Shown in pieces: positions 1 through 64,000 of a DNA stretch of 64,000 nt. A model generated the notes under the pieces. The model was not told where the DNA came from. It did not search any database and saw nothing but the letters and a program-made list of their open reading frames with translations. Both the position numbers and the translations under genes were made by a program. The DNA comes from Patescibacteria group bacterium (GTDB taxonomy: Bacteria > Patescibacteriota > Patescibacteriia > UBA1558 > GWA2-36-10): NCBI GenBank assembly GCA_041665505.1, contig JBAYIR010000005.1, forward strand, positions 225 to 64,224, in the 5' to 3' direction. Positions within the stretch are counted from its first letter, which is position 1. Each line of letters begins with the position of its first letter.

Positions 1-456
1 CAAGAAATAGCTAGTCTTTATAATCCTTTATTACCAGCTCAAAGTTTGGTCGACTCAGGTCTGGTCACCAAGTTTATAAATGATAGCTATGCTTATAATA
101 TTTTGCGACCAAAAACTTGGTTAGTAAAAACTCTAGCTGATGTTTTGGATAATGTTCTAGTTTTACCAGATTCAGAAAGTGGTGAGTCATTTAGTATTTT
201 AGCCGAAGATAATTCAGCTGGTCAAACTTTAAATGAAGCTCTAGCTTCTCGAGCGACAGAATTGGGCAGTCCAGCTAATTACCAAAATTATTCTTTAGCT
301 GGTCAACCAGCCTTAAGGTCAAAAGATGGGAGAAATGTAATTAGTATTCATGGCAAGTATATATATGTGATATCTCATTCAGTTAGTCCTTCAGGAGAGG
401 TAAATTTTACCAATATTTTTGAAATGATGCTCAATAGTTTTGCTTGGGTAAATTAA
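1..456 (+). CDS. 3'-partial CDS, hypothetical protein (reading frame open from position 1)
   Basis: Frame 1 is open from nt 1 through the TAA at 454-456, so the ORF-track TTG at 46 is internal. No recognisable motif. Confidence 0.4.
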   Translation, partial: QEIASLYNPLLPAQSLVDSGLVTKFINDSYAYNILRPKTWLVKTLADVLDNVLVLPDSESGESFSILAEDNSAGQTLNEALASRATELGSPANYQNYSLAGQPALRSKDGRNVISIHGKYIYVISHSVSPSGEVNFTNIFEMMLNSFAWVN

Positions 457-473
457 TAAAAATTAAATAATAA

Positions 474-887
474 ATGACAGAGTTATTAAATATAAATAAA
501 AGAGGATTAGTAGCTGATTTTTCTTGGCTAGGAATTTTGGAAAAAATTATCAAGACTGATTTTAAATTAAAAAAACAAATATCCATTGCTTTATTAAGTG
601 ACAAAGAAATTCGTGATTTAAATAGAGTTTATAGAAAGAAGAATAAAGTAACTGACGTTTTGTCATTTAATATGGATAGTGATGAGATGCTAGGAGAAGT
701 ATTGATTTGTCTGACTCAAGCTCATCGTCAGGCGAAGGCTAAAAAAAATACTTATCGAGCCGAATTACAACTTTTGACTGTCCATGGTATTTTACATCTT
801 CTGGGCTATGATCATGAAAAAAGCCTAGTAGAAGAAAAAAGACAAGAAATGGCAGAGCATACTATACTGGAAAGATTAAGAAAATAA
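474..887 (+). CDS. ybeY: Endoribonuclease YbeY (rRNA maturation factor)
   Basis: 137 aa with the HGILHLLGYDHE zinc-binding H-x3-H-x5-H motif typical of YbeY. Sits directly upstream of dgkA as in Firmicutes-type operons. Confidence 0.9.
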   Translation: MTELLNINKRGLVADFSWLGILEKIIKTDFKLKKQISIALLSDKEIRDLNRVYRKKNKVTDVLSFNMDSDEMLGEVLICLTQAHRQAKAKKNTYRAELQLLTVHGILHLLGYDHEKSLVEEKRQEMAEHTILERLRK

Positions 888-890
888 TTT

Positions 891-1232
891 ATGGATTGGC
901 AATTTTACAAAAATTTTAGATTTGCTTTTCGTGGACTGAAAACAGTCTTTACAGCCGAAAAAACTTTTCGTTTACATACCCTAATTGCTATCTTGGTAAT
1001 TATTTATTCTTGGTGGCAAGGTATAGAAAAAATATATTGGGTAGTAATTTTAATGATTATTGCTTTGGTAATGGCCTTAGAGATTTTTAATTCAGCCATT
1101 GAAAGATTGGTGGATATGCTGGCTCCTCGTACTCATAATTTTGCCAAAGAAGTAAAAGATTTATTAGCGGCTATGGTGCTTTTGGTGTCACTTTTTGCCG
1201 CGGCTATAGGCTTTATTGTATTTTTGTGGTAA
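891..1232 (+). CDS. dgkA: Diacylglycerol/undecaprenol kinase (DgkA family)
   Basis: 113 aa with three TM helices and the conserved NSAIE motif. Confidence 0.8.
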   Translation: MDWQFYKNFRFAFRGLKTVFTAEKTFRLHTLIAILVIIYSWWQGIEKIYWVVILMIIALVMALEIFNSAIERLVDMLAPRTHNFAKEVKDLLAAMVLLVSLFAAAIGFIVFLW

Positions 1233-1286
1233 ATCATTTGGCAAATATGGATAATTTAGTTATAATTAGTAATCATAAGATATAAA

Positions 1287-2537
1287 ATGGTCAGCAACAA
1301 AGATATTATCACTGGTCTGGATATTGGTACTAATGCTATTAGGGTAGTTATGGGGCAAAAAATGCCCGATGGCCGCCTCAAGATCATTGGCGCAGCCGAT
1401 ACTCCATCGGAAGGAGTTATTCGCGGTAGCATCAATTCTATTGAAGATGCTGTTTCTTGTATTTCTGAGACTATAGAAAAATGTGAGCGCATGACGGGAC
1501 TGCGTATTGATAAGATGGTAGTCGGTATATCTGGGGGGCATATCAAGACCATTAGTAGTAAAGGAGTAGTAGCTGTAGCCAAAGCCAATGAACAAGTAGA
1601 AGATTCTGATGTGGAGAGAGCTTTGGAAGTAGCAGAAAATACTACTACGATGCCCAATTATGAAATATTACATGTTTTACCAATTAGCTATAATTTAGAC
1701 GATCAAAAAAACATTAGAGAACCACAAGGCATGAGTGGCGTGCGTTTAGAAGTAGAGACACAAGTAGTAATGGCTTTATCTTCTCAGGTCAAAAATATGA
1801 CCAAGGTGATTTATCGCACCGGAGTAGATATAGAGTTTATTGTTTTTTCAATTTTAGCCACAGCTGAAGCAGTTTTAACGACCAAGCAAAAAGAATTAGG
1901 AGTAGCTGTAGTCAATATTGGTTCAGCTACTACATCTTTGGCAATTTTTGAAGAAGGTAATATCTTGCACACAGCAGTTTTACCAGTTGGAGCTGGTCAT
2001 ATCACCAATGATTTGGCAATTGGGCTCAAAACCTCGGTGGAGGTGGCTGAAGCAGTGAAGATAGACCATGGTCAGGCTCTAAGTGGAGATATTTCTAAGA
2101 GAGATGAAGTAGATCTTCATAAATATTCGGAAGATGAGAAAAAAGGTTCTTATGTTTTTAAAAAAGATATAGCTGATATTGCTGAAGCACGACTAGAAGA
2201 AATATTTTCTTTAGTCAAAGATGAATTAAAAGTTATTGACAGAGATGGTAAATTGCCTTCAGGTATTGTACTCACTGGTGGTGGAGCCAAAATGCCTATG
2301 ATTGTTGATTTAGCCAAAGAAATATTAGAACTGCCAGTATTTTTGGGTATGCCAGTAGATAGCAATTTTCCTATTGATAAATTAAATGATACAGAATATA
2401 CTACAGCTCTAGGTTTAGTCTTATGGGCCAATAAAAATATGGAAAATGGTGGTAATTTTTTAAATAACATCTCCGCTATTGGCCAAAGCACAGATAAGAT
2501 GAAAAGATGGTTTAAATCTTTGTGGCCATCTTCATAA
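1287..2537 (+). CDS. ftsA: Cell division protein FtsA
   Basis: 416 aa actin-like ATPase. N-terminus GLDIGTNAIRVV..., and it sits immediately upstream of ftsZ. Confidence 0.9.
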   Translation: MVSNKDIITGLDIGTNAIRVVMGQKMPDGRLKIIGAADTPSEGVIRGSINSIEDAVSCISETIEKCERMTGLRIDKMVVGISGGHIKTISSKGVVAVAKANEQVEDSDVERALEVAENTTTMPNYEILHVLPISYNLDDQKNIREPQGMSGVRLEVETQVVMALSSQVKNMTKVIYRTGVDIEFIVFSILATAEAVLTTKQKELGVAVVNIGSATTSLAIFEEGNILHTAVLPVGAGHITNDLAIGLKTSVEVAEAVKIDHGQALSGDISKRDEVDLHKYSEDEKKGSYVFKKDIADIAEARLEEIFSLVKDELKVIDRDGKLPSGIVLTGGGAKMPMIVDLAKEILELPVFLGMPVDSNFPIDKLNDTEYTTALGLVLWANKNMENGGNFLNNISAIGQSTDKMKRWFKSLWPSS

Positions 2538-2565
2538 AATTATATTTATTTAAATTATAAAAATA

Positions 2566-3750
2566 ATGTTAAAAAAGAATATCAAAGAAGTAATACCTCC
2601 AGTCGAGACTTTTGCTAATATAAAAGTAATCGGTGTCGGTGGTTCTGGTGGATCAGCTATTAATCGTATGGTGGCTGCTAAAATTAGGGGTGTAGATTTT
2701 ATTGCTATAAATACTGATGCTCAGGCTTTACATAGTTCTATTGCACCAAATAAAATTCACATTGGCAAAACTACTACCAAAGGTTTGGGAGCGGGTATGA
2801 ATCCAGACTTAGGACTTAAAAGTGCTGAAGAAAATGAAGCTGATATCATTGGGCATCTACAGGGAGCAGATATGGTTTTTATTACTTGTGGATTGGGTGG
2901 TGGCACTGGCACTGGTGCAGCACCACTGATAGCCGATTTAGCCAGAGAAGCTGGAGCACTGACAGTAGCAGTAGTAACCAAACCTTTTACTTTTGAGGGG
3001 GTACATAGAAAAGATATAGCCGAAAGAGGTCTAGAAAAGTTGATGGATAAAGTAGATACTATTATTACTATTCCCAACGATAGATTGTTGCAGATTATTG
3101 ATAAAAAAACTTCTTTACTAGAAGCTTTTTCTATTGTTGATGAGGTCTTAAAGCAAGGTGTTCAAGGAATTTCAGAAGTTATTACTGTGCCCGGTCTAGT
3201 TAATGTAGATTTTGCTGATGTCAAAACTATCATGAGCCAATCGGGTAGTGCCCTAATGGGTATTGGTAATGCTAGTGGAGAAAATAGAGCTAGAGATGCT
3301 GCTAAAGCGGCTATAGATAGTCCGTTATTAGAATTGTCCATCAATGGTGCTACTGGTGTATTGTTTACTATCTCCGGCAGTAGTGATTTATCTATGTTTG
3401 AGGTCAATGAGGCCGCTGAAGTAATTACCGCCAACTGTGATCCAGAAGCTAGAATTATTTTTGGTACAGTGATTGACGAAGCCTTGGGCGATGAAGTAAA
3501 AGTGACAGTTATTGCCACTGGTTTTAAAGCCAATGACAATATGTCAAATAAATCTAGTGTCTCTTCAGAATTAAGTATGAGTCATCCCGAAGCCTTTGCC
3601 AAAAAATCAGAGGAAAGAAGAGAAAAACAGGCTTTTGAAAAAAGAAGAGATGATAGAGCTGAAGAAGAAGTAACAGAGTTACCAAAGAGTAAAAAAGAAG
3701 AAGAGCTTGATATACCAGCTTTTTTACGCAAAAAATTAAGAAGTAGATAG
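2566..3750 (+). CDS. ftsZ: Cell division GTPase FtsZ
   Basis: [13 protein letters not shown] and the tubulin signature [10 protein letters not shown], with an acidic C-terminal tail. Confidence 0.95.
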
Positions 3751-3753
3751 TCG

Positions 3754-4221
3754 ATGAATTGCCCAGTTTGCAATCATAAAGATACCAAAGTAAGAGACTC
3801 TCGTCTTAGTGGCGAGGGTTTTAGTATTCGTCGTCGCCGTTTATGTCAAAAATGTCATTTTCGTTTTTCTACTATTGAAGAAACAGAGCTTTTGGATTTG
3901 ATAGTTATTAAACGTGATGGACACAGGGAAAATTATGATAAAGACAAATTAATTCGTGGTCTGAGGACATCTTTGGAAAAAAGACAATATTTAGCAGAAA
4001 ATTTTCATAAACTTATCAATGATATTGAAAGAGATATTCAAAAAACATCTAAAAATGAAATTACTTCCAAGCAGTTGGGTGAGATAGTGATGAAAAGATT
4101 AAAATCTTTTGATCAGGTTGCTTATATCAGGTATGCTTCTGTTTATAGGTCTTTCAAGGATGCTGAGACTTTTCAAAGGGAGCTTAATCAACTTTTAAAA
4201 AAGAAAAAAAAGATTAAATAG
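3754..4221 (+). CDS. nrdR: Transcriptional repressor NrdR
   Basis: N-terminal zinc ribbon CPVC...CQKC followed by an ATP-cone, 155 aa. Confidence 0.9.
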   Translation: MNCPVCNHKDTKVRDSRLSGEGFSIRRRRLCQKCHFRFSTIEETELLDLIVIKRDGHRENYDKDKLIRGLRTSLEKRQYLAENFHKLINDIERDIQKTSKNEITSKQLGEIVMKRLKSFDQVAYIRYASVYRSFKDAETFQRELNQLLKKKKKIK

Positions 4222-4269
4222 TTATACACTTGTCACTCCATTTTTTCTGTGATAAGCTCAGATTACTTT

Positions 4270-4470
4270 TACGAAGCATTTTAACAATCAAATCAGGGAA
4301 GTGAGGTGAGATTCCTCCACAGTCCTAGCTACGGTAGTCTGGTATTTGCCAGATGATAGTCCGACACCTGAGATATTTACTTTCTCCTAAGGAGAGAAGG
4401 GTTAAATTTATTAACAATCATAATAATTTTACCTCTGCTTTTCTTAGGCAGGGATTTTTTATTTTTTGTT
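4270..4470 (+). promoter_or_regulatory. Candidate cobalamin (B12) riboswitch with terminator-type expression platform
   Basis: AGGGAA (4295-4300) followed by GGTGAGATTCC, and a B12-box-like AGTCCGACACCTGAG at 4358-4372. A hairpin CCTCTGC...GCAGGG plus T-run at 4432-4467 lies just before the ATG at 4492. Confidence 0.5.
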
Positions 4471-4491
4471 TATAAAAATTATTATAATACT

Positions 4492-6267
4492 ATGAAAAAA
4501 TTTATTCTTACTATTTTTGCTCTAGTTATTTTTGTCAGCCCCAATTTGATTTTAGCTGATAATGACAATACTATTGCCTATTTACAAGGGCAAAGTCAAA
4601 ATACTTGGATTAGCCAAGCTTTGGCAGCTGCGACGGCGGGTGGCATTGATATTAGCTATCTTGATTATCAAACTACAGATTTGATGGCGGCCTCTAAAAA
4701 TATTTTGACTTTAGCAGCCGTTGAATCACAAGACACAGATAATATTAGACAATTATTATCAGTTATAGAGTCTAGCAAGAATAATGGTCAATTTGGTTCA
4801 AGTGATTTACTCAATGATGATTTTTGGGTTTTAATGGCCTTGGCCTCGGTCAATCAATTAGCTGACACAGACAGTGCTAAAAATTTTATCTTAGACCATC
4901 AAAATACTGATGGAGGCTGGAGTTGGTCAGCTAGTGGCACTTCAGATAGCAATGACACAGCCGCAGCTATTATGGCTTTACTTGATTTAGGTTTAGATAG
5001 TAGCTCAACAGCGATTGTTAATGCTTTAGCTTATTTACAGACTAGCCAAAATGCCGATGGAGGTTTTGCTTATGATCTTGATAGTAGCTCCGATGGAGCT
5101 TCTACGGCTTGGGTTATTGCCGCTTTAAATAAAGCCAATATTTCGGCTAGCTCTTGGCAAAAAGATAATAATGATCCAATATCTTTTTTGGAAAGTTTAA
5201 GACAAGATAATGGTTCGTTTTTATGGATGCCTAGTGACGGGCAAGGTTCAACTATGGTGACAGCTTATGCCTTAGTAGCTTTAAGTGGCAAAGCTTATCC
5301 TATAAATTATATAGATATAGCAATAAATGAAGAAGTACTTGGTGGGCATAGTTTGCGTATTGAAGGACCAGCTGGCACTATTTGCCTAGCCAACAATTTA
5401 GAAGCTACTACAGTTTTGGAATTATTAGAGGCAGGTTCTAATGTTTGTGATTTTGAATATATTAGTCAAGATAGTGCTTATGGTGTTTATATTTCAGCTA
5501 TTGATGGAGTAAGTGCCTCTGGTATGGATGGTTGGCAATATTTTGTCGATTGGCAAGCTGGTATGTTGGCTGTGACAGATTTTATTTTAGAAGATAATCA
5601 AGAAGTGTTGTGGGCTTATGGAGGTTGGCCTTTTTATCCAGTTAAATTGGAAGTAAATGATAGTCATTTTGAGGTGGGAGAGACTTTGATGGTTGATTTT
5701 AAATATTACAACGGAGAGTCATGGTTGCCTTTGGCGGGAGCGGGCATAGTTTTTGGGGCAGAGACTTATTCTACTGATGCCAGTGGTCAATTTAGTTTGG
5801 TTCTGGATAGTGAGGGAATTTTCCCTATTTTTTCTCAGCCTAGTAGCACTTATGCCAGAAGCAATAAAGAATATATAGTAGTCGGTAGTGGCATTTCTCA
5901 AACAGTTGATTTATCAGTTAATGTAGAATCTGATGATGGTGGTGGAGTAGAAGAGGATGATGTGATTGCTTTTAATGTGGATAGATCAAGTATTAATTTT
6001 GGTACTTTAAATCCTGGTCAAGCCGTTGATACTATTGTATCTTTGTCCAATACCGGTAACGTTAATATCTATATCGAAGCTAGTGTTTTAGGGGATCAAG
6101 TTTTTACAGACTTTACCAGCTTAGATCAAGATCAATGGTCAGACTATAATCTTGATTTAGCCACAGGCTCCAGTGAAGCAGTAAATGTGGGGCTAGCTAT
6201 TCCTAGTAGTTTTTCGGCTTTAGGTCAAAAACAAGGCCAATTGATTTTTTGGGGTATTAATCAGTAA
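4492..6267 (+). CDS. Secreted alpha/alpha-toroid repeat protein with transcobalamin-beta-like (DUF4430-like) C-terminal region; putative extracellular cobalamin-binding protein
   Basis: Signal peptide, then repeated QNTDGGWSW / QNADGGFAY / RQDNGSF motifs (prenyltransferase/terpenoid-cyclase-like toroid repeats). Later GMDGWQYFVDWQ...DFILEDNQEVLWAYG resembles the GW.Y.VNG...D.v.W.Y pattern of the transcobalamin beta-domain. A riboswitch-like leader lies directly upstream. Confidence 0.5.
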   Translation: MKKFILTIFALVIFVSPNLILADNDNTIAYLQGQSQNTWISQALAAATAGGIDISYLDYQTTDLMAASKNILTLAAVESQDTDNIRQLLSVIESSKNNGQFGSSDLLNDDFWVLMALASVNQLADTDSAKNFILDHQNTDGGWSWSASGTSDSNDTAAAIMALLDLGLDSSSTAIVNALAYLQTSQNADGGFAYDLDSSSDGASTAWVIAALNKANISASSWQKDNNDPISFLESLRQDNGSFLWMPSDGQGSTMVTAYALVALSGKAYPINYIDIAINEEVLGGHSLRIEGPAGTICLANNLEATTVLELLEAGSNVCDFEYISQDSAYGVYISAIDGVSASGMDGWQYFVDWQAGMLAVTDFILEDNQEVLWAYGGWPFYPVKLEVNDSHFEVGETLMVDFKYYNGESWLPLAGAGIVFGAETYSTDASGQFSLVLDSEGIFPIFSQPSSTYARSNKEYIVVGSGISQTVDLSVNVESDDGGGVEEDDVIAFNVDRSSINFGTLNPGQAVDTIVSLSNTGNVNIYIEASVLGDQVFTDFTSLDQDQWSDYNLDLATGSSEAVNVGLAIPSSFSALGQKQGQLIFWGINQ

Positions 6268-6272
6268 AAATA

Positions 6273-6836
6273 ATGAAAGCTTTTAAAATATTTTTATTTA
6301 TATTGTTTTTTCTGCCTCTGCCATCTCAGGCTGTTGGTATTTCTGTCCAGCCATCTTCTATAGATTTATTATCGCCAGACGTAGTTGAAAAAAAACTTAG
6401 TGTCAAAAATATTTCTAAAGAACCAATAGTAGTCCATATTTATGTAGATGATTTTTCGGATAATATAAACATAGAACCAAATGAATTTGAACTTTTACCT
6501 GAGCAAGTGACGTCAGTCAGAATTTCTGGGGATTTTAGTAATTTTTCAGCTGGCACCCAAAAAACCAATATATCAGTTTTGTCTAAGGCTTTAGACAAAA
6601 AAAGTTTTAATGCTATTTCTGGTATCAAAATTCCACTGAGCATTTATATAAATAAAGATTACTTTCAGTGGTCAGGTCCAGCTGTTTTTGTAGTGGTGTT
6701 TTTGGGTGGCCTAATCATTTTTTATCTATTTAGAGTTTTTGTTAGGATTTTTAGTAAGCAAAAAAAGAAAGGCCACTGGTTTTCCATTAATCTATTGGTC
6801 CATCATAAAAAAAAGAGCTGGTATAAATGGCGCTAG
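6273..6836 (+). CDS. Hypothetical secreted protein with C-terminal membrane anchor
   Basis: Signal peptide, a beta-rich middle, one C-terminal TM helix and a basic tail. Tightly linked downstream of the 4492 gene. Confidence 0.55.
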   Translation: MKAFKIFLFILFFLPLPSQAVGISVQPSSIDLLSPDVVEKKLSVKNISKEPIVVHIYVDDFSDNINIEPNEFELLPEQVTSVRISGDFSNFSAGTQKTNISVLSKALDKKSFNAISGIKIPLSIYINKDYFQWSGPAVFVVVFLGGLIIFYLFRVFVRIFSKQKKKGHWFSINLLVHHKKKSWYKWR

Positions 6837-6880
6837 GCATATAAAATAACAATAAGCTATTATTTTTTTAATTCTGCAAA

Positions 6881-6903
6881 CGTAGCCGAAGGGCTATTTT
6901 TTT
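6881..6903 (+). terminator. Intrinsic terminator
   Basis: Hairpin GTAGCCgaagGGCTA followed by TTTTTTT. Confidence 0.6.
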
Positions 6904-6996
6904 GCTATAATCAAGATAATAAAAGTTAATATATTTATTATTAGCTAGTAGTATTTGGCTTTTAGTAGCAATTTAATAGAATAAATAACAATTATT

Positions 6997-7359
6997 ATGA
7001 TGGACGAAGAATTAAAAAGAATTATCAACCAAAATCAAGAAACTTTGGCCGATATTGACAAAAGATTGCATCGTATTGAAAAAAAATTCGTTTGGAATGG
7101 TATTTTTGGCTTTATAAAAACTTTTATTATTTTAGCACCAATCATTGTTGGTGCTATTTACCTGACGCCAATTCTAAAAGATTATATCAAAATCTTTGAG
7201 CCAATTTTTAGAAACATGCCACTGACTTTACAGAATCTAAGTAATGCTTCTTCGCAAATAAATAAAGGAACCAATGAAGCATCTGGGCAAGTCAATGGTT
7301 TAGAGGCTTTCTGTAACCAAGAGTCTCGTCAAGCGATGGTTGACCAACTTTGTCAGTAA
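6997..7359 (+). CDS. Hypothetical small membrane protein
   Basis: 120 aa with one central TM segment. No recognised motif. Confidence 0.45.
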   Translation: MMDEELKRIINQNQETLADIDKRLHRIEKKFVWNGIFGFIKTFIILAPIIVGAIYLTPILKDYIKIFEPIFRNMPLTLQNLSNASSQINKGTNEASGQVNGLEAFCNQESRQAMVDQLCQ

Positions 7360-8455
7360 AAAAATATCAGTGGAAGAACTACGTACTAAAATAAAAGAAC
7401 TGCATTCTGAAATTTCCAAAGCTTTGGACATTTTGGATTTGGCCAATAAGAAAAATAAAGTAATAGCCTTAAAACAAGAGATGATTGCTCCTGATTTTTG
7501 GAATGATCAGGATAGAGCCAAAACAATTAGTCTAGAAGCTAGTGTTTTAGAAGGGCAGATTGATGTTTGGCAGACTTTAGTTAAAGAAGTGTCCGAACTT
7601 TCTGAGATGTCACAAGATAAACAAGCTGATGAATTATTAATTGATATCCAAAATAAATATCAAAGTCTTGACAGTCAATTTAAAGATTTATCACAGCAGC
7701 TTTATTTACAGGGTAAGCATGACCATTTACCAGCTATTGTTACTATCAATGCTGGAGCCGGAGGAGTGGATGCTCAAGATTGGGCACAGATGGTAGAAAG
7801 AATGTATCTTCGTTTGGCTGAAAAAAATAATTGGACGCTTAGTTATTTATCTCGTTCTATGGGAGCGGAAGCGGGTATAAAAAGTGCTACTTTCAAAATC
7901 AATGGTTTGTATGCTTATGGTTATCTCAAAAATGAAGCTGGTGTGCATCGTTTGGTGAGGCTTTCTCCATATGATGGCGATCACGCTAGACATACTTCTT
8001 TTGCTATGTTAGAAGTGTTACCAGAATTATTACAAACAGATATGGATATTAAAGATGATGATTTAAAGATAGATACTTTCAGATCTTCTGGTAATGGTGG
8101 ACAGTCTGTCAACACTACTGATTCAGCTGTTCGTATTACTCATTTACCAACCGGTATTTCTACTAGTTGTCAAAATGAAAGATCACAGTTACAAAATAAA
8201 AAACAAGCTCTTGCTTATTTATATGGTAAACTGCAAAAATATTATGAAGCAGAAAGAGAGGAAGAAAAAAAATTACTCAAAGGAGAATATACAGAAGCAG
8301 CTTGGGGCAATCAAATCAGATCATATGTTATCCATCCTTATAAAATGGTCAAAGATCATCGTACTAATTTTCAATCCAAAGACCCAGACAGAGTGTTAGA
8401 CGGGGATTTGATGCCTTTTATCAGAGCAAATTTGGAAAAAAATGTAGTGGCTTAA
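7340..8455 (+). CDS. prfB: Peptide chain release factor 2 (intact, no programmed frameshift)
   Basis: GGQ motif (SSGNGGQSVNTTDSAVRITH), N-terminal DFWNDQDRA, and an RF2-type tripeptide region reading SPY instead of the canonical SPF. No CTT-TGA-C shift site upstream. Confidence 0.85.
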   Translation: MTNFVSKKISVEELRTKIKELHSEISKALDILDLANKKNKVIALKQEMIAPDFWNDQDRAKTISLEASVLEGQIDVWQTLVKEVSELSEMSQDKQADELLIDIQNKYQSLDSQFKDLSQQLYLQGKHDHLPAIVTINAGAGGVDAQDWAQMVERMYLRLAEKNNWTLSYLSRSMGAEAGIKSATFKINGLYAYGYLKNEAGVHRLVRLSPYDGDHARHTSFAMLEVLPELLQTDMDIKDDDLKIDTFRSSGNGGQSVNTTDSAVRITHLPTGISTSCQNERSQLQNKKQALAYLYGKLQKYYEAEREEEKKLLKGEYTEAAWGNQIRSYVIHPYKMVKDHRTNFQSKDPDRVLDGDLMPFIRANLEKNVVA

Positions 8456-8515
8456 GATATTTTGTGCTATAATAAATATATGTTTGAACACTTAGGACCA
8501 GTTCCAGAAGTCAGG

Positions 8516-9958
8516 ATGAGTAAAAAAGAAACAAATTATAAATTGTATTTGAGTTTGTTATTTTTTTCAGTTGTTGTTTTTGTTTTTTCTATGGGTGTCA
8601 GTAGAGGGCCAAGCTCCAAGGCAGAGGAATCAGCTACTTTGTCAGCTCAGGTTTTTGTTGACTCAAGTGATAAAAAAATTGTCTCCACTGCCAAAAATTT
8701 TTCAGTTTTCGATTTCGTCATAGATATTAACCAAAATAATACCTCTCTTTATAAATTAAATATTTTAGCCAATGGTGTTTATGATTTAAATGTTATTGGT
8801 GATCTAAAATTATTTCACGAAGGTGTGCAGCTAGGTCAAATAGATAAGATGGATCAAAATGGTAAAATATATTTTGATTTAGCTGAGTATCAGCTCAAAG
8901 CTGGCAAAAATACATTCTCTTTATTTTTCAACAATGGAGATAGTCTTAGCCCAGGACTGGCTCTAAGTTTTAGTATTTCTGACCAAGAAGATATATTTTT
9001 GATTAAAGATGGACATGTGTTTAGACCACAAGCAGATTTTCCTATTGCTGGAGGCCTAGTATCAGTTTTAGAAAAAGGTGAAGCCTTGGCTTCTAATCTT
9101 TATGTAGTCAATGATTTTTTAATTAACTCTGATGTCCCACAACAAGTGGCTTCTTTTGAGCTTAGCTCTATTGGTGAAAAATTGGATCTTAGGCAAATAA
9201 AATTATCTTACCAAGATTTAGAGAGTGATGATTATCCAGATTTGGATTTTGTCTTAATACATAATAAGCAACCATTAGCTCAGGCCACCTCTAGGCAAGG
9301 AGAAATTATATTTGTTTTGCCAGAGACTATAATTCTTCAGGATTTACAAAGGGAACAATTTGATTTACATGTTATAGCAATGCCAGTTGGGCGTTATCAA
9401 TTTTTTATAAAAGATATTTTAGCTCAAGGAGCTCTATCGGGTTTGGATATTTCATTGCTTGATAAATTAGCTTTAAGTAGTGTCGAAGCTAGTAAGTATT
9501 TTATACAACTTCAAGCCGGTGATTTGGACAAAAAATTATCAGCTGGCTGGAATAAAATTTATAGTTTGAATATCAAAACCAAGGGTATAGATAAAGCTTA
9601 TTTAGATAGAATAACTTGGCAGATAGACAAACAAAATTTAGATATTGAGTCTGTGGAAATTTGGAAAAATGGTCAGCCTTATATTGCTAATGTGGTTTTA
9701 AAAGATAATATGATTATTGTCAAAACAGATGCTTCAAATCCTTTGGAGATTTCTCAAACCGACACTGAAATTTCACTTTTAGCTAATATAGTTAATTTAG
9801 AGCCAAAAGCCAAGATAGAAGCCTTTGTTTTGCCTGACTATCAGCCAATTGATGAAGATCTTCTTTTAGGTAATATTATTTGGTCAGATGGAGAGAATTT
9901 TTATAATAGTTATAAAATACCATATTTACCACTAGAGCCGAGTATTTTGGCTAATTAA
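8516..9958 (+). CDS. Hypothetical membrane-anchored extracytoplasmic protein
   Basis: Start taken at ATG 8516 (MSKKETNYK) rather than the ORF-track start at 8462. N-terminal TM anchor, rest without recognised motifs. An extended -10 TGCTATAAT lies at 8465-8473. Confidence 0.55.
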   Translation: MSKKETNYKLYLSLLFFSVVVFVFSMGVSRGPSSKAEESATLSAQVFVDSSDKKIVSTAKNFSVFDFVIDINQNNTSLYKLNILANGVYDLNVIGDLKLFHEGVQLGQIDKMDQNGKIYFDLAEYQLKAGKNTFSLFFNNGDSLSPGLALSFSISDQEDIFLIKDGHVFRPQADFPIAGGLVSVLEKGEALASNLYVVNDFLINSDVPQQVASFELSSIGEKLDLRQIKLSYQDLESDDYPDLDFVLIHNKQPLAQATSRQGEIIFVLPETIILQDLQREQFDLHVIAMPVGRYQFFIKDILAQGALSGLDISLLDKLALSSVEASKYFIQLQAGDLDKKLSAGWNKIYSLNIKTKGIDKAYLDRITWQIDKQNLDIESVEIWKNGQPYIANVVLKDNMIIVKTDASNPLEISQTDTEISLLANIVNLEPKAKIEAFVLPDYQPIDEDLLLGNIIWSDGENFYNSYKIPYLPLEPSILAN

Positions 9959-10275
9959 TAATTCTAGCAGAATATAATAAAACATTCACTTATTTGGTGG
10001 ATGTTTTTTAGGTAGGTCTTTTCTTATATCTATGCTATAATTTATTTTCAATTTTTAATTAATAAAAATTATAAATAAAATAAATAGTAATGAAGAGTAA
10101 AGATAATTTAATAGTTTTAGGTACAATAATAATTTTTATTTTGGGATTTTCCATAATAATTTTTGATGTCTAGCGTCATTTTAAACGGAATTGACAAATA
10201 AATATAAATAGGCTTAAATAGGACTTGAGGAAGAAGAATTAATCCTCCTTCGCTAAAGCTGGGGAGGATTGGAAG

Positions 10276-11595
10276 GTGATTTTGATGAGCAAAAGCAAAA
10301 GTTTTTTGTTGGCTAGTCTTATTTTTTTATTGAGTAATTTAGTTTATTTGCTTTATTTTGAAAATAAAGGCAATCATAGTTTTAACTATGGTTCTTTTTA
10401 TACTTTTAAAGCTATTGTCAAAAACACAGACAAAAAATTAAATGGCTATAATTTGATAGTAGAGCCGATAGACTTGGCCAATTTTTCTGGTCAGATATTA
10501 GTTTATACGGACTTATATCCAGAATATAGTTATGGTGATATTTTACTTATCAAAGCCAAAGTTTATCAACCAGAGCCCATTGCCGATGAAACTGGAAAAG
10601 TCTTTAGGTATGATAAATATTTAGCTAAGGATGATATTTTTGCTACTTGTTTTCGCCCTCAGATAGAAGTGTCTGATCAACAAAAGGATTGGTTTTTTTA
10701 TGTTTATCGGCTTCGACAACATCTGTGGAATAATTTAGATAGGCATCTGGTCGAGCCAGCTTCGTCACTAGCCAAGGCTATGCTTTTGGGTACTCAGCGT
10801 GAATTTGCTCCAGAGATCAGAGCTATTTTTTCTCAAGTGGGCTTAAGTCATATTATTGCTATTTCTGGTTCACATATGGTGATTGTAGTTTGGCTAATAC
10901 AAATTATTTTTCTTTCTTTTGGTTTTAATCGTAAGTTAATATTTTGGCTTTTACTTATATCTTTATTTTTGTATTTGGCTTTAATTGGGTTTTTACCGCC
11001 AGCTCTTCGATCCAGTCTAATGGTTATAATTAGTTTAGCCGGACCATTTTTGGGGCGTTCAAATTTATCAGTCTGCAGTTTGCTCTTAGTAGCTGATTTG
11101 ATGATTATTTTCAATCCTTACTTACTGATTTATGATTTGGGCTTTCAACTGTCTTTTTTATCAGTTTTGGGGCTTATTTATTATAGCCATTTTTTTACCA
11201 GATTATTTTCTTTTTTGCCTGATGTTTTTAAGATTAGAGAAGTTTTGGCTACGACGATGTCAGCTCAATTTTTTATTGTGCCACTGATTTTGTATCATTT
11301 TGGTATTTTGTCTCTTATTTCACCTTTAGCCAATTTTTTGGTTTTACCTTTAGCTACTATGATTTTAATTTTTAGTTTTCTGCTAGCTATTTTTGGTGCT
11401 TGGTCATTTTTGGCAGTGATATTTTCTTGGCCACTTTATATTTTGTTTAAAATAATGGTAGAGATTAGTGAATTTTTAGCTCGTCTGCCTTGGTCTTATT
11501 TTAATATTGATAATTTTAATGTTTATTATTTATTAATTTCTTATGTATTTTTAATTATTATTACTTTTATTTTAAAACCCCTTGAATATGAATAA
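10276..11595 (+). CDS. comEC: ComEC/Rec2 N-terminal part (DUF4131 + competence channel domain)
   Basis: Polytopic membrane protein carrying the ComEC competence-domain signature QVGLSHIIAISGSHMV. Confidence 0.8.
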   Translation: MILMSKSKSFLLASLIFLLSNLVYLLYFENKGNHSFNYGSFYTFKAIVKNTDKKLNGYNLIVEPIDLANFSGQILVYTDLYPEYSYGDILLIKAKVYQPEPIADETGKVFRYDKYLAKDDIFATCFRPQIEVSDQQKDWFFYVYRLRQHLWNNLDRHLVEPASSLAKAMLLGTQREFAPEIRAIFSQVGLSHIIAISGSHMVIVVWLIQIIFLSFGFNRKLIFWLLLISLFLYLALIGFLPPALRSSLMVIISLAGPFLGRSNLSVCSLLLVADLMIIFNPYLLIYDLGFQLSFLSVLGLIYYSHFFTRLFSFLPDVFKIREVLATTMSAQFFIVPLILYHFGILSLISPLANFLVLPLATMILIFSFLLAIFGAWSFLAVIFSWPLYILFKIMVEISEFLARLPWSYFNIDNFNVYYLLISYVFLIIITFILKPLEYE

Positions 11596-12388
11596 AAATT
11601 ATTATTTTTTATTTATTTTTTTACTTCTACTAATCTTATTTTTTACTTTAAAAAATGATGAAAAATTAGCAGTGTATTTTCTCGACGTCGGTCAAGGCGA
11701 TGCTATTTTAATCAGAACGCCAGAGAATCAAAATATTTTAATAGACGGCGGGCCGGATAATAATTTACTTTATCAAGTAGCCAATCATTTACCTTGGTGG
11801 GAAAGGACTATTGATTATTTAGTTATTACGCATTATCACACAGATCATTATGTCGGTTTTTTGGATTTATTAGATAAATATAAGATAAAAAATATTTTAG
11901 TGACAGCCAATGAGCCAAATGATTTTTTATATTATCAGTGGTTAGAAAAATTAAAAGAAAAAAATCTAAAGCCCAGTGTGGTCAGGGCAGGGGAGAACTT
12001 TGTAGTCAGTCCAGACTTAAATTGGCGAGTGCTTTTGGCGGATAGTCAGCACGAAGATTTAAATGAAAATTCTATAGTTATAAAATTGACTTATAAAGAT
12101 ACAGATTTTTTGTTGATGGGCGATTTGCCAGTGGAAGGTGAGCAAAAATTATTAGCCAGCGATTTTGATCTTGATTCGGAAATACTCAAAGTTGGCCATC
12201 ACGGTAGTAAATATTCATCTTCGGAAGAATTTTTAAAAGCAGTTTCTCCAGAAATTTGTGTGATTCAATCAGGACTAGACAATAAATTTAATCATCCCCA
12301 TGAGGAAGCTATGACAAGATTAGAAAATATCGGCTGTGATATAAGAAATACACAAAATTTAGGGCTAATTAGTTTGTTTTTTGATTAG
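11582..12388 (+). CDS. ComEC-type metallo-beta-lactamase domain protein (separate ORF, own N-terminal TM anchor)
   Basis: LDVGQGDAILIRTP and HYHTDHYVGF (HxHxDH) motifs of the ComEC C-terminal MBL domain. Overlaps the preceding ORF by 14 nt in another frame. Confidence 0.8.
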   Translation: MNMNKNYYFLFIFLLLLILFFTLKNDEKLAVYFLDVGQGDAILIRTPENQNILIDGGPDNNLLYQVANHLPWWERTIDYLVITHYHTDHYVGFLDLLDKYKIKNILVTANEPNDFLYYQWLEKLKEKNLKPSVVRAGENFVVSPDLNWRVLLADSQHEDLNENSIVIKLTYKDTDFLLMGDLPVEGEQKLLASDFDLDSEILKVGHHGSKYSSSEEFLKAVSPEICVIQSGLDNKFNHPHEEAMTRLENIGCDIRNTQNLGLISLFFD

Positions 12389-12506
12389 TATTGTCAAATT
12401 TTTTGGATATTGCTAAAATTAAATAACTTGTGAGCGATGCTTACGAGTGTTGCTCACCTAACGGCGCACCATGTGCGCCAGGCCTCTAGCCGAGGGAGAG
12501 ATTCCT

Positions 12507-12647
12507 ATGAGAATCACCATCCATCCGACGTTGACCGCGCGAAGACGGAAGAACACCGAGCAGGCGACGCAGAAGGCCACGGCGACCAAGAAGGCCGCGA
12601 GGAAGAAGAACGCCAAGAAGGCGACGAGCAGCGAGGCGATCGTCTAG
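12507..12647 (+). CDS. Candidate small basic protein (46 aa) inside island 1
   Basis: SD GGGAGAG 6 nt upstream of ATG 12507 and ~89% GC3. The overlapping acidic frame 12437..12727 has ~50% GC3 and is probably not coding. Terminator hairpin 12676-12696 plus T-run follows. Confidence 0.35.
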   Translation: MRITIHPTLTARRRKNTEQATQKATATKKAARKKNAKKATSSEAIV

Positions 12648-12955
12648 GAGACGACTTCTCCGATGATGACGAGGGGCCCCCGGACACTACGGGGGCTCTA
12701 CTTTTTTTACTGCGATTTATTATTTAGTCTTATTTATAAATATTAGTTTGGATTGACTAGTTTTAGCCTCTTTGCTATCCTAAAATCAGCATTTCTCGCA
12801 TAGCTTGTTAGCTCGGTAAGGAGGAAGTCTCAAACAAAGAGCTCTCGAGTTTTCGGGAAATGTAGCCACAAGGCTTAACCAAGGAGGTTTTAACCGATCA
12901 TCACATGCCACTATGAGAGTGGCATTCACTCCGTCATGCATGGAGGTTTGTGGGC

Positions 12956-13480
12956 ATGAAGCCTATTCTTCGGTGGGCATGCCTCAGCGGTGTGCTGGCC
13001 ATTCTGGCTATCTTGACGCCCTGCCAGGGAGCCACCTGCCAGAATGACGAAGCGGTCATCATGACCGCGCTGAATATCGCCAGTTGCGACGGCACGAGCG
13101 CCATCGCTCTGAGCGAAGTCAAGCTGACGGCTAATCCCGCGGATGGGAACGTCGTCAAGGTCACCATCAACCACCTGATGAGCGGACAGACCGTGGCTAC
13201 TGCCGGTGATGCTATTTGGCTCTACTACGCGCCTTCCTACGACGCCCGGCAGTTCAGCGACGCTTACGCGACTACTGTCGTCCTGGACGCCAACATGATC
13301 GCTTCGCCGGCACTCTTCACCTACACGCACACGGCCCGGGGTGCCCTGATGCCCGGCGACCAGCTGGTGGTTCAGCCCACCTACAATACCTCCAATACCT
13401 CGGCCAGCTCGGCCCGTACGTGGAGCTCTGATGCCACGGGCATTGCCGACATTGACATGGGCGGTCAGCAGGCCGCCTAG
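12956..13480 (+). CDS. Secreted Ala/Thr/Ser-rich protein (high-GC codon usage) inside island 1
   Basis: GGAGG 9 nt upstream of ATG 12956, signal peptide MKPILRWACLSGVLAILAILTPCQGA, TAG stop. The 8-bp inverted repeat ATGCCACT/AGTGGCAT at 12905-12925 lies just upstream. Confidence 0.5.
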   Translation: MKPILRWACLSGVLAILAILTPCQGATCQNDEAVIMTALNIASCDGTSAIALSEVKLTANPADGNVVKVTINHLMSGQTVATAGDAIWLYYAPSYDARQFSDAYATTVVLDANMIASPALFTYTHTARGALMPGDQLVVQPTYNTSNTSASSARTWSSDATGIADIDMGGQQAA

Positions 13481-13595
13481 TTCGATCTCCCGGTTCAGAG
13501 GACATACAGATCTGTGAACACCACACCGCTTTCCAAGCGGCAACAGTTGGTTTGTATCCATCTGTAAAGTCCTTCGGGTCAAGAAATGGCCCATT

Positions 13596-13660
13596 CCCGG
13601 CAAGAAGACACTATCTGGTTTCGGCCAGAGAAGACTTCTTGCCGGGTCTTCTTTTTGTCT
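13596..13660 (+). terminator. Intrinsic terminator closing island 1
   Basis: 12-bp perfect stem CCCGGCAAGAAG / CTTCTTGCCGGG followed by TCTTCTTTTTGTCTTG. Confidence 0.7.
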
Positions 13661-13709
13661 TGATTTTTATATTTATTTGACATATAATATAAGCATAAAT
13701 TATTAATAA

Positions 13710-14102
13710 TTGCGTTTTATGGCAGAAAATAAAACTAAAATTTTGTTAATCGAAGATGAAGAAATGTTGGCCAATATGTATGAGGTCAAATTTAAAAACG
13801 AAGGTTTTGATTTAGAAAAAGCCCTTGATGGTGCCGATGGATTAGTCAAAGCCAAAGCTAATAAACCAGATTTTATATTATTAGATATCATCATGCCTAA
13901 GATGGATGGTTTTTCTGTACTCAAAGCTCTTAAAGAAAATGAATCTACCAAAGATGTGCCAGTAATGCTTTTGACCAATCTTGGTCAAGATGAGGATATT
14001 GAAAGAGGCAAAGAGCTGGGTGCAGTTGGCTATTTAGTCAAAGCCAATGTTACTCCTTCCGAAGTAGTAGATGAGGTTAAGAAAAAATTAGCTAAAAAAT
14101 AA
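13710..14102 (+). CDS. Stand-alone response-regulator receiver domain (CheY-like)
   Basis: LLIEDEE, DFILLDIIMPKMDG and a conserved Lys in LVKANV. 130 aa with no output domain. Confidence 0.85.
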   Translation: MRFMAENKTKILLIEDEEMLANMYEVKFKNEGFDLEKALDGADGLVKAKANKPDFILLDIIMPKMDGFSVLKALKENESTKDVPVMLLTNLGQDEDIERGKELGAVGYLVKANVTPSEVVDEVKKKLAKK

Positions 14103-14123
14103 TTTAAGCCAAAGTAAAATATG

Positions 14124-14165
14124 AACCCCCGCTAGAAATTTACGAAGTTCTACGGGGTTTTCAAA
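14124..14165 (+). terminator. Intrinsic terminator
   Basis: AACCCCCG...CGGGGTT hairpin followed by TTTCAAAAG. Confidence 0.6.
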
Positions 14166-14180
14166 AGTAAAATTATAATT

Positions 14181-14717
14181 ATGAAAAATAATAAAATTTC
14201 TAACGGGGTGAATGATAAATTAGAAAGAAGTCTTGTTTTGTTAAAACCAGATGCTATCAATAGGGGATTAATAGGAGAGATTTTACACCGTTTTGAAAGA
14301 ACTGGTCTGAAGTTGGTTGGATTAAAATTGGTTTGGTCTGATGAAGATACAGCTTTGAAACATTATAGCGAAGATTTGGCCAAACGCCGTGGTCAAAGAG
14401 TTAGAGATATTATGGTGGAGATGATTACTTCTGGACCAATAGTAGCTATTGCCATTGAAGGTGTGGAGGCAGTAGAGATAGTACGTAAAATGGTTGGTGC
14501 TACTGAACCAAAGAGTGCTGCTCCTGGCACTATCAGAGGCGACTATGCCCATCTTTCATTTAAGCACGCTGATGATAATCAGATGGCAGTGTTCAATCTG
14601 ATTCATGCTTCATCTAGTGTTCCAGAAGCTAAAGAAGAAATTTCTTATTGGTTTCATGACTTTGAGCTTTATTCTCATCAGCCAGATTATACCAAGCATA
14701 CTTTATTAGAAAAATAA
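14181..14717 (+). CDS. ndk: Nucleoside diphosphate kinase
   Basis: GTIRGDYA and NLIHASSS motifs. The catalytic His lies in NLIHAS. Confidence 0.9.
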   Translation: MKNNKISNGVNDKLERSLVLLKPDAINRGLIGEILHRFERTGLKLVGLKLVWSDEDTALKHYSEDLAKRRGQRVRDIMVEMITSGPIVAIAIEGVEAVEIVRKMVGATEPKSAAPGTIRGDYAHLSFKHADDNQMAVFNLIHASSSVPEAKEEISYWFHDFELYSHQPDYTKHTLLEK

Positions 14718-14774
14718 TCTCTCGACACTTCGACTGTGCAGAGCACTGGCTAAGCTCGAGATAAAAAAATAAAA

Positions 14775-14800
14775 AGAGCTAAGTTTAGCTCTTTTAACTT
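14775..14800 (+). terminator. Intrinsic terminator after ndk
   Basis: AGAGCTaagtttAGCTCT followed by TTTAACTT. Confidence 0.55.
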
Positions 14801-15149
14801 GATAGTTTGCTAGGCTATTTTTTTAGTGTTATAATCAAGTTGTAGCCTCTTCTTTTACAAAATATGTAACTCTACAACAATGTTACATTGGAACTCTATA
14901 TTAGCTGGGACTTTGGTCTACAGTTTGCGAGTGCCACCCTTTTCAATAGGGGTTATACATATTAAAAAGAATGCTATGTAGTCAATTTTATCAGTAACCA
15001 TATCAAACATGCTGACATGTGACTAGCAAAAAGGTGTTTTATCAGTACTTCACTATACAAACGCCTTTTTGTTTTGTGTATATTTTTTTAAATAATTTAT
15101 ATTAATTTGTGTGAAATAAAAAATCGTCCGAGGCGATTTTTTAGAGCAA

Positions 15150-15180
15150 TCAAAAAACCTGCCTAAGAGCAGGTGGATAA
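15150..15180 (-). terminator. Intrinsic terminator for rpmB (reverse strand)
   Basis: ACCTGCctaagaGCAGGT hairpin, followed on the reverse strand by a T-run. Confidence 0.6.
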
Positions 15181-15183
15181 AAA

Positions 15184-15375
15184 TTATTTTGAAGTTTGGT
15201 TTTTCTTCAATTTATTTAGAGTCTTCAAACAAGAAGTACAAACAATCATTCTAGAACCACCAATTTTTTTTGATTGCAAGTTTATTTTCATAGTTCTTTT
15301 ACTAGCAATATTGGAGTGACTGCGTTGATTGCCAGTTACTTTTCCTCTGTTGCAGATATCACATGCTTTAGCCAT
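15184..15375 (-). CDS. rpmB: 50S ribosomal protein L28
   Basis: 63 aa reading MAKACDICNRGKVTGNQRSHSN... Confidence 0.85.
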   Translation of the reverse strand: MAKACDICNRGKVTGNQRSHSNIASKRTMKINLQSKKIGGSRMIVCTSCLKTLNKLKKNQTSK

Positions 15376-15460
15376 ATATTTTGAATTTCTAATTAATTAA
15401 GCTATAATTATTTATACAACGTAGAATAATTTATCATAAAAGTAACTTTTTGTCAAAGCT

Positions 15461-16090
15461 ATGTTAATATCTTCATTATTTTCAGATCCAACATTATTTT
15501 TAATTACAGTCTTATCTATCATATACGCGCTGACTATTCATGAGTTTTCGCATGCTTTAGTGGCTACTTATTTGGGAGATAACACCGCCAAATACAATGG
15601 GCGCCTTAATCTCAACCCATTATCCCATATGGAGTTTTTTGGTACTTTGATGCTACTTTTTGCTGGTTTTGGTTGGGGGAAACCAGTACCAATTAATCCT
15701 TACAATCTAAGATGGAAAAGATGGGGGAGTGCTTTGGTTGCTTTGGCTGGACCAATATCAAATTTCATTTCCGCCTTTATTTTTGTGACTGTTGTCAATA
15801 TTTTGACCAATTTTATACCAGCTGATAGTTTAGTTTTTGATTTTTTAGTGTATTTAATATTCATCAATTTTATATTAGGGATGTTTAATCTTATTCCCAT
15901 CCCTCCTTTAGATGGTTCTAAAGTACTTTTTGCCGCTTTACCAGCTCGTATGGATGAGTTTAAACGTCAATTTAGCGTTAATGGGCCTTGGATATTATTG
16001 GGTCTTATTTTTCTAGACAATTTTGCTGGGGTAAATATTTTTGGTCGAATCTTTGAATTTTTTATAAATTTGATATATTTATTGTTTTAA
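15461..16090 (+). CDS. Membrane zinc metalloprotease, peptidase M50 (site-2 protease-like) family
   Basis: HEFSHAL (HExxH) motif embedded in a TM helix. Polytopic membrane protein of 209 aa. Confidence 0.6.
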   Translation: MLISSLFSDPTLFLITVLSIIYALTIHEFSHALVATYLGDNTAKYNGRLNLNPLSHMEFFGTLMLLFAGFGWGKPVPINPYNLRWKRWGSALVALAGPISNFISAFIFVTVVNILTNFIPADSLVFDFLVYLIFINFILGMFNLIPIPPLDGSKVLFAALPARMDEFKRQFSVNGPWILLGLIFLDNFAGVNIFGRIFEFFINLIYLLF

Positions 16091-16158
16091 ACCAGCCTAG
16101 CTAGCAGCTAAAAAAGTCAATAAAATAGGGGTTTTTATAGAATATTTGTCATTTACTC

Positions 16159-16186
16159 TTGACAAATTTTTTATTTGTGCTATAGT
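16159..16186 (+). promoter_or_regulatory. Near-consensus sigma70 promoter reading into island 2
   Basis: TTGACA (16159-16164), 16-nt spacer, extended -10 TGcTATAGT (16178-16186). A TGGTGAttTCACCA palindrome sits at the predicted transcription start. Confidence 0.6.
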
Positions 16187-16332
16187 ACACAATCTGGTGA
16201 TTTCACCATCCGTACCATTGACATTACACAGCTTGAAACAGGCTGTAGCATATTCCTCCACTAGGGAGGTATCCGCGCTTCTTGATTTCGGTCAAGAGGC
16301 ATAGTTCATGGCTCAATCATGGAGGTTTTTCC

Positions 16333-16434
16333 ATGCCCAACTGCCGCGGACCCACGCATCGCCGTCTCTCGAGTTTTCACAAGGACAACATCTTCACCAC
16401 CGACCGCGTCGCGGCCGCCAGCCCCCAGGCCTGA
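16333..16434 (+). CDS. Candidate small ORF (33 aa) in island 2
   Basis: GGAGG 8 nt upstream of ATG 16333, ~85% GC3, TGA stop. The overlapping ORF-track frame 16319..16504 has lower GC3. Confidence 0.25.
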   Translation: MPNCRGPTHRRLSSFHKDNIFTTDRVAAASPQA

Positions 16435-16666
16435 CCCGGGCGCCGGCGTCGTGATCGTGCTCCGGGAGAAATCCTGGGGCGTCCATCCACTGTTGGGTAG
16501 ATAAGGAGGCATTCGTCTATGCTTTCCTGGCTTCTGCCCGACGATGACCGTGTTGTCGAAGCCCTCGTCTGGGTCAGACAGCACAGAGTGGACCGCACCG
16601 TAAAGGCCGGTGTATGGACCACGCGTCATCGTTTTCTGACACCTGAACTGACAAGGAGAAACCAAA

Positions 16667-16780
16667 GTGTTCTTCCTCCTACCCGAGTACCGCGGGAAGG
16701 TCGCCGAAGGCGACGACCCTCACGCGGAGCGACGCGGGTTCCGCAGCGTTGTGGACGCTGTATGGGCCCATGATGAGTAG
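16667..16780 (+). CDS. Candidate small ORF (37 aa) in island 2
   Basis: AAGGAGAAACC upstream of GTG 16667, ~75% GC3, TAG stop. A further candidate ATG 16519 is preceded by TAAGGAGG, but its extent is ambiguous. Confidence 0.2.
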   Translation: MFFLLPEYRGKVAEGDDPHAERRGFRSVVDAVWAHDE

Positions 16781-17366
16781 CCTATTGCTGCTCATGAGTT
16801 CAGCCCTGGTTTTTTCCTAGGGAACGTTTGGTGCTTTGCGTCGAGGCCAGACTCGGCCCCTTTCTCTGAGAGGGCGCCGCCGGCGGTACGACGGATTGCT
16901 ACACAGCTAAAGACTTGCGCATCCCTGCGTAGCGCGCGTGCCTACGCTGCACCTGTTTCCTAGCTCGGCCCTCGGGCCCCGATGTCATGCGGACGCTTCC
17001 AGCGCCCGCGCAGACTGGGGCTCGAGGGCCTCTCATCAACACGGCCGCCAGCCGGCCTCCTTCAAGTGTTCCTCGTATTTTTTGATATGAGGTTGTCCCC
17101 GCGGGACATAATTCGCAGGATGCCCGGTGTGGTTCGTGTTGTTCTTCCCCTCGGGGGGCGCCTTCGTTTGCCGACTGCTCAGTAGCAGCCGACAATTCGA
17201 ATGGCGCTTCCCGGGGGCCTATTTTTTTTATTAAAAATTTTTATAAACAGTCCAAATCCTTGACTTTAATATTTTATTATGCTATTTTATTGGGGACTTT
17301 TGTCGCGTAATAATAATTAATTTTACGGACAGAATAGTCGCATTTTTTTATTTTTATTAACAAAAT

Positions 17367-17798
17367 ATGCCAACAGTAAATCAATTATTGAAAAAACCTA
17401 GGAAAAATAAGAAAGCTAAGAGTAGTACTCCAGCTTTACATACTGTTTTAAATAGTTTGAGAAGAAAGAAAAAAGAACTTCCAGAAGGAGCTCCATTTAA
17501 ACGTGGTGTTTGTGTGAAGGTAACTACTAGCACGCCAAAGAAACCAAACTCTGCTTTGCGTAAAATTGCTAGGGTCAGACTTTCCAACGGAATGGAAGTA
17601 ACTGCTTATATTCCCGGAGAAGGACATAATCTACAAGAACACAGTATTGTGCTTATTCGTGGTGGTAGGGTCAAAGATTTACCTGGTGTCCGTTATCATA
17701 TTGTCCGTGGTGTTTATGATACTCAAGGAGTGAACGGTAGAAAACAAGGCCGATCTTTGTATGGTACTAAGAGAGAAAAAGCAGCCAAAAAAAAGTAA
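17367..17798 (+). CDS. rpsL: 30S ribosomal protein S12
   Basis: N-terminus [13 protein letters not shown]..., str operon position, conserved [17 protein letters not shown]-17-TATTTT promoter lies about 17290-17320. Confidence 0.9.
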
Positions 17799-17828
17799 AA
17801 TAATATTTCAATAAATTCAATATAAATT

Positions 17829-18293
17829 ATGAGAGGAAACAAAATTCCAAAAAGAGATATTTTACCAGATCCTAAATTTCAAAGGATAGATATTGCCAAA
17901 TTGATTAACAAAGTAATGTCTAACGGTAAAAAAACTACAGCTCAAAAAGTTGTTTATGAGGCTTTGCAATATATTTCTGAAAAAACCAAACAAGATCCTT
18001 TAGAGGTATATGATTCAGCTATTAGAAATGTATCTCCTAGTTTAGAAGTCAAAGGTAAAAGAATTGGTGGAGCCAACTACCAAGTGCCTATTGTGGTGAC
18101 TGGAGAAAGAAAACTTATTTTGGCTTATCGTTGGATTTTGGAAGCTGCTCGTGCTAAAAAAGGAGCTACTATGGCCAAAAGATTGGGTGATGAACTGATA
18201 GCCGCTTCTAATAGTGAAGGCGCTGCTATGAAAAAACGTGAAGATGTCCAACGTATGGCTGAATCAAATAAGGCCTTTGCACATTTCGCTTAA
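17829..18293 (+). CDS. rpsG: 30S ribosomal protein S7
   Basis: 154 aa between rpsL and fusA. Confidence 0.9.
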   Translation: MRGNKIPKRDILPDPKFQRIDIAKLINKVMSNGKKTTAQKVVYEALQYISEKTKQDPLEVYDSAIRNVSPSLEVKGKRIGGANYQVPIVVTGERKLILAYRWILEAARAKKGATMAKRLGDELIAASNSEGAAMKKREDVQRMAESNKAFAHFA

Positions 18294-18369
18294 ATTAACA
18301 ATTATTTAAAATAAAGGCAGACTTTGTCTGCATTTTATTTTTAAAAAATAAATTAAATAAAATAATATT

Positions 18370-20466
18370 ATGGAGCGACACCCTTTAGAAAAAGTAAGAA
18401 ATATTGGAATTATTGCGCATATTGATGCTGGTAAAACTACTGTTACCGAGCGTATTCTTTTTTATACTGGGAAAAAACATAAAATTGGCGAAGTCCATGA
18501 AGGTAAAGCCGAGATGGATTGGATGGAGCAAGAAAAAGAGCGCGGTATTACTATTACCTCAGCCGCTACAACTTGTTTTTGGGATTTACCAGATTGGTTG
18601 GGTGGAGGTAAAGCCAATATTAATATTATTGATACACCAGGTCACGTAGATTTTACTGTCGAAGTAGAAAGATCACTAAGAGTGCTTGATGGTGGCGTGA
18701 TTGTTTTTGATGGAGTAGCTGGTGTAGAACCACAATCAGAAACTGTTTGGAGACAAGCTGATAAATATCATGTGCCAAGATTGGCTTTTATAAATAAGAT
18801 GGATAGAATGGGTGCAGATTTCTATTTTGATATGGATACTATCCACGAGCGCTTGACCAAAAAAGCCTATCCTATGCAATTACCAATTGGTGCCGCTGAA
18901 ACATTTACTGGTATTATCAATGTCTTAGAGCGTGAAGCTTGGTACTATCTTGATGAAGATGGTAAACAATATGAAAAGCGTGAGGTTCCTGATGACATGA
19001 AAGATAAAGTAGAAAAATATCGAGCTGAACTGATTGAAGCAATTGTGGAAAATGATGAAACTTTGATGGAAAAATATCTTGGTGGGCAGGAGCCAGATTT
19101 AGTAGCCATCAAAAAAGTATTAAGACAAGCAGTAATTGATAATAAACTAGTACCAATTTTTTGTGGTAGTGCTTTGAAAAATAAAGGCGTCCAATTTTTA
19201 TTAGACGCAGTAGTATCTTATCTACCATCACCAATTGATGTGCCACCGATTGAAGGTAATGAACCAAGAAATGAAGAAAATATTATCCAAGTCAAGATTG
19301 GTGATAGTGAACCATTTGTTGGTTTGGCTTTTAAAGTAGCTACTGATCCTTATGTTGGCCGATTAACTTTTGTGCGTGTTTATTCAGGTACTTTAAAGGC
19401 TGGTTCTTATGTTTATAATGCTAATACAGAAAAGAAAGAAAGAATTGGTCGAATACTGCGAATGCACGCCAATGCCAGAGAAGAATTAACTGAAATTTTT
19501 AGTGGTGATATTGTGGCCGTAGTTGGTTTAAAAGACACTACCACTGGTCACACTATTTGTGATCCAGCTCGTCCAGTAGTTTTGGAAAGTATGGAATTCC
19601 CAGACCCAGTTATACACGTGGCGGTAGAACCAAAAACCAAGCAAGATCAAGAAAAAATGGGTATGGCTTTGGCCAAATTGACTGAAGAAGATCCTACCTT
19701 TACTGTCAGAAGTGATGAGGAGACAAATCAAACTATTATTGGTGGTATGGGAGAGCTTCACTTAGATATTATCGTTGATCGTATGAAACGTGAGTTTGGT
19801 GTGGAAGCTAATGTCGGTGCTCCTCAGGTAGCTTATAAAGAAACTATTACTGGTAGTGCTGAAGCTGAAGGAAAATATGTCAAGCAATCTGGTGGACGTG
19901 GTCAATATGGTCATTGTTGGTTGCGCTTGGAAGCTCAAGAGCCTGGTAAAGGATTTGAGTTTATAGAACAAATTAAAGGTGGTTCTATTCCTAAAGAGTT
20001 TATTGCGCCGATTGAAAAAGGTGTTAAAGAAACTATGAACAATGGTATTTTGGCTGGTTATCAGATTCAAGATGTCAAAGTGACTGTTTATGATGGATCA
20101 TATCATGATGTTGACTCTTCAGAAGCCGCTTTTAAAGTAGCTGGCTCTATGGCTTTTAAAGCTGCTTTTAGGCTAGCCAATCCAGTAATACTAGAACCAA
20201 TTATGAAAGTAGAAGCAGTTACTCCAGAACAATATATGGGCGATGTGATTGGTGATCTTAATTCCAAGAGAGGACAAATATCAAATATGACTGACAGAGC
20301 TGGGGCTAAGGTAATTAATGCTGAAGTGCCACTAGCTGAAATGTTTGGCTATGCTACTGCTCTTAGATCTATGACTCAAGGTAGAGCTAGTTATTCTATG
20401 GAGTTTGCTAAATATCAAGAAGTGCCTAGAAATGTCGCTGAAGAAATAATGAAAAAAAAGGCTTAA
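18370..20466 (+). CDS. fusA: Elongation factor G
   Basis: [10 protein letters not shown]1 motif and DTPGH. 698 aa. Confidence 0.95.
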
Positions 20467-20482
20467 ATTAATATTTATCTAT

Positions 20483-20513
20483 ACAGTCGCGTCTGACGCG
20501 GCTGTATTTTTTT
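20483..20513 (+). terminator. Intrinsic terminator after fusA
   Basis: ACAGTCGCGtctgaCGCGGCTGT followed by ATTTTTTTTG. Its core is nearly identical to the tuf terminator. Confidence 0.7.
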
Positions 20514-20572
20514 GTTTAAAAAAAGAAGTCGCCCGCCACTGCTGCTGCAGGGCGGGCGACGAAAGCGTCAGC

Positions 20573-20803
20573 CTATGTCGGCTGATGAAGCCTCTTTTCC
20601 AGGCTTCGGACGCGAGAACGCGTGATGCCTTTGGTCTTCAGCTGAGACCAGCTCAGAGCACGGTTCTTCAGCGCTCTTTTGATCATCATGATCATGGTAA
20701 AGAGTGTCAGTTCCGTAGGATCTTCATCCTCGAAGATCAACTGAGCCTTAGTGAGGAGCTCCTCGCTGGTCATATTAAAGTCCAGGTTCACAGCTTCGGA
20801 CAT
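20573..20803 (-). CDS. Hypothetical 76-aa protein (high-GC codon usage), island 3 cassette A
   Basis: AAAGGAG 7 nt upstream of ATG (reverse strand), TAG stop. Terminator GTCGCCCGCC...GCGGGCGAC plus T-run lies at 20527-20566 on the reverse strand. Confidence 0.45.
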   Translation of the reverse strand: MSEAVNLDFNMTSEELLTKAQLIFEDEDPTELTLFTMIMMIKRALKNRALSWSQLKTKGITRSRVRSLEKRLHQPT

Positions 20804-20858
20804 CAACTACTCCTTTTCGACTGTTACATCCTTGTGCAGGGGTGAACGAGGCAACATA

Positions 20859-20890
20859 ATAACATATATTTTAAGTTTAGTCAATCCAGC
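20859..20890 (-). repeat. Direct repeat copy 1 (27-nt exact match with copy 2); encodes reverse-strand promoter TTGACT-17-TATTAT
   Basis: Forward-strand ATAACATATATTTTAAGTTTAGTCAAT(C)CAG. Sits 43 nt upstream of the cassette A start. Confidence 0.7.
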
Positions 20891-20971
20891 TCTTAGTAAG
20901 GAGCTAGATTAATATTCAAAGGGGGCGCTTCTGGCGAAGCGCCCCCTCGGTGTCGGCTGACCGATGTCGGA

Positions 20972-21418
20972 TCAGACGAAGAAGTGTATGATCTTGATGT
21001 CCAGACCGTGATGATAATAGTATTCGCCGTTCATGTCGATGCCGACAACCGAGCCATCGGCAATCTTGTCGGGCAGATCCAACTGCATGGTCTTCATCAG
21101 GATTTCATGAGCCAGTTCGCTATGGATGCTGAACATCTTGATCTTCTGGAGAATCTCGAGATGACGATCGTACTCGCTCTGGCAGGTGCCAGCACAGTGG
21201 CCACGGCACTGCTCCGGCGGACAGAGCTCCTGGTGTTCGCGTTCCAGCTCCTTGAGGTCCTGCACGATTCCGTAGAACAAGCCCCATGCTCGTTTGACGT
21301 CTTTACTCGCTTTGATGCCGAGCAGCCGTCGTGGGTCGAGGATCTCCATCTTGGGCCAAGTGACCTTATCCAGATCGATCCCTTGGGCTCGATCGTTGAG
21401 TTCGCTGAGCAGGTTCAT
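20972..21418 (-). CDS. Hypothetical 148-aa Cys-containing protein (CPPEQCRGHCAGTC), island 3 cassette B
   Basis: AGGAGG 6 nt upstream of ATG (reverse strand), TGA stop. Terminator AGGGGGCGCTTCgccaGAAGCGCCCCCT lies at 20920-20950. The 5'UTR carries the 10-bp inverted repeat TAACGGTGTA / TACACCGTTA. Confidence 0.45.
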   Translation of the reverse strand: MNLLSELNDRAQGIDLDKVTWPKMEILDPRRLLGIKASKDVKRAWGLFYGIVQDLKELEREHQELCPPEQCRGHCAGTCQSEYDRHLEILQKIKMFSIHSELAHEILMKTMQLDLPDKIADGSVVGIDMNGEYYYHHGLDIKIIHFFV

Positions 21419-21593
21419 CTTACTCCTCCTGGATTCCCTTGCTAGGGAATGAAATAACGGTGTAACACAAATACCACATTAGTTAGTACACCGTTAGGCT
21501 AACTAATGTTTTTCAAAACACAGAATTAAAGAATATTATTATTCTTCAAGTCTATATTTTAAAATTTATAAACAACATTTCAGATTTATGTTT

Positions 21594-21625
21594 ATAACAT
21601 ATATTTTAAGTTTAGTCAATTCAGT
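21594..21625 (-). repeat. Direct repeat copy 2; reverse-strand promoter TTGACT-17-TATAAA for cassette B
   Basis: ATAACATATATTTTAAGTTTAGTCAAT(T)CAG. 31 of 32 nt identical to copy 1. Confidence 0.7.
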
Positions 21626-22074
21626 TGCGTCTGACCTGATTGGCCTAAAAATAAAACTCCAGATAAAAATCTGAAGTTTTATTTTATATCCCTCCTAAAT
21701 TTATCACTAGTTGCTAAACTTGGGAGGGGGCCGGTCTTTGTCAGACATTGATCGGCCTTGTGTGTGGGGTATGTGGGCAGATGTAGGCGGAGTAGCGGAG
21801 TTGATGGATAAACCCTTTTTTCCAAGGCATAAATCTGGAGCAGAGCTACCTAGCTTTTGGCCGTAGCCAGCTGAGGTCAGATAAATATACTGAAATTATT
21901 GAGTATAGACCCAATAGAATCTAGCTTTTTATCTGTTCTCTTTACTCCAAATTTATACCTTGGAAGGATGGATATTTAAAGAACTTTTTATGTTAATGTG
22001 GTAGTATAGCATATATTTATATTTTTGTCAAGCATATAAGCTCTGCTATTTGATGTTTTGATATAGCAATTTTC

Positions 22075-22102
22075 TTGACAAAAGACCTGTTTTTGCTATA
22101 AG
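22075..22102 (+). promoter_or_regulatory. sigma70-like promoter
   Basis: TTGACA, 16-nt spacer, extended -10 TGcTATAAG. Confidence 0.5.
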
Positions 22103-22137
22103 ATATGGGGACTTAAGTAGCTTTTAATCATAAAAAT

Positions 22138-22512
22138 ATGTCAAATTATAAGCAAATGGACAAAGTTTTAGATTTAGCAGCTAAAACTGGCGATAAAGTG
22201 ATAGTTTTATCTGATCATCATGATCCTTATGTGATAATGACTGTTAAAGAATATGAAGCTTTATTACATGGTCCATCTTCAGTCAAGGATTTATCAGAAG
22301 ATGAATTGCTTAGTAAAATCAACCGTGATATAGCAGTTTGGAAAGCTTCTAAAGACGATTTAGATGATTATAGTTTAGATGATTTCAAGGTAGATACTTT
22401 ACGTAAAGATTTAAAAAACGTAGAAAAGCCTAGGGAAGATGCAGACAAAATTACTGTTGATAAGTCTATAGTGCCAGAAGAAGATAGATACTATATTGAG
22501 CCTGTAGATTAA
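22138..22512 (+). CDS. Hypothetical acidic protein
   Basis: 124 aa with no recognisable motif. Sits between island 3 and tuf. Confidence 0.5.
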   Translation: MSNYKQMDKVLDLAAKTGDKVIVLSDHHDPYVIMTVKEYEALLHGPSSVKDLSEDELLSKINRDIAVWKASKDDLDDYSLDDFKVDTLRKDLKNVEKPREDADKITVDKSIVPEEDRYYIEPVD

Positions 22513-22569
22513 AATTTTAGCTAATTTTAGCTAAAAGAGCTTAAAAAAGGATTTGGCACTCTTAGAGGC

Positions 22570-22598
22570 TTGCCAAAAGTCAAAAACAGTGCTATAAT
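22570..22598 (+). promoter_or_regulatory. Strong promoter for tuf
   Basis: TTGCCA, 17-nt spacer, extended -10 TGCTATAAT. A perfect palindrome TGTGTTTTAAAAACACACA follows at the predicted start. Confidence 0.65.
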
Positions 22599-22709
22599 CT
22601 TTGTGTTTTAAAAACACACAAAATTAATAAATAATAATTAATATTTTAAGATAGCTGGATCACAAACCCCTGAATTTTGAGGGGGGCTATCACAAGGAGA
22701 AAAAATCAA

Positions 22710-23897
22710 ATGGCAGATATTTTCAAACGTGAAAAGCCACACGTTAATGTGGGCACTATTGGTCACGTCGACCACGGTAAAACTACTTTGACAGCGGCTA
22801 TTTTAAAAGTTTTAAATGCTTCAGGTGGAATAGCTCAACAAAAGGATGTTGATCAAATTGACAATGCACCAGAAGAGAGAGAGCGTGGTATTACTATTGC
22901 TACAGCTCATGTTGAGTATGAATCAACAGCTAGACACTATGCACACGTTGACTGTCCAGGTCATGCTGACTATGTCAAAAACATGATTACTGGTGCAGCT
23001 CAAATGGATGGTGCAATACTAGTAGTATCAGCTGCTGATGGTCCAATGCCTCAAACTAGAGAACATATTCTATTAGCTCGCCAAGTTGGTGTGCCTTATA
23101 TAGTAGTTTTTCTAAATAAGATGGACCAAGTAGATGATCCAGAATTGGTAGATTTAGTAGAAGAAGAAATTAGAGATTTATTGAAGAAATATGAATTTCC
23201 TGGTGATACCACTCCAATTATTCGTGGTAGTGCTATCAAAGCTTTGGAAAATCCAAGTGGTGAGGATGCTAAACCTATTTTAGATTTAGTAAAAGCTTTG
23301 GATGATTATATTCCAGAACCAAAACGTGATACAGATAAACCATTTTTGATGCCAATTGAAGATATTTTTTCAATTGAAGGTCGTGGTACTGTAGTCACTG
23401 GTCGTATTGATAGAGGTATTATAAAATTGAATGAAGAAGTAGAATTGGTTGGTATCAATGACACCAGTAAGACTGTAGTCACTGGTATTGAGATGTTTAA
23501 CAAACAACTAGAAGAAGGTAGAGCTGGTGATAATGCTGGTTTACTTCTTCGTGGTACCAAGAAAGAAGATGTTGAACGTGGTCAAGTATTGGCCAAACCT
23601 GGTTCTATTACTCCTCATACAGAATTTGAAGCTGAAACTTATATCTTAAGTAAAGAAGAAGGTGGTCGTCATACCCCATTTTTCAAAGGATATAAACCAC
23701 AGTTTTATATTCGTACTACTGATGTTACTGGTGAAGTAGAACTTTCAGAAGGTGCAGAAATGGTTATGCCTGGTGATACAGTTAATTTGAAGATCAAATT
23801 AATATCCCCAGTAGCGCTTGAAGAAAAATCAAGATTTGCTATTCGTGAAGGTGGCCGTACTGTTGGTGCTGGTGTAGTAACCAAAATTATAAAGTAA
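22710..23897 (+). CDS. tuf: Elongation factor Tu
   Basis: [26 protein letters not shown]. Start taken at ATG 22710, which has AAGGAG upstream, rather than the ORF-track start at 22677. Confidence 0.95.
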
Positions 23898-23906
23898 AAT
23901 TATTTA

Positions 23907-23931
23907 CCCAGCCGCGTCTAACGCGGCTGGG
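23907..23931 (+). terminator. Terminator hairpin after tuf
   Basis: CCCAGCCGCGtctaaCGCGGCTGGG perfect stem. Shares its core with the fusA terminator. Confidence 0.6.
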
Positions 23932-23979
23932 CCTAGTAGTTTAAATAATCAATAAGTAAATTAACAATCAAAAAATTTC

Positions 23980-24309
23980 ATGCCAGTCAAAGCTAAAGAA
24001 GATACTCAGTCAAGAATTCGTATCAAGATCAGAGCTTATGATCATAAAATCATTGATCAGTCTACCAAGACTATCATTGAGACTGTTGATCGTAGTGGAG
24101 CAAAGATCGTTGGACCAATTCCACTGCCTACAGAAAAAAAGAAATTCACAGTGCTTCGCTCAACTTTTGTGCACAAAGATGCTCGTGATCAGTATGAAAT
24201 GAGAGTTCATAAAAGACTCTTGGATATTATCGACCCTACTCCACAAACCATTGATGCTTTACAAAGCCTCAATTTACCAGCTGGCGTTGATTTGGAAATT
24301 AAAATGTAA
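23980..24309 (+). CDS. rpsJ: 30S ribosomal protein S10
   Basis: [17 protein letters not shown]... Confidence 0.9.
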
Positions 24310-24625
24310 ACCTTTGACTCAAATGGTCTTAGGTAAAAATTAAAAATACTTTGCTTGTTTATATAACCCTTTATTAGAAGATGATAATAGGAAGTGTGTA
24401 GGGAGGCAAAGCGTTTAAGAAGGATAAAAATCGTAAAAATTTTTAAAAAATATTGTCGAAAGAAATTAGCCAATTAGGTTAATAGTCGCGATTTTATCCT
24501 GAAAAGTATTTTAGTAAGTATTTTTAAAGATAAAATCGCGATTTTTTTACCCACATAATTAACATAGTCAGGGTAATCCCGCCGTAGCAATAGTGCCGAT
24601 GCGGGGTATAAAGATTAAGAAAAAT

Positions 24626-25426
24626 ATGGCCAAGTTTATTTTAGGAAGAAAATTGAATATGACCCAGAAGTTCCAAGCGGATGGTCGTGTAGTTCCAGTC
24701 ACAGTGGTGGAAGCTGGTCCTTGCACAGTGGTGCAAGTGAAAAGCAAAGATAAAGATTCTTACAACGCTGTACAAGTGGGCTTTGCTACCAAAAAAGTGG
24801 TCAATAAACCAATGGCAGGTCATCTAAAAAATTTAGACAATTTTAGATACTTGAAAGAGTTTAGATTGGATAATGTTGAAAATTTTGCTAGAGCTAAAGT
24901 TTTTGATGTTAGTAGTTTCTCAGCTGGTGATAATTTGAAAATCACAGCTACTTCAAAAGGTAAGGGATTCCAAGGTGTAGTAAGAAGACATGGTTTTCAT
25001 GGTTCTCCAGCTACTCATGGTCATAAAGACCAACATAGAATGCCTGGTTCTATTGGAGCTACTGACTCAGCTCGTGTGTTTAAAGGCACTCGTATGGGTG
25101 GACGCATGGGTACAGATACAGTGACTGTCAAAAATCTTGAATTGATTGAAGTTGATGTAGAAAAAAATCTACTTTATATCAAAGGAGCAGTACCTGGATC
25201 TAGAAATGCTTTGGTAACTATTTGGGCTGATGGCGAAATTACTTTTGTAGAAAAAGCTTCTGCTAAAACTTCAGTTGAAAAGACAGAAGAAAAAATAGAA
25301 GATAAAAAAGAAGAGGTAAAAGTAGAAAAGGAAGAAAATGTTGAAACTCCAACTGTAGAAGAAAAATCTGAAAAAGAATCCAAGACCGAAATAGAAGAGG
25401 AAGTTAAGAAAGAAGAAAAAAAATAA
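24626..25426 (+). CDS. rplC: 50S ribosomal protein L3 with ~60-aa K/E-rich C-terminal extension
   Basis: MAKFILGRKLNMTQ... Start at ATG 24626 rather than the ORF-track start at 24593. Confidence 0.85.
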   Translation: MAKFILGRKLNMTQKFQADGRVVPVTVVEAGPCTVVQVKSKDKDSYNAVQVGFATKKVVNKPMAGHLKNLDNFRYLKEFRLDNVENFARAKVFDVSSFSAGDNLKITATSKGKGFQGVVRRHGFHGSPATHGHKDQHRMPGSIGATDSARVFKGTRMGGRMGTDTVTVKNLELIEVDVEKNLLYIKGAVPGSRNALVTIWADGEITFVEKASAKTSVEKTEEKIEDKKEEVKVEKEENVETPTVEEKSEKESKTEIEEEVKKEEKK

Positions 25427-25430
25427 TTAT

Positions 25431-26066
25431 ATGGCAGATATTAAAGTAAAATTATATGATTTCCAAGGTAAGGAGACCGGAGAAGAAATTCTTGATGGAG
25501 CGCTTTTTGGTGTAGTTCCTGATCCAGAACTTATCTATGAAATGGTTACAGCTCAGCAAAAAAATTCTAGAGATGTCTTGGCTCATACCAAAGGAAGAGC
25601 AGAAGTCCGTGGTGGTGGTAAGAAACCATGGAAGCAAAAAGGAACTGGTCGTGCTCGTCATGGCTCTATCCGTTCTCCATTGTGGATTGGTGGAGGTATA
25701 ACTTTTGGTCCAACTAAGGAAAGAAATTTTTCTGTCAAAGTAAATAAAAAAGTTAAACAAAAAGCTTTAGCTATGGTTTTGTCTGATAAAGTAGCTAATA
25801 ATAAATTAATTTTGTTAGAAGCATATAATCTTCCAGAAGCTAAGACCAAAGTTTTACAAACTGCTTTTTCAAATTTACCAAACAAAAATAAATCAACTTT
25901 AGTAGTTACTAAAAATGCTAAGGAGAATATCGTTATAGCTTCAAAAAATTTACCAAAAGTAGAGACAATTAATTTTGGTAGTTTAAATATCGTTGATTTG
26001 ATGAAGAAAGAATATTTAGTGATTAATAAAGAATTACTTAAAAAAGTAAGCGAACATTATTTATAA
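25431..26066 (+). CDS. rplD: 50S ribosomal protein L4
   Basis: Position in the operon and the GTGRARHGS motif. Confidence 0.85.
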   Translation: MADIKVKLYDFQGKETGEEILDGALFGVVPDPELIYEMVTAQQKNSRDVLAHTKGRAEVRGGGKKPWKQKGTGRARHGSIRSPLWIGGGITFGPTKERNFSVKVNKKVKQKALAMVLSDKVANNKLILLEAYNLPEAKTKVLQTAFSNLPNKNKSTLVVTKNAKENIVIASKNLPKVETINFGSLNIVDLMKKEYLVINKELLKKVSEHYL

Positions 26067-26070
26067 ATAT

Positions 26071-26544
26071 ATGGGTTTGTTCAATAAAAAAACCGAAAAC
26101 GACAAAAAAGCCACAGTTGATTCAGCTGGCGCTAAAGTTAAAGCTAGTCAGAAAAAATCTGAAGACCAGAAGTCAGCTAAAATCAAAACAACTGTTGTCA
26201 AAAAAACTACAAGCTCTGAACTTAGTCGAAAAGATGCTAAAAATTCTAATAAAAAAGCTAATCAAGCTTATAGATTTTTACGCCGACCAATTATTTCAGA
26301 GAAAGCCACTGTCGGAGCTGCTGACGGTAAATATATTTTTGAAGTATCAATTGATGCTAATAAAGTAGCTATCAAAAAAGCTATCCAAGAAGTATATGGT
26401 GTGTTGCCAATTGATGTGAATATCATGAATAAAAGCGGAAAAAACATTAGTTCTGGCAGAAGACATGGTCGTACAAAAAATATTAAAAAAGCTGTTGTTA
26501 CACTGAAGAAGGGTGATAGCATCAAATTATACGAAGGTATTTAA
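26071..26544 (+). CDS. rplW: 50S ribosomal protein L23 with ~60-aa Lys-rich N-terminal extension
   Basis: Conserved core LRRPIISEKAT... Confidence 0.8.
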   Translation: MGLFNKKTENDKKATVDSAGAKVKASQKKSEDQKSAKIKTTVVKKTTSSELSRKDAKNSNKKANQAYRFLRRPIISEKATVGAADGKYIFEVSIDANKVAIKKAIQEVYGVLPIDVNIMNKSGKNISSGRRHGRTKNIKKAVVTLKKGDSIKLYEGI

Positions 26545-26553
26545 TAGATATAT

Positions 26554-27402
26554 ATGCCAATTAAAGTTTACAAACCAACTACACCAGCTCGTCGTCAGAC
26601 TAGTGTTTTAGTTGATAAAGATTTATCCAAAAAACGTCCCCAAAAATCTTTAACTAAAATTAGAAAGCAAAAAGCTGGTAGAAACAACCAAGGCCGTATT
26701 TCAGTCAGACACAAGGGTGGCGGAGCTAAAAGAAAAATTAGAATCATTGATTTGAAAAGATTCAAATTTGATATGATAGCCAAAGTAGAGGCCCTTGAAT
26801 ATGACCCAAATAGAAATACTAATATTGCTTTAGTTGTTTATATTGATGGTTCTAGAAGTTATATTTTGGCTCCCGATGGTATGAAAGTCGGTGACAAAGT
26901 AGTTTCCTCTGAACAAAAAATTGATATCAAACTTGGCAATCGTTTGTTATTAAAAAATATACCAACTGGTACTATTGTCTATAATGTAGAATTGACTCCA
27001 GGTAAAGGTGGCCAGATGGCTCGCAGTGCTGGAAATGGTTTGACACTGATGGCTATCTACGATGGTAAAGCTCAGTTAAAGATGCCAAGTGGTGAGATCA
27101 GAACAGTTCCAGAAAAATGTATGGCTTCTATTGGAGCCCCAAGCAATCCAGAACATAGAAATATCCGTTATGGAAAAGCTGGTCGCAAACGTCATATGGG
27201 TATTAGACCAACTGTGCGTGGTAAAGTAATGAATCCAGTTGATCATCCTCATGGTGGTGGTGAAGGTCACAACCCAATTGGTTTGAAGCATCCAAAAACT
27301 TATAAAGGTAAACCAGCTTATGGTGTGAAGACCAGAAAGAAAAACAAAGCTTCAAATAAGATGATTGTTAAACGTCGTGAGTCTAAAACTGGTAGAGATT
27401 AA
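26554..27402 (+). CDS. rplB: 50S ribosomal protein L2
   Basis: [10 protein letters not shown] near the C-terminus. The conserved histidine lies in DHPHGGGEG. Confidence 0.9.
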
Positions 27403-27421
27403 TTAATAAATATCATAAACT

Positions 27422-27703
27422 ATGTCAAGAAGTTTAAAAAAAGGTCCATTTACTGAGCCGAAATTACTAAAAAAGATTGCAGGAATTACTCCAGAGAAAG
27501 CACAAGTAATCAAGACTTGGTCACGAGCATCTGTTATCACACCAGAGATGGTTGGATTTACTTTTGGAGTGCATAATGGCCGGACTCATTTGAATGTTCA
27601 TGTTATAGAAAACATGGTTGGACATCGTCTAGGGGAATTTTCTCCGACTAGAAAATTTGTCAATCATGGTGGTAAAATGGCCAAAAGTCAATCTAAAAGC
27701 TAA
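27422..27703 (+). CDS. rpsS: 30S ribosomal protein S19
   Basis: [10 protein letters not shown]... Confidence 0.9.
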
Positions 27704-27725
27704 CTAATTTAGGTAAATATTCAAT

Positions 27726-28247
27726 ATGGTTGAATCAAAAGCAAAACTGAATCATCTTCGCATATCATCCAAAAAAATTCGTTTGGTAGCTGATACTATC
27801 CGCGGATTAGATGTGGTTGATGCTTTGGCAAAACTACCAGTTATTTTCAAAAAATCTACTCCAGTTATTGAAAAACTTCTAAGATCAGCTGTAGCTAATG
27901 CTACTTCTAAATATAATGTCAAAGAGGAAGATTTGAAAATAAAAAGTATTGTAGTCAATAAGGCAATGGATTTAAAACGTTGGAAACCAGCTGCTTTTGG
28001 TCGTGCTCATCCATTTAGAAAAGCTTCTTCTCATATAGAAATTGTTTTGGTAACCAAAGAAGGAGTAAAAGTTACTAGTAAAGAAAAAGTAAAAGAAGAA
28101 ATTGAGACTGTTGATTTGACTAAAACAGATCAGAAACCAATTTCAAAAAATGCTGATAAAAAGCTTGGTAGTAGCTCAGTTAAAAAATCAGTTAAAGAAT
28201 CTACTGCTGGCGCCGCTAAAGATAAATCCAAAGTAAAAAAAGGTTAA
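27726..28247 (+). CDS. rplV: 50S ribosomal protein L22 with Lys-rich C-terminal extension
   Basis: Position in the operon. The core runs to about aa 110, followed by a K-rich tail. Confidence 0.8.
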   Translation: MVESKAKLNHLRISSKKIRLVADTIRGLDVVDALAKLPVIFKKSTPVIEKLLRSAVANATSKYNVKEEDLKIKSIVVNKAMDLKRWKPAAFGRAHPFRKASSHIEIVLVTKEGVKVTSKEKVKEEIETVDLTKTDQKPISKNADKKLGSSSVKKSVKESTAGAAKDKSKVKKG

Positions 28248-28251
28248 TTAT

Positions 28252-29043
28252 ATGGGAAAAAAGGTAAATCCAATAGTATTTAGATTAGGGCTAAGTGAGA
28301 AATGGAGATCTCGCTGGTATTCTGGTCGTGATTTTGCTAAATTTTTACAGCAAGACGTTTCTTTAAGAAGAAGCCTGAGACTAGAATTAAGAGATGCTGG
28401 TATTGATAGAATTGATATTGAGAGAAGCCGTGGTGAAGTAGTAGTTAATATTTTAGCCGCTAAACCCGGTGTTATTATTGGTCGTGGCGGTAGTGGGATT
28501 GAAGATTTAAAGAAAAAAATTCAAAGTAAATTTTTGGATAAAGATACTAAATTGAATATAAATATCAAAGAGGTGGCTATTCCAAATTTATCAGCCAGTG
28601 TGATTGTGGAAGCTATTAGAGTAGATATAGAAAAGCGTATTCCTTTTCGTCGTATCATGAAACAAAATATTGATAAGATGATGAAAGCTGGTGCCAAAGG
28701 AGCAAAAATAATGGTAGCTGGTAGATTAAATGGTGTAGATATTGCTCGTAGTGAAAAAATAGTAGAAGGCAAAATTCCACTTCAGACTCTAAGATCAGAT
28801 ATTGATTATAGTAGAGGAGTAGCCAATACTATTTATGGTGTTATTGGTATCAAAGTTTGGGTTTATAAGGGAGAATATTTTGACAAAAAAGAAAGTAAAG
28901 AAGCCAAAAAACCAGTACCTGTCAAAAGCGCCAAATTATTTTCTGGAGATGATATGAAAAAAGCTCCTGTAGAAAAACCAGGTACTAGACCAACAGCTCG
29001 TCCTTTTGAAAGAGGAGCGGTCGGCGGAAAATTTAAGAAATAA
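28252..29043 (+). CDS. rpsC: 30S ribosomal protein S3
   Basis: MGKKVNPIVFRLG..., with a KH domain. Confidence 0.9.
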   Translation: MGKKVNPIVFRLGLSEKWRSRWYSGRDFAKFLQQDVSLRRSLRLELRDAGIDRIDIERSRGEVVVNILAAKPGVIIGRGGSGIEDLKKKIQSKFLDKDTKLNINIKEVAIPNLSASVIVEAIRVDIEKRIPFRRIMKQNIDKMMKAGAKGAKIMVAGRLNGVDIARSEKIVEGKIPLQTLRSDIDYSRGVANTIYGVIGIKVWVYKGEYFDKKESKEAKKPVPVKSAKLFSGDDMKKAPVEKPGTRPTARPFERGAVGGKFKK

Positions 29044-29093
29044 GATTTGTCTACCTAGCGGTAGGCAGAAAATAAGTTCAACTTAATAAATAT

Positions 29094-29510
29094 ATGTTAG
29101 CACCAAAGAAAGAAAAACACAGAAAGTGGCATAGAGGAGATAAAATCAAAGGCAAAGCTACCCGTATGACAAAGGTAAGCTTTGGCGACTATGGTCTAAA
29201 AAGTTTACAAACTGCTTGGATCACTGCTCGTCAGATTGAATCTGCTCGTCGTGCTATTGTCGGTCATATCCAACGTGGTGGTGAAGTATTTATCCGTATT
29301 TTTCCAGACAAACCAATTACTGCTAAAGGTAGTGAAATGCCTATGGGTAAAGGTAAAGGTGCAGTTGACCATTATATAGCTGTGGTTAAACCCGGTACTA
29401 TAATGTTTGAGATGAAAGGTGTAGATGAGGCTACTGCTAAGCGTTCTCTAGAATTAGCTGGTTATAAATTACCAGTCAAGACAAAAGTTGTTAGCAAGGA
29501 ATTAGTATAA
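29094..29510 (+). CDS. rplP: 50S ribosomal protein L16
   Basis: [15 protein letters not shown]... Confidence 0.9.
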
Positions 29511-29516
29511 AATATT

Positions 29517-29747
29517 ATGAAAATTGCAGAATTAAGAAAATTAGATATAGAAAAACTAAATGAAAATTTAGCTGAGTTTAGAAATAAAAATCGTGAACTT
29601 AGATTTTCTATTGCTAATAATCAATTAAAGAATGTCAGACAGTTACGAGTAATGAAAAAAGATGCCGCTAAAATTTTGACCGTTTTAAATGAAAAGAGAG
29701 TAGCAATTGAAAATAAAACTACTGTTAGTCAAGATCATAAAGAATAG
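29517..29747 (+). CDS. rpmC: 50S ribosomal protein L29
   Basis: 76 aa between L16 and S17. Confidence 0.8.
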   Translation: MKIAELRKLDIEKLNENLAEFRNKNRELRFSIANNQLKNVRQLRVMKKDAAKILTVLNEKRVAIENKTTVSQDHKE

Positions 29748-29785
29748 AAATAATTTTCCCGCCTAAGGCGGAGTGAATAAAACAT

Positions 29786-30049
29786 ATGGAAAATAAAGTA
29801 ATCAAGAGAAAATTTGAAGGTGAGGTAGTTAGTGACAAAATGGATAAAACCGTGTCAGTTTTAGTAGTCACCATCAAAACTCATAGTAAGTATAAAAAAC
29901 AATACAAGTCATCAAAGAAATATAAATCTCATGATGAAAATAATGAGTATAAAATAGGTGACAAAGTAGTGATTGAAGAGTGTCGTCCAATTTCAAAGGA
30001 TAAAAGATGGCGCGTAATTAAAAAAGTATCCGCTCAGAGCGGTAAATAA
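29786..30049 (+). CDS. rpsQ: 30S ribosomal protein S17
   Basis: 87 aa, operon position. Confidence 0.85.
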
Positions 30050-30068
30050 CCCGATAAAGAATACAGAT

Positions 30069-30440
30069 ATGATTCAACACATGTCCATGTTAAAAGTCGC
30101 TGATAACTCAGGTGCAAAACTAGTAAGATGCATCAGAGTTTTAGGTGGTTATAAAAAGAGATATGCTCGTGTTGGCGATTTAATTACTATTGCCGTCAGA
30201 AGTGCTCAACCACATAGCGCTGTTAAAAAAGGTCAAGTCCTTCATGCCGTAATCGTCAGACAAAGAAAAGAAATTAGAAGAACTAATGGTATCTATATTC
30301 GTTTTGATGATAACGCTGTAGTGATTGTAGATAAAAAATCTAAAGAGCTTAAAGGTACTCGTATCTTTGGACCAGTAGCTAGAGAACTTAGAGCCGCTGG
30401 TTACACCAAACTAGTTTCATTAGCTCCTGAAGTATTATAG
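30069..30440 (+). CDS. rplN: 50S ribosomal protein L14
   Basis: [17 protein letters not shown]... Confidence 0.9.
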
Positions 30441-30465
30441 TTCGATAAACTCACTATAAAATTAT

Positions 30466-30795
30466 ATGAAGATAAAAGTAAATGATAAAGTACAAGTAAT
30501 TGCTGGCAAGTACAAGGGTAAAACTGGTAAAGTCTTGCAAGTTTTGCCTGATATGAAAAAAGTTGTGGTAGAAAGCATTAATGTTATGTACAAACATCTT
30601 AGGCCAAGACAAAAAGGTGAAAAAGGCCAAAGAGTACAGTTTAATGGTCCAGTCACCGCTAGTAATCTAATGATTATTTGCCCAAAGTGTAATAAAACTA
30701 GTCGTTTGGGGCTTAAAATTTCTGAAAGCCTTGGAGAGGCAAATAAAAAAACCAAAGCTAGATTTTGTAAAAAATGTAATGAAGTAATTGATTAG
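30466..30795 (+). CDS. rplX: 50S ribosomal protein L24 (with C-terminal CxxC...CxxC zinc-ribbon-like tail)
   Basis: KVKVNDKVQVIAGKYKGKTG core, then CPKCNK...CKKCNE. Confidence 0.8.
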   Translation: MKIKVNDKVQVIAGKYKGKTGKVLQVLPDMKKVVVESINVMYKHLRPRQKGEKGQRVQFNGPVTASNLMIICPKCNKTSRLGLKISESLGEANKKTKARFCKKCNEVID

Positions 30796-30830
30796 TACTT
30801 CTTTGGACGCAGTATAAATATATAAAAAAT

Positions 30831-31394
30831 ATGAGCAGATTAGCAGATAAGTATAAAAAAGAATTAAGAAAACAGCTAAAAGAAACTTTAGGCTTGACCA
30901 ATGTCATGGCCGTGCCAAAAGTTGAAAAAGTTGTGCTTAATATTGGTATTGGTAAAGCTACTCAAGATAAACAGTGGGTTGAATTGGCCACTTCCATTTT
31001 GAGCCGTATTACTGGTCAAAAACCATTAACTACCAAAGCCAAAAAATCTATTTCCAACTTTAAAGTAAGACAAGGTATGATAGTTGGCGCCAAAGTTACT
31101 TTGCGAGGAGAAAGAATGTATGATTTTTTGGATAAATTGGTCAATATTACCTTACCTAGACTGAGAGATTTTTTTGGTCTAGATCTTAAGAAAGGTTTTG
31201 ATAAAAATGGAAATTATACAATTGGTTTTAGAGAACATATAGTATTTCCAGAAATTGGTAATGAAGATATAGACAGAACACATGGTTTGGAAGTGACTAT
31301 TGCTACATCAGCAAAAAATAATGAAGAAGCTCTAGAGTTGTTAAAGGCTTTAGGATTCCCATTTAAAAAAGTAAAAAATAATTCTAATAAATAA
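30831..31394 (+). CDS. rplE: 50S ribosomal protein L5
   Basis: Operon position, 187 aa. Confidence 0.9.
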
Positions 31395-31396
31395 AT

Positions 31397-31582
31397 ATGG
31401 CAACATCAGCACAAGTAGCAAAATCAAAAAGAAAGCCAAAATTTTCAACACGCACTACCAGTCGTTGTTGGCGATGTGGCAGACACCGTGCTTATATGAG
31501 AAAGTTTGATCTTTGTCGTATCTGTTTTAGGGAATTAGCCAATAAAGGCGAAATTCCAGGAATTAAAAAAGCAAGTTGGTAA
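31397..31582 (+). CDS. rpsN: 30S ribosomal protein S14, zinc-binding type Z
   Basis: 61 aa with the [10 protein letters not shown]...CRIC zinc ribbon. Confidence 0.9.
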
Positions 31583-31603
31583 TTAATTTAAATTTAAAAT
31601 ATC

Positions 31604-31993
31604 ATGACAGATCCTATTGCAGACATGCTAACAAGAATCAGGAATGCCGTGGCCGTTAAAAAGCCAGAGGTAGTTTTGCCTTATTCAAAACTAAAGTTCA
31701 ATGTAGCCAAAGTCTTGGAAGCAGAAAATTATGTAGGTAAAGTAACTAAGATCACAAACGGTAAGTTTGATGAGCTTAAGATTGAATTGAAATATACTGA
31801 AAAAGGTCCAGCTATTCGTCACATCAAGAGACTTTCTAGTCCTGGTCAAAGAATTTATTCAGCTGGTAAAGAGTTGCCCTATATTTTAAATGGTTATGGT
31901 GTGGCTATTATTTCTACTTCTAAGGGAGTTATGACAAACAAAGAAGCAAAACGTCAGAATATAGGTGGAGAATTAATGTGTGAAATTTGGTAA
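31604..31993 (+). CDS. rpsH: 30S ribosomal protein S8
   Basis: MTDPIADMLTRIRNA... Confidence 0.9.
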   Translation: MTDPIADMLTRIRNAVAVKKPEVVLPYSKLKFNVAKVLEAENYVGKVTKITNGKFDELKIELKYTEKGPAIRHIKRLSSPGQRIYSAGKELPYILNGYGVAIISTSKGVMTNKEAKRQNIGGELMCEIW

Positions 31994-32002
31994 TATAAAA
32001 TT

Positions 32003-32554
32003 ATGTCAAGAGTCGGAAAAAAATCAATCAAAATACCTAAAGGCGTTGAAATAAAAATCAATGTTGAAGAAACAGGTAATAAAGTAAATATCAAAGGCCC
32101 AAAAGGATCTTTGGAACTTATTTTAAATAAAAGTGTAAGCATTGAGCAAAAAGATGATCAAATTGTTTTTATGGTTGAAAATCAAGAATTAGGATCAGAC
32201 AAAGCACTTTGGGGTCTAGTCAGAACATTGGTGAATAATGCAGTAATTGGAGTAGTGGAAGGTTTTTCCAAAGAGTTAGAAATCAACGGTGTTGGTTTCA
32301 AGGTAGCTTTACAAGGTAAAAAATTGATACTTAATGTTGGTTTTTCTCACCCAGTAGAATATAATTTACCAGAAGGCATCAGCGCTATAGTAGAAAAAAA
32401 TAATATTAAACTAGCCGGAATAGACAAACAATTACTTGGCCAAGTAGCCGCTGAAATTAGAAGTATTAAAAAACCAGAACCATATAAAGGAAAAGGTATC
32501 AAATATGTTGATGAACAAATCCGTAGAAAAGCTGGTAAGGTAGTAAAATCTTAG
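32003..32554 (+). CDS. rplF: 50S ribosomal protein L6
   Basis: MSRVGKKSIKIPKGVE... Confidence 0.9.
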   Translation: MSRVGKKSIKIPKGVEIKINVEETGNKVNIKGPKGSLELILNKSVSIEQKDDQIVFMVENQELGSDKALWGLVRTLVNNAVIGVVEGFSKELEINGVGFKVALQGKKLILNVGFSHPVEYNLPEGISAIVEKNNIKLAGIDKQLLGQVAAEIRSIKKPEPYKGKGIKYVDEQIRRKAGKVVKS

Positions 32555-32576
32555 TATCATAAATATATAAAATATT

Positions 32577-32933
32577 ATGAAGGATAAAAATAAAGTAAAA
32601 AGAAGTAATTTCGTCAGAAGACAACGCCGAGCTAGAGCCAAAATTGTTGGTACAGCTAGCAGACCACGCGTTTCTGTTTTTAGAAGTTTGATGCATATCA
32701 GCGTTCAAGCTATTGATGATATTTCTAAAAAAACTTTAGTCGCCGCGACTGATCAAACTATCAAAACCAAGGGTAATAAGACAGAGAAAGCAGCCTTACT
32801 TGGTGAAGAATTTGGTAAAAAATTGAAAGATAACAAAATTGATTCAATTATTTTTGATAAAGGTGCTTATAAATATCACGGCAGAGTAAAATCTCTAGCT
32901 GATGGAATTAGAAAAGTAGGCATAAATTTTTAA
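32577..32933 (+). CDS. rplR: 50S ribosomal protein L18
   Basis: Operon position, 118 aa. Confidence 0.85.
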   Translation: MKDKNKVKRSNFVRRQRRARAKIVGTASRPRVSVFRSLMHISVQAIDDISKKTLVAATDQTIKTKGNKTEKAALLGEEFGKKLKDNKIDSIIFDKGAYKYHGRVKSLADGIRKVGINF

Positions 32934-32936
32934 TAT

Positions 32937-33680
32937 ATGGAAGATAAAAAGACAAAAGAAGCCACAGAAATTCAAGCAACAGTAGCTCCAATAGAATCAG
33001 CTACCAGCAAAAAATTTCCTCCAAGAAAAAAAGGTGGTTTTAAAAAACCAGGGGCTAGAAAAACACCAGAAAAACCAAAGGATGATTTTGAACAAAAAGT
33101 TTTGGATTTAGCTCGAGTTACTCGTGTCATGGCTGGTGGTAAAAGAATGAAATTTAGAGCCACTATGGTTATTGGTGATAAGAAAGGTAAAGTCGGTCTT
33201 GGTATTGCCAAAGGAGCAGATGTGTCTATGGCTATTCAGAAAGCAGTGGCCAAAGCTAGAAAAAATATTATTGAAGTAGCTATTATTGATGGTACAGTGC
33301 CTCATGAAGTCCGGATTAGTAATCATTCAGCCAAATTAATGCTTAGACCAGCTCGTCAAGGTAGTGGTATCAAAGCCGGCGGTGTAATGCGTATCGTATT
33401 TGAGTTAGTTGGTATTAAAGATGTGGTGGCTAAGATTTTAGGCACCAGCAACAAAGTAAATAATGCTAAGGCTACTATTCAGGCTTTGAGTTCTTTTGTA
33501 CCACAAGCTGTCACAGCGGCTAAATCCAGAGCAGCTAATAAAAAGGTTTTTGTGCCACAACCAGCTATTAAAAGACCTCCTTTTAAACCACAAGCCGCAC
33601 CCAAAAAAATAGTTAAGGCTGAGGAAAGTAAAAATGATAAAACCGAAGATCCTAAGCAGGGTCAAGGGGAAAGTAAATAA
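32937..33680 (+). CDS. rpsE: 30S ribosomal protein S5 with N- and C-terminal low-complexity extensions
   Basis: Conserved core RVTRVMAGGKRMKFRA... Followed directly by L15 with no L30 gene. Confidence 0.85.
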   Translation: MEDKKTKEATEIQATVAPIESATSKKFPPRKKGGFKKPGARKTPEKPKDDFEQKVLDLARVTRVMAGGKRMKFRATMVIGDKKGKVGLGIAKGADVSMAIQKAVAKARKNIIEVAIIDGTVPHEVRISNHSAKLMLRPARQGSGIKAGGVMRIVFELVGIKDVVAKILGTSNKVNNAKATIQALSSFVPQAVTAAKSRAANKKVFVPQPAIKRPPFKPQAAPKKIVKAEESKNDKTEDPKQGQGESK

Positions 33681-33682
33681 AT

Positions 33683-34213
33683 ATGTTGAGTCTGAATAAT
33701 TTAAAAAAGTCAAAAGGGATTGGCAAAAAAAGAGAGAGAAAAGGACGCGGTAATGCTACTGGTAGCGGTAATTATTCTACCCGTGGTATGAAAGGTCAAC
33801 GTTCTCGTTCTGGCGGTAAGTCAGGTTTAGCTCTACGAAGTATCAAGAGCTATCTTTTGGGAATTCCTAAGACTAGAGGTTTTAAATCACTAAACAAATC
33901 TAGAGAAGTTGTAAATGTTGGTGCCTTAGATAAAATTTTTGCTAATGGTTCAACTGTCAACGCTAGAGCTATGCTCAAAGCAGGTTTGATTACTACTATT
34001 TCTGGTGGTGTTAAAATATTATCAGAAGGAAAAATAACTAAAAATTTAACCGTAGAAGCTAATGCTTTTTCTCTAGGTGCTAAGACCAAAATTGAAGCAG
34101 CTGGGGGTAAAATAATAGTGATATCTACTACCAAAGAAGAAAATAAAAAAACAGCTAAAACTACTGATAAAGCTGAGACAACTCCAGTGGAAAAAACTGT
34201 TGATAATAAATAA
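33683..34213 (+). CDS. rplO: 50S ribosomal protein L15
   Basis: KGRGNATGSGNYSTRGMKGQRSRSG. Confidence 0.85.
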   Translation: MLSLNNLKKSKGIGKKRERKGRGNATGSGNYSTRGMKGQRSRSGGKSGLALRSIKSYLLGIPKTRGFKSLNKSREVVNVGALDKIFANGSTVNARAMLKAGLITTISGGVKILSEGKITKNLTVEANAFSLGAKTKIEAAGGKIIVISTTKEENKKTAKTTDKAETTPVEKTVDNK

Positions 34214-34238
34214 TTTTCTAAACTTTAATAAAATATTT

Positions 34239-35516
34239 ATGTTAGCCAAACTACAACAAATTTTTAAGGCTAAAGATATCAGGAACAATATATTTTTTGT
34301 TCTAGCTCTTTTGGTTGTGTTTAGGATAGCCGCTCATATTCCTGTGCCTGGTATAAATGTTGTAGATTTAAAAATGTATTTTGAAGGTAATCAAGTTTTA
34401 GGTTTGTTAGATCTATTTTCTGGTGGAGCGATGCAAAATTTTTCGGTGGTGATGCTTGGTGTCGGTCCTTATATTACAGCCTCTATTATCTTTCAATTGC
34501 TAGTGATGATAGTACCAAAGTTGGAAGCACTATCCAAAGAAGGTGAGTATGGACGAGAGAAAATAAATCAATATACTAGATTATTGACTGTACCATTAGC
34601 TTTTATTCAAGGCTACAGTTTCATAAAATTATTATCTAACCAGACCAATGGCAGATTATTGTCTGATGTTACTACTATGCAGCTAATTGCTACTTTAGTA
34701 ATAGTGACGGCTGGTACTATGTTTTTAATGTGGATTGGTGAGCTAATTACTGAACGTCATATTGGCAATGGTGTTTCACTTTTAATTTTTTCAGGTATTG
34801 TTAGCGGTTTGCCACAATCAATCAGAAATACTTTCATAGCTATTGATAATACTATGATATTAAATTTGCTAATTTTTGCAGTCATTGCTTTGGTTACTAT
34901 TGCGGCAATTGTTTTGATTACTGAAGGTACTAGAAATATTCCAGTTTCTTATGCTCGTCATGTAGTTGGTCAAAAAAATGTCGGGGGAGTAAAGACACAT
35001 TTACCACTACGCGTTAATCAAGCTGGCGTTATTCCAATCATTTTTGCTATTTCGGTGATTATATTTCCTCCAATGGTAGCTCAGTTTTTTGTCCGTTCGC
35101 AAGTTGCTTGGGTAGCTAATTCTTCCCAATGGATAATAGATATTTTTGCTAATCAGACTTTTTACGCAGCATTTTATTTCTTAATGGTTATATTTTTTAC
35201 TTATTTTTATACTTCAGTTATTTTTAAACCGGTAGAAATAGCAGAAAATTTGCAAAAACAAGGTGGTTTCATTCCGGGTATTAGACCAGGTAGACAGACT
35301 TCTGATTATCTTGGTACTACTATGAATCGCATTGTGTTTATTGGGGCTATATTTTTGGGCTTGATTGCCATTTTGCCTCTAGTAGTGGGGCCTATTACTG
35401 GCATTGCTACTATTGGTTTAGGTGGTACTAGTTTACTGATTACAGTGTCTGTAGTTATAGAAACAGTCAAACAAATTGATGCTCAATTAATAATGAGAGA
35501 TTACGAAGGATTTTAA
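34239..35516 (+). CDS. secY: Preprotein translocase subunit SecY
   Basis: Ten-TM protein. Start at ATG 34239 (MLAKLQQIF...) rather than the ORF-track start at 34200. Confidence 0.9.
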   Translation: MLAKLQQIFKAKDIRNNIFFVLALLVVFRIAAHIPVPGINVVDLKMYFEGNQVLGLLDLFSGGAMQNFSVVMLGVGPYITASIIFQLLVMIVPKLEALSKEGEYGREKINQYTRLLTVPLAFIQGYSFIKLLSNQTNGRLLSDVTTMQLIATLVIVTAGTMFLMWIGELITERHIGNGVSLLIFSGIVSGLPQSIRNTFIAIDNTMILNLLIFAVIALVTIAAIVLITEGTRNIPVSYARHVVGQKNVGGVKTHLPLRVNQAGVIPIIFAISVIIFPPMVAQFFVRSQVAWVANSSQWIIDIFANQTFYAAFYFLMVIFFTYFYTSVIFKPVEIAENLQKQGGFIPGIRPGRQTSDYLGTTMNRIVFIGAIFLGLIAILPLVVGPITGIATIGLGGTSLLITVSVVIETVKQIDAQLIMRDYEGF

Positions 35517-35540
35517 TTTTTATTTATTATAATTATAAAT

Positions 35541-35600
35541 TCCCCTGTTAGGGGGATTTTTAATAGATTTTTATCCAGCCCCTCGCGAGGGGCTGGATTG
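35541..35600 (+). terminator. Tandem intrinsic terminators after secY
   Basis: TCCCCTgttaGGGGGA plus T-run, then CCAGCCCCTCGCGAGGGGCTGG plus ATTGATTTT. Confidence 0.65.
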
Positions 35601-35653
35601 ATTTTAAGCAGTTAATTTGGTATAATTTGACTGAATGTAATTAATTAGAACAT

Positions 35654-36292
35654 ATGAAAAAAGTTGTATTAATAGGTCCTCAGGCCTCTGGGAAAAGTAC
35701 TCAAGCCAAGATAATTACTGATTTTTTGCATATTCCCATGGTTTCAGCTAGCCAAGTTCTTCGTGAAATGGTAGCTAGAGGTACTAATTTGGGTGAGAGA
35801 CTAAAAGAAAAAATGGATAAAGGCCTTTTAGTGCCAGACGATCAAATGATTAACCTAGTTTTAGGTGAATTAGGCGGTGATTATTGTCTTAATGGCTATC
35901 TACTAGATGGTTTTCCTAGGAATCTTAATCAAGCTCAAGCTTTAGATACTAGTTGTGGGGTGGATAAGGTTTTTAATATTGAAATATCCGATGAAGAAGC
36001 TATGAAGCGTATTTCTGGTCGGCGGATGTGCAATCGGGGGCATGTTTTTCATTTAGAGTTTAAGCCTTCTAGTCAGGGAGAATTTTGTGATATTTGTGGA
36101 GATAAATTATCTCAAAGAGATGATGATAAGGAAGAAGTAGTCAAAAAACGTTTGTCTATTTATAGAGCCGAGACTTCAAAATTGCTTGAGCATTATAAAA
36201 AACAGGGTAAGCTGATAGTTTTTGATGGAGAAAAAGATATTGTTCAGGTCTCTGAGGACATATTAAATTATTTAAAGACAAATGCTAGATAA
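35654..36292 (+). CDS. adk: Adenylate kinase (zinc-lid type)
   Basis: P-loop GPQASGKSTQ. Lid region contains C..H...CDIC. Confidence 0.9.
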   Translation: MKKVVLIGPQASGKSTQAKIITDFLHIPMVSASQVLREMVARGTNLGERLKEKMDKGLLVPDDQMINLVLGELGGDYCLNGYLLDGFPRNLNQAQALDTSCGVDKVFNIEISDEEAMKRISGRRMCNRGHVFHLEFKPSSQGEFCDICGDKLSQRDDDKEEVVKKRLSIYRAETSKLLEHYKKQGKLIVFDGEKDIVQVSEDILNYLKTNAR

Positions 36293-37028
36293 AAAAACTC
36301 CCGAAGAAATAAAAATTCTTCAAGTGGGGGGCAAAAAATTAGCTGATATTCTTCGCCAATTAGCTAGTGAGGTCAAAGTTGGCCATACTGGCAAGCAGCT
36401 AAATGCCTTGGCTGAAGAATTGATAAAAAAAGCTAGTGGTACACCGTCTTTTAAAAATTATCACGGTTTTCCAGCGGCTTTATGTGTTTCTATAAATGAA
36501 GCAGTAGTGCATGGCATTCCGACAGATGAGCCTTTTGAAGAGGGTGATTTGGTGGGCATTGATATTGGTATGAAATATCAGGGTTTCTATACTGATACAG
36601 CCGTGACTGTTGGAGTAGGTAAAATCAGTCCAGAGGCAGAAAAATTATTATTTGCCACCAAAAAATCACTAGATTTGGCTATTGAACAGTTAAAAGTAGG
36701 CGGATATATTTCAGATATTGGCAAAACTATAGAAAAATTTATTAGGCCTTATGGCTATGGTATAGTTAGGGATTTAGCTGGTCATGGAGTAGGTCGTCAA
36801 GTTCATGAAGACCCTAGCGTACCAAATTATTATCCAGGCAGAAAAACTGAGCAGATTTTTGATGGTTTAGTTATTGCTATTGAACCGATGCTGACTATGG
36901 GTGGTGATTGGAAAGTAAAAACTAGGGAAAATAATTGGGATGTAATTTCTAAAGACGGTAGTCTGACTGCTCATTTTGAGCATTCTATTGCTATTACCCA
37001 AGATGGACCAATTATTTTGACACAGTAA
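36282..37028 (+). CDS. map: Methionine aminopeptidase type I
   Basis: Pita-bread fold; HGIPT and FYTDTAVTVGVG are visible. Confidence 0.85.
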   Translation: MLDKKTPEEIKILQVGGKKLADILRQLASEVKVGHTGKQLNALAEELIKKASGTPSFKNYHGFPAALCVSINEAVVHGIPTDEPFEEGDLVGIDIGMKYQGFYTDTAVTVGVGKISPEAEKLLFATKKSLDLAIEQLKVGGYISDIGKTIEKFIRPYGYGIVRDLAGHGVGRQVHEDPSVPNYYPGRKTEQIFDGLVIAIEPMLTMGGDWKVKTRENNWDVISKDGSLTAHFEHSIAITQDGPIILTQ

Positions 37029-37029
37029 T

Positions 37030-37422
37030 TTGTATATTATGCGAAATAAATTTTTAGGAATTGATTATGGCGACCAAAGAGTCGGCCTAGCTTTAGCAGA
37101 AGGTAGTGGGCCAGCTTTGCCATTTAAGGTACTTAAAAATACTAAAAGATTAATAGAAGACATCAAAGATATTATTAAACAGGAAGATATTAATAACATT
37201 GTAGTTGGTCTGCCACATAGTTTTTCTGGCCAAGAAAATGAGCGCTTGATTATTACCAAAAATTTTATTAAAGATTTACAAAAAGTTTTAGATATCAATG
37301 TCGCCACAGTAGATGAGCAATTAACTTCCAAACTTTATGAAAAAATGGGTGTGGTCAAAGATATAGATAAACATGCGGCCACAGCAATTTTAGATACTTA
37401 CTTAATTAAAAATGATTTCTAA
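37030..37422 (+). CDS. ruvX: Putative pre-16S rRNA nuclease / Holliday-junction-resolvase-like YqgF (RuvX)
   Basis: LGIDYGDQRVGLALAEGSG, the RNase H-like N-terminal motif of YqgF. Confidence 0.75.
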   Translation: MYIMRNKFLGIDYGDQRVGLALAEGSGPALPFKVLKNTKRLIEDIKDIIKQEDINNIVVGLPHSFSGQENERLIITKNFIKDLQKVLDINVATVDEQLTSKLYEKMGVVKDIDKHAATAILDTYLIKNDF

Positions 37423-38476
37423 TCCACAAAAATTTATTTTAGTTTTTGCCTTGGCAGTTTTTCTAGCCTGGGTATTTTCAAAATTAGTTATTTTTTTAGC
37501 CTATAAATTTAATATTTTAGATTATCCTAGTCAGGAAAGGAAAATACATAAACAGCCAATTCCACTTTTGGGTGGTCTAGCTATTTATGCATCTTTTTTA
37601 GTGACAGTTTTAGTATTATGGCAAGCTAACTTATTATTAGATAGTAGAGTCAGTTTAGTGGCTATTGTCTGGTTTTTGCTAGCCGGGCTCATTTTGATGC
37701 TTAATGGGTATTTAGACGATAAATACTCTTTAAGCCCTAAAATCACCATTTTAGGGCCTATTTTGGCTTCATTAGTAGTCATTTTAGGTGGTTTAAAAAT
37801 CGCTTATATTACTAATCCTAGTGGGGGGATATTATATTTAGACCAATTATCTATTTGGAGTTTTATCGGACCCTTGATTACTTTTTTATGGCTAATGGGT
37901 ATCACTTACACTACCAAACTTTTAGATGGTATTGACGGGCTTACTTCTAGTATTGGACTGATAGCTAGTTTGGTCATTTTTGCGGTTAGTCTGTCTTGGG
38001 ATGTAGCTGGCTCTAGCACTTCTTTTTTATCATTAGCTTTAGCTGGCTCTATCTTTGGTTTTTTGATTTTTAATTGGCATCCAGCCAAAATATTTTTAGG
38101 TGAAGGAGGTAGCACCTTAATAGGTTTTTCCTTAGGGGTTTTATCTATTATCTCTGGTTCCAAAATTGCCACAGCGCTACTAGTCATGGGGTTACCAGTT
38201 TTAGATATTTTTTGGGTGATTGTCAGGCGTATCAAGCAAGGTAAGGCCTTTTGGCAAGGTGATAAGGAGCATCTACATTTTAGAATGCTGAGAGCTGGTT
38301 TTTCTCAAAAACAAATTGTTCTTTTTTTGGGTTTAGTATCTTTGTCTTTTGGAGTAGTATCTATTTTTTTTACTACCAAGATAAAAATTAGCGCTCTCTT
38401 GATAATTTTTGTTTTAATGTTTGTACTCAGCTCTTGGCTCAATTATCGTTTAAAAGAAAAACATGAAGAAACATAA
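37412..38476 (+). CDS. Polyprenyl-phosphate N-acetylhexosamine-1-phosphate transferase (TagO/WecA/MraY family)
   Basis: Polytopic membrane protein with the LLDGIDGL motif, PAKIFLGEGGS and DKEHLHFRML (TagO-like DKNHLHHRL). Confidence 0.7.
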   Translation: MISNPQKFILVFALAVFLAWVFSKLVIFLAYKFNILDYPSQERKIHKQPIPLLGGLAIYASFLVTVLVLWQANLLLDSRVSLVAIVWFLLAGLILMLNGYLDDKYSLSPKITILGPILASLVVILGGLKIAYITNPSGGILYLDQLSIWSFIGPLITFLWLMGITYTTKLLDGIDGLTSSIGLIASLVIFAVSLSWDVAGSSTSFLSLALAGSIFGFLIFNWHPAKIFLGEGGSTLIGFSLGVLSIISGSKIATALLVMGLPVLDIFWVIVRRIKQGKAFWQGDKEHLHFRMLRAGFSQKQIVLFLGLVSLSFGVVSIFFTTKIKISALLIIFVLMFVLSSWLNYRLKEKHEET

Positions 38477-38921
38477 ATTTACAATATTTTTGTTGATTGT
38501 AGTGCTAGCTCTATTGGGTCTAGCTTATTATAGTTTTTTGACTTATCAGCAGACGACGGTTAGTATCAATGGTTTTGTGTTTAAGACGGATGTTGTTAAA
38601 AATGCCAAAGAATTAGAGCGGGGTTTATCTGGTCAAGAGACTCTAGCTGATGATCAGGCGATGTTATTTATTTTTCCAGATAAAAATAAGCGTGTTTTTT
38701 GGATGAAAGAAATGAATTTTAATATTGATCTTTTATGGATAGATGGCGATAAGGTCATTGCTTATGAAAAAAATATGCCAGCCCCAGATAAAAATCAACT
38801 ATTAGATGCTTTAGTAAAATATAATTCACCGTCAGCAGTTGATAAAGTTTTGGAAATAAAAGCCGGCTTAATTGATGTTTTAGGTATAAAAGTAGGCGAT
38901 ATAATAAAATTTAATATTTAG
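38463..38921 (+). CDS. DUF192-family protein (N-terminal membrane anchor)
   Basis: MLFIFPDKNKRVFWMKEMNFNIDLLWIDGD resembles the DUF192 core GMLFvF...fWMknT..pLDiiFid. Confidence 0.5.
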   Translation: MKKHKFTIFLLIVVLALLGLAYYSFLTYQQTTVSINGFVFKTDVVKNAKELERGLSGQETLADDQAMLFIFPDKNKRVFWMKEMNFNIDLLWIDGDKVIAYEKNMPAPDKNQLLDALVKYNSPSAVDKVLEIKAGLIDVLGIKVGDIIKFNI

Positions 38922-38952
38922 TTTAGCTCAATTTATTTAAAATAATAAATAT

Positions 38953-39270
38953 ATGACCAAAGAACGCTTCCAGGAAATAAAGGCTAATATAAAACAAAAT
39001 TTTAGTATAGAAGATAATTACGAAGAAGATTTAGAACCAGGTATAGCAGAACTAATAGAATTTATCGGTCCCCAAGGCAGAACGCTCTTACGATTTGTTA
39101 CTAAACCAAAATTATTGGATAAAAAAACCAGTTTTTCCAATCGAGCTGGTTCTGACGTCAAGGTAGATTATGTTTATTCTGAAGAGGAAACAGTTTCTTA
39201 TTTGGAAGTTTATAATTGGTCAGAAGACAAAGATGATTGGATAAAGCTAGACGTCGAAGCTTCATTTTAG
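38953..39270 (+). CDS. Hypothetical protein
   Basis: 105 aa, acidic, no motif. Confidence 0.4.
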   Translation: MTKERFQEIKANIKQNFSIEDNYEEDLEPGIAELIEFIGPQGRTLLRFVTKPKLLDKKTSFSNRAGSDVKVDYVYSEEETVSYLEVYNWSEDKDDWIKLDVEASF

Positions 39271-39283
39271 TTATAATAGAGAT

Positions 39284-39739
39284 ATGTTTAAAAATAGACA
39301 AAAAATAATTTTTAAAAGTGATAATCAAACGAAAAATATTTTGTTTTTAGTGTTGGTATTTATTGCTATAGGTTTGGTAAGTATATTTTTTACGCACCAA
39401 GCTCCTCAGTCAGACGTTTCAAGAATTTTAGTATCTCAGGAGAATTATGTAAATTACATCAAACCATGGATGAATAGTGTCTATTTAGATCAATCGGTAG
39501 CCAATATAACAGTTATAAAAAATAATTTTCTCAATTTTCAAGGGGCTGATCAATCAATCGGGCCAGCTCATATTGCTTTATTTTTGGCCTTAGATGCTTG
39601 GGAAAAGTTTTTGCTGACTGGTGATGATAACAATAAACAGCAAGCTATCAGACATTTCTCTTCAGCAGCTGATTTATTGCCAGAGCTTAGTTTAGAAATA
39701 AAAAATTTAGCTAATATTTTAAAAAGACAAAATGTTTAA
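39284..39739 (+). CDS. Hypothetical membrane-anchored protein
   Basis: 151 aa with one N-terminal TM helix. Confidence 0.4.
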   Translation: MFKNRQKIIFKSDNQTKNILFLVLVFIAIGLVSIFFTHQAPQSDVSRILVSQENYVNYIKPWMNSVYLDQSVANITVIKNNFLNFQGADQSIGPAHIALFLALDAWEKFLLTGDDNNKQQAIRHFSSAADLLPELSLEIKNLANILKRQNV

Positions 39740-40460
39740 ATATTTCAGCATATTTATTAGCCCACTTTTATTATTGTTTGGTTTTTGGTCTTTATTTTAT
39801 AGCCAAAAAAGCATACATTATTGGTTGCTCGGGCTAGCTATAGTGGTTATTTTACTATCGGGGCGTATTTTGGCCAGAAATAAGTTTTGGAAGTTTAAGG
39901 TTTTATGGCTTAATTTGATTTTAGTTTATATTTCTCAGTTATTATTTATATTATTATTAATTTCCGGAGGAGCTAGGTATGTCTTATCTTTTATTTTAGC
40001 TTTATCATGGTTGCTTATCTGGTGGTTGATGGCTAAATATTTTGAGAACATAGATAGTAGTATAGTCAGTAGTAATTATTTGGCAGTGAATAAATTTTTT
40101 TATTATCTAGGTTTTTGGTTTTTATCTACTAGTCTATATTCCTTAGTCATATTTTTACATTTTCCAATATTTTATGCTGGCCTGATAATGTTAGGAGCGA
40201 CATTTTTTTGGTCATTAGACATTATCAGAAGTCGAGATGATCTTAATTGGCCTTATTTGCTCTTTACTTTATTTTTACTTAGTCAAATACTAACAGTAGT
40301 TTATTTATTACCGCTTAGTTTTTATGTGGCTGGCACTATTGCAACTTTATGGTTTTTCTTTATAATAGATAGTACAGCCAATACTTTAAAATCATTCAAA
40401 TTGTATTTAAGCTTGTTTTTATTGAGCATTTTGCTATTATTAATTACTTCTATAATATAA
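39732..40460 (+). CDS. Hypothetical polytopic membrane protein
   Basis: 242 aa with about seven hydrophobic helices. Confidence 0.5.
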   Translation: MFKYFSIFISPLLLLFGFWSLFYSQKSIHYWLLGLAIVVILLSGRILARNKFWKFKVLWLNLILVYISQLLFILLLISGGARYVLSFILALSWLLIWWLMAKYFENIDSSIVSSNYLAVNKFFYYLGFWFLSTSLYSLVIFLHFPIFYAGLIMLGATFFWSLDIIRSRDDLNWPYLLFTLFLLSQILTVVYLLPLSFYVAGTIATLWFFFIIDSTANTLKSFKLYLSLFLLSILLLLITSII

Positions 40461-40547
40461 TCAAATACCTGCTTATAAGGTAGGTAGGTGTGCATTCTTT
40501 ATAAATCGTAGTCAATAACGGGGGCTAATAATTAAATTTCTAATGAG

Positions 40548-41633
40548 ATGGAAGAAAAATATAAACATTTTGTCAGACCAACTACTCAAAGACCACCATC
40601 TATGTTTAATTTGACTATTTGGACTATTTTAGTAGGATTAGTGGCTGGATTCGGAGGCTATTTATTGGCCAATTATATATTACCATCTAGTAGCGCTAAC
40701 TATTTTAATATCAATAACCCCGATCGTGAAATTAAAGTAGCTATAGAACAGCCTTTGGTCAATATTGGTGAGAAAAATCAAAAAAGCGTGGCTGGTATTT
40801 ATAAACAACAAAAAGCCTTATCAGCTGTGGGGCAGGCTTTATTTTCTAAGGAAGATTTTTTAGGCTCGGCCGTGGTGGTGACTTCTGATGGCTGGTTGAT
40901 GACCACTGACCAAGTAGCTGCTGATATTGGTCTAAGTGTCGTATTGGCAGATAAAATATATCAAGTAGAAAAGCTGACTAAAGATGAATTTAGTGGTTTA
41001 GTATTTTTGAAAATAAATGATAATTCTCTGCAGCCAGTTAATTTTCAATTGACAGATGATATAAAGATAGGGGAGAAGCTATTTACTAGCATAGATATCC
41101 CCAATGCTTATAATCATTATTTTGCTACTACTTATTTAAGTAACAACCATTATTCTCCTAGTAAATATTTATTTACAGATACTATAGATTATTATATCAA
41201 AATTTCAGACATCAATTTGGAACCAGCTTCCCCATATTTCAATCTAACTGGAGATTTACTTGGTTTATCATACAATGTGGAGGATGAAATATTACTTATT
41301 CCTTCAGAATATATAAAACAAGCAGTCAAGAATTTACTCAATAATACTGAGCGTTTTAAATTGGGTATTAGATATGTAGATATGGAAAATAATAGTGGTT
41401 TTGATCGTAAAGGTAGTTTGGTTTATAATCCGCAAACAGTGCCAGTAGTTTATAATTCTCCAGCTTATAAAGCGGGTATAAAACTTGGTGATCAGATAGT
41501 AGCTATAAATAATGATATTATATCCAATTATAGAAGCCTGACTTCAATTTTACAAAATTATAGGCCAGGTGATGTGGTAATTATAAAAATTTTACGAGAA
41601 GGAATAGAACAAGATATAGAGATATCTCTTTAA
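40548..41633 (+). CDS. Membrane-anchored HtrA-like protein with C-terminal PDZ domain, probably catalytically degenerate
   Basis: GSAVVVTSDGWLMTTDQV aligns to the HtrA block GSGF.I..DGYILTNNHV, with the catalytic His replaced by Gln. No GNSGG block. PDZ-like IKLGDQIVAINNDII...GDVVIIKILREG. Confidence 0.4.
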   Translation: MEEKYKHFVRPTTQRPPSMFNLTIWTILVGLVAGFGGYLLANYILPSSSANYFNINNPDREIKVAIEQPLVNIGEKNQKSVAGIYKQQKALSAVGQALFSKEDFLGSAVVVTSDGWLMTTDQVAADIGLSVVLADKIYQVEKLTKDEFSGLVFLKINDNSLQPVNFQLTDDIKIGEKLFTSIDIPNAYNHYFATTYLSNNHYSPSKYLFTDTIDYYIKISDINLEPASPYFNLTGDLLGLSYNVEDEILLIPSEYIKQAVKNLLNNTERFKLGIRYVDMENNSGFDRKGSLVYNPQTVPVVYNSPAYKAGIKLGDQIVAINNDIISNYRSLTSILQNYRPGDVVIIKILREGIEQDIEISL

Positions 41634-41639
41634 TGTAAA

Positions 41640-41708
41640 AAACATAAATTCCCCTAACCCCGCTTCATCCCTCTGCTTCGCTCGGGATTTCGCGGGGCAG
41701 GCAGGGGC
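41640..41708. terminator. Bidirectional terminator hairpin
   Basis: AAAAAACATAA...GC-rich stem...TTATGTTTTTTT lying between convergent genes. Confidence 0.6.
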
Positions 41709-41997
41709 TTATGTTTTTTTATTTAGTGCCAGTTTGATATGAGGGCTAAATTTTTTGTTGTTTATTTTCCACTTGTCTACATATTGCCCAATACCTTGAT
41801 TGTCCAATTGATTGGAGCGGCGAGTGGACTGCCGTGACCAGTCTACTAAAGAGACAAAGTTAATTTTATATCTTCCTTTGACGACAATATATTTTATTTG
41901 TTCTTCTTTAATGGCTTGGCGAATAGTTTTACTAGATACACCAAAGAGGCGGGCAGCCTCTGACACAGATACTCGGATGACATTATCATTTTTAAGC
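41709..41997 (-). CDS. Small helix-turn-helix DNA-binding protein (excisionase/MerR-like HTH)
   Basis: SVSEAARLFGVSSKTIRQAIKEEQI. Start taken at the internal Met of MLKNDNVIRV; the ORF-track start at 42041 is probably too long. Confidence 0.5.
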
Positions 41998-42332
41998 ATA
42001 TACTTGTGGATAATATAAAATATTATAAATAAAGTATACATTATTCTAGACTTTATTACAATATTGTGGATAAATATATTTATTTTATAGATAAAAAAAG
42101 ACTTAAAAAATAGCTAATTTTAGCCTATTTTTCTCTTTACATAAATTTTAAAAAGTGTTATAATCTCTAAGATTACAATCAATAAAAATCTTTATCAATA
42201 ATAAAGAAATAACTAATACAGTAATGAATATCGATATATTAGCTAATATTAGCTAATATATTAACTAGACTTTAAACCCAATCGCGCGCTTATTTTAGTG
42301 TAATATTTTGGGTCTTTTTTCCGTCTATATAT

Positions 42333-42881
42333 ATGCAAAGTATAAAAAGTAATTTACAAGAAAGAATAGCTTTTTTAAAGCTTAGATCAGGAGATTCTGA
42401 CGCTTTTGCCTTTTTTTATGATAAGTATGTAAAAAGTATTTATCGTTTCGTCTATATAAAGGTTGGTAACAAACAAGTAGCTGAAGATTTGACCCAAGAT
42501 ATATTTTTGAAAATTTGGCAACATTTGGTAGACAAAAAGAATGTTAGAAGTTTTCAAGCTTTCATATTCCGTATAGCTAGAAACACAGTCGTAGATCACT
42601 ATCGTAGTACTAAACAAGAGTTGCCACTGGATTATGTATCAGAGTCAGTAGAGATTATAGAGGAGACAGTGATAATGGCTGATAAAAATATAGATGCCAC
42701 TATACTACTTAAAGAAATAACTAAGCTAAGATCAGAATATCAAGAAGTATTGTTACTAAGGTATGTTGAGGATATGTCTATTGATGATATAGCTCAAGTA
42801 ATGGATAAAGACAAAAATAATATTAGGGTCACTATTCATAGAGCCTTGGCTAAATTAAAAGCCATCACCAAAGGTAAATAA
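42333..42881 (+). CDS. ECF-type RNA polymerase sigma factor (sigma-70 regions 2 and 4)
   Basis: DLTQDIFLKIWQ (region 2.2) and SIDDIAQVMDKDKNNIRVTIHRALAKLK (region 4 HTH). Confidence 0.85.
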   Translation: MQSIKSNLQERIAFLKLRSGDSDAFAFFYDKYVKSIYRFVYIKVGNKQVAEDLTQDIFLKIWQHLVDKKNVRSFQAFIFRIARNTVVDHYRSTKQELPLDYVSESVEIIEETVIMADKNIDATILLKEITKLRSEYQEVLLLRYVEDMSIDDIAQVMDKDKNNIRVTIHRALAKLKAITKGK

Positions 42882-42899
42882 TAATCGCGAAATAAACTC

Positions 42900-44303
42900 A
42901 TGAGTTTAATAAAAAACATTTCTCACATCAAGCATCTGGATAGTGTCCAGCCAGATAGAAGATGGAGAAATACAGCTAAATACGATTTGCTAGAGGAGAT
43001 CTCATCTCAAAATAGATTGATGCAAGCCTATAAACTATCTAATAATCAAAAGATAGATCTTTTTGTTATGCGTTTTATCAATCGTCTAGCTCCATCAATG
43101 GCTAAACTTATGACAGTGTTTTTGGTCTTTACGATGTTTTTTGGTGTTAATATTGCTGCTCAAGCCTCTGCTCCAGGAGATGATTTGTGGCCAGTCAAAA
43201 GAGCTATTGAAGAAGGTGAAGTATTAGTGGCTTTCAGTCCAGTTGCGAAAGCAGAAATTCATATTGAACATGTTGGTAAAAGATTAAAAGAAATTGATAA
43301 GATTTTACAAAAGCCAACTAACACCGAGACTAAAGTCAAAAAAGATAAGGCCATAAAACAAGCTATTAGTCATTTGGAAAAAGATGTGACTTCAGTTGAT
43401 TCGGCTCTGAAGATTGTCAAAGAAGAAAAGAGTCCAATGGAAGTAGTAGAGCTAGTCAAGAAAGTAACAGATGCTACTAAAGGAGTAGATAATAAATTAG
43501 CAGAAAAAAAAGTAGAAGCTCAAAATACTAATGATAAAGAACTTGGTAAAGCAATAGATAGTGCTAAAGTTTTAAATAAACAGGTCAAAAAAGCCGCCGT
43601 AGAAGTAGCTATAGAAGTGCACGAGGAGTTGCAAAAGATAGCAGAAGATAAAGCAGTCTTAGATGCTAGCATCACTGACGGGGCAAGGACGAATATTGAT
43701 AATACTGGGTCTTTAGAAACTGGTACAGTTGATATAGTAGACTCAGGAGCAGTGGAAGAAGTAAGCCCAGAGGAAGTAGAAGCTATTGGTAATTTAGTCA
43801 AAGAAATATTAGCTTCAGAAATTAGTGATTTGTCAGAAGAAGTCAAAGACGTCAAGCAAAAAGTAGAAATAGTAAATGAAGAAGCTTTAAAGACTATTAA
43901 GCATGAGGCTTTGGGTGAAGAAAATACAGAAAAAATTATTACTGCTGAGCTAGATGAATTTGATGTCATTAAAAAAGAAAGTTCTCAGGAAAGTGAAGTA
44001 GTATTGGAAGAAGCTAAAGTGTTGCTAGATAATGGAATGTTTAAAGATGTTTTTAATAAAGTATCTGAGGCTAACGAAAAATATGAAAAAGCAGAAGTTA
44101 CTTTGAAGAAAATAGAAGAGGTCATTGAAGTGAAACAAGAAATTGAAAATCAAAATCCAACTATTATAGAAACACCAAATAATTTCAAGACGCCATCTTC
44201 TCCTAGTGCTTATCTTAATGCTAGCGACCAAAATATTATTAGAGCTTCAGCCATTGATATAAGTGGTCAAGAAGCCAAAGAGCTAGAAACTTTAGTAGAA
44301 TAA
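42900..44303 (+). CDS. Putative anti-sigma factor / membrane protein with long E/K-rich extracytoplasmic coiled-coil region
   Basis: Immediately downstream of the ECF sigma gene. One TM helix at about aa 68-90, and a long charged C-terminal part. Confidence 0.4.
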   Translation: MSLIKNISHIKHLDSVQPDRRWRNTAKYDLLEEISSQNRLMQAYKLSNNQKIDLFVMRFINRLAPSMAKLMTVFLVFTMFFGVNIAAQASAPGDDLWPVKRAIEEGEVLVAFSPVAKAEIHIEHVGKRLKEIDKILQKPTNTETKVKKDKAIKQAISHLEKDVTSVDSALKIVKEEKSPMEVVELVKKVTDATKGVDNKLAEKKVEAQNTNDKELGKAIDSAKVLNKQVKKAAVEVAIEVHEELQKIAEDKAVLDASITDGARTNIDNTGSLETGTVDIVDSGAVEEVSPEEVEAIGNLVKEILASEISDLSEEVKDVKQKVEIVNEEALKTIKHEALGEENTEKIITAELDEFDVIKKESSQESEVVLEEAKVLLDNGMFKDVFNKVSEANEKYEKAEVTLKKIEEVIEVKQEIENQNPTIIETPNNFKTPSSPSAYLNASDQNIIRASAIDISGQEAKELETLVE

Positions 44304-44774
44304 GCCAATTTAATTTGTAGTTTAATAATTAACGCGTCTTGGTTGTTTAATCAAATAGCTAAGGCCAATATACAAACTTCTATCGCGACGTGCTGATCTA
44401 GTCAATCAGGAGGCATTAGACAAGATAGGTTGAGGGTATTTAGCTTTTATTCCCATGCGTAAAAAGAATAAGAGCTATTATCCCTAACTTATCGCCTTAA
44501 TCGCGCGCGAATTAGGGTTTAGTTTATAGCTTGCTATAGAGGGCTATAAACAAATTCTTATTATCAGGCCCTGCCTGATAATAAGATCTTAATCAACGTT
44601 CCTAGATAATTCATTTTTTCAGACGGATTGGTAAACCTATTAATTTAGTTGACCAGAAAGGTCGGCATGGCAATGCCGTGGGCGCTAAATCTAGTAGTTT
44701 TAGCCTCTGTAAGACAGAGACGTTTGCTAATTAGCTGATGAGATAGTATTTAGAGAACTTTTAAAATCGAACAA

Positions 44775-47700
44775 ATGAGTTTAATAAAAAGACTTTTTGT
44801 GTTTTCCTTGGTACTTACCACTGTCCTATGGTCATTTGGTGGCCTAAAGGTTAATGCAGCTGGTAACTACGGAGCAGGATCACTTCTTGCTTTACAGGGA
44901 CAAAGCGGAGCTGCTGTCTATTACATTGGTTCAGATGGTAAAAAATATGTTTTCCCTGATGGAAAAACTTATGCTACCTGGTATGCCAATTTTAACGATG
45001 TTGTTAGAGTTAGCGTAACTGAACTAGATATGTATCCTGATGGTGGTGCCGTTACTTATCGTGCTGGTACAAAATTAATCAAACACGAAAATACAGCCAA
45101 AATTTATGCTGTGGGCAATGGTGGAACTATCCACTGGGTTCCTAGCGAAGCAATCGCTGTAGCTTTATATGGTGCAACTTGGTATACAAAAGTCATGGAT
45201 GTAATTCCTGGCTATTTTTCATCAAGCTACACTTTAGGAGCTGATTTATCTGACAAATACCCAAGTGGAACTTTGTTACAAATGGGTGAAAATATGTACG
45301 TTGTAGATGGTACATCTGTCAGACCATTTGCTGATGCTGATGCTTTTGAAGCCAACAATTTTGTCTATGCCAACTTAATCGAAGTTACTAGCATTGCTGG
45401 TTATTCCACAGGTGAATCTGTCACTGGTGAGGAAGTTGCTTTATCCGGCTTTATGGCCGCTGAAGAAGACGATACAGTAGTGGTAGATGGAAACTTAACA
45501 GTTTCTCTATACCAAACTCCAGAGGCTATGAATATGCCAGAGTTGTCATCAAATGATTTCTTAGGATTAAAACTAGCTGCTGGTTCTTCAGCTGTTAGTG
45601 TAGAATCATTGACTTTGACCTCTTATGGTCTAGGTGATTCTGAAAATGTTGATGATGTTACTATTTACCAAAATGGTGTCAAAGTTGGTACTTCCAAGAA
45701 TGTCAACTCAGACAGAAAAGCTGTATTTAACTTTTCTACCCCAATCGAAATTGCTGCCAACAGCTCAGTTATGTTGACAGTAAAAGCTACTATTGCTGCC
45801 GCTGCAGTTGCTAGCGAAACCTATGGTTTAGGTATTGCTTCAGCTAGTGACATAGTCACTGGTGGAACTGTTGGTGGTTCTTTCCCAGTCATGGGTAACT
45901 TAATGACAGATGTAGCAGCTAATATTGGAACTGTTGTTTTGTCAGGCGTTCAAAATTCTGATAACGTAGCAGTAAATTTTGGTGAAGACAATGTCTTGTT
46001 AGCAGAATTTACTTTGACTACTGGTTCAAATGAACCATTGCTATGGGAAACTGCCAGATTTAGAAATGGTGGTACCAACAACGCTGATGTTTTAGACAAC
46101 TTAAGAATTGAAGTTGACGGTGACATTGTCGCTGAAGGTGCTTCATTGGTTGATAAATACATCAACTTTGATATGGGCAGTTTATTACTTGATAAGAGTA
46201 AAGCTGTTAATGTAGAAGTATATGGTGATATTGGTGTTGCTAGTGTAAATAACACTATTGACCTATATATTGACAATGCTTCTGACTTTGTATTTATGGG
46301 TCAAACCTATGGATACGGAGTACAAATTACTAGCATTGCTACATTAGATGCAGCTGGTGATGGTATCCAAGCTCTTTTAGCTGCTGCTGATTTCACATTA
46401 GATATGGACAAAGCTGCTACTCCTTCCAAGGATGTAAAAGCTGGTGATGATAATGTAGTATTAGCTACAATGTCTTTCACATCAAATGGTGAAAATGCTA
46501 CTATCAATGATATTAGTAACACTGGAACAGCTACTGCTGCTCAAATGGATTTCTATGTTGAAACTAATAGCTCTCAAGCCGCTGGTTTTGATGACGAGTT
46601 GTCCAATTTTGAGTTAAGAGATGTCTCTAATGGTATTTTATATGATATCACAGCTACAGCTTCTACAACTTTCAAAGGTTGGGCCTTAGCTATGACTGAT
46701 GAAATAGCATTGACAGCTGGTGTAACCAAGACTTTTGAGTTGAGAGTAGATGTAGCTGGTACTGGGGATACTGATGCAGCTGATGATGCTGATACTTATA
46801 AAGTTTATCTAGAAAGTAGCGCTATGAATGTCACTGGTGATGATTCAGATGCTACTATCAGTGATATTACTCCAAGCTCTGTTTCAGGCACTACAGCCAC
46901 TGTTAGAGATGGTTCACTTAAAGTAACAACAGTTGCTTTGACCAACAAGTCAGTAGTAGGTGGTGCTGGTTCTGTAACTCCAGTAGTGGTTTACAAAGCT
47001 GGTTTGGAAGTTGGCGATTCATCAGATTTGACTTTAACTTCTTATCAAGTTGATGTTACTAATGAATATCCTAACTTCACTGGTTTTGAAGATAGTAATG
47101 TAGCTCAATTAGATTTATATATCGTTGAAAATGGAGTATCTAGATTGTTGAAATCTACTTCAAATGATATTACTAATGATGGTTTAGCTACAGCTTATAT
47201 CAACTTTACTAGCTTAAATACTACAAATAGAGTATTGAAGGCTGGTGTTGATGTTGAGTTGGAAGTAAGAGCATTATTTGCTTCAAGCTTCTCATCTACT
47301 ACTACTGAGTACTTTGCTCTAGAGCAAGTAGACAACTCAGGACTTAACGTTGTAGTAAAAGATTCAGACAACACAGATGTTGATGAAACTATTGCTAATG
47401 GAGGCACAGATTCACGTGTAATGACATTGTCCTCTGCTGGTACTTTGAAAGCTGAAATTTTAACTACAGATACCAAAGCTAATGATGATATGTACATCTT
47501 AGCTGGTTCTGAATCAACTCATGGTAGATATTTAGCTGAATTGAAATTCACTACAGCTAATGAAGCTATTAAGTTGACGGATTTAGCTTTGCAAGAATAT
47601 GGCGATAGTACTGGTGCTGATGTCAAAGTTGTAAAACTTTATGATTCAGCTGGTACAGTTGTAGCTTACAAGAGTCCAACAGCTGATGGTCATGTCCATT

Positions 47701-48521
47701 TTGAAGAAGGAGACTTCTTGAACAGCAAAAATGTATTAGCTGCTGATCAATCAACTTCATTCTTTGTTGGTGTATTGACCAAAACTATCAATGCTGATGG
47801 TGATGTTGAAGGTACTGCTACCTTTGATAATGGCATCCGATATGGTTTTGCTTCATCTGCTGCTTTGGCTGTATTTACAGACTTAGCTGTTGGTGATGCT
47901 GTTAAAGCTACTGGTGTTGATAGTGGTAGCGACATCTCATTGGTTGAAGATACCAATGGCGGTGCTGCTGAAGTTGGTGATTATACAATTTCTTCTACCA
48001 AATCAAAGACAGCTTCTACTACTGGTTCTATCTTGACTGTAATCACCAATGACATGGCTAATAGCACATTGTCTGGTGGTAACAACAAGATCATTGGTGA
48101 ATACAAGTTTGTATTCAACAATGGTAATAACAGAACAGCTGCTAATACAGAATTAAAAGCTCAATTGAGACAGTTGATTTTGACTATTGCTACATCTTCC
48201 ACCACAAACGTTACAGATGTACAAGTCTACATTGAAGGCGATGAGTCTAATAAGACAACCGCTGTCGATCCTCTTGTAGGTGTTGCAACTGTGGACCTTA
48301 CAACTTTACTTACTGATACCAATTTGGTTGATGGAACAGTTACCTTAGTTGTAATTGGTGACTTAGCTGTAGTTGGTGCTGATCAATATGTCCAGACCGA
48401 AATTGCTAGTTTAACCACTGACTTTACCTACAATGGTAACAATGGTACTTCAGGCGCTAACTGGGTAAATGCTAGATTAGATGGCATTTCTCAAGTAACT
48501 GGAGCTACTCTATCTAACTAA
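44775..48521 (+). CDS. Giant secreted Ser/Thr/Ala/Val/Asp-rich surface protein (S-layer-like or adhesin); three ~55-aa N-terminal tandem repeats
   Basis: Signal peptide MSLIKRLFVFSLVLTTVLWSFGGLKVNA. 1248 aa, no Cys, beta-rich low-complexity. Followed by a very strong terminator. Confidence 0.8.
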   Translation: MSLIKRLFVFSLVLTTVLWSFGGLKVNAAGNYGAGSLLALQGQSGAAVYYIGSDGKKYVFPDGKTYATWYANFNDVVRVSVTELDMYPDGGAVTYRAGTKLIKHENTAKIYAVGNGGTIHWVPSEAIAVALYGATWYTKVMDVIPGYFSSSYTLGADLSDKYPSGTLLQMGENMYVVDGTSVRPFADADAFEANNFVYANLIEVTSIAGYSTGESVTGEEVALSGFMAAEEDDTVVVDGNLTVSLYQTPEAMNMPELSSNDFLGLKLAAGSSAVSVESLTLTSYGLGDSENVDDVTIYQNGVKVGTSKNVNSDRKAVFNFSTPIEIAANSSVMLTVKATIAAAAVASETYGLGIASASDIVTGGTVGGSFPVMGNLMTDVAANIGTVVLSGVQNSDNVAVNFGEDNVLLAEFTLTTGSNEPLLWETARFRNGGTNNADVLDNLRIEVDGDIVAEGASLVDKYINFDMGSLLLDKSKAVNVEVYGDIGVASVNNTIDLYIDNASDFVFMGQTYGYGVQITSIATLDAAGDGIQALLAAADFTLDMDKAATPSKDVKAGDDNVVLATMSFTSNGENATINDISNTGTATAAQMDFYVETNSSQAAGFDDELSNFELRDVSNGILYDITATASTTFKGWALAMTDEIALTAGVTKTFELRVDVAGTGDTDAADDADTYKVYLESSAMNVTGDDSDATISDITPSSVSGTTATVRDGSLKVTTVALTNKSVVGGAGSVTPVVVYKAGLEVGDSSDLTLTSYQVDVTNEYPNFTGFEDSNVAQLDLYIVENGVSRLLKSTSNDITNDGLATAYINFTSLNTTNRVLKAGVDVELEVRALFASSFSSTTTEYFALEQVDNSGLNVVVKDSDNTDVDETIANGGTDSRVMTLSSAGTLKAEILTTDTKANDDMYILAGSESTHGRYLAELKFTTANEAIKLTDLALQEYGDSTGADVKVVKLYDSAGTVVAYKSPTADGHVHFEEGDFLNSKNVLAADQSTSFFVGVLTKTINADGDVEGTATFDNGIRYGFASSAALAVFTDLAVGDAVKATGVDSGSDISLVEDTNGGAAEVGDYTISSTKSKTASTTGSILTVITNDMANSTLSGGNNKIIGEYKFVFNNGNNRTAANTELKAQLRQLILTIATSSTTNVTDVQVYIEGDESNKTTAVDPLVGVATVDLTTLLTDTNLVDGTVTLVVIGDLAVVGADQYVQTEIASLTTDFTYNGNNGTSGANWVNARLDGISQVTGATLSN

Positions 48522-48561
48522 GATTGAGTAAGAACTAGAGACGATTAATTTCGTCAAAAAA

Positions 48562-48594
48562 ACACCCTCCCCTTTGGGGGAGGGTGTTTTGATT
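48562..48594 (+). terminator. Strong intrinsic terminator
   Basis: ACACCCTCCCCtttgGGGGAGGGTGT followed by TTTGATTT. Confidence 0.8.
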
Positions 48595-48649
48595 TATTTA
48601 TAGCTATTTGCTATAGTATAGGCACTAAATAGCTAACTTATTAATCAAT

Positions 48650-50839
48650 ATGGTCTTAGAACACAAGTTAAAAAAGATAAATCTGGTTCTAGCATTGTTT
48701 ATAATGTTTAGTCCACTAATAGCTCATTATGAGTATATTTTTCCTTATATTTATTTGAAAAATATTGTTTTTAGATCCCTAGTTCTTTTGGGGATATTTT
48801 TTGTGGCTTGGTATACTTTACACAAGGACAAAATCAGTGTTAAGAAATATCTAATATTTTTGGCTTTTATAGTTTTTTTGCTAGTGCAAATACTAGCTAC
48901 TATCTTTGGTGTAAATGTGATTAATAGCACTTTGGGAAATTTTGAGAGAATGGACGGCTTATTAAATTTAATATCACTAGCTTTATATTTTTTATTTTTG
49001 ATAAATACTTTCAAAAGCACCAAAGATTGGTTATGGATATTTAGGGCCTCTATTATAGCCTCTCTACTGGTTGTTGCTTATGAACTTTTTGGTCGCTGGG
49101 GTTGGATAGGTGATACGCCTATTCCTCATAAATCTGGCACTATTGGTACTACTTTGTATTTTGGTTCTTATTTGATGTTTAATGTATTTTTTGCTTTATT
49201 GGCCTATTACATAGATAGACATAGATATTGGAAAATATTTTATTTGTTAAGCATAATTCTGGAAGTAGTTTTTATTTTTATTAATGCTTCTCGTTCTTCT
49301 ATGATTGGTTTAGTAGCGGGCATGGGTTTGCTACTAGTATTTATGTTTTTTAGGGTTAATAAAAAATTAAAAATATTATTTATTAGCTTGATTATTATTT
49401 TCCTATCTTTAGTGGGACTGGTGATAGCTCAGAGAAATAGTGCTTGGGTGCAAAATATTTATTTTTTAGAGCGTTTGACCAATATTTCTAGAGATGATTT
49501 TTCTACTAATAATAGATTATTGACTTGGCAGGTATCACTAAAGGCTTTTTATGATAAGCCAATTTTAGGCTATGGTCCAGAAAATGCTGTCTATGCCGTG
49601 AGTAAGTATCATAATCCAGAAGTTTCAGAACAATGGTTTGATAGAGCCCATAATTTTGTGCTAGATCATTTGCTCAACGCTGGTATTTTAGGGCTTTTAA
49701 GTTTCTTGGCTATATTTGTTCTAGCCTTTAAAGCTTCTTGGCACTATCTTAAAAAACATTATTTTTTAGCAGCTACTTTGATGGCTACTTTAGTGGCTTA
49801 TCTCATTAGTAATTTATTTACTTTTGATTCTTTGGTTACTTGGTTGCCACTAGTGCTCATCTTGGCTTTTATAGATTTTTTGGCTATTCAAGATAAGGAA
49901 GTTAAACAAATAGAATTGCCACTGTGGCTGAGAAAAAGTAAAAAAATAATATTGGTAATTATCCTTATATTATTTTCTACTTATGCTTACTTTATGATTA
50001 TTAGACCGACTCAGGCCAATAAATTGGGCATTAGAGCGGTTAGATCTATATATACTCAGACAAGTAATATGGATAAGAGTTTGGAAAAATTCCAGCAAGC
50101 TTTTGATTATAATACTTATGGTAATGGTGAGATTGCTAGAGCGCTAGCCGATATAGCTAAATTGAAAATAGCTTCTGAAGATGTGACTGTTAGTGATAAA
50201 GAAAAAATTGTTTTGGAGTTGGAAAGAGAAGTTTTGTTTATTTTGGAGCGTGATCCTATCAATGTCCGTATGAGGATGATGTTGGCTGATATTTATCTTG
50301 ATATAGCTGAGTTTGATATTTCTTATGCCGATAAAGCTATCGAAATAGTAGAGCCTGGCTTTGCTGATTCTCCAAATAGATTGGAGCTTCATGCTATCAT
50401 GGCTAGGGCTTATCTGACTAAAAATGATTTAGGTAAAGCTTTGGAATATTTGGAGCAGTCTCTAGCTATTTATGATGGTCGGGAACAAGATTATCTAAAT
50501 GTGTTTTATTTACTCTACAAACACAACGATATAGAAAAAATGGACTCTTATATGACTAAATATTTGGCTAGATTTGATAATATTAGTGTAGAAAATTATA
50601 ATATTATAGCTCGTTATTATATCAATATGTTGGCCGGACAAAAATTATTGGACAGCGGTATTTGTCAGCGTTTGATTGAGCTACAGCCAGAGGTCATTGG
50701 GCACCGAACAGTATTGTTGGATGCTTACAATAGTGCTGGCTTAAAAGCAGAGGCTTTAGAATATATAGCTAGTATGTCTGCTATAAATCCTGAATGGCCT
50801 GATAAACTTCAAAAATATTGGAAGCTAATACAAGATTAA
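48650..50839 (+). CDS. O-antigen-ligase-like (Wzy_C) polytopic membrane protein with C-terminal TPR domain; candidate O-oligosaccharyltransferase
   Basis: About twelve TM helices. Wzy_C-like block RLLTWQVSLKAFYDKPILGYGPEN...FDRAHNFVLDHLLNAGILG. Soluble C-terminal TPR-like repeats. Confidence 0.65.
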   Translation: MVLEHKLKKINLVLALFIMFSPLIAHYEYIFPYIYLKNIVFRSLVLLGIFFVAWYTLHKDKISVKKYLIFLAFIVFLLVQILATIFGVNVINSTLGNFERMDGLLNLISLALYFLFLINTFKSTKDWLWIFRASIIASLLVVAYELFGRWGWIGDTPIPHKSGTIGTTLYFGSYLMFNVFFALLAYYIDRHRYWKIFYLLSIILEVVFIFINASRSSMIGLVAGMGLLLVFMFFRVNKKLKILFISLIIIFLSLVGLVIAQRNSAWVQNIYFLERLTNISRDDFSTNNRLLTWQVSLKAFYDKPILGYGPENAVYAVSKYHNPEVSEQWFDRAHNFVLDHLLNAGILGLLSFLAIFVLAFKASWHYLKKHYFLAATLMATLVAYLISNLFTFDSLVTWLPLVLILAFIDFLAIQDKEVKQIELPLWLRKSKKIILVIILILFSTYAYFMIIRPTQANKLGIRAVRSIYTQTSNMDKSLEKFQQAFDYNTYGNGEIARALADIAKLKIASEDVTVSDKEKIVLELEREVLFILERDPINVRMRMMLADIYLDIAEFDISYADKAIEIVEPGFADSPNRLELHAIMARAYLTKNDLGKALEYLEQSLAIYDGREQDYLNVFYLLYKHNDIEKMDSYMTKYLARFDNISVENYNIIARYYINMLAGQKLLDSGICQRLIELQPEVIGHRTVLLDAYNSAGLKAEALEYIASMSAINPEWPDKLQKYWKLIQD

Positions 50840-50845
50840 TAAATT

Positions 50846-53149
50846 ATGAACACCATTGATAAGTATTTAGACAAAGTATTAAAAATAATTATAGCCAGTA
50901 TATTTTTCTTGCCTTTTGTAATTAGCGCTGATTTTTATTTCCCTTTTATCACGCCTAGAAATTTTTTGTTTAGAATTATAGTTACTATAGTAGTAGCTTT
51001 ATATTTGTATTTATTTTTTAGAAATAAACAAAAATATACTTTTGGTAAAAATAAACTAGTGCTAGCTTATGTAGCTTTGGTGTTTATCATGACCTTGGCT
51101 AGTTTACTAGGAGGCGATTTTCGCTATAGTTTTTGGAGCAACTACGAGCGGATGGATGGTTTATTAAGTTTGTATTATTTAGTAGCATTACTTTTAGTAA
51201 TATTGGGCGTTTATAGACGGAAAAAAGCTTGGTTGGATTTACTGAGGATATCGGTCTGGTCATCACTCTTAATGGCTATTATGGCTATTAGTCAGCATTG
51301 GGATATAAATTTGTTTATGGAGTCATCAGGTGGGGAGAGGGTATCTGGCACCTTAGGCAATGCGGCTTATTTGGCAGCTTATGCTTTGTTTAATTTATTT
51401 TTTGCTTTGTATTTATTTTTTAATGATAAAGATAGGCGACCAAAATTGGAATTATGGTTTTTTTATGTTTTGGATATTTTACTTATTGTATTTGAATTAT
51501 TTGGGCGAGGTAAAGGAATCTTAGCTGAATTATTGGCTGATATTAGAATATTTTTATTGTTTGTAATACCGCAGATATTTATTATATTAAATTATTATTT
51601 TTATAATACCAAAAAAACTATTAAATATAGTTTATCAGCTTATTTTATTTTGATAGCCTTGTTGAATTTTTTGGCTTTGTTTAATACTCAAACTAGAGGA
51701 GTGCTAGTCGGCTTATTTGTAGCGGCTCTCTTAGTAGCAATATTTTTATTGTTTAGTAAATATATAAATAAAAAATTTAAATATTTCATTTTAAGTGCTT
51801 TAGTTTTGTTGATTTTATTTTGTGCTGGCATATTTGTTTTCAAAAATTCTAGTTTTATACAAGCCAATAATACCTTAAGAAGAGTAGCTAATATATCAGT
51901 TTCTGACGCTACCGCAGAAACTAGGCTACTGACTTGGCAGTTGAGTCTCAAAGGTTTTAAAGAAAAACCAATACTGGGTTGGGGGGAAGAAAAATTTTAT
52001 GTAGTGTTTAATAAATATTTTCCAAATCAAATTTTTAAAGATACTGGTTCAAGAGTATGGTTTGATAGGCCACATAATGTATTTTTACAACAATTGGTTC
52101 ATGGGGGTATTTTGGGTTTATTGGCTTATTTGGCAATTTTTCTCTTGGCTTTTAAGAATTTGTGGAGGCATTATAAGAAAACACACAATCCAATCACTAT
52201 TAGTATTTTTGGTGGTTTACTAATAGCTTATCTAGTACAAAACTTTTTTGTTTTTGACAGCATAAATTCTTATATTCCACTTATAGTCTGTTTGGCGGTC
52301 AGTGTATTTTTGGCGGGGGATGCCAAGGGTGATAAAAAAACCAAAGGTTTTGTCGAAGGCTCAGAGCAAGAGCGTGGGAATAAAAATAATAGCAGAGCAA
52401 ATAATACATTAGCTCTGGGAGCAGTATTATTAGTTTTGTTTTTGGGTTATATTTTGAATATTCCACAGCTCTTGACCAATCATAACTTTATCGTTCAATA
52501 TGAAACTTTACGTAAAGGTATTAGCCAAGGTAAATATAAAAAAGCGGATACTGACAAATTATTGGAGATTATAGATAGCCAGTATTTTGGTAAATTTGAG
52601 CTTAGACAAGTCTATGCGGAGTTTGTACCGAGCCTCATAGCCGCTAAAGCTTTATCGCCTTTGGAAACAAAATATTTTATAGATACTGCTGAAGCCAAAA
52701 TGCTTAAAAGCATAGATGAACAACCTGATAATGTGCGCCACCATAGCTTTTTATTAAATTTATATTTATATACCTCTACTTTAGATGCTTCTTATGCAGA
52801 AAAAGCTGTGGCTTTGATAGAAAACAAAGCTATCCCACTTAGTCCGACTCGTATTCAGTTGTATTATTCTCTGGGGCAAGCTTATATGAGTTTGGGTCAA
52901 AAAGATCAGGCAGTTACTAGTTTTTTAAAAGCCAAAGAATTAGCACCAAAAGTTTTTGATTCTTATTATAATTTGATTTATACCTACTTAAATATAGCTG
53001 ACTATAATGCTGCTCAAGCTACTTTGGAAGAAATGCACAGCAATGTGCCTAATATCAGTAATAATAATTATGTGCGCTTGGCGGCTTTGTATAATTATTT
53101 TGGTAAGCAAGAGGAGCTAGATAAAATAATAAATGGTCCACAAAAATAG
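50846..53149 (+). CDS. Second Wzy_C + TPR membrane protein (paralog of 48650..50839)
   Basis: RLLTWQLSLKGFKEKPILGWGEEKF...FDRPHNVFLQQLVHGGILG, and a C-terminal TPR region. Confidence 0.65.
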   Translation: MNTIDKYLDKVLKIIIASIFFLPFVISADFYFPFITPRNFLFRIIVTIVVALYLYLFFRNKQKYTFGKNKLVLAYVALVFIMTLASLLGGDFRYSFWSNYERMDGLLSLYYLVALLLVILGVYRRKKAWLDLLRISVWSSLLMAIMAISQHWDINLFMESSGGERVSGTLGNAAYLAAYALFNLFFALYLFFNDKDRRPKLELWFFYVLDILLIVFELFGRGKGILAELLADIRIFLLFVIPQIFIILNYYFYNTKKTIKYSLSAYFILIALLNFLALFNTQTRGVLVGLFVAALLVAIFLLFSKYINKKFKYFILSALVLLILFCAGIFVFKNSSFIQANNTLRRVANISVSDATAETRLLTWQLSLKGFKEKPILGWGEEKFYVVFNKYFPNQIFKDTGSRVWFDRPHNVFLQQLVHGGILGLLAYLAIFLLAFKNLWRHYKKTHNPITISIFGGLLIAYLVQNFFVFDSINSYIPLIVCLAVSVFLAGDAKGDKKTKGFVEGSEQERGNKNNSRANNTLALGAVLLVLFLGYILNIPQLLTNHNFIVQYETLRKGISQGKYKKADTDKLLEIIDSQYFGKFELRQVYAEFVPSLIAAKALSPLETKYFIDTAEAKMLKSIDEQPDNVRHHSFLLNLYLYTSTLDASYAEKAVALIENKAIPLSPTRIQLYYSLGQAYMSLGQKDQAVTSFLKAKELAPKVFDSYYNLIYTYLNIADYNAAQATLEEMHSNVPNISNNNYVRLAALYNYFGKQEELDKIINGPQK

Positions 53150-53164
53150 TATTTTAAAATAAAA

Positions 53165-53192
53165 AAGCTCTCCACTAAGGAGAGTTTTTTTG
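53165..53192. terminator. Bidirectional terminator
   Basis: AAAAAAGCTCTCCactaaGGAGAGTTTTTTT. Confidence 0.7.
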
Positions 53193-53202
53193 TTTAGAGA
53201 AA

Positions 53203-53592
53203 TTAGGCAGTCATTATGAGTTTAACTTCTTTTTTGTTGATAATCTTTTTATTATCCAAAACTTTTATGAGGGTGTTTACTTTTTTGTCTTTTTTATCTA
53301 CTGTGCCTAGCATATCTATTTTAAGGTCGCTTAGTTTATCATCTAGATAATCTTTGGTCACCATGGTAGATTCAATTTTATCAAAACGTTGATCAATCTT
53401 ATCAAAACGCTCTTCTGTATGGTTAGCAAAATCATTGATAGCACTAGCTAATTTATCAATGTTAGTAGTATTTTGGCTTACTTTCACGTCTAAGTCTTGC
53501 AATTTTTTGTCTAAAACCTGCACTGTTTTGTCTAAACCTTGCACGGCTTGGAGTATTTTTTGATTTGATACGTTGCTTTTCTTCTTAAGCAT
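53203..53592 (-). CDS. Hypothetical coiled-coil protein
   Basis: 129 aa with heptad-like K/D/L-rich repeats. Confidence 0.45.
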   Translation of the reverse strand: MLKKKSNVSNQKILQAVQGLDKTVQVLDKKLQDLDVKVSQNTTNIDKLASAINDFANHTEERFDKIDQRFDKIESTMVTKDYLDDKLSDLKIDMLGTVDKKDKKVNTLIKVLDNKKIINKKEVKLIMTA

Positions 53593-53653
53593 AGTTTTAT
53601 TAGTTAATTATTTAGGTCATTGTATTATACAATGGTGATTTTTAGCTGTCAAT

Positions 53654-54877
53654 TTAGAATAATTTATTATAAATATTCTTAGTTTTTTCTAAAGTATTTT
53701 TAAGATCAAAATTTTCTTGGATATTTTGATAGTTTTTATTTATCATTTCAGGGCTACAATGAATTATGTTTTTGATAGCTTCAGCTAGAGCTAGAGGATT
53801 AGCTGCTTCAACTAATAGCCCAGTAACTCGGTCTGCAATAATTTCTGGCACGCCGCCAACCCGAGTAGCTACTATAGGTATTTTGGCCAGTCCTGCTTCT
53901 AAGAGAGTATAGGGCAGACCTTCTTTGACAGAGGGAAGTATAAAAGCCTCAAAAGCTAGCAGATATTTATAAGCATCATCTTTAGCTCCTAAGAGTTGAA
54001 AATATTTATCTAAATTATTTTCCTTTATTTGTTGTTTAATTTTATTCTGCTCCGGTCCATCACCAATCAGTACAAATTGATATTCATCTAAAATAGGAGA
54101 TTTACTTTCAGCAAGTATTTTGACAGCTTCAACTAAATAATTATAGCCTTTGCTTTGATAAAAACTGGCAATAGTGCCAAAATATTTCTTACTGCTGTCT
54201 AATTTTAATTTTTCCAAGGCACTTTGCCGGTCATAAAATTTGTAATTATCTATATCAATACCATTGTGTATGGTAATTAGTTTTTCTTCATAAGTAATTT
54301 TATTGGCAATAGCACTTTGTCTATCAGCTTCAGAGACAGTAATAATCAGATGTTCAATGCTAGTTGAAATTATTTCAGATAATTTGTATATTTTTTTTCG
54401 GAGTTTTGATAGAGGCTCATTGAAGACAAAACCATGGGCAGTGTACACTAAGCGTAGTTTGGTGTTCATCGGATTAGCGCTATACATACGAGCGGCTAAA
54501 GATCCTAATAATCCTACTTTGGAGCTATTAAGATGAACTAAATCATAATGACCAGCATTGTATATTCTGAGAATTTCCATGATAGCTAAATAATCTCTAC
54601 CCAAATCTATTTGTCTACCTAGGTAGGGGACGGCAATAGATTTTATTTTGAGCTCCTCTAAGATTTGAAAAAATTTAGGGTCTTTATTTTTTTCTTCGCC
54701 ATAAGCTACATGGACTTCATTAGCTCTAGAAAAATATTTGGCTAGCTCCAAGACATATTTTTGGGCTCCTCCCCATTTACTTTGAGTGACAATATAGAGT
54801 ATTTTTTTGTTTTTAAACTCTTTTTTATCCTGTGTTGAGCTTGCCGAAGCATTATCTTTTTGGCTAATATTAGACAT
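53654..54877 (-). CDS. Glycosyltransferase family 4 (GT-B fold)
   Basis: EGLPYTLLEAGLAKIPIVATRVGGVPEII (E-x7-E motif region). Confidence 0.8.
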   Translation of the reverse strand: MSNISQKDNASASSTQDKKEFKNKKILYIVTQSKWGGAQKYVLELAKYFSRANEVHVAYGEEKNKDPKFFQILEELKIKSIAVPYLGRQIDLGRDYLAIMEILRIYNAGHYDLVHLNSSKVGLLGSLAARMYSANPMNTKLRLVYTAHGFVFNEPLSKLRKKIYKLSEIISTSIEHLIITVSEADRQSAIANKITYEEKLITIHNGIDIDNYKFYDRQSALEKLKLDSSKKYFGTIASFYQSKGYNYLVEAVKILAESKSPILDEYQFVLIGDGPEQNKIKQQIKENNLDKYFQLLGAKDDAYKYLLAFEAFILPSVKEGLPYTLLEAGLAKIPIVATRVGGVPEIIADRVTGLLVEAANPLALAEAIKNIIHCSPEMINKNYQNIQENFDLKNTLEKTKNIYNKLF

Positions 54878-54966
54878 TTGTTTAATTGATTTATTTACTA
54901 AATACTGGTATAATTTTATAGTATTTACAGGGCTAAAGCAAGTTTTTAATAGAGAAATATTTTAAG

Positions 54967-56079
54967 ATGAAAATAGTTATTGCTACAGGGGTATATAAAA
55001 TTGGTGGTCCAGCCACTTATACGCGTTTGATGACAGAATATTTATCTTCTCAGAATATTAAGGTAGAGGTCTTAAGTTTTGATGAGGTTAAAAAATTTCC
55101 TAAAGTCATTAGGCATTTTATTTTTTTTATAAAAATATTTATTAAATTATTCAAAACAGATTTAGTCTTTGCTCAGGATCCAGTCAGCGTTGGTTTGCCG
55201 AGTTTATTGGCCGCCAAAATTCTTAGAAAAAAAATAATTATTCGTTTTGTCGGTGATTATGCTTGGGAACAATCTGTCCAGCGATTTTCTGTCAAAGATG
55301 GCATTGACGCTTTCCAAAATAATAAATATGGATTCAAAGTAGAATTTTTACGCCGCATTCAAATATTTGTTTTAAATCATGTAGATAAAATTATTACTCC
55401 TAGTGTTTATTTTGGCGAAGTGGCCAAAAAATGGCTGAAAGACAAAAATAAAGTAAAACCAATCTACAATGGCATTGATACTAATTTGCCGATTTTAAAT
55501 AAGCTTGAGGCTAGAAAAAAATTGTCTTTAAAAAATGAAGACATAATTTTATTTACAGCGGGTAGATTAGTGCCTTGGAAAGGTATTGATGTTTTGATAG
55601 ATATTATGCCGGACTTATTGAAAAAAGATAATAGGTATAGACTGATGATTGTTGGGGACGGTCCAGAGGAAGAAAAATTAAAAAAACAAATTAAAGATTT
55701 GCAATTAAAAAAAGTAGTATACTTCAAGGGGCGTTTGAGTAGAGAAGATTTACTTTTAAATTTACAGGCGGCAGATATTTTTATTTTAAATACAGGTTTT
55801 GAAAGTTTTTCTTTTCAAGTATTAGAGGCTATGTATTATAATGTTCCAGTTATTACTACTAATATTTGTAATTTGCCAGAAATAATAAAAAATAATCAAG
55901 AAGGTATCTTAGTTGATTATAATAATAAAACACAAATTATAGCCGCTATAGAAAAATTGTTAGCTGATAGTAGTTTTAGAGATAGTATAATAAAAAATGC
56001 CAAACAGAGGGCAGAGTATTTCTCTATTCAAAAAACTATGGATAATTTATTGGAGCTTTTAAAAAGCCTAGAGTCATAA
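54967..56079 (+). CDS. Glycosyltransferase family 4
   Basis: FESFSFQVLEAMYYNVPVITTNICNLPEII. Confidence 0.8.
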   Translation: MKIVIATGVYKIGGPATYTRLMTEYLSSQNIKVEVLSFDEVKKFPKVIRHFIFFIKIFIKLFKTDLVFAQDPVSVGLPSLLAAKILRKKIIIRFVGDYAWEQSVQRFSVKDGIDAFQNNKYGFKVEFLRRIQIFVLNHVDKIITPSVYFGEVAKKWLKDKNKVKPIYNGIDTNLPILNKLEARKKLSLKNEDIILFTAGRLVPWKGIDVLIDIMPDLLKKDNRYRLMIVGDGPEEEKLKKQIKDLQLKKVVYFKGRLSREDLLLNLQAADIFILNTGFESFSFQVLEAMYYNVPVITTNICNLPEIIKNNQEGILVDYNNKTQIIAAIEKLLADSSFRDSIIKNAKQRAEYFSIQKTMDNLLELLKSLES

Positions 56080-56091
56080 ATTTATAAGGGG

Positions 56092-57171
56092 ATGAAAGTC
56101 ATAAACTTAAGTTTAGATAATAAAATACTAGATAAAAACTCAGCGGTGGCTCAGAGAGCTATTTCTTATGGCGCTTTATTAGATGAATATTTGATTGTTT
56201 TAGTCGGTAAAAATCAAAATGTTAATTTGTCTGCCAAAACAAAAGTAGTTGCTATGGCAGCTACTAATAAATTTTTTACTTTATTTAAAATTTATAAATA
56301 TCTGCTAGCTAAATTGTCGGTTAATAAATATGATATTATTACTATTCAAGATACTTATTATCTAGCCTTTTTGGGGTTATTTTTAGGCAAAAAATTTCAT
56401 ATCAAAGTAGAACTACAAGTCCATGGCTTTGAAAAATTATCTGGCTTAAGAAAATTTTTAGCTAAATATAATCTCAAGAGAGCTGACACCATCAGAGTAG
56501 TCAGTCAAAGATTAAAAGATAAAATTGTTAGTGAATTTTCTGTGGAGGCAAAAAAGCTTTATATAGTGCCAGTAGCTATAGATAAAGACCATTTGATAGC
56601 CTTACAAGATGGTTTTAATTTGAAAGAACAATATCCTAATAATTTTATTTTTTTGACAGTTTCTAGACTAGTACCGATAAAAAATATTGCTATGCAAATC
56701 AGAGCTTTGTCTCAGATAAAAAATGATAATATAAAACTAGTCATTGTTGGTGAAGGGCCAGAAGAAAATAATTTGAAAAATTTGGTCAGCCAATTAGGCT
56801 TGTCTGATAAAGTAGAGTTCTCTGGTGCTTGGGTTGAACATTTAGCTAGTTATTATCAGAGTGCTGATTGTCTACTACTTAGTTCAAATAGTGAGGGTTA
56901 CGGCATGGTAGTAGCCGAAGCAGTTTTGGCTGGCTTACCAGTAATAATGACAGAAGTAGGAGTAGCCGGCGAATTATTGGAAAATAATGTCAACGGTTTA
57001 GTGGTACCAGTAGCTGATGAGCAGTCTTTTACTCAGGCTATGATGAGGGTAATAGAAGAAGATAGTTTATTACAAAAATTTTCTGCTAATTCTATAGCCT
57101 TTAAAGATAAAATTTTAGACAAAGAGCAGTTAATAAATAAAGTAGTGGAGCATTGGCAGACAATATTATGA
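56092..57171 (+). CDS. Glycosyltransferase family 4
   Basis: EGYGMVVAEAVLAGLPVIMTEVGVAGELL. Ends with a TGA stop at 57169-57171, which overlaps the next gene's ATG. Confidence 0.8.
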   Translation: MKVINLSLDNKILDKNSAVAQRAISYGALLDEYLIVLVGKNQNVNLSAKTKVVAMAATNKFFTLFKIYKYLLAKLSVNKYDIITIQDTYYLAFLGLFLGKKFHIKVELQVHGFEKLSGLRKFLAKYNLKRADTIRVVSQRLKDKIVSEFSVEAKKLYIVPVAIDKDHLIALQDGFNLKEQYPNNFIFLTVSRLVPIKNIAMQIRALSQIKNDNIKLVIVGEGPEENNLKNLVSQLGLSDKVEFSGAWVEHLASYYQSADCLLLSSNSEGYGMVVAEAVLAGLPVIMTEVGVAGELLENNVNGLVVPVADEQSFTQAMMRVIEEDSLLQKFSANSIAFKDKILDKEQLINKVVEHWQTIL

Positions 57172-58238
57172 ATGATAAAGCCAAAAAAATTTGCTACGTC
57201 TTACCCAATTTTGATCTAAATATAGATACACATTATTTTTATTTATATGATTTTATAAATGAAGTAGCCAAAGATTTAGAGCTTACACTGCTCATTGAAA
57301 AAAGCAATTCGGATATTAGTTTTTTTAAAAATGTTCATAAAATTTATCAACAAAAATTTTCATGGAAGCCACTGCGGGTAATAGAAAATTTTTTATTACT
57401 ATTTTGGATTAGACTTGCTGGTGTTAAAAATTATTATATTCACTATTCATACATTTCAGCTATCAATGCAACTGTGATAGCTCGCTTATCAGGAGCCAGG
57501 ACTTTTTATTGGAGCTGTGGCATGATGTGGCTTTTTGCTAGAGATAGAGCTTTGGAATTTATTTTAAAGTCAATTAATTATCTGGTAACTGGTGTAGAGA
57601 CCTTAAAAGCTGGATATATAGAGCATTACAATATTACCCAAGACCGAATAAAGATAATGCCTAATTGGGTTGATTTGGCTAGATTTACTAACATTGATAG
57701 CACTAAGGTTTTGGAAAAATATAAATTAAATAGTAAAGGCTTATATATTCTTTTTGTCCATCGTCTAGCCAAGCGCAAAGGTGCTCACTATATAGCTCAG
57801 CTGGCTAAAGATAATCCAGAATATAAATTTTTAATAGCAGGTGATGGGCCGTATAAAGAAGATTTAGAAAAAGAAATAAAAGATTTAAATAATGTTATAA
57901 TACTTGGCAAAGTACCCAATAAAGATATTCCCAGTTTAATGAAGATTTCCAAATTATTTTTTATGCCCTCAGAAGAAGAAGGTTTTCCCAGAGTACTTTT
58001 GGAAGCTATGGCAGCTGGTCTTCCTTATGTAGCATATGATATTGGTGGGGTCAGAGAAATAAGTAGTCCAGAGCAACAAAAATATATTGTTAGTGGAGTC
58101 AGTAATATGGATAGAGCCATTAAAAGTATTTTGAGTAGTGAGGAAGAATACAATAAATTGAAACAAGCAAATTTAGAGCAGGTCAAACAGTTTGATATCA
58201 AAATAGTTAAAGATAAATTTAGCAGATTATTTTCTTAA
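57168..58238 (+). CDS. Glycosyltransferase family 4
   Basis: EEGFPRVLLEAMAAGLPYVAYDIGGVREI. Start at ATG 57168 (MNDKAKK...). Confidence 0.8.
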   Translation: MNDKAKKICYVLPNFDLNIDTHYFYLYDFINEVAKDLELTLLIEKSNSDISFFKNVHKIYQQKFSWKPLRVIENFLLLFWIRLAGVKNYYIHYSYISAINATVIARLSGARTFYWSCGMMWLFARDRALEFILKSINYLVTGVETLKAGYIEHYNITQDRIKIMPNWVDLARFTNIDSTKVLEKYKLNSKGLYILFVHRLAKRKGAHYIAQLAKDNPEYKFLIAGDGPYKEDLEKEIKDLNNVIILGKVPNKDIPSLMKISKLFFMPSEEEGFPRVLLEAMAAGLPYVAYDIGGVREISSPEQQKYIVSGVSNMDRAIKSILSSEEEYNKLKQANLEQVKQFDIKIVKDKFSRLFS

Positions 58239-58239
58239 T

Positions 58240-59364
58240 ATGGGGGAGAAAAAAATAAAAATTGCGATTGTCATAAATAATATGATGATTGGTGGGGCAC
58301 AGAGATTGATAGTTGATCAGTTTAGATATTTTGATAGAAATAAATTTGATTATTCATTATTGATATTATCCAAATTTTCAGGGCAAGCTGATTTTATGGA
58401 CGAATTACCAAAGGATTTAAAGATTTATCAATTTGATTTTAAAAATTTTAGCAGTTTTAAAGAGTGGTTTAAATTATTTAAAATTTTACAAAAAATAAGA
58501 CCACAGGTAGTAAGATCCAGTCTATTTATGTCCAATACTATTGTCAGAGTTTTTAAACCATTTTTGGGCTATCAGGTGATAATTACAGAAAATAATACGC
58601 ATTACAATAAAAGTAAGTTTAAAATTTATTTGGACAAGCTACTAGCAATTTGGACATATAAAATAACTCCAGATTCTCAGACAGTGACTGATTTTACTAT
58701 CAAGCAGGAAAAAATAAATCAAAATAAATTTTTGACTATTTACAACGGTGTGGATATTGAGGAAATAAAAAATTATCTAAGTCTTAGTCAGGAAAATAAT
58801 TTAAAAAAAGAATTGGGTATAGCTCAAAACGGCAAGATAGTTTTAAATATCGCTAGACTAGTCAGACAAAAAAATCATAAATTACTAATAGAGTCTTTTG
58901 CTAAATTTTCTAAGCTACAGCCAGATTATAATTTGATAATAGTCGGTGATGGGACATTAATGCCAGATCTTAAAAAACAAGCCAAAGATTTGGGAGTGGA
59001 GAACAAAGTATTTTTCCCAGGCGCTAGCAAAGATTTATATCAGTATTATGCTATCAGCGATTTGTTTGTTATTAGCTCTACTCAAGAAGGATTTTGCCTG
59101 ACTGCAGTAATGGCTTTGGCTTTTGGTATACCAGTAGTAGCTACCAAGGTAGCGGGACTGGTAGAATATATAAAAGATGATTATAATGGATTGCTAGCAA
59201 CTTATAATTCAGATGAGCTGTCCCTTAAAATGTCCAAACTAGCTAGTTTGGAAATTGGGCAGAGAGAAATTTATAAAAAAAATTGCCAAGCTACAGCTGA
59301 AAACTTTGATATCAAAAAACACGCCAAAGCTTTTGAAGATTTATTTTTAGCTAGTTTAAATTAA
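58240..59364 (+). CDS. Glycosyltransferase family 4
   Basis: QEGFCLTAVMALAFGIPVVATKVAGLVEYI. Confidence 0.8.
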   Translation: MGEKKIKIAIVINNMMIGGAQRLIVDQFRYFDRNKFDYSLLILSKFSGQADFMDELPKDLKIYQFDFKNFSSFKEWFKLFKILQKIRPQVVRSSLFMSNTIVRVFKPFLGYQVIITENNTHYNKSKFKIYLDKLLAIWTYKITPDSQTVTDFTIKQEKINQNKFLTIYNGVDIEEIKNYLSLSQENNLKKELGIAQNGKIVLNIARLVRQKNHKLLIESFAKFSKLQPDYNLIIVGDGTLMPDLKKQAKDLGVENKVFFPGASKDLYQYYAISDLFVISSTQEGFCLTAVMALAFGIPVVATKVAGLVEYIKDDYNGLLATYNSDELSLKMSKLASLEIGQREIYKKNCQATAENFDIKKHAKAFEDLFLASLN

Positions 59365-59369
59365 AAAAT

Positions 59370-60023
59370 ATGTCCAAAGATTATAATATACAAGTAGATG
59401 CTGACAAGCACTATAAGAATAAAAAATATGATGACTTAGGAAGATTTATTTCTTATTATCATCAAATTGACGAAGCCAGAAAAATGTCTGTTGATAGCAT
59501 ATTGGAGATTGGTATTGGAGGCGGAGTGGTGGCTAATTATCTAAAGAGTATTGGCAAAGAGGTAAAAACTTGTGACTTTGACCAAAAAACAGGAGCAGAT
59601 ATTATCTCAGATATCAGAGATATCAATTCACCAGATAATTCTTTTGATTTGGTGATGGCTTGTCAGATACTAGAACATATTCCTTTTGAAGATTTTGCCA
59701 AAGGTTTGTCAGAAATTAGAAGAGTCAGTAAAAAATACGCCATTATATCTTTGCCTTATCGCTCTTCTTATTTTGAAATGATTATAAAATTTCCTTTTAT
59801 CCGTACACTATTTAAAAAAGATTTCTTTGATTTTAGCATCAAGCGAGCTATCAGATTTCCGGGTTTTGACCAATCAGGCCAGCATTATTGGGAGATAGAT
59901 CAAAAGCAATACAAGCTCAAAGACATCCGTACCAAGCTGGAAGAAAAATTTAAGATTTTAAATGAGTTTAGTCCGATTTTAAATAAATATCATTACTTTT
60001 TTATATTAGAAGTTAAGAAATAA
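59370..60023 (+). CDS. Class I SAM-dependent methyltransferase
   Basis: Motif I ILEIGIGGG, and motif post-I DLVMACQILEH. Confidence 0.75.
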   Translation: MSKDYNIQVDADKHYKNKKYDDLGRFISYYHQIDEARKMSVDSILEIGIGGGVVANYLKSIGKEVKTCDFDQKTGADIISDIRDINSPDNSFDLVMACQILEHIPFEDFAKGLSEIRRVSKKYAIISLPYRSSYFEMIIKFPFIRTLFKKDFFDFSIKRAIRFPGFDQSGQHYWEIDQKQYKLKDIRTKLEEKFKILNEFSPILNKYHYFFILEVKK

Positions 60024-60024
60024 G

Positions 60025-60774
60025 ATGTCAGAAAAAAAATTAGACAATCAATTTGTTAGAGAAGCTTACAATCAATCAATGGGAAATTATCCAGCTGGCT
60101 ATCATCACTGGCGTTGGTTTCGGGAAGCAATATCACGCTATCATTACAAACAGAGTAAGCGTAGTTTTTTGTATGCTCTAAAAGGTTCCCATTTTGATAA
60201 AGCTTTGGAAATAGGCGGTGGCGATGGTGAGTGGACCAAAATACTTTTGTCTTATGTTGGGCAGATAGATTTTTATGATATCTCTGAAGAAATGATGAAA
60301 CAAGCCAAAAATCGTTTGGCTGATAAACAAAATATAAATTTCTTTTTGGGAGATTTTTTGGAAAATGATTTGTCTGATTATAGCTATGATTTTATTTTAT
60401 CTTTTCGTTCTTTTGAGTATTTTGATGATAAAGAAAAGTTTTTTCAAGAAACAAAGAGATTACTCAAAAGTGGAGGGAAAATGATTATGGTTAGCAAAAG
60501 TCCACATTATGATTGGAAAAAATATTATCAAAGTAAAAAACTTCATTCAGGCATTTTGCCTATACAAGAGATAATAAAAATGTTTGCCAGTCATGATTTT
60601 GAAATAGAGTTGGTCAAACCAGCTATTGTTGGCAAAAAGTTGAGCTGGCCACTGATGCGGTTTTTGTTTGATATTTTTCACCGTAGTAATTATTTATTCA
60701 AATTTAATATCTTACCACTTTTTATTTTACAATATATTTCGGAGAGTTTTATTATTAAGGTAGTCAAAAAATAA
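60025..60774 (+). CDS. Class I SAM-dependent methyltransferase
   Basis: ALEIGGGDGEWT motif I. Confidence 0.75.
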   Translation: MSEKKLDNQFVREAYNQSMGNYPAGYHHWRWFREAISRYHYKQSKRSFLYALKGSHFDKALEIGGGDGEWTKILLSYVGQIDFYDISEEMMKQAKNRLADKQNINFFLGDFLENDLSDYSYDFILSFRSFEYFDDKEKFFQETKRLLKSGGKMIMVSKSPHYDWKKYYQSKKLHSGILPIQEIIKMFASHDFEIELVKPAIVGKKLSWPLMRFLFDIFHRSNYLFKFNILPLFILQYISESFIIKVVKK

Positions 60775-60776
60775 TT

Positions 60777-61385
60777 ATGCTCCTAGAATTATATGGACTG
60801 CCGGGTAGCGGTAAGTCAACACTAGCCAAACGCTTGGCAGAGATAGACAGCTCAAAATTTGTAGTAGTCAATTTTTCCAATAAATTGTCTAGATATTTTT
60901 ATTTATTGCTTTATATAATAAATCATCCTGTAAATTTTTATCAATGGATAATGTTTTTATTACAAAATAAAAAATTGTTTATTTATAAATTGCATTTGTT
61001 ATTTTTATCTCTGGCCAAGATGCAAAAAGCCAGCTTTATAAAAAATAAGCAGGCCTTAGTAGATGAAGGATTATTACAAAGAGTTTTGACTATTTCGGAT
61101 AATTTGGTAGATGATAAGTCATTGGATAAATTATTAAAATATTTAGTCAGTCCAGTCCATTTGATTATTATGGAGGGTGGTGTTTTTCATCGTTTTATAA
61201 CAGACGAGCAGAAAGATAATAGCCCTAGATTAAAATTGGGGCAAGATTATTTTGTAGCCTGGCAAAATATGCTAGAGAAAAATAATAATATTATAAAAAG
61301 ATATTTAGCCGATAAAAAAAATTTAAAGGTAGCTATATATAATAAAGAATCTATTAAGGCAGAGGATATTGTCTCTGGCATTTAA
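60777..61385 (+). CDS. P-loop NTPase/kinase-like protein
   Basis: Walker A LYGLPGSGKSTLAKRL at the N-terminus; 202 aa. Confidence 0.55.
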   Translation: MLLELYGLPGSGKSTLAKRLAEIDSSKFVVVNFSNKLSRYFYLLLYIINHPVNFYQWIMFLLQNKKLFIYKLHLLFLSLAKMQKASFIKNKQALVDEGLLQRVLTISDNLVDDKSLDKLLKYLVSPVHLIIMEGGVFHRFITDEQKDNSPRLKLGQDYFVAWQNMLEKNNNIIKRYLADKKNLKVAIYNKESIKAEDIVSGI

Positions 61386-61452
61386 TTTTTGGGTAAATAA
61401 AGAAGCGCCTCACGGGTGGACTGATGTCCCGCCGCGAGGCGCCCAAGACGAT

Positions 61453-61878
61453 TCATACAACATCGCCGCTGTCTTCATATCGTACGCCATCGCTATCGAG
61501 GCGTACCTCAATGCTGGTGTCAAACACGCTGCAGAGGGTTTGGCACAACTCTACGACTTCTTGGCGATGCATTTCGCCGTTGAATTCAAAGACCCAGTGG
61601 TCTTCGGTAGCACTTCGCCGGCTGTTCTCGAACCAGATGACACCGATGAGCAGGTGCATGTGTTGTCCCAGCAGCAGACGCAGCAGGCCCCGGCGAGGCT
61701 TCTTGGTGGGGTTCCATTTGAGAATCCCCAGTGAATCTTCGGGTGACAGGGGAGCTTTGAGTTTACTCCCGCCACATGATGCCAACTCCCAGCCTTGGTT
61801 CTTGAGCCATCGCCCAACTCGGATCGAGATGTGGACATCTGACACCTTAACTTCAGGAGTGTTCACGTCTAACCTCAC
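61453..61878 (-). CDS. Candidate 141-aa protein in island 4 (GTG start, weak SD)
   Basis: Reverse frame with plausible amino-acid composition, GC3-biased codons and a TGA stop. Other overlapping frames look like high-GC artefacts. Confidence 0.3.
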   Translation of the reverse strand: MRLDVNTPEVKVSDVHISIRVGRWLKNQGWELASCGGSKLKAPLSPEDSLGILKWNPTKKPRRGLLRLLLGQHMHLLIGVIWFENSRRSATEDHWVFEFNGEMHRQEVVELCQTLCSVFDTSIEVRLDSDGVRYEDSGDVV

Positions 61879-61934
61879 TTGCTAGGGGTGTACATTCATT
61901 GCCGCACTACTTTTGTAGTAGTCTTGACCTTGTG

Positions 61935-62489
61935 TCAGGCCAGACCGCGTCGCAGCTTGGCTGCGAAGTCCTTGGCGTAGTCTTCCTTGACCTGGAAGTC
62001 GGCCTGAGCTTCCGGCAGCAGACAGCGGAACTGTCCGATCACGTGCTGCTCCAAGTAGCTCAGCGACTCTTCCACGGTCTTGCCCATCGCCGCCCCACTG
62101 GCGAAGGTCTTGACGATCCAGAAGGTCTCGCCACCCTCCAAGAGGTGGGCATCGTGGACGATGTCGCCTTCGATGGTCAGGATGTCGTCGGGATTGGTGT
62201 CCTTCTGAGAATCCCAGGCAGTCCGGACAATGCGAGCAATGTCGCCCTCGCACACCTGCTGCGAACGCAGGAAAGTGATGGTGGCTTCTTCGCCGCCGGG
62301 CAGATGAATAACGCCATGGAAGTACAGCGCGACCCGGATCAGCTTCAGACTGGCCTCAGGGTAGTTCCGGGTCAGTTTCACGGAGATGTCCCAGATGCGG
62401 TCGATGTGGCACATGTTGTGCATCACGTCTTTGGCTTCGTAGTAGGGAGCTACGAAGTTGGAGACAGAGGAGAGCTTGAGTTTATCCAT
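61935..62489 (-). CDS. Hypothetical 184-aa protein in island 4
   Basis: ATG 62489 with AAAGG 9 nt upstream, TGA stop, GC3-biased. Contains MHNMCHIDRIW...YFHGVIH, His-rich and possibly metal-binding. The ORF-track start at 62558 runs into the promoter. Confidence 0.5.
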   Translation of the reverse strand: MDKLKLSSVSNFVAPYYEAKDVMHNMCHIDRIWDISVKLTRNYPEASLKLIRVALYFHGVIHLPGGEEATITFLRSQQVCEGDIARIVRTAWDSQKDTNPDDILTIEGDIVHDAHLLEGGETFWIVKTFASGAAMGKTVEESLSYLEQHVIGQFRCLLPEAQADFQVKEDYAKDFAAKLRRGLA

Positions 62490-62529
62490 CGTGTGGCCTT
62501 TCGGTTGGGGTACATAGGGCGGACTATAT

Positions 62530-62558
62530 ATAATAGCATATATGTTAGTTTTTGTCAA
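62530..62558 (-). promoter_or_regulatory. Consensus sigma70 promoter (reverse strand) driving the island 4 genes
   Basis: Reverse strand reads TTGACA, 17-nt spacer AAAACTAACATATATGC, then TATTAT. Lies in AT-rich DNA flanking the island. Confidence 0.65.
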
Positions 62559-62622
62559 TAAGAATCAATAATAACATATTTGACTTTTAAGGCTCTAAAT
62601 GGTATGGTTTTTTAAGTAATTT

Positions 62623-63861
62623 ATGCAAATTTTACGCAATATTAAAGCAATTATTCGTAGTATTTTGGCCTGGATTATCTATGGTTTATCTTTTTTAGTA
62701 CCCAAAGATAAAAAGCTATGGATTGTCATGGGTTGGCGAAAAAATAAGCAAGGAGAGCTATTTGGTGATAATGCTAAGTATTTTTTTCTATATGCTTCAC
62801 AAAATCTCAAAGATATTAAAGTAATTTGGCTTGGACAAGATAATAGAATATGTCAGAGACTCAAAGAGCATAATTACCTAGCTTATAATCTTAATAGTTT
62901 AAAAGGTATTTGGGCATCTATGCGAGCCGGCTATACTATAGTTGATGCTAATATTCGTCTAGAAAATTGGCAGTATAGTGGTGGTTCTAGATTAGTGCAA
63001 CTCTGGCATGGTAAGTCACTGAAAAAAATGGGGCATAATAGTCCTTACGCTATGGGTAAATACAGAAAATTTTTAGCCCCAAATTTATTTCGCAAATTTT
63101 ATCTATTAACAGCGGCTTCTAAGTTTTTGGGAGATTTTAATGTCTCAGGTTTTAGAATGAAGTCAGAAGATTTATTGGTCAGTGGTCTGCCCCGCTATGA
63201 TATTTTATTTTCTGATATTAAAGATTCCGATATAGATGTAGATAAAGATTTTGAAGAAAAATTAAAAGAGTTAAAAGCCAAAAATTATAATAAGATAATT
63301 TTTTATGCGCCGACTTTTCGTCCAGATGGTAGCAATCCTTTAGCTGGTGCCGACTTAGTAGCTTTGGATAAAGTTTTAGAGCAGCAAAATGATTATTGTC
63401 TGGTGTCACTTCATCCCAAGTTTGCCACCAAAGATTGGCAACCAGATGAAAAATTTCATAATTTGGAATTTGTAAATACTGGTTCGGATTTATATCCTTT
63501 GATGAAATATTTTGATTTACTAATTACTGATTATTCATCTTTAGCTTTGGATTTTCTATTAGTCAAAGTACCAGCTATATTATATATTTATGATTTAGAA
63601 TCTTTTAAAGCCGGTATGGGTCTACACAAAGAAATAGTAGAAGCTACGCCAGGTCCTAGAGTAGCGACTTTTCCAGATTTGTTAGAGGTGCTAAAAGGTG
63701 ATAGCTATATTTGGTCTAGTGAACATGATAAAGCTAGGGATTTATTTTTTTCTTATCAAGATGCTCATTCAGCCAAGAGAATAGCTGATGAACTGATCAG
63801 TGTAATGGATGTATCTGGACAAACTATAGCAGAGAGCAAAAAATTTTTAACAGCTAAATAA
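62623..63861 (+). CDS. CDP-glycerol glycerophosphotransferase (TagF/TagB family, Glyphos_transf)
   Basis: IIFYAPTFRPDG and LITDYSSLALDFLL motifs. N-terminal membrane-association region. Confidence 0.8.
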   Translation: MQILRNIKAIIRSILAWIIYGLSFLVPKDKKLWIVMGWRKNKQGELFGDNAKYFFLYASQNLKDIKVIWLGQDNRICQRLKEHNYLAYNLNSLKGIWASMRAGYTIVDANIRLENWQYSGGSRLVQLWHGKSLKKMGHNSPYAMGKYRKFLAPNLFRKFYLLTAASKFLGDFNVSGFRMKSEDLLVSGLPRYDILFSDIKDSDIDVDKDFEEKLKELKAKNYNKIIFYAPTFRPDGSNPLAGADLVALDKVLEQQNDYCLVSLHPKFATKDWQPDEKFHNLEFVNTGSDLYPLMKYFDLLITDYSSLALDFLLVKVPAILYIYDLESFKAGMGLHKEIVEATPGPRVATFPDLLEVLKGDSYIWSSEHDKARDLFFSYQDAHSAKRIADELISVMDVSGQTIAESKKFLTAK

Positions 63862-63868
63862 TATAATT

Positions 63869-64000
63869 ATGTCCAAAATAAAAATATTAATTACTGACAA
63901 TATAGATCAAACAGGCGTAGATATGATGGAGGCCGAAGGCTATGAAGTAAGGCAAGAACAAAAATTGTCCAATGATGCTCTGCTACTCATAATTAAAGAC
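63869..64000 (+). CDS. 5'-partial CDS, probable D-isomer-specific 2-hydroxyacid dehydrogenase (e.g. phosphoglycerate dehydrogenase-like)
   Basis: MSKIKILITDNIDQTGVDMMEAEGYEVR... is typical of the N-terminus of this family. Runs off the window. Confidence 0.45.
   Translation, partial: MSKIKILITDNIDQTGVDMMEAEGYEVRQEQKLSNDALLLIIKD

Follow-up and report, generated by a model that had tools for sequence, protein, structure and literature searches.

Two GC-rich, moron-like single-gene units, probably of horizontal origin, between comEC and a response-regulator gene of a Patescibacteria genome

The DNA analysed here, a 64-kb stretch hereafter called the window, comes from a Patescibacteria genome of ∼33 per cent GC and Parcubacteria-like character. 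Between its comEC and response-regulator (RR) genes lies a segment of ∼1.2 kb, island 1, that is made up of two single-gene units (cassettes 1a and 1b), each with a promoter, a ribosome-binding site (RBS), a GC-rich open reading frame (ORF) and a terminator. Upstream, ComEC is encoded by two ORFs, one with the Competence domain and a separate metallo-beta-lactamase (MBL) ORF, and the genes flanking the island are those for ComEC, the response regulator, Ndk, L28, an M50 protease and S12. An earlier note on this DNA had listed a number of sequence features, and on inspection of the sequence all of them were found where it had placed them. The features of island 1 are as follows.

12391-12419, + strand: predicted promoter P(a), TTGTCA-17-TAAAAT with a TG-extended -10; 10/12 matches; directly 3' of the comEC-MBL stop codon
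12426-12506, + strand: GC-rich 5' leader of 1a with two predicted hairpins, 12426-12448 and GGCGCAC-CAT-GTGCGCC at 12463-12479
12507-12647, + strand: 46-aa orphan ORF (candidate), highly basic and Lys/Ala/Thr-rich; NCBI hypothetical protein MFA6466870.1
12673-12708, + strand: predicted intrinsic terminator of 1a; 10-bp stem (12673-12699) with 8 GC pairs and a 7-nt loop, then a T7 run
12753-12781, + strand: predicted promoter P(b), TTGACT-17-TATCCT with a TG-extended -10; 9/12 matches; within the 26 per cent GC linker
12786-12955, + strand: 5' leader of 1b, ∼170 nt; first ∼120 nt (to ∼12906) homologous to the leader in relative L003, the remainder being palindrome and RBS
12905-12925, + strand: perfect palindrome ATGCCACT-ATGAG-AGTGGCAT; 8-bp arms, 5-nt spacer; can form an RNA hairpin in the leader
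12929-12946, + strand: hairpin CUCCGU/AUGGAG from fold prediction, pairing the Shine–Dalgarno (SD) sequence GGAGG (12942-12946) of the 174-aa ORF
12956-13480, + strand: 174-aa orphan ORF with a predicted N-terminal signal peptide and an Ala/Thr/Ser-rich mature part of ∼149 aa; NCBI MFA6466871.1
13481-13595, + strand: structured 3' UTR of 1b, including the hairpin CCGCUU-UCC-AAGCGG; 117/128 identical in variant L002
13596-13659, + strand: predicted terminator of 1b; perfect 12-bp stem CCCGGCAAGAAG (13596-13607)/CTTCTTGCCGGG (13635-13646); right edge of the island
13660-13688, + strand: resident RR-gene promoter TTGATT-17-TATAAT; host DNA, right-hand limit of the insertion site

The GC mosaic of island 1 is far beyond chance. 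The body of cassette 1a has 61 per cent GC and the coding sequence (CDS) of 1b 61.5 per cent, against 26 per cent in the linker and 16 per cent in the flanking promoters, and the steps are abrupt; 300-bp windows of the host average 33.4 ± 4.3 per cent and reach 43 per cent at most, an offset of +28 points for the cassettes. At third codon positions GC (GC3) is 0.91 in the 46-aa ORF, which had been put at ∼89 per cent, and 0.77 in the 174-aa ORF, compared with 0.26-0.27 in host genes. Four islands of such layout occur in the window.

Judged by their motifs, the AT-rich linkers are of the host's own strong-promoter type. P(a) is a member of a host class of strong promoters, TTG[AT]C[AT]-N13-16-TGCTA[AT], that occurs in 8 copies in the window (the rpsL promoter included) against 0.4 expected. 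It is this enrichment, together with placement, that gives the promoters and terminators of the region their significance, and not their counts, which at 3 and 3 are near the shuffle means of 1.7 and 1.7. P(a) would drive cassette 1a, and P(b), the second promoter that the earlier note had recognised in the AT-rich linker and that is indeed present at 12753-12781, would drive cassette 1b; both are predicted from sequence only to be autonomous transcription units.

Cassette 1a would give rise to a ∼280-nt transcript encoding a 46-aa peptide of net charge +11 (13 K/R, 2 D/E). The RBS of this unit is GAGGGAGAG at 12491-12499, the GC1/2/3 values of the ORF are 0.38/0.53/0.91, and the predicted fold of 12426-12710 compares favourably with shuffles (z = -3.74). 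The terminator said to follow the ORF is also there, with its stem beginning at 12673. No homolog was found in any protein or family search, Pfam, PHROGs, PADLOC and NCBIfam included, and the ORF is a candidate for translation. The peptide could be a nucleic-acid binder; alternatively, the 1a RNA may itself be the product.

The 174-aa ORF of cassette 1b is, on its sequence characters, a real gene, given its GC3 of 0.77 against 0.26 in the host and the pattern of change between it and a variant in an ENA metagenome (L002), with which its product shares 81 per cent aa identity: all six indels are multiples of three (+3, +3, +9, +6, -15 and -6 nt) and dN/dS is 0.34-0.49. Its GC1/2/3 values of 0.56/0.51/0.77 follow the order GC3>GC1>GC2, as in a genome of ∼60 per cent GC. 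The start codon, ATG 12956, comes 9 nt after the GGAGG at 12942-12946, the second of two such sites (the other at 12883-12887) that had been claimed before this ORF and that are both present; an in-frame GTG at 12950 was rejected as a start, being too near the same GGAGG. A lack of coding potential had been named as a possible refutation, and the NCBI and JGI gene callers each call both ORFs of the island. The L002 contig shows the 174-aa unit alone, but it is too short to be informative on a pairing of the two ORFs.

The predicted signal peptide was examined with a rule-based check (positive n-region, hydrophobic core of 10-15 residues, small residues at -3/-1), and all of these features were found, in support of the signal peptide named in the earlier note: an n-region of charge +2 (K2, R6), a 14-residue core ACLSGVLAILAILT of mean KD 2.46, and a cleavage site C-Q-G|A-T with small residues at -3/-1 and probable cleavage after G25, before A26. 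The ORF is thus predicted to agree with Sec/signal peptidase I substrates in charge, core and -3/-1 residues. The lipobox that the note had also suggested looking for is absent, as the motif [LVI][ASTVI][GAS]C has no match in the ORF and the nearest sequence, L-T-P-C23, places Pro at -1 of Cys23. An mRNA of ∼870 nt would be expected from 1b, and its product would be exported by Sec and cut by signal peptidase I to leave a secreted or surface protein of ∼149 aa, perhaps with an accessory role at the cell surface, such as contact with the organism on which the bacterium lives. At the 3' end, the UTR and terminator fold with z = -3.84, and the 12-bp perfect-stem terminator described at the end of the island is present as such (13596-13607/13635-13646), enclosing a 6-bp hairpin with a UUCG loop and followed by the U-rich tail TCTTCTTTTTGT; a terminator scanner calls an alternative hairpin at 13627-13654.

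The leader of 1b is highly conserved and probably structured. It differs from L002 at 3 of 80 positions (77/80 the same), below the 9-14 changes expected from the synonymous rate of the CDS (dS = 0.115-0.17), its fold has z = -3.67, and the SD is paired in all predicted folds; in L002 a C>T change at 12931 turns a G-C pair of the SD hairpin into G-U, and with two sequences compared no covariation was found for the leader structures. The palindrome at 12905-12925 had been described as operator-like. As a perfect palindrome it stands, identical in L002, but the operator role is not supported: it is a single copy, it lies far inside the leader and the island encodes no regulator. That it would be the DNA operator of a dimeric repressor controlling the secreted-protein gene is very unlikely, even though a perfect 8+8 inverted repeat with a 5-nt spacer is fully kept in the diverged variant. 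It does not overlap the promoter, the predicted start site being ∼115 nt and the -10 ∼125 nt upstream of it; a search of the 64-kb window for the further copies that an operator might be expected to have gave none, even when 3 mismatches were tolerated; none of the genes of the island codes for a DNA-binding regulator; and the whole leader is conserved, not the palindrome alone. By our own estimate a stretch of 1.2 kb would contain ∼0.1 perfect palindromes of this kind (8+8, spacer of 3-8 nt), or one ∼10 per cent of the time, and the palindrome by itself is only mildly unusual.

Since the palindrome lies ∼115 nt past the start site and occurs once, an RNA hairpin beside a sequestered RBS appears more likely than a DNA operator, with the limit that local folds around the palindrome are no stabler than shuffles (z = -0.8 and -1.5). 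The leader may fold with its RBS paired beside the palindrome hairpin, and translation may then be gated at the RNA level. Such an arrangement would resemble SD-sequestering leader hairpins (RNA thermometers, translational operators) in that CUCCGU/AUGGAG is predicted to pair the GGAGG, here with the palindrome hairpin immediately upstream, and it differs from them in having neither an Rfam family match nor covariation.

Both ORFs of the island are orphans. The L002 variant is the single relative of the 174-aa ORF among about 5.8 billion proteins (5.8e9), and nothing credible was found among 1.84e9 representatives; a PDB sequence search gave a best E of 0.078, which is not credible, and the AlphaFold2 model of the protein has a pLDDT of 31 and is unusable. 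Pfam, PHROGs, PADLOC and NCBIfam returned no credible match for either ORF, the sole family match being NF038132 at E = 0.0065, with 16 bits against a cutoff of 90. Homology to Actinobacterial secreted antigens, for which a search had been suggested, was not borne out, no homolog of whatever kind being found. An exhaustive HMMER search put forward P0007 (E = 3e-4), a Kelch-like repeat lipoprotein matched through a low-complexity stretch and judged spurious, and the lipoprotein-like cassette ORF of relative L004 proved unrelated to the 174-aa protein (E = 0.4). A search for a donor in phage, plasmid and IMG/VR sequences (INPHARED included) gave no match. A search of the window against Rfam at gathering thresholds matched nothing, and one at E <= 1 was equally empty for 12380-13700, island 2 and the L003 insert; no ribozyme was found, and the window has no tRNA or tmRNA. 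A metagenome scan with the conserved leader motif yielded 13 hits, all due to chance inside coding regions of soil genomes of 57-69 per cent GC, and no new leader homologs. Diversification of the DGR type was also rejected, as the island contains no template/variable repeat pair and its substitutions relative to L002 are not adenine-specific.

The site of the island is variable among relatives in which the order comEC-RR-ndk-L28-M50 protease-rpsL is conserved. The comEC|RR gap is a hotspot: in three species (L004, L006 and L007) it is an empty, AT-rich stretch of about 100-200 nt, and in two others it holds unrelated units of promoter, transcript and terminator, namely a GC-rich insert of ∼550 nt in L003 and 3-4 tandem mini-units in L005, both without sizeable ORFs and with the look of promoter-RNA-terminator units. 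A second hotspot lies between the M50 protease gene and rpsL, where the gap is variably filled in every relative. At the left of island 1, P(b) is homologous to the promoter directly 3' of comEC in L003 (76 per cent over 34 nt), and the leaders of the two share the motifs GCTCGGWAAGGAGG, GAGCTCTCG and CGGGAAATG in a collinear alignment; at the right, the RR promoter is kept in L003 (86 per cent over 37 nt) and recognisable at the empty site of L004. Promoter and leader are thus shared with L003 while the cargo is not, the window ORFs having no protein-level similarity to the L003 insert (tblastn E = 2.5). Because the linkers are of host type and P(b) and its leader are homologous to those of L003, the mosaic can be read as resident expression signals joined to foreign cargo. 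The cassettes are not one element in several copies: all-against-all blastn-short comparison of the islands and the L003 and L004 inserts gave no match at E < 0.05. No terminal inverted or direct repeats of the island were found, no integrase domain in its ORFs or immediate flanks, and neither an attC-like site nor a repeat common to cassette ends within or between islands.

Island 1 is natural. Its layout of promoter, RBS, ORF and terminator looks very much designed, the GC steps are abrupt, and four such islands fall within 64 kb, so that one might suspect a chimera made in assembly, foreign DNA placed in the wrong bin, or an insertion of engineered or synthetic origin; such an origin is barely credible. 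An independent JGI contig has the same RR junction, and a separate ENA sample contains a diverged copy (81 per cent aa identity, in-frame indels); the island is therefore not an artefact of assembly or design. The JGI contig, L001, corresponds to window 12490-14101 with the RR gene included, and reproduces the right island-host junction, with 28 substitutions in its host part (island 0/1190, flank 28/383). Both junctions of sister island 3 are spanned in two further assemblies, JGI and Logan, and relatives from unrelated studies hold other inserts at the same sites. The earlier note had allowed that the region might map to a different contig or bin, and since host DNA adjoins it left and right and a second assembly reproduces its right junction, no such artefact is seen. 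The note's remark that the mosaic is unusual for natural horizontal transfer was not supported, as island and variant occur in public metagenomes, the linkers are host-type, and P(b) and the leader have homologs in L003. An identical island beside a 7 per cent diverged flank in L001 might be read as very recent transfer, but that reading was rejected because contig L060 of the same sample shows the same pattern in host genes, with identity over 3.2 kb (island plus ordinary host genes) and divergence confined to the final 434 bp. A mosaic of strains, or an assembler switching between them, would account for L001 equally well.

A natural island might still be something other than acquired genes. 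It is unlikely that the GC-rich segments encode structured non-coding RNAs (a class that stands out by its GC content in AT-rich genomes) with incidental ORFs, a reading to which the folds lend some weight, all three transcript segments folding better than shuffles (z = -3.7 to -3.8), as do the inserts of L003 and L005 that carry no sizeable ORFs at the same site, the want of a homolog for the 46-aa ORF, and UTRs conserved at least as well as the CDS. Long antisense ORFs are expected in GC-rich DNA, however, and antisense GC3 is not elevated here, whereas the sense frames have strong three-base periodicity with GC3 of 0.91 and 0.77, both ORFs have a correctly spaced SD, the larger has a signal peptide, six in-frame indels and dN/dS below 1, and Rfam is silent even at E <= 1; the RNA reading is plausible for cassette 1a only. 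A pairing of the two ORFs as a toxin-antitoxin or anti-phage defence module is highly improbable. Defence and toxin-antitoxin systems typically sit in variable hotspots, and two small adjacent genes in such a place invite the comparison, but PADLOC, Pfam and NCBIfam give no match, a strong terminator and a promoter split the ORFs into separate transcription units, and the larger protein is predicted to be exported, which is atypical for such toxins.

Quite unlikely, too, is a native origin, with the island as an old, vertically inherited and fast-evolving accessory unit 3' of comEC in which divergence between species has made the cargo unrecognisable. The promoter and ∼120 nt of leader common to the window and L003 at the same position, a similar promoter box in L005, and the failure to find mobility genes or a donor would all suit such a history. 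Against it, GC3 values of 0.77-0.91 are completely unlike those of host genes (0.26-0.27), with the pattern of the 174-aa ORF fitting a genome of ∼60 per cent GC, the site is empty in three related species, and the cargo shows no protein similarity to that of L003.

Island 1 is probably a pair of small, horizontally acquired and independently transcribed 'moron-like' islets in the comEC|RR hotspot. It is composition that points to a foreign origin of the cassettes. Each unit would run from a promoter through a structured leader and an SD to an ORF with the codon usage of a ∼60 per cent GC donor, and end in a strong intrinsic terminator. The cassettes may have been acquired and exchanged through uptake of DNA followed by recombination in the conserved flanks. 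Groundwater Patescibacteria often carry islands of horizontally transferred genes, for which competence is one suggested route (PMC12455944). That island 1 lies close to comEC is probably a coincidence, given that the other three islands are found elsewhere.

Several known systems resemble these cassettes in part. The 'morons' of lambdoid phages, associated with Juhala and Hendrix, are reportedly extra genes with their own promoter and intrinsic terminator lying between resident genes. The cassettes are alike in being, by sequence prediction, single genes with their own promoter and terminator, in their deviant composition (61 per cent GC against 33.4 ± 4.3 per cent in the host) and in sitting, present or absent, between genes that are adjacent in relatives (L004, L006, L007). 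They differ in lying on a cellular chromosome among housekeeping genes (comEC, ndk, rpsL, fusA) and not in a prophage, in having no phage genes nearby and no match in PHROGs, IMG/VR or INPHARED, and in using promoters of the host's own strong type. Because they are not in a phage or prophage genome, they are moron-like in working and not morons in the strict sense. With genomic islets at hotspots of horizontal transfer they have in common the intergenic position between syntenic core genes, the variable occupancy, the deviant composition and the orphan cargo, and they depart from them in their very small scale (0.3-0.9 kb, one gene each), the extreme GC offset, the lack of a tRNA, integrase or repeat boundary, and the recurrence of one layout at four sites in 64 kb.

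Integron gene cassettes carry attC at the 3' end, and are promoterless units served by an adjacent integrase and a common promoter. The units here are similarly compact, single-ORF, often orphan and variable between strains, with tandem stacking possible, but they have no attC, their 3' hairpins being followed by T-runs in the manner of terminators, and no integrase or common Pc, each being scattered with a promoter and terminator of its own. Homology-facilitated illegitimate recombination during natural transformation has been described in Acinetobacter and Streptococcus pneumoniae. This is a mechanism and not a family, and by analogy it would explain foreign cargo bounded by resident sequence (promoter and leader at the left, RR promoter at the right) in an organism that encodes ComEC.

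A wider and rather doubtful proposal is that the four islands and the variants in relatives reflect one hitherto unrecognised, clade-specific process in Parcubacteria-like CPR, whereby foreign GC-rich ORFs or RNAs would time and again be captured as compact modules of promoter, leader, cargo and terminator. Capture would take place at a small number of fixed 'landing pads' between genes, with conserved host promoters at their borders, and the modules would be swapped between strains by transformation and recombination to give rapidly exchangeable secreted or surface factors for dealings with the host. If true, this process would be the chromosomal counterpart of an integron or moron system, one that works without an integrase.

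The genomes of Patescibacteria are tiny, and these bacteria depend on other microbes. As the locus illustrates, single-gene inserts with a strongly foreign composition can make up a sizeable part of a genome segment (6.8 per cent of the 64 kb). They are connected to the strongest type of host promoter, occupy sites whose content changes from one related species to another, and at least sometimes encode proteins predicted to be exported. For the curation of metagenome-assembled genomes (MAGs), the 'designed-looking' mosaic of promoter, RBS, ORF and terminator occurs in nature and does not have to be taken for contamination. If the pattern is genome-wide, it would offer streamlined epibionts a cheap route to trial foreign genes, and orphan secreted proteins would become candidate factors of host contact.

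Island 1 is a 1.24-kb block of sharply deviant composition located between the stop of the comEC metallo-beta-lactamase (MBL) gene (12388) and the start of a response-regulator (RR) gene (13719), within a segment of housekeeping genes at ~33% GC (300-bp windows of host DNA: mean 33.4% +/- 4.3%, maximum 43%). Pfam identifies its neighbours as ComEC, a receiver-domain response regulator, nucleoside diphosphate kinase, an M50 protease and ribosomal protein S12. The block holds two units, cassettes 1a (46-aa ORF) and 1b (174-aa ORF), and every promoter, ORF, terminator, palindrome and GGAGG site that the earlier note had listed is present where it was placed.

Features of island 1 and its left flank (window coordinates) and GC content by segment
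10276-11595: ComEC Competence-domain ORF
11582-12388: ComEC metallo-beta-lactamase ORF
12391-12419: promoter-like site, TG-extended -10
12507-12647: 46-aa ORF, net charge +11, GC3 0.91
12673-12708: terminator of the 46-aa ORF
12753-12781: promoter-like site, TG-extended -10
12883 and 12942: GGAGG sites
12905-12925: perfect palindrome
12956-13480: 174-aa ORF
13596-13607 / 13635-13646: terminal hairpin, perfect 12-bp stem with U-rich tail
GC: promoter of 1a, P(a), 16%; 1a body 61%; linker 26%; 1b leader 47%; 1b CDS 61.5%; 1b 3' UTR 50%; RR promoter 16%

The two ComEC ORFs overlap by a few nucleotides in the window (10276-12388) and in two related genomes (L003, 2126-4178; L004, 4755-6807), and as the split is kept in relatives it is not a frameshift error.

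Because the layout looks designed, the provenance of island 1 was checked first. Both proteins are deposited at NCBI (174-aa, MFA6466871.1; 46-aa, MFA6466870.1) as hypothetical proteins, from a 71-kb contig in a MAG labelled Patescibacteria group bacterium. A JGI contig (L001; 3300037810, Ga0376277_0334715) matches window 12490-14101, most of island 1 plus the host RR gene, and thus reproduces the right junction in a separate assembly; cassette 1b recurs in diverged form, at 81% protein identity, on an ENA contig (L002), and both junctions of island 3, another islet in the window, are spanned by JGI and Logan contigs. Taken together, these records disfavour chimeric assembly, mis-binning and synthetic origin, all of which are very unlikely for island 1, and the separate assembly and diverged copy speak against the earlier suspicion that the block is unnatural. 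The island part of L001 is identical to the window (1190/1190) and its RR gene is substituted at 28 of 383 bp, chiefly third codon positions (dS = 0.375), a contrast that might be read as very recent transfer. That reading was rejected because a second contig from the same sample (L060, equivalent to window 20216-23820) shows the same pattern within ordinary host genes: 3,171 bp including such genes are identical and the last 434 bp are 6% divergent. Over most of their length both contigs are identical to the window, and divergence of 6-9% is confined to the last 300-430 bp; the pattern is therefore not specific to islands in this sample, and it is explained equally well by several mosaic strains living together or by an assembler that switched strains close to contig ends. 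Contig ends of this kind are a trap for 'recent transfer' arguments.

Relatives were found by scanning species-representative genomes with the ComEC-MBL protein, and the gene order comEC-RR-ndk-L28-M50-rpsL is common to them.

Contents of the comEC|RR gap
L004, L006, L007: empty site, ~100-200 nt, AT-rich; RR promoter (CTTGATTTTTA...TATAAT) near the comEC stop
L003 (76% ComEC identity): different ~550-nt GC-rich insert, tiny ORFs only
L005: 3-4 tandem mini-units of promoter, ~150 nt and terminator
Window: cassettes 1a and 1b

The M50|rpsL gap holds island 2 in the window and is filled with different units in every relative (L004, L005, L006, L007). An intergenic hotspot at comEC|RR across the clade is the best explanation. 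The mini-units of L005 (6840-7640), each with promoter TGYTATACTAAAAGTGCTC, ~130-190 nt at ~45-50% GC and a terminator that is almost the same in all (CCCCTTCTC...GAGAAGGGG, then a T-run), resemble a series of small RNA genes whose terminator-promoter junctions have been duplicated. The M50|rpsL units include a 174-aa GC-rich lipoprotein-like ORF with lipobox FAGC and a faint cohesin match (E = 0.05) in L004 (9340-10180), a 65-aa ORF in L007 (9250-9580), and a ~300-nt GC-rich transcript-like unit with a Gln/Arg/Glu-rich small ORF in L006 (11090-12020).

The cassettes use expression signals of the host's type. The promoter form TTG[AT]C[AT]-N13-16-TGCTA[AT] is found 8 times in the window (expectation 0.4), and is the predicted promoter of four island cassettes and of the rpsL operon. 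The alternation of GC-rich ORFs and AT-rich linkers, once thought odd for natural transfer, is not odd given that the AT-rich parts are host expression signals. In L003 a segment directly after comEC is collinear with the 1b promoter, P(b), and ~120 nt of the 1b leader (motifs GCTCGGWAAGGAGG, GAGCTCTCG and CGGGAAATG); the next 400-750 nt are unrelated, and homology returns from the RR promoter onward. This arrangement points to a resident promoter and leader, exchangeable cargo with its terminator, and a resident downstream promoter, and would fit cargo being gained or swapped through recombination anchored in the conserved flanks.

There is good evidence that the 174-aa ORF codes for protein. 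Its codon-position GC (GC1/2/3 = 0.56/0.51/0.77) is what a gene from a genome at ~60% GC would show; long antisense ORFs are expected in GC-rich DNA, and the one crossing this gene has a GC3 of just 0.56. All six indels relative to L002 (+3, +3, +9, +6, -15 and -6 nt) keep the frame, Nei-Gojobori dN/dS is 0.49 overall and 0.34 over the well-aligned first 140 codons, a GGAGG Shine-Dalgarno (SD) site lies 9 nt upstream of the ATG, and the gene is present in the annotations of two independent pipelines. The N-terminus carries a textbook Sec-type signal peptide (+2 n-region, 14-residue hydrophobic core, C-Q-G|A cleavage site) and no canonical lipobox. Support for the 46-aa ORF is internal only (RBS, extreme GC3, gene calls), with no homolog in any search made; the ~280-nt 1a unit (fold z = -3.74) could act as RNA.

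The palindrome, proposed earlier as an operator, lies ~115 nt downstream of the predicted 1b transcript start, within the leader; it has no second copy in the window with up to 3 mismatches allowed, and no regulator gene lies nearby, all of which speaks against reading it as a classical DNA operator. In the transcript, the palindrome would form an 8-bp hairpin directly 5' of a hairpin (CUCCGU/AUGGAG) pairing the SD, which is paired in all predicted structures of the leader (whole-leader fold z = -3.67). The leader differs from that of L002 at 3 of 80 nt, where the synonymous rate of the CDS would predict 9-14, and all 3 differences preserve predicted pairs. The comparison is limited to these two sequences and shows no covariation, and the local fold around the palindrome is no more stable than shuffles. 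RNA-level control of 1b translation is a reasonable but unproven reading of these predicted folds.

The ORFs of island 1 have no credible match in Pfam, PHROGs, PADLOC or NCBIfam, and among 5.8 billion proteins the 174-aa protein matches only itself and the L002 variant. Exhaustive HMMER against 1.84 billion representatives added only a Kelch-like match (E = 3e-4), judged spurious; the best PDB match (E = 0.078) is not credible, and the AlphaFold2 model has pLDDT 31. Island 1 DNA has no match in phage and plasmid collections and no relative in IMG/VR. With family, protein, PDB and phage/plasmid searches all lacking a credible homolog beyond the L002 variant, the suggested kinship to Actinobacteria secreted antigens is unsupported.

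Four GC-rich islets make up 6.8% of the window; they share no common sequence, and searches turned up neither terminal repeats nor an integrase, attC-like sites or ribozymes. Island 2 (16190-17225, plus strand; host-type promoter at 16159), located in the M50|rpsL gap, has several tiny ORFs with GGAGG sites (16334, 16519-16773, 16667-16780), then ~440 nt at 60% GC without a convincing ORF and a terminator at ~17200-17225; Rfam gives no match (best E = 0.72), and the segment may represent either an RNA gene or cargo that has decayed. Island 3 (20525-21500, minus strand), downstream of fusA and with 100% identical counterparts in JGI and Logan contigs, encodes two GC-rich orphans, a Cys-rich one of 148 aa and another of 77 aa. 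An identical 26-nt promoter box precedes each (20859-20884, 21594-21619; ~38 nt similar overall), which suggests promoter duplication or reuse during cassette stacking. The AT-rich spacer between it and a 124-aa gene at 22138 is a divergent promoter region (22006-22100) with three strong-type promoters (minus strand 22006-22031; plus strand 22025 and 22075). Island 4 (61400-62500, minus strand) has a 141-aa orphan and a 184-aa ORF whose N-terminus weakly matches HD-type phosphohydrolases (NF007515, E = 7.7e-8; phrog_3921, E = 5e-5). The 184-aa protein has a 50%-identical relative that stands alone, on the opposite strand, within a polysaccharide-synthesis cluster at 27% GC (L045, 8222-8752); the GC elevation of that relative is mild.

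The island 1 units resemble phage morons in having a promoter, one gene and a terminator, in their deviant composition, and in lying between genes adjacent in relatives; they differ in lying outside any phage, so strict moron membership fails on that feature. The defining features of an integron cassette, a known TA or defence module, a known RNA family and, for the 174-aa protein, a lipoprotein were looked for and are absent. The units also belong, as unexceptional cases, to the wide category of islets that chromosomal hotspots gain by horizontal transfer; such islands are documented as frequent in groundwater Patescibacteria, with competence one proposed route (PMC12455944). The earlier interpretation holds in part: the units are real and two in number, and one of them encodes a predicted secreted protein. 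The unnaturalness, the operator and the proposed homology find no support. Island 1 is probably two accessory cassettes, moron-like and acquired horizontally, that occupy an intergenic hotspot shared across the clade. It is rather unlikely that the recurring landing-pad pattern reflects a distinct, coherent mechanism across sites and species; island 1 alone is an orphan islet, and it is that recurrence across sites and species which may be worth pursuing.

Follow-up and report, generated by a model that had tools for sequence, protein, structure and literature searches.

Between the gene of an M50 protease and the promoter of rpsL, the 64-kb stretch of DNA analyzed here (the window) carries a GC-rich island, island 2, which is an insertion confined to one lineage of an uncultivated Komeilibacteria-like (Patescibacteria) bacterium. 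As judged from the sequence, the insertion deviates in composition and brings along a near-consensus promoter and a terminator of its own. Two ORF-free parts of it, a 5' UTR and a 3' domain, are conserved above the neutral proxy and are far more stable than shuffled sequences, and about 300 nt in the middle of the transcript hold three Shine-Dalgarno (SD)-led micro-ORFs, none of which is closed in any of four strains. The explanation that fits best, and which we put forward tentatively, regards island 2 as moron-like: a self-contained accessory cassette whose transcript is a hybrid coding/structured RNA.

The inserted cassette (plus strand, about 16092 to 17240, ~1.15 kb) consists of an AT-rich promoter module, a GC-rich payload and a terminator, and is absent from related genomes. 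The spacer between the M50 gene and rpsL measures 1276 nt in the window, whereas it is empty (110-185 nt) in eight relatives (L091-L098), including L097, which was obtained from the same sample as the window. The GC content of 16190-17225 is 0.59, compared with about 0.30-0.38 in the flanks and ~33% in the genome, and all genes around the island (comEC, NDK, L28, M50, rpsL, rpsG, fusA and tuf) are housekeeping genes. Copies of the island are carried by four diverged strains, namely the window, L006, L005/L009 and strain D (L101 joined to L007), and the window copy shares 80-92% identity with the other three. Segments of the island differ in their strain relationships; in the ORF3 region the window and L005 stand against L006 and strain D. 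Because of this mosaic, recombination or recent spread could inflate the apparent conservation. That the island is an insertion had escaped the first-pass annotation.

We infer transcription, the RNA ends and translation of the cassette from its signals. The strong promoter annotated earlier at 16159-16186 is present as described on the plus strand and would feed the GC-rich transcript. It is a sigma-70-type promoter, TTGACA-16-TGcTATAGT (TTGACA 16159-16164, a 16-nt spacer, TG 16178-16179, TATAGT 16181-16186), which matches the consensus at 11 of 12 positions, possesses the extended -10 TG and is (near-)invariant in the four strains. In a consensus scan it was the top-scoring site in 15900-17450; on the minus strand of this interval the scan, which is unable to exclude a promoter, gave no promoter-like site. 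A palindrome had also been proposed at the start site. It exists in the window (TGGTGAttTCACCA, 16195-16208), but as DNA it is imperfect in the three other strains, which have TGGTGATTTTACCA. Since TGGTGATTTTACCA nevertheless pairs as RNA via G-U, the element would be a 5'-terminal RNA hairpin and not a DNA operator. A candidate operator or recombination site is the inverted repeat ATTTGTCA-N8-TGACAAAT that lies over the -35 box (16144-16167). It was found at every cassette of the M50-rpsL site (window, L006, both L005 copies and L099) and at none of the empty sites, with a chance expectation of 0.03 matches in the window.

At the other end, the GC-rich stretch stops just before the rpsL promoter, in agreement with the first-pass annotation. 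Its last part (17148-17229, plus strand) is a putative intrinsic terminator composed of a 29-bp hairpin (17148-17217) and a T-run (17222-17229), which is invariant except for G-U/A-U switches. The ancestral rpsL promoter sequence (TTATAAACA...CCTTGACTTT) resumes at about 17241, and the consensus scan places a separate rpsL promoter at 17260-17288, downstream of the terminator. This arrangement is difficult to reconcile with a cis-regulatory leader of the rpsL-rpsG-fusA operon, as might be suspected from the location of the island directly upstream of rpsL and on the same strand. The island ends in its own hairpin and T-run, rpsL retains its ancestral promoter and the element is missing in the eight close relatives. 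On these grounds the leader-peptide interpretation given earlier, in which a short ORF would control read-through into the downstream operon as in attenuation, is not supported, and a cis-leader is already essentially refuted, with hardly any probability left to it.

The RNA is predicted to start about 6-7 nt past the -10 box. Its 5' UTR (16192-16332, plus strand) shows 88-100% identity in 40-nt windows versus 72-83% for the neutral proxy. Folding of this leader, a check suggested by the first-pass annotation, predicts hairpins across the 5' UTR (16195-16208, 16228-16246, 16255-16269 and 16277-16300; z = -2.8 for the 5' part). An additional predicted hairpin at 16318-16335, which would mask the SD and start of ORF1, changes from CCUCC/GGAGG to CCCCC/GGGGG in strain D. 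The spacer between ORF1 and ORF2 (16435-16518, plus strand) is also structured, with predicted helices at 16406-16458, 16459-16480 and 16481-16502, and the only indels in it are not multiples of 3. In the ORF-free 3' domain (16781-17147, plus strand) identity amounts to 91-94% (0.91/0.94 versus 0.72/0.83 at 4-fold sites), indels are mostly not multiples of 3 and the predicted helices are retained in all copies. The main helices comprise 16831-16902, 16905-16965 and 16967-17030 (27 bp), and a multibranch structure at 17037-17141 includes hairpins at 17071-17092 and 17094-17108. Folding of 16790-17232 yielded z = -6.6, and 0 of 100 shuffles were equally stable; the middle of the island reached z = -2.95 and coding GC-rich islands -3.2, -0.75 and -0.24. 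The near-invariant 5' UTR (~140 nt) and the 3' domain (~440 nt) make 55% of the transcript (~580 nt) ORF-free. This conserved and exceptionally structured ORF-free RNA was not recognized in the first-pass annotation.

Substitutions among the copies were analyzed with respect to the predicted pairing. Transitions and transversions occurred at a ratio of 83:26 at paired and 51:53 at unpaired positions (p = 6e-5). Of the one-sided changes, 34 of 62 left the pair intact when the plus strand was considered; for the minus strand, 8 of 48 did so (p = 6e-5). Two-sided changes were kept 10:2. When compared with slid-partner controls, pairing in confident local helices was kept at 59% versus 47% (p = 0.08; two-sided changes, p = 0.14). 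A covariation test on the whole-transcript MFE structure gave no signal above slid controls, the signal coming from confident local helices only. Covariation of the modeled island helices in the four variants is only suggestive.

A z of -6.6 is unexpected for random or decaying sequence and is not reached by the other GC-rich islands. Together with the strand-specific G-U pattern and the transition excess at paired sites, it argues against the idea that a GC-rich foreign fragment was captured behind a local promoter, contains functionless remnants and owes its conservation to recent recombinational spread. Some properties of the island do fit such a fragment: it is lineage-restricted and without homologues anywhere searched, its strain relationships are mosaic, ORF2 has a frameshifted tail in the window, and the stretch 16574-16653 evolves at or below the neutral proxy. 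However, conservation in 40-nt windows is strongly heterogeneous (0.61-0.70 in some, 0.95-1.00 in others) and not uniformly high, and promoter, SDs and terminator are intact in four strains. Decaying foreign DNA is thus a quite unlikely origin of the observed pattern.

Three SD-led short ORFs had been described at 16333, 16519 and 16667, and all of them were found there on the plus strand, the ORF1 and ORF3 peptides being identical to those quoted. ORF1 (16333-16434, GGAGG 7 nt upstream) has 33 codons in all four strains; strain D arrives at this number through two in-frame indels, -3 and +3, that cancel each other out. ORF2 (16519-16773, ATG at 16519) is preceded by TAAGGAGG, which together with the ATG is retained in four strains despite a 4-nt spacer change. 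It has 38-40 codons in the other strains, and its 84-codon form in the window results from a frameshifted tail behind a conserved core (16519-16617). ORF3 (16667-16780, GTG start, 37 codons) has an upstream AAGGAGA, an SD that is retained although the upstream sequence turned over, and comprises 36-39 codons in the four strains. The high GC3 ascribed to all three ORFs is seen in ORF1 (0.82) and ORF3 (0.76); the 84-codon ORF2, taken as a whole, is not high (0.51). In GC1/2/3 periodicity, ORF1 and ORF3 are like real GC-rich genes in other islands. Long antisense ORFs and most other ORFs break down in the other strains, and the few persisting ones lie in near-invariant sequence. An antisense ORF of 119 codons shrinks to 13, 6 and 31 codons in the three strains besides the window, and its sole match among 5.8 billion proteins is the annotation of this very ORF in the same strain; a longer ORF with homology that would explain the region was found on neither strand. 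The view that the region holds several micro-ORFs rather than a single gene is supported by their staying open in four strains and by the indels in the ORF cores, of which there are two (one in ORF2, one in ORF3), both of 3 nt.

The SD-plus-start arrangement in one sequence is not beyond chance, as the window sequence has 3 GGAG-plus-start sites where 1.4 would be expected, a number that is reached or exceeded in 16% of dinucleotide shuffles. The ORFs are more than chance because they are preserved in four diverged strains. Constraint at the peptide level appears weak: pN/pS is 1.04 for ORF1, 0.52 for ORF2 and 0.71 for ORF3, and in each of the 3 ORFs the annotated frame has a lower pN/pS than either off-frame, by a small margin. 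Alternatively, the whole ~1 kb might be a purely non-coding structured RNA. Its 'ORFs' would then arise incidentally from purine/pyrimidine-rich stems (GGAGG with CCUCC-like strands), given the scarcity of stop codons at high GC. Besides the chance-level SD-plus-start count, the pN/pS of about 1 for ORF1 and the lack of homologues of the peptides, this reading is favored by the predicted folds, in which the SD cores of all three ORFs are base-paired (window, L006 and L005 were tested), by a fourth CCUCC/GGAGG hairpin (16255-16269) with no ORF behind it, and by double-compensated pairs within the bodies of ORF2 and ORF3 (16551/16583, 16552/16582, 16597/16611 and 16598/16610). By-products of stems would, however, hardly keep their SDs, starts and rough lengths in all four strains, which have diverged by about 20%. 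Moreover, every indel within an ORF core is a multiple of 3 in length, whereas elsewhere 7 of 40 are in phase and 33 of 40 are not; the length of ORF1 is restored in strain D; ORFs outside invariant stretches break down; and the periodicity of ORF1 and ORF3 resembles that of real genes. We therefore consider a purely non-coding RNA unlikely, while granting it an appreciable chance of being correct.

The payload was without a relative in any sequence library searched. No Rfam model reached its gathering score in the 64-kb window, and at E <= 10 the island gave only chance-level matches (best E = 0.7, far below gathering scores); it matched no Rfam family, including OLE, GOLLD, ROOL, HEARO, raiA, RNase P, tmRNA, 6S and group I/II introns. 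ARAGORN detected no tRNA or tmRNA, and Pfam, NCBIfam, PHROG and PADLOC gave no matches for the island ORFs. The peptide search proposed in the first-pass annotation returned no homologues for ORF1 and ORF3, the ORF3 peptide matching only itself among 5.8 billion proteins. A match of ORF1 to P0122 (E = 1.6e-5) was rejected, as this is a lysine-rich tandem-repeat protein in which one weak 27-residue match is counted six times. With blastn, the island had no match among 50,697 phage records or among plasmids, and three IMG/VR DNA-pattern scans revealed no donor or other copies. Two metagenome pattern scans were also negative, which is weak evidence because the collection also misses L002, which has the pattern. 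A scan of species-representative genomes for rpsL gave no useful relatives (best 76% identity, Magasanikbacteria), and the island is not repeated elsewhere in the window or in the loci of relatives. Recoding of TGA, TAG or TAA was dismissed, as the longest stop-free runs (137, 226 and 191 codons) are within shuffle expectation. A ribosome or CsrA sponge was likewise rejected, SD and GGA motifs not being enriched.

The first-pass annotation had compared the micro-ORFs to RiPP precursors or toxins. In favor of a type I toxin-antitoxin-like or bacteriocin/RiPP-like small-peptide locus, the small SD-led ORFs lie in a predicted, highly structured mRNA with masked SDs, as in hok-type mRNAs, and the peptides evolve fast at a strain-variable locus. 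Yet the peptides are hydrophilic (GRAVY -0.78 for ORF1, -0.07 for ORF2 and -0.59 for ORF3), and with a highest 15-aa Kyte-Doolittle window of 0.60 or less they contain no membrane-spanning stretch, unlike the small hydrophobic membrane peptide of a type I system, and no antisense promoter was found by the consensus scan. No modifying enzyme, transporter or immunity gene is present in the cassette or in its housekeeping flanks, and PADLOC, Pfam and NCBIfam gave no matches. Both the toxin-like and the RiPP-like interpretation are thus disfavored, and we regard a locus of this kind as improbable.

At the M50-rpsL site of other strains, a homologous promoter module of ~70 nt, which also bears the palindrome, drives structured payloads unrelated to island 2. 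There are two of them, the L099 payload (z = -4.6) and the L005 mini-cassette (z = -5.3), and neither matched a known RNA family at E <= 10. The sharing of the promoter by unrelated payloads and the conserved inverted repeat within it had both gone unnoticed in the earlier annotation. It is conceivable, though we think it unlikely, that the M50-rpsL spacer of this Komeilibacteria-like group is a fixed hotspot at which the ~70-nt promoter/operator module drives interchangeable, unrelated structured RNAs, so that the site would constitute an RNA-gene exchange system and island 2 a new ~1 kb ornate RNA class acting mainly at the RNA level, with the micro-ORFs being secondary. The RNAs in question would be those of island 2, of the mini-cassette in L005 and of the L099 payload.

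In the accessory cassette with a hybrid RNA that we prefer, an RNA of ~1.04 kb would be made from about 16192 to about 17229, and its transcription is probably under the control of a regulator that binds the inverted repeat at the -35 box. Two hairpins, one at the 5' end and the terminal one of 29 bp, may stabilize this RNA. As every SD is predicted to sit in a local hairpin, translation of the three small hydrophilic peptides would be conditional. Their fast evolution suggests that the module is probably engaged in a changing interaction (e.g. host or phage conflict) and not in housekeeping. The large conserved 3' domain may have an RNA-level role of its own, for instance in protein binding or riboregulation.

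Candidate Phyla Radiation bacteria have tiny genomes and, to our knowledge, almost no characterized regulatory RNAs or small proteins. If the cassette is real, these bacteria bear strain-variable, self-expressed accessory modules amid their most conserved core genes. One such module would be an RNA of ~1 kb in which preserved micro-ORFs occur alongside a large structured domain that is itself conserved, and which exceeds known dual-function RNAs in size and complexity. In addition, one promoter/operator module would be reusable with different RNA payloads at a single site, pointing to cassette exchange and a regulator. The GC-rich islands of this genome are partly protein-coding accessory DNA, and high GC content in an AT-rich genome is therefore insufficient as evidence for structured RNA, which is a practical warning for RNA discovery pipelines.

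Among known systems, hok-type mRNAs encode type I toxins, are highly folded, mask their ribosome-binding sites and have a 3' part that is long and structured. The predicted island mRNA is similar in all three respects but differs in its hydrophilic peptides, its three ORFs and the lack of an antisense RNA promoter in the consensus scan. Large GC-rich structured non-coding RNAs such as OLE, GOLLD, ROOL, HEARO and raiA were found in long GC-rich intergenic regions of AT-rich genomes (discovery strategy in PMC6429828, PMC8723152, PMC11109978). Some of these classes, too, ride on mobile elements. Like them, the island is long, GC-rich and intergenic in a genome rich in AT, its predicted stability is extreme and it has many conserved helices; unlike them, it has no Rfam match above chance level even at E <= 10, is seen in four strains of one lineage only and contains conserved ORFs.

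Phage 'morons' are independent promoter-gene-terminator units inserted at places where related genomes have two genes side by side (PMC3594210). The island is likewise a clear addition relative to its relatives, being extra DNA at the M50/rpsL junction; its GC content deviates from the surroundings (59% versus ~33%), and it appears to have its own promoter and terminator, as judged from consensus and folding. In contrast to morons, it resides among core housekeeping genes of a cellular chromosome and not in a prophage, it carries micro-ORFs within what is mostly structured RNA where a moron would have an ordinary protein gene, and its promoter module is common to interchangeable payloads at one fixed site.

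The dual-function RNAs RNAIII/hld, SgrS/SgrT, SR1/SR1P, AzuCR and VcdRP (reviewed in PMC12612679, PMC12310071) resemble the island in that small ORFs (under 50 codons) and extensive conserved structured RNA outside the ORFs are combined in one transcript. The island RNA differs in its length of about 1 kb, which is 2-5 times that of known examples, in having three ORFs instead of one, and in being without sequence or Rfam relationship to them, its RNA-level activity being only inferred. On the coding side, the preservation of SD, start and length in four strains and the exclusively in-frame indels of the ORF cores suggest indirectly that the micro-ORFs may be translated, and on the RNA side, conservation above the neutral proxy, z = -6.6 and the plus-strand G-U signature point, likewise indirectly, to a possible function of the 3' domain as RNA.

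Island 2 is the second of four islands of 52-59% GC and about 1 kb each in the window (GC about 33%) and lies between an M50 protease gene and rpsL. Comparison of empty and filled sites placed the insertion at about 16092-17240 (plus strand), a span that takes in the insert's own AT-rich promoter and terminator. The promoter, TTGACA-16-TGcTATAGT at 16159-16186 (plus strand), scores 11/12 against the consensus and has the extended -10 TG, in agreement with the strong promoter that the first-pass annotation had located there. The palindrome at 16195-16208 (plus strand), described in the same annotation as a palindromic start site, is present and behaves as a 5' RNA hairpin, which persists through G-U pairing in other strains. 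The transcript of about 1040 nt would stop at a 29 bp hairpin (17148-17217, plus strand) followed by a T-run. As had been claimed, the island ends just before the rpsL promoter (17260-17288, plus strand), which is separate from it; the ancestral rpsL promoter TTATAAACA...CCTTGACTTT picks up directly 3' of the insertion. That island 2 itself serves as an rpsL leader is highly improbable, as specific membership tests did not place it there. The rpsL 5' UTR (17289-17366), which separates the rpsL promoter from the start codon, contains a hairpin-forming leader (GGGGACTTTT plus stem) that recurs in relatives with compensated stems (GTCGCG...ACGGAC in the window, CCCGCGTAGCGGGATCCCGTTTTACGG in the relative's locus L091) and may be a ribosomal-protein leader; Rfam returned only a spurious miRNA match on the equivalent stretch of L099, another relative's locus.

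Exact look-ups recovered several independent contigs with identical flanking M50 protease and RpsL genes. Judged by M50 homologues, the host adjoins Candidatus Komeilibacteria (Patescibacteria), and RpsL is only 76% identical to that of the nearest species-representative genome. Four diverged strains have island 2 in the M50-rpsL interval, namely the window, L006 (about 90% identical to the window), L005/L009 (about 84%) and strain D (about 80% across the first 880 nt), the latter joined from the loci L101 and L007 over an 83 nt overlap of 100% identity. In eight relatives' loci (M50 identity 80-85%) the island is absent and the M50-rpsL spacer measures just 110-185 nt; one of these empty loci, L097, derives from the sample that also yielded the window. 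The element is single-copy in the window and the relatives' loci searched. No match was obtained by blastn against phage and plasmid collections, and pattern scans of IMG/VR found nothing; the scan of a JGI metagenome set was likewise empty, a weak result, since a short contig that does bear the pattern is missing from this set as well.

The first-pass annotation had named a longer ORF with clear homology as the alternative explanation of the region, and none emerged. ORFs of island 2 had zero matches in Pfam, NCBIfam, PHROGs and PADLOC. The longest, an antisense ORF of 119 codons annotated by gene callers on two contigs, matched only itself among 5.8 billion proteins and is reduced to 13, 6 and 31 codons in the other strains. 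With TGA, TAG or TAA reassigned, stop-free runs were no longer than in shuffled sequence, and coding-like periodicity (frame-specific GC) was limited to ORF1, ORF3 and the opening ~30 codons of ORF2, with none past 16790. No real gene is hidden in island 2.

The three micro-ORFs were confirmed on the plus strand with their leaders as first listed: ORF1 (16333-16434, 33 aa), ORF2 (ATG at 16519, preceded by TAAGGAGG) and ORF3 (GTG, 16667-16780, 37 aa, AAGGAGA upstream). The high GC3 ascribed to all of them fails for ORF2 (only 0.51 over the 84 codons of the window). Three GGAG-plus-start sites were seen where 1.4 were expected, which is not beyond chance in one sequence (16% of shuffles gave at least three). 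Across the four strains (window, L006, L005 and D), ORF1 has 33 codons throughout, one codon being lost and another gained in strain D so that the length is restored. ORF2 has 84, 38, 40 and 40 codons, the long form of the window being a frameshifted tail and the tail ...VWxQSPSS being common to L005 and strain D, while ORF3 has 37, 39, 36 and 38 codons with two alternative C-terminal tails. One of these (...WTLMNG) is shared by L006 and strain D, and in the ORF3 region (16692-16800) the window groups with L005 (0.97) and L006 is far (0.70); elsewhere L006 is the closest relative of the window. These mosaic relationships indicate probable recombination inside island 2.

Should island 2 encode a purely non-coding RNA, the main rival explanation and in our estimate an unlikely one, the ORFs would be incidental. 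Against this, the ORF cores (300 nt) contain only two alignment indels, each 3 nt long, whereas the ~740 nt outside the cores contain 40 indel events, just seven of them multiples of three. In addition, the six frames hold 17 ORFs of at least 30 codons, among which the SD-led three retain both start and approximate length in every one of the four strains; the few remaining ORFs with such persistence sit in near-invariant sequence, one of them (16146-16304) beginning upstream of the inferred transcript start, and long antisense ORFs collapse. Start codons and SD sequences 5-9 nt upstream are kept in ORF1-3 of all four strains, even amid turnover of the surrounding sequence. Peptide-level constraint is weak (pooled pN/pS 1.04, 0.52 and 0.71 for ORF1, ORF2 and ORF3), and the annotated frame is the lowest of three for each ORF by a slight margin (0.83 vs 0.98 and 1.06; 0.54 vs 0.62 and 0.84; 0.70 vs 0.88 and 1.11); in the flanking genes the third-position excess is strong, as is usual. 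In our reading, the frames appear to be held open for translation, with peptide sequences that are loosely constrained or diversifying. The peptides are hydrophilic and have no homologues: the sole ORF1 match was rejected as a tandem-repeat artefact, and the ORF3 search returned its own annotation only. The suggestion of a RiPP- or toxin-like operon did not hold up, as specific membership tests failed, and a type I toxin or RiPP-like locus is considered very improbable.

About 580 nt of the transcript, the 5' UTR (16192-16332) and the 3' domain, are without any conserved ORF. The 5' UTR is 88-100% identical between strains and the 3' domain (16801-17225) 91% identical to L005 and 94% to L006, compared with 72% and 83%, respectively, at 4-fold sites of M50, rpsL and rpsG, used as neutral proxy. 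The 3' domain folds with z = -6.6 (0 of 100 dinucleotide shuffles as stable), the middle and 5' part of the island with -2.95 and -2.8, and equal-length pieces of protein-coding GC-rich islands with -3.2, -0.75 and -0.24. Nearly all helices are kept across all copies (RNAalifold). As RNAalifold rewards covariation, helices for substitution tests were predicted with the window sequence as the only input, and the substitutions of the other strains were scored on them. The whole-transcript MFE structure gave no covariation signal (50% of changed pairs kept vs 41-57% for slid partners). With confident local pairs (p >= 0.9, four strains), 44/74 changed pairs stay paired vs 100/211 slid partners (p = 0.08), and two-sided changes are kept 10:2 vs 12:10 (p = 0.14). 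One-sided changes still pair in 34/62 cases on the plus strand vs 8/48 with the minus strand folded (p = 6e-5); at paired sites the 43 C<->T and 40 A<->G changes balance each other, so this signal is not a mutational strand bias. Transitions outnumber transversions 83:26 at paired sites vs 51:53 at unpaired sites (p = 6e-5). Given these z-scores, identities and substitution tests, the evidence for stability, conservation and a plus-strand G-U signature is strong; classical covariation, underpowered at four sequences, is suggestive. Clear cases of compensation are 16255-16269 (CCUCC/GGAGG to CCCCC/GGGGG in strain D), GCACCG/CGGUGU (L006 has GCGCCG/CGGCGU, while L005 and D have GCGUCG/CGACGU) and CCUCGUAU/AUAUGAGG (to CCUUGU/ACAAGG in L005). 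The SD core of each micro-ORF is predicted to be base-paired in the window, L006 and L005, the three strains covered. Rfam gave no match to island 2, even at E <= 10. Decay of foreign DNA is a quite unlikely account, given that conservation is heterogeneous, the z-score is extreme and the substitutions follow a strand-specific pattern.

A perfect inverted repeat, ATTTGTCA-N8-TGACAAAT (16144-16167), spans the -35 box of the island 2 promoter. A homologous promoter module of ~70 nt with this repeat also precedes two unrelated payloads. In L005, a tandem mini-cassette of ~230 nt upstream of island 2 (4540-4760 of that locus) has a second copy of the palindrome-bearing promoter, its own terminator and a tiny SD-led ORF (MMAFICPH) but no real ORF (fold z = -5.3). 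In L099 (78% M50 identity), a payload of ~400 nt at the M50-rpsL site (4020-4480 of that locus) has no convincing ORF, just an SD-led one of nine codons (fold z = -4.6). Structure is strong in both payloads, and neither matched Rfam. The shared module before unrelated payloads suggests that the site hosts interchangeable promoter-RNA-terminator cassettes. A further relative (P0004, JGI 3300072015) has an M50-rpsL spacer of 578 nt. The repeat may be an operator, a recombination site, or both; simple site-specific integration is inconsistent with the repeat being missing from all empty sites. The only other TTTGTC-N(8-12)-GACAAA match in the window (6578-6599) forms a plain 9-bp hairpin, TTTGTCTAA-GGCT-TTAGACAAA, with an A-run after it; its architecture is unlike that of the promoter-associated repeat, to which it is probably unrelated.

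Island 1 (12400-13660) comprises another two GC-rich cassettes, both equipped with an AT-rich promoter and a terminator of their own, encoding a very basic 46 aa ORF (12507-12647, GC3 0.915) and a 174 aa ORF (12956-13480) with an N-terminal hydrophobic, signal-peptide-like segment; neither matched Pfam, PADLOC or PHROGs. Its site is flanked by the lactamase_B and response-regulator genes and differs between strains. In L005 the basic ORF has a 40-aa homologue and the second gene is present as a truncated copy; both ORFs are missing from L006, and L091/L092 carry a different 106-aa ORF with a hydrophobic segment at its start. Island 3 (20520-21450), downstream of fusA, is GC-rich and has minus-strand ORFs of 148 aa (20972-21418) and 77 aa (20573-20806) that belong to no family; relatives have unannotated ORFs of 142-191 aa at this position. 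An exact 25-nt repeat, AACATATATTTTAAGTTTAGTCAAT (20861-20885 and 21596-21620, minus strand), lies upstream of each ORF and looks like a duplicated promoter (TTGACT...). GC-rich island 4 (61400-62500) has two minus-strand ORFs, of 185 aa (61935-62492; 207 aa from an upstream TTG, ending at 62558) and 141 aa (61453-61878), the former with H..H/HD-like motifs and weak matches only (phrog_3921, E = 5e-5; PADLOC QatA, E = 0.04). Viewed as a set, the four islands suggest that carrying GC-rich accessory cassettes with promoters of their own is a general trait of this AT-rich genome.

We tentatively favor, with slightly less than even confidence, a moron-like accessory cassette making a hybrid RNA, in which three translated micro-ORFs would be embedded in a long, stable and conserved structured RNA. 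The strong promoter with its candidate operator and the predicted SD-masking hairpins would gate its expression. The rapid evolution of the peptides, the variability among strains and the way the cassette is built may point to a role in conflict or host interaction. Island 2 appears to be a well-supported, unusual element, limited to a single uncultivated lineage. None of the known large RNA classes includes it, and the strategy of searching GC-rich intergenic regions for structured RNAs (PMC6429828, PMC8723152) would pick it up. The four published features of phage morons include extra DNA, deviant GC and an own promoter and terminator (PMC3594210); island 2 has three of the four (extra DNA compared with relatives, deviant GC, own promoter/terminator) and differs in not residing in a phage. 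Its closest functional likeness may be to dual-function RNAs (PMC12612679, PMC12310071), from which it differs in being several-fold larger and having three ORFs, its RNA-level activity being a candidate one only.

Follow-up and report, generated by a model that had tools for sequence, protein, structure and literature searches.

In the 64,000-nucleotide stretch of DNA analysed here (the window), which belongs to a Komeilibacteria-like Patescibacteria MAG, 2.2 kb lie between the stop of fusA (20466) and the start of tuf (22677), a spacing which a sequence-only reading of the same DNA had already pointed out. The question raised by this locus is whether fusA and tuf were split by the arrival of a GC-rich island, as that reading proposed, or whether the gap and its contents are resident. 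Our main reading, to which we assign a probability of about 0.65, is that the fusA-tuf gap is an old locus of Komeilibacteria-type Patescibacteria which holds near-identical promoters, RNA leaders and orphan genes that have drifted in GC3. No description of the fusA-tuf locus or of GC3-recoded genes in Patescibacteria was found in the published literature.

The composition of the region is mosaic, as would be expected if an assembly chimera had joined AT-rich and GC-rich organisms. This explanation is refuted and deserves practically no weight; the locus sequence and its fusA and tuf flanks, junctions included, are identical in two independent assemblies (JGI 3300037810 and Logan SRR6484324), and other samples contain diverged relatives in which the same AT-rich leader is again fused to a GC-rich ORF. 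Since the two independent assemblies agree, the locus is no assembly artefact.

The ORFs identified between 16 and 25 kb are ribosomal and translation genes, p124, A and B. On the forward strand, fusA is followed by an intrinsic terminator (20481..20507) containing GCGTCTGAC, a motif which occurs in the window only there and at 21627. The reverse strand is organised as a row of self-contained predicted transcription units, in which promoter P_C is followed by RNA C and a terminator, P_B by a leader, gene B and a terminator, and P_A by a leader, gene A and a terminator. Three elements in the gap had gone unmentioned in the sequence-only reading, namely p124, a third promoter copy and a structured RNA behind this third promoter.

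Gene A (20573..20803, reverse strand) is an orphan gene of 76 aa with a GC3 of 0.66. The leader of A (20804..20855, reverse strand) is about 45 nt long and carries the SD AAGGAG at 20810-20815 as well as the conserved motifs GCCTCGTTCA (20843-20852) and CACAAGGATGT (20826-20836). The terminator of unit A (20518..20560, reverse strand) has the features of an intrinsic terminator, with a perfect 10-bp GC stem (20528-20537/20551-20560) and a 13-nt loop followed by TTCTTTTTTT; the consensus terminator scanner missed it because the loop exceeds the limit of the program. In unit B, gene B (20972..21418, reverse strand) encodes a 148-aa protein of an orphan family (GC3 0.72, GC2 0.30), contains CPPEQCRGHCAGTC, and is preceded by the SD AGGAGGAG at 21423-21430. 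The terminator hairpin of this unit (20920..20947, reverse strand) has a perfect 12-bp GC stem and a weak T-run consisting of TTTGAATATT alone, and was missed by the scanner because there are too few T in the tail. The two ORFs, their SD sequences and both GC hairpin terminators had all been recognised in the earlier reading, and its view of A and B as autonomous units also holds in terms of sequence features, as each has its own promoter, SD, ORF and terminator.

Comparison of the window with the related locus L003 gave a dS of 0.4 to 0.9 for both genes, with a dN/dS of approximately 0.2 to 0.3 for A and 0.25 to 0.32 for B; hence, A and B are real genes under purifying selection. Orthologues of A were found in L003, L011 and L013, and in L005 as an N-terminal domain. 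No known protein family or fold was matched by A or B in the profile searches. Searches of A, B and p124 against Pfam, PHROGs, PADLOC and NCBIfam returned nothing significant, the sole match of A being a weak one to PHROG 1373 (E = 0.075), and PDB sequence-profile searches with A and B returned noise only (designed proteins and syntaxin coiled coils, E > 0.06). A was also considered as a helix-turn-helix protein, but this assignment was made by eye and was dropped, as it found no Pfam, NCBIfam or PDB-profile support. Structure prediction of the 148-aa protein, which had been suggested as a follow-up, gave a long helical hairpin with a small beta sheet when AlphaFold was supplied with 7 homologues (pLDDT 81); the B sequence alone was uninformative (pLDDT 40).

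Approximately 12 independent related loci, most of them on short contigs, were available for comparison. fusA and tuf are also apart in 10 related loci, where the slot holds p124, unit C, B homologues and often A, and in every related locus with both flanks the two genes are separated by this same slot. The AT-rich gene p124 (22138..22512, forward strand, 124 aa), which has its own promoter at 22075-22104, is conserved in all relatives. B lies between fusA and p124 in L011, L012, L013, L014, L017 and L077, where EF-G is 85-93% identical to that of the window; where EF-G is 85-92% identical, B is only 26-35% identical. L005 carries p124, a 66-aa gene, B, an A-like gene and the 3' end of fusA, and the slot of L077 contains two fully AT-rich B paralogues with GC3 values of 0.22 and 0.28. 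Because the same slot content is found in relatives, one of which has an AT-rich B, the separation of fusA and tuf is ancestral and not the result of an insertion.

These comparisons bear directly on the model put forward in the sequence-only reading, in which a foreign, GC-rich array of promoter-plus-cassette units was built by recombination and inserted at the fusA-tuf junction. The sharp GC jump, the autonomy of each unit and a 14-nt direct repeat flanking units A and B all agree with such an origin, as does the finding that different relatives carry different extra genes in the slot, including a cytidine deaminase and a YfbR-like nucleotidase. The modular character of the array was likewise borne out, as the order of modules does vary between lineages, with B placed before unit C in L007 and L017. 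Nevertheless, we regard a foreign island as highly improbable. In all relatives this slot is filled by the same genes, fully AT-rich versions included; GC2 is host-like and the shift is confined to GC3; the promoters and leaders, which are AT-rich, have conserved orthologues; and no integrase, transposase or tRNA was found nearby. A separation of fusA and tuf in relatives without any island had been named beforehand as an outcome that would speak against the model, and with the AT-rich B genes of L077 this is essentially what was observed.

Units A and B lie exactly between the two copies of the imperfect 14-nt direct repeat (CAGTCGCGTCTGAC, 20484; CAGTTGCGTCTGAC, 21622), which, if taken alone, could be read as an integration scar. 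The repeat is probably better read as two related terminators, because at the equivalent position of L013 GCGTCTGAC makes up a full terminator hairpin, and its interpretation as a target-site duplication or att site was therefore dropped. An empty site, i.e. the fusA terminator followed by unit C/p124 with one copy of CAGTYGCGTCTGAC, was seen in none of the 10 related loci. A recombinase gene was not found among the ORFs in 16-25 kb, and phage collections gave no match when IMG/VR was searched for the promoter pattern and B, and INPHARED for B and A by tblastn. Similarly, no attC-type site was found at the cassette boundaries, where the hairpins are unrelated perfect GC terminators and the sole repeat per cassette is the promoter core. 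The arrangement of an adjacent intI/attI with promoterless cassettes was also not found, as there is no integrase nearby and each cassette has a predicted promoter.

The GC-richness of A and B is almost entirely a synonymous third-position shift. Both genes in the window have a host-like GC2 of 0.29-0.36 with a GC3 of 0.66-0.72, and the GC3 of the flanking fusA, tuf and p124 is 0.18 to 0.31. Across orthologues of B, GC3 runs from the two low values of L077 through 0.38 to 0.58 and up to 0.72 to 0.95, with GC2 at 0.23 to 0.38. The codon positions thus give no indication of a foreign GC-rich donor, GC2 being host-like and GC3 alone being raised, and every homologue of B or A that was found either shared this Patescibacteria context or sat on a short contig with an AT-rich leader. 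Within the reading as an old resident locus, the GC3 recoding most probably took place in situ, in a gene family that was already resident, and would not have been imported from a GC-rich donor. Several other GC-rich patches are present in the window, at approximately 12.4-13.6 kb, 16.3-17.2 kb and 61.4-62.6 kb.

The exact 27-nt repeat ATAACATATATTTTAAGTTTAGTCAAT, reported earlier at 20859 and 21594, is indeed present at 20859-20885 and 21594-21620 and occurs nowhere else in the 64-kb window when up to 3 mismatches are allowed (2 copies observed versus 0 expected, with matches in 0 of 100 shuffles). The identity extends over 30/31 nt with the 3' extension, and not over 31/32 nt as had been stated, a trivial difference. 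As described, both copies read on the reverse strand as TTGACT, 17 nt, and TATTAT or TATAAA (20884-20856 and 21619-21591). P_A (20856..20901, reverse strand) comprises a -35 TTGACT (20884-20879), a TG-extended -10 TATTAT (20861-20856) and an upstream element CCTTACTAAGAGCTGG (20886-20901), and P_B (21591..21620, reverse strand) comprises a -35 TTGACT (21619-21614) and a -10 TATAAA (21596-21591). The third copy of the repeat, 71% identical, is P_C (22003..22031, reverse strand; TTGACA-17-TATACT with TG), which is strongly conserved in all relatives. All three predicted promoters conform to the sigma-70 extended -10 type (P_A 10/12 with TG, P_B with the same TG, P_C 11/12 with TG). Running from -35 to -10, the 27-mer forms the core of a strong predicted promoter of the sigma-70 extended -10 type that is generic to this genome, and a promoter specific to GC-rich cargo is not supported, as the type TTGACW-N14-TGnTAWWWT is also located upstream of rpsL.

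In both the window and L003, P_A and P_B share the derived spacer TAAACTTAAAATATATG, unlike the consensus spacer of the orthologous promoters in relatives; the two cores are therefore true copies and not look-alikes. In L003 the repeat runs about 16 nt further upstream. The claim of a promoter duplication thus stands for the cores, but not for an array generated by duplication of promoter plus cassette, as relatives have their own orthologues of P_B and P_A, with distinct leaders, and there the two resemble each other in no more than a generic way. L009, L011 and L013 carry B then A (the L009 contig reaches only the promoter and leader of A), and the spacers of P_A and P_B differ in all three. 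We infer that P_A and P_B were made alike in the window/L003 lineage only, probably by duplication or gene conversion of approximately 30-45 nt.

Alternatively, the spacer could be identical because a shared operator is under selection, with no conversion involved. The 27-31 nt repeat would then be kept identical as the site at which one regulator, sitting between -35 and -10, switches both units; this regulator could be A, the C-terminal half of which looks helix-turn-helix-like by eye and whose weak PHROG match (E = 0.075) is to a 'transcriptional regulator'. The promoter spacer is barely read by RNA polymerase, and the identity between P_A and P_B includes it. In addition, P_B is identical at 49/49 positions between the window and L003 despite a dS of 0.7-0.9, and the B gene of L004 is likewise flanked by a pair of near-identical promoters. 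We consider a shared operator unlikely all the same, given the differing spacers of L009, L011 and L013, a 27-mer with no clear palindrome, a protein A with no DNA-binding family match in Pfam, NCBIfam or PDB profiles, and a P_A in L003 which has already diverged at 3/27 positions.

The AT-rich leader of B (21419..21590, reverse strand), which lies downstream of the -10 hexamer, is about 170 nt long and contains the conserved ATTCTTTAATTCTGTGTTTT (21515-21534). Two stems are interleaved within it, stem A at 21499-21509/21476-21486 and stem B (TAACGGTGTA/TACACCGTTA) at 21487-21496/21455-21464, and a hairpin TTCCCTagcaAGGGAA at 21434-21449 adjoins the SD. Stem B and this hairpin are the 10-bp inverted repeat and SD hairpin that had been noted in the 5'UTR of B. 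P_B together with the leader is identical at 186 of 203 positions (92%) between the window and L003; the leader evolves approximately 10 times more slowly than synonymous sites and has a folding z of -5.0. In a structure-guided alignment of 8 sequences which, being curated by hand, leans towards the structure (pairs were counted by script), stem A is 91% paired with all 11 of its 11 pairs covarying, against 21-45% paired in slid controls, and for stem B, whose conserved GGUG/CACC core hardly varies, pairing reaches 87% and 5 pairs covary; slid controls for the two stems taken together were 21-61% paired. The stem order 5'S1-5'S2-3'S1-3'S2 and the loops (L1 0-4 nt, L3 8-15 nt) fit in 8/8 sequences.

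Taken together, stems A and B suggest a pseudoknot-type topology as a candidate fold, although they could instead be mutually exclusive alternatives and not parts of one pseudoknot. The strong conservation and covariation of the leader support the idea of regulated translation of B, which had been proposed from the inverted repeat and hairpin. The expression of B is most likely set post-transcriptionally by its leader, in which the pseudoknot-type fold and the small hairpin adjoining the SD would gate ribosome access to B, and B itself, another protein or a small ligand could act as the trigger. Neither the B leader nor unit C produced a gathering-threshold match to Rfam in the 64 kb, and a search of 4227 families at E ≤ 10 over 20400-22150 returned far-sub-threshold noise, mostly terminator hairpins. 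The weak matches to ohsC and RatA are terminator noise of this kind, far below threshold.

Unit C is a strongly covarying, conserved structured RNA without a match in Rfam. Its core (21819..21988, reverse strand) spans approximately 165 nt, with a long P1 that closes a three-way junction with two arms, and its unpaired nucleotides are invariant. UUGGAG/CUCCAG is likewise invariant in RNA C and might act as a mimic of an SD/anti-SD pair. In the alignment, 95.5% of cells are paired, and compensatory changes were counted in 26 of 51 pairs, compared to 13.2 ± 2.1 in shuffles (0 of 500 reached the observed value) and 2-8 in slid controls; the folding z is -8.9. RNA C was found in at least nine independent related loci (L007, L011, L012, L013, L014, L015, L016, L018 and L077), and L112 duplicates L013. 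A metagenome scan with TTGGAGNNNNGAGAACAGAY was too loose, and among the 120 matches listed, 2 (L077 and L112) were real by nhmmer. Assignments of RNA C as RNase P, tmRNA, 6S or SRP RNA were rejected, there being no ARAGORN or Rfam match and, on reading the sequence, none of the motifs conserved in those RNAs.

L012 and L077 have RNA C immediately in front of the SD of B, and in the simplest relatives it would itself take the leader role directly before B. In the window, where a terminator but no ORF comes after it, RNA C would be a free-standing RNA. This terminator (21648..21685, reverse strand) is a potentially bidirectional, AT-rich hairpin of 17 bp, and between it and the RNA core lies the C3-prime module (21690..21757, reverse strand), consisting of two hairpins. 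The second of these (CCCTCC 21716-21728/GGAGGG 21690-21702, reverse strand) sequesters an SD with no ORF behind it; at the same SD position, relatives carry ORFs for hydrophobic peptides of 29-50 aa.

Such peptides behind an SD-sequestering hairpin are one reason to consider a toxin-antitoxin or defence conflict module, in which SD-sequestering leaders silence small effectors until triggered, the effectors being B and the hydrophobic peptides of relatives, and p124 and A the antidote or regulator. The N-terminus of p124 has a weak resemblance to Phd/YefM (E = 0.0011, which misses the Pfam cut-off), B evolves fast, as its low identity between loci indicates, and the slot is variable, with the deaminase and nucleotidase genes of relatives adding to this picture. 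We nonetheless hold this function to be doubtful. There was no significant match in PADLOC, Pfam, NCBIfam or PHROGs, and PADLOC defence models searched against A, B, p124 and the L005 neighbours gave no family at E ≤ 1. The genes are not co-transcribed pairs; a type II toxin-antitoxin pair was not recognised in A and B, which are separated by a terminator and a promoter and neither of which has a Pfam, NCBIfam or PADLOC domain. Moreover, selection on B is purifying and not diversifying, and the locus is fixed clade-wide beside core translation genes, where a lineage-specific housekeeping or ribosome-linked role would fit equally well.

If the main reading of an old resident locus is correct, foreign DNA need not be the source of a sharp GC island, even in a genome that is streamlined and AT-rich, and GC-based callers of islands or horizontal transfer would misread a resident family which spans GC3 0.22 to 0.95 at a fixed site and whose neighbours and regulatory DNA have stayed AT-rich. 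The graded GC3 series offers a natural test case for GC-biased gene conversion versus selection on mRNA. An adaptive reading of the shift, which we rate as very unlikely, is that GC3 recoding renders these mRNAs unlike the AT-rich transcriptome and that they are switched by the pseudoknot leader and RNA C acting as undescribed sensor RNAs. Such mRNAs might, for example, withstand an endoribonuclease specific for A/U or be selectively translated during stress, as a Patescibacteria-specific 'shielded' transcript programme with a logic analogous to that of ACA-less mRNAs under MazF; if so, the GC3-rich orphan units at about 12.4-13.6, 16.3-17.2 and 61.4-62.6 kb would join the same programme. To our knowledge, almost no regulatory RNAs have been characterised in this phylum, and we know of no means to date of growing these organisms alone. 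The B leader and RNA C, two well-supported structured-RNA candidates with no Rfam match that lie beside orphan proteins kept across the clade, hence provide a concrete handle on lineage-specific regulation.

Several known systems resemble parts of this locus. In type I toxin-antitoxin systems such as hok/sok and tisB/istR, the counterpart would be the hydrophobic peptide ORFs of relatives behind a long, structured, SD-sequestering leader; the window, however, has lost the peptide ORF and retains the hairpins alone, and an antisense RNA was not identified. RNA C is comparable to riboswitch-type three-way-junction leaders in its long P1, two-arm junction, invariant unpaired nucleotides and strong covariation, and in its position directly upstream of an SD in L012 and L077, but it matches none of the 4227 Rfam families and in the window is followed by a terminator and no ORF. 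Autogenous ribosomal-protein leaders are known to carry a pseudoknot at the ribosome binding site, as in E. coli rpsO/S15, the alpha operon/S4 and L20. The leader of B shares with them a putative pseudoknot topology a few tens of nucleotides upstream of the SD, a place within the str/S10 gene neighbourhood and a leader more conserved than its ORF; B, unlike their products, does not belong to the ribosomal proteins and lacks any known RNA-binding domain, and its leader has no Rfam leader match. Integron cassette arrays are likewise composed of small ORFs in series at a fixed chromosomal site, with content that varies between relatives. Integron cassettes are generally promoterless, whereas those at fusA-tuf have their own promoters and terminators, and the repeat is a promoter and not attC. 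Finally, the abrupt GC shift and the orphan genes are shared with GC-atypical islands acquired horizontally, from which the fusA-tuf locus differs in that its shift is only synonymous and graded among orthologues at a fixed site, and in that its regulatory DNA is host-like.

Between fusA and tuf, the window carries two orphan reverse-strand genes, A (76 aa, 20573-20803(-)) and B (148 aa, 20972-21418(-)). Both ORFs were confirmed as proposed by an earlier sequence-only reading, together with their ribosome binding sites (AAGGAG and AGGAGGAG, respectively) and the perfect 10-bp and 12-bp GC hairpins downstream. In NCBI, B is a hypothetical protein annotated on a Patescibacteria MAG, and its family is very small, with one relative at 66% identity and five at about 30% among 1.8 billion representatives; a word-indexed search with A returned A itself alone. 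Neither protein gave a significant match in Pfam, NCBIfam, PADLOC, PHROG or PDB profiles, and an impression of a helix-turn-helix in the C-terminal half of A was set aside, the one match behind it (PHROG) having E = 0.075. A and B are real genes under purifying selection. Between the window and the related locus L003, B has a dN of 0.22, a dS of 0.7-0.9 and a dN/dS of 0.25-0.32, and the first 55 codons of A have a dN/dS of about 0.2-0.3. W21, P22, G46, H62, C66 and H86 are invariant in the B family, and the additional cysteines of the CPPEQCRGHCAGTC motif in B are not kept across it. At L009 540-640, an early stop in B is followed by its usual C-terminal tail (…I.II.V…LADLF…) in another frame, either a real frameshift or a sequencing error. 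An exact 10-mer, TGTCGGCTGA (TCAGCCGACA on the reverse strand), occurs at the 3' end of both units; at 20576-20585 it overlaps the last codons of A, and at 20951-20960 it lies just past the stop codon of B, where it is kept in L003. This sharing may be fortuitous or mark a common 3' element.

Relatives were gathered via loci encoding B homologues and genomes carrying p124, a 124-aa gene (22138-22512(+)); the 10 related loci obtained are independent of one another and come from Komeilibacteria/Parcubacteria MAGs and from metagenomes. On every contig with both flanks, fusA and tuf are apart and the gap holds the same parts: p124 adjoining tuf, a conserved non-coding unit (unit C) whose transcription points away from p124, B, and in many cases A adjoining fusA. 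In these genomes EF-G is 85-93% identical to that of the window and B 26-35%, and p124 is kept in every relative at 62-85% identity. The slot between fusA and tuf in L077 holds two B paralogues that are AT-rich like the rest of that genome (GC3 0.22 and 0.28). Since the same parts recur in all spanning relatives and B is AT-rich in L077, the separation of fusA and tuf is ancestral in the clade and not due to the arrival of GC-rich DNA. The earlier proposals that an island had split the two genes, and that it was an inserted cassette array built by recombination, are not supported; separation of the two genes in relatives without any island was one of two outcomes that the sequence-only reading had itself named as refuting them. 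No recombinase, transposase or tRNA lies near the locus, which had no match in phage collections. L007 and L017 show another module order, with B adjoining p124 and the RNA of unit C coming after B, so rearrangement has shifted the units as whole blocks. The fusA-p124 slot of relatives (L011 2693-3220(+); L013 371-946(-)) also carries genes for two enzymes of the nucleotide-salvage type, one from the cytidine/dCMP deaminase family and the other a YfbR-like HD 5'-deoxynucleotidase.

An assembly artefact was ruled out because the locus recurs with the same fusA/tuf flanks on a JGI contig (L001) and on a Logan contig, which come from different samples, one contig being 100% identical and the other identical over the entire locus. 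Over 20216-23386 the JGI contig matches the window exactly, and 26 mismatches follow within 430 nt (23387-23816, inside tuf), a sharp mosaic boundary that reflects either between-strain recombination or a strain-mixed assembly. Units A and B are flanked by CAGTCGCGTCTGAC and CAGTTGCGTCTGAC (20484-20497 and 21622-21635), and the motif GCGTCTGAC occurs at these two sites only in 64 kb (0.06 expected). These repeats are probably related terminators rather than an integration scar, since the equivalent site in L013 has the motif as a full terminator hairpin.

At about 33% GC the window is AT-rich; 20520-21450 is one of a few patches in which GC rises sharply. Split by codon position, the GC shift of A and B is synonymous: GC1/GC2/GC3 are 0.60/0.30/0.72 in B and 0.48/0.36/0.66 in A, and fusA, tuf and p124 have similar GC1 and GC2 with a GC3 of 0.18-0.22. 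GC3 of the B orthologues runs from 0.22-0.28 (L077) through 0.38 (L013) and 0.49-0.58 (L009, L012, L014) to 0.72-0.95 (window, L003, L004, L005, L008, L011, L017, L007), across which GC2 ranges over just 0.23-0.38 and GC3 of the flanking genes over 0.18-0.31. Import from a GC-rich donor would also give a higher GC2 and GC-richer regulatory DNA; here promoters and leaders stay AT-rich to within a few bases of the start codons. Such a graded series, all at one fixed position, favours a process operating in situ. Candidate causes are GC-biased gene conversion, which acts only where sites are free to vary, and selection on mRNA. The non-coding stretch 21760-21818, moderately GC-rich as judged by eye and not by computation, leans slightly towards a regional process, although it may instead be a decayed ORF. 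The GC3 recoding of the locus is unusual. Three other patches, at 12437-13650 (+), 16290-17200 (+) and 61400-62560 (-), are built like this one, with AT-rich consensus promoters (near 12385, 12755 and 16158 (+), and at 62558-62530 (-)), GC hairpins, and strong SDs alongside orphan ORFs rich in GC3; the five ORFs searched from these patches had no Pfam match.

The 27-mer repeat noted earlier lies at 20859-20885 and 21594-21620, the only two sites in the window with up to three mismatches allowed (0/100 shuffles matched). Its reverse-strand promoter readings, TTGACT-17-TATTAT and TTGACT-17-TATAAA, held, and with the 3' extension the copies are near-identical at 30/31 nt rather than the 31 of 32 claimed. 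Both copies, the predicted promoters P_A and P_B of units A and B, have a TG at the extended -10 position. TTGACW-N14-TGnTAWWWT occurs four times in the window (0 expected), one copy being upstream of rpsL and one (62530-62558) ahead of another GC-rich patch; the latter closely resembles the 27-mer. A third, 71%-identical repeat copy at 22031-22003 is the predicted promoter of unit C (P_C). The repeat is thus the -35 to -10 core of a generic promoter class in general use by the genome, and the exact 27-nt identity of P_A and P_B exceeds what the consensus gives. They share the derived spacer TAAACTTAAAATATATG; in L009, L011 and L013 the spacers of the orthologous P_B and P_A differ from each other. 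Between L003 and the window, P_B is identical across 49 nt and P_A differs at 3/27 positions, the repeat in L003 reaching some 16 nt further upstream through CCTTACTAAGA; L004 has a like pattern, with another promoter sequence repeated around the B gene. We read the likeness of P_A and P_B as short-tract duplication or gene conversion between adjacent promoters in particular lineages, with a shared operator as the chief rival reading. Each promoter retains its own orthologous leader (...CATAAATCTGAAA for B; GCCTCGTTCA...CACAAGGATGT for A), so the units were not made by copying one promoter-plus-cassette block. Of the suggestion that the promoter was duplicated with each cassette, the shared spacer supports the first part and the distinct leaders speak against the second.

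Unit C lies outside the coordinates covered by the sequence-only reading. P_C is near-invariant among relatives and stands back-to-back with the promoter of p124, a protein whose N-terminus resembles Phd/YefM antitoxins below threshold and whose acidic tail ends in EEDRYYIEPVD. Downstream of P_C, a structured RNA core of about 165 nt (RNA C, 21819-21988, reverse strand) keeps 70-79% nucleotide identity across the clade, and its fold as predicted by RNAalifold is a three-way junction closed by a long helix. Across 10 sequences 95.5% of cells are paired, and compensatory changes affect 26/51 pairs, against 13.2 +/- 2.1 in shuffles (0/500 reach 26) and 2-8 with slid partners; the entire unit in the window folds with z = -8.9. 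RNA C matched no Rfam family, E values up to 10 included. The 64-kb window likewise has no Rfam gathering-level match and no tRNA gene, despite containing the rpsL to S10 ribosomal region, and known ribosomal leader models apparently detect nothing in this lineage. Within helix P1, UUGGAG and CUCCAG are invariant and adjacent pairs covary, which hints at a sequence-specific role, possibly as an SD/anti-SD mimic.

RNA C stands immediately upstream of the SD of B in L012 and L077, and ahead of ORFs for hydrophobic peptides (29-50 aa) in L011, L013, L014 and L016. Two hairpins and then a terminator come after RNA C in the window and L015, and the second hairpin sequesters an AGGAGG with no ORF behind it. 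A 29-38-aa peptide family ending ...DFSW(I/M)S.E.Q...GI... lies between RNA C and B in three relatives (L004 108-224; L014 ~5640-5730 (-); L018 4462-4563 (-)); L011, L013 and L016 have hydrophobic peptides of 44-50 aa with a two-helix-like look instead. In the simplest history, RNA C would have been the original leader of B in the ancestor, with the later insertion between them of peptide genes, terminators and another leader that had a promoter of its own, and the peptide gene would have been lost in the window.

The present leader of B, about 170 nt from the -10 of P_B to the start codon, contains the TAACGGTGTA/TACACCGTTA inverted repeat and the TTCCCTagcaAGGGAA hairpin where they had been noted. 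Leader and promoter core are identical at 186/203 positions between the window and L003 (synonymous divergence 0.7-0.9), and parts of the leader still align with L008, L011 and L013, in which B identity is down to about 26-30%. It folds with z = -5.0 against shuffles. Two interleaved stems, in the order 5'A-5'B-3'A-3'B, were found in eight sequences in a hand-curated alignment that is biased towards structure: stem A (11 bp) differs wholly in sequence between lineages, with 91% pairing and double changes at 11/11 pairs, and stem B is 87% paired, with a GGUG/CACC core kept and covariation at five positions. With slid partners, pairing falls to 21-61%. The 5' arms are 0-4 nt apart and 8-15 nt precede the last arm, loop lengths that fit an H-type pseudoknot, although the stems could be alternatives. 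A short hairpin abuts the SD in 6/8 sequences (TTCCCT...AGGGAA in the window, TCCCAA...TTGGGA in L008). Leader conservation, covarying stems and this hairpin support the earlier suggestion that translation of B may be regulated and give it a more specific form.

The three promoters would be constitutively strong and fire independently, and B output would be set by its leader via ribosome access to the SD. The trigger could be B itself, on the ribosomal-protein-leader model, or another protein or a small ligand. Two readings of A and B seem about equally likely: a clade-specific translation-linked factor, suggested by the fixed position between two elongation-factor genes, and a conflict or stress module, to which fast evolution, the hydrophobic peptides, the Phd/YefM-like neighbour and the deaminase and YfbR-like nucleotidase genes accumulating in relatives' slots point.

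On the features that define each class, the locus does not qualify as an integron array or a mobile island, as a foreign-GC acquisition or as a type II toxin-antitoxin pair, nor as any system in PADLOC. Its architecture of promoter, structured leader, small ORF and terminator is ordinary, and we file it among accessory genes under putative leader-RNA control. The components have no known counterpart, namely two protein families without an annotated relative and two RNA structures without an Rfam match, and what gives the locus its value is the pair of RNA candidates together with the graded shift in synonymous GC, not mobility.
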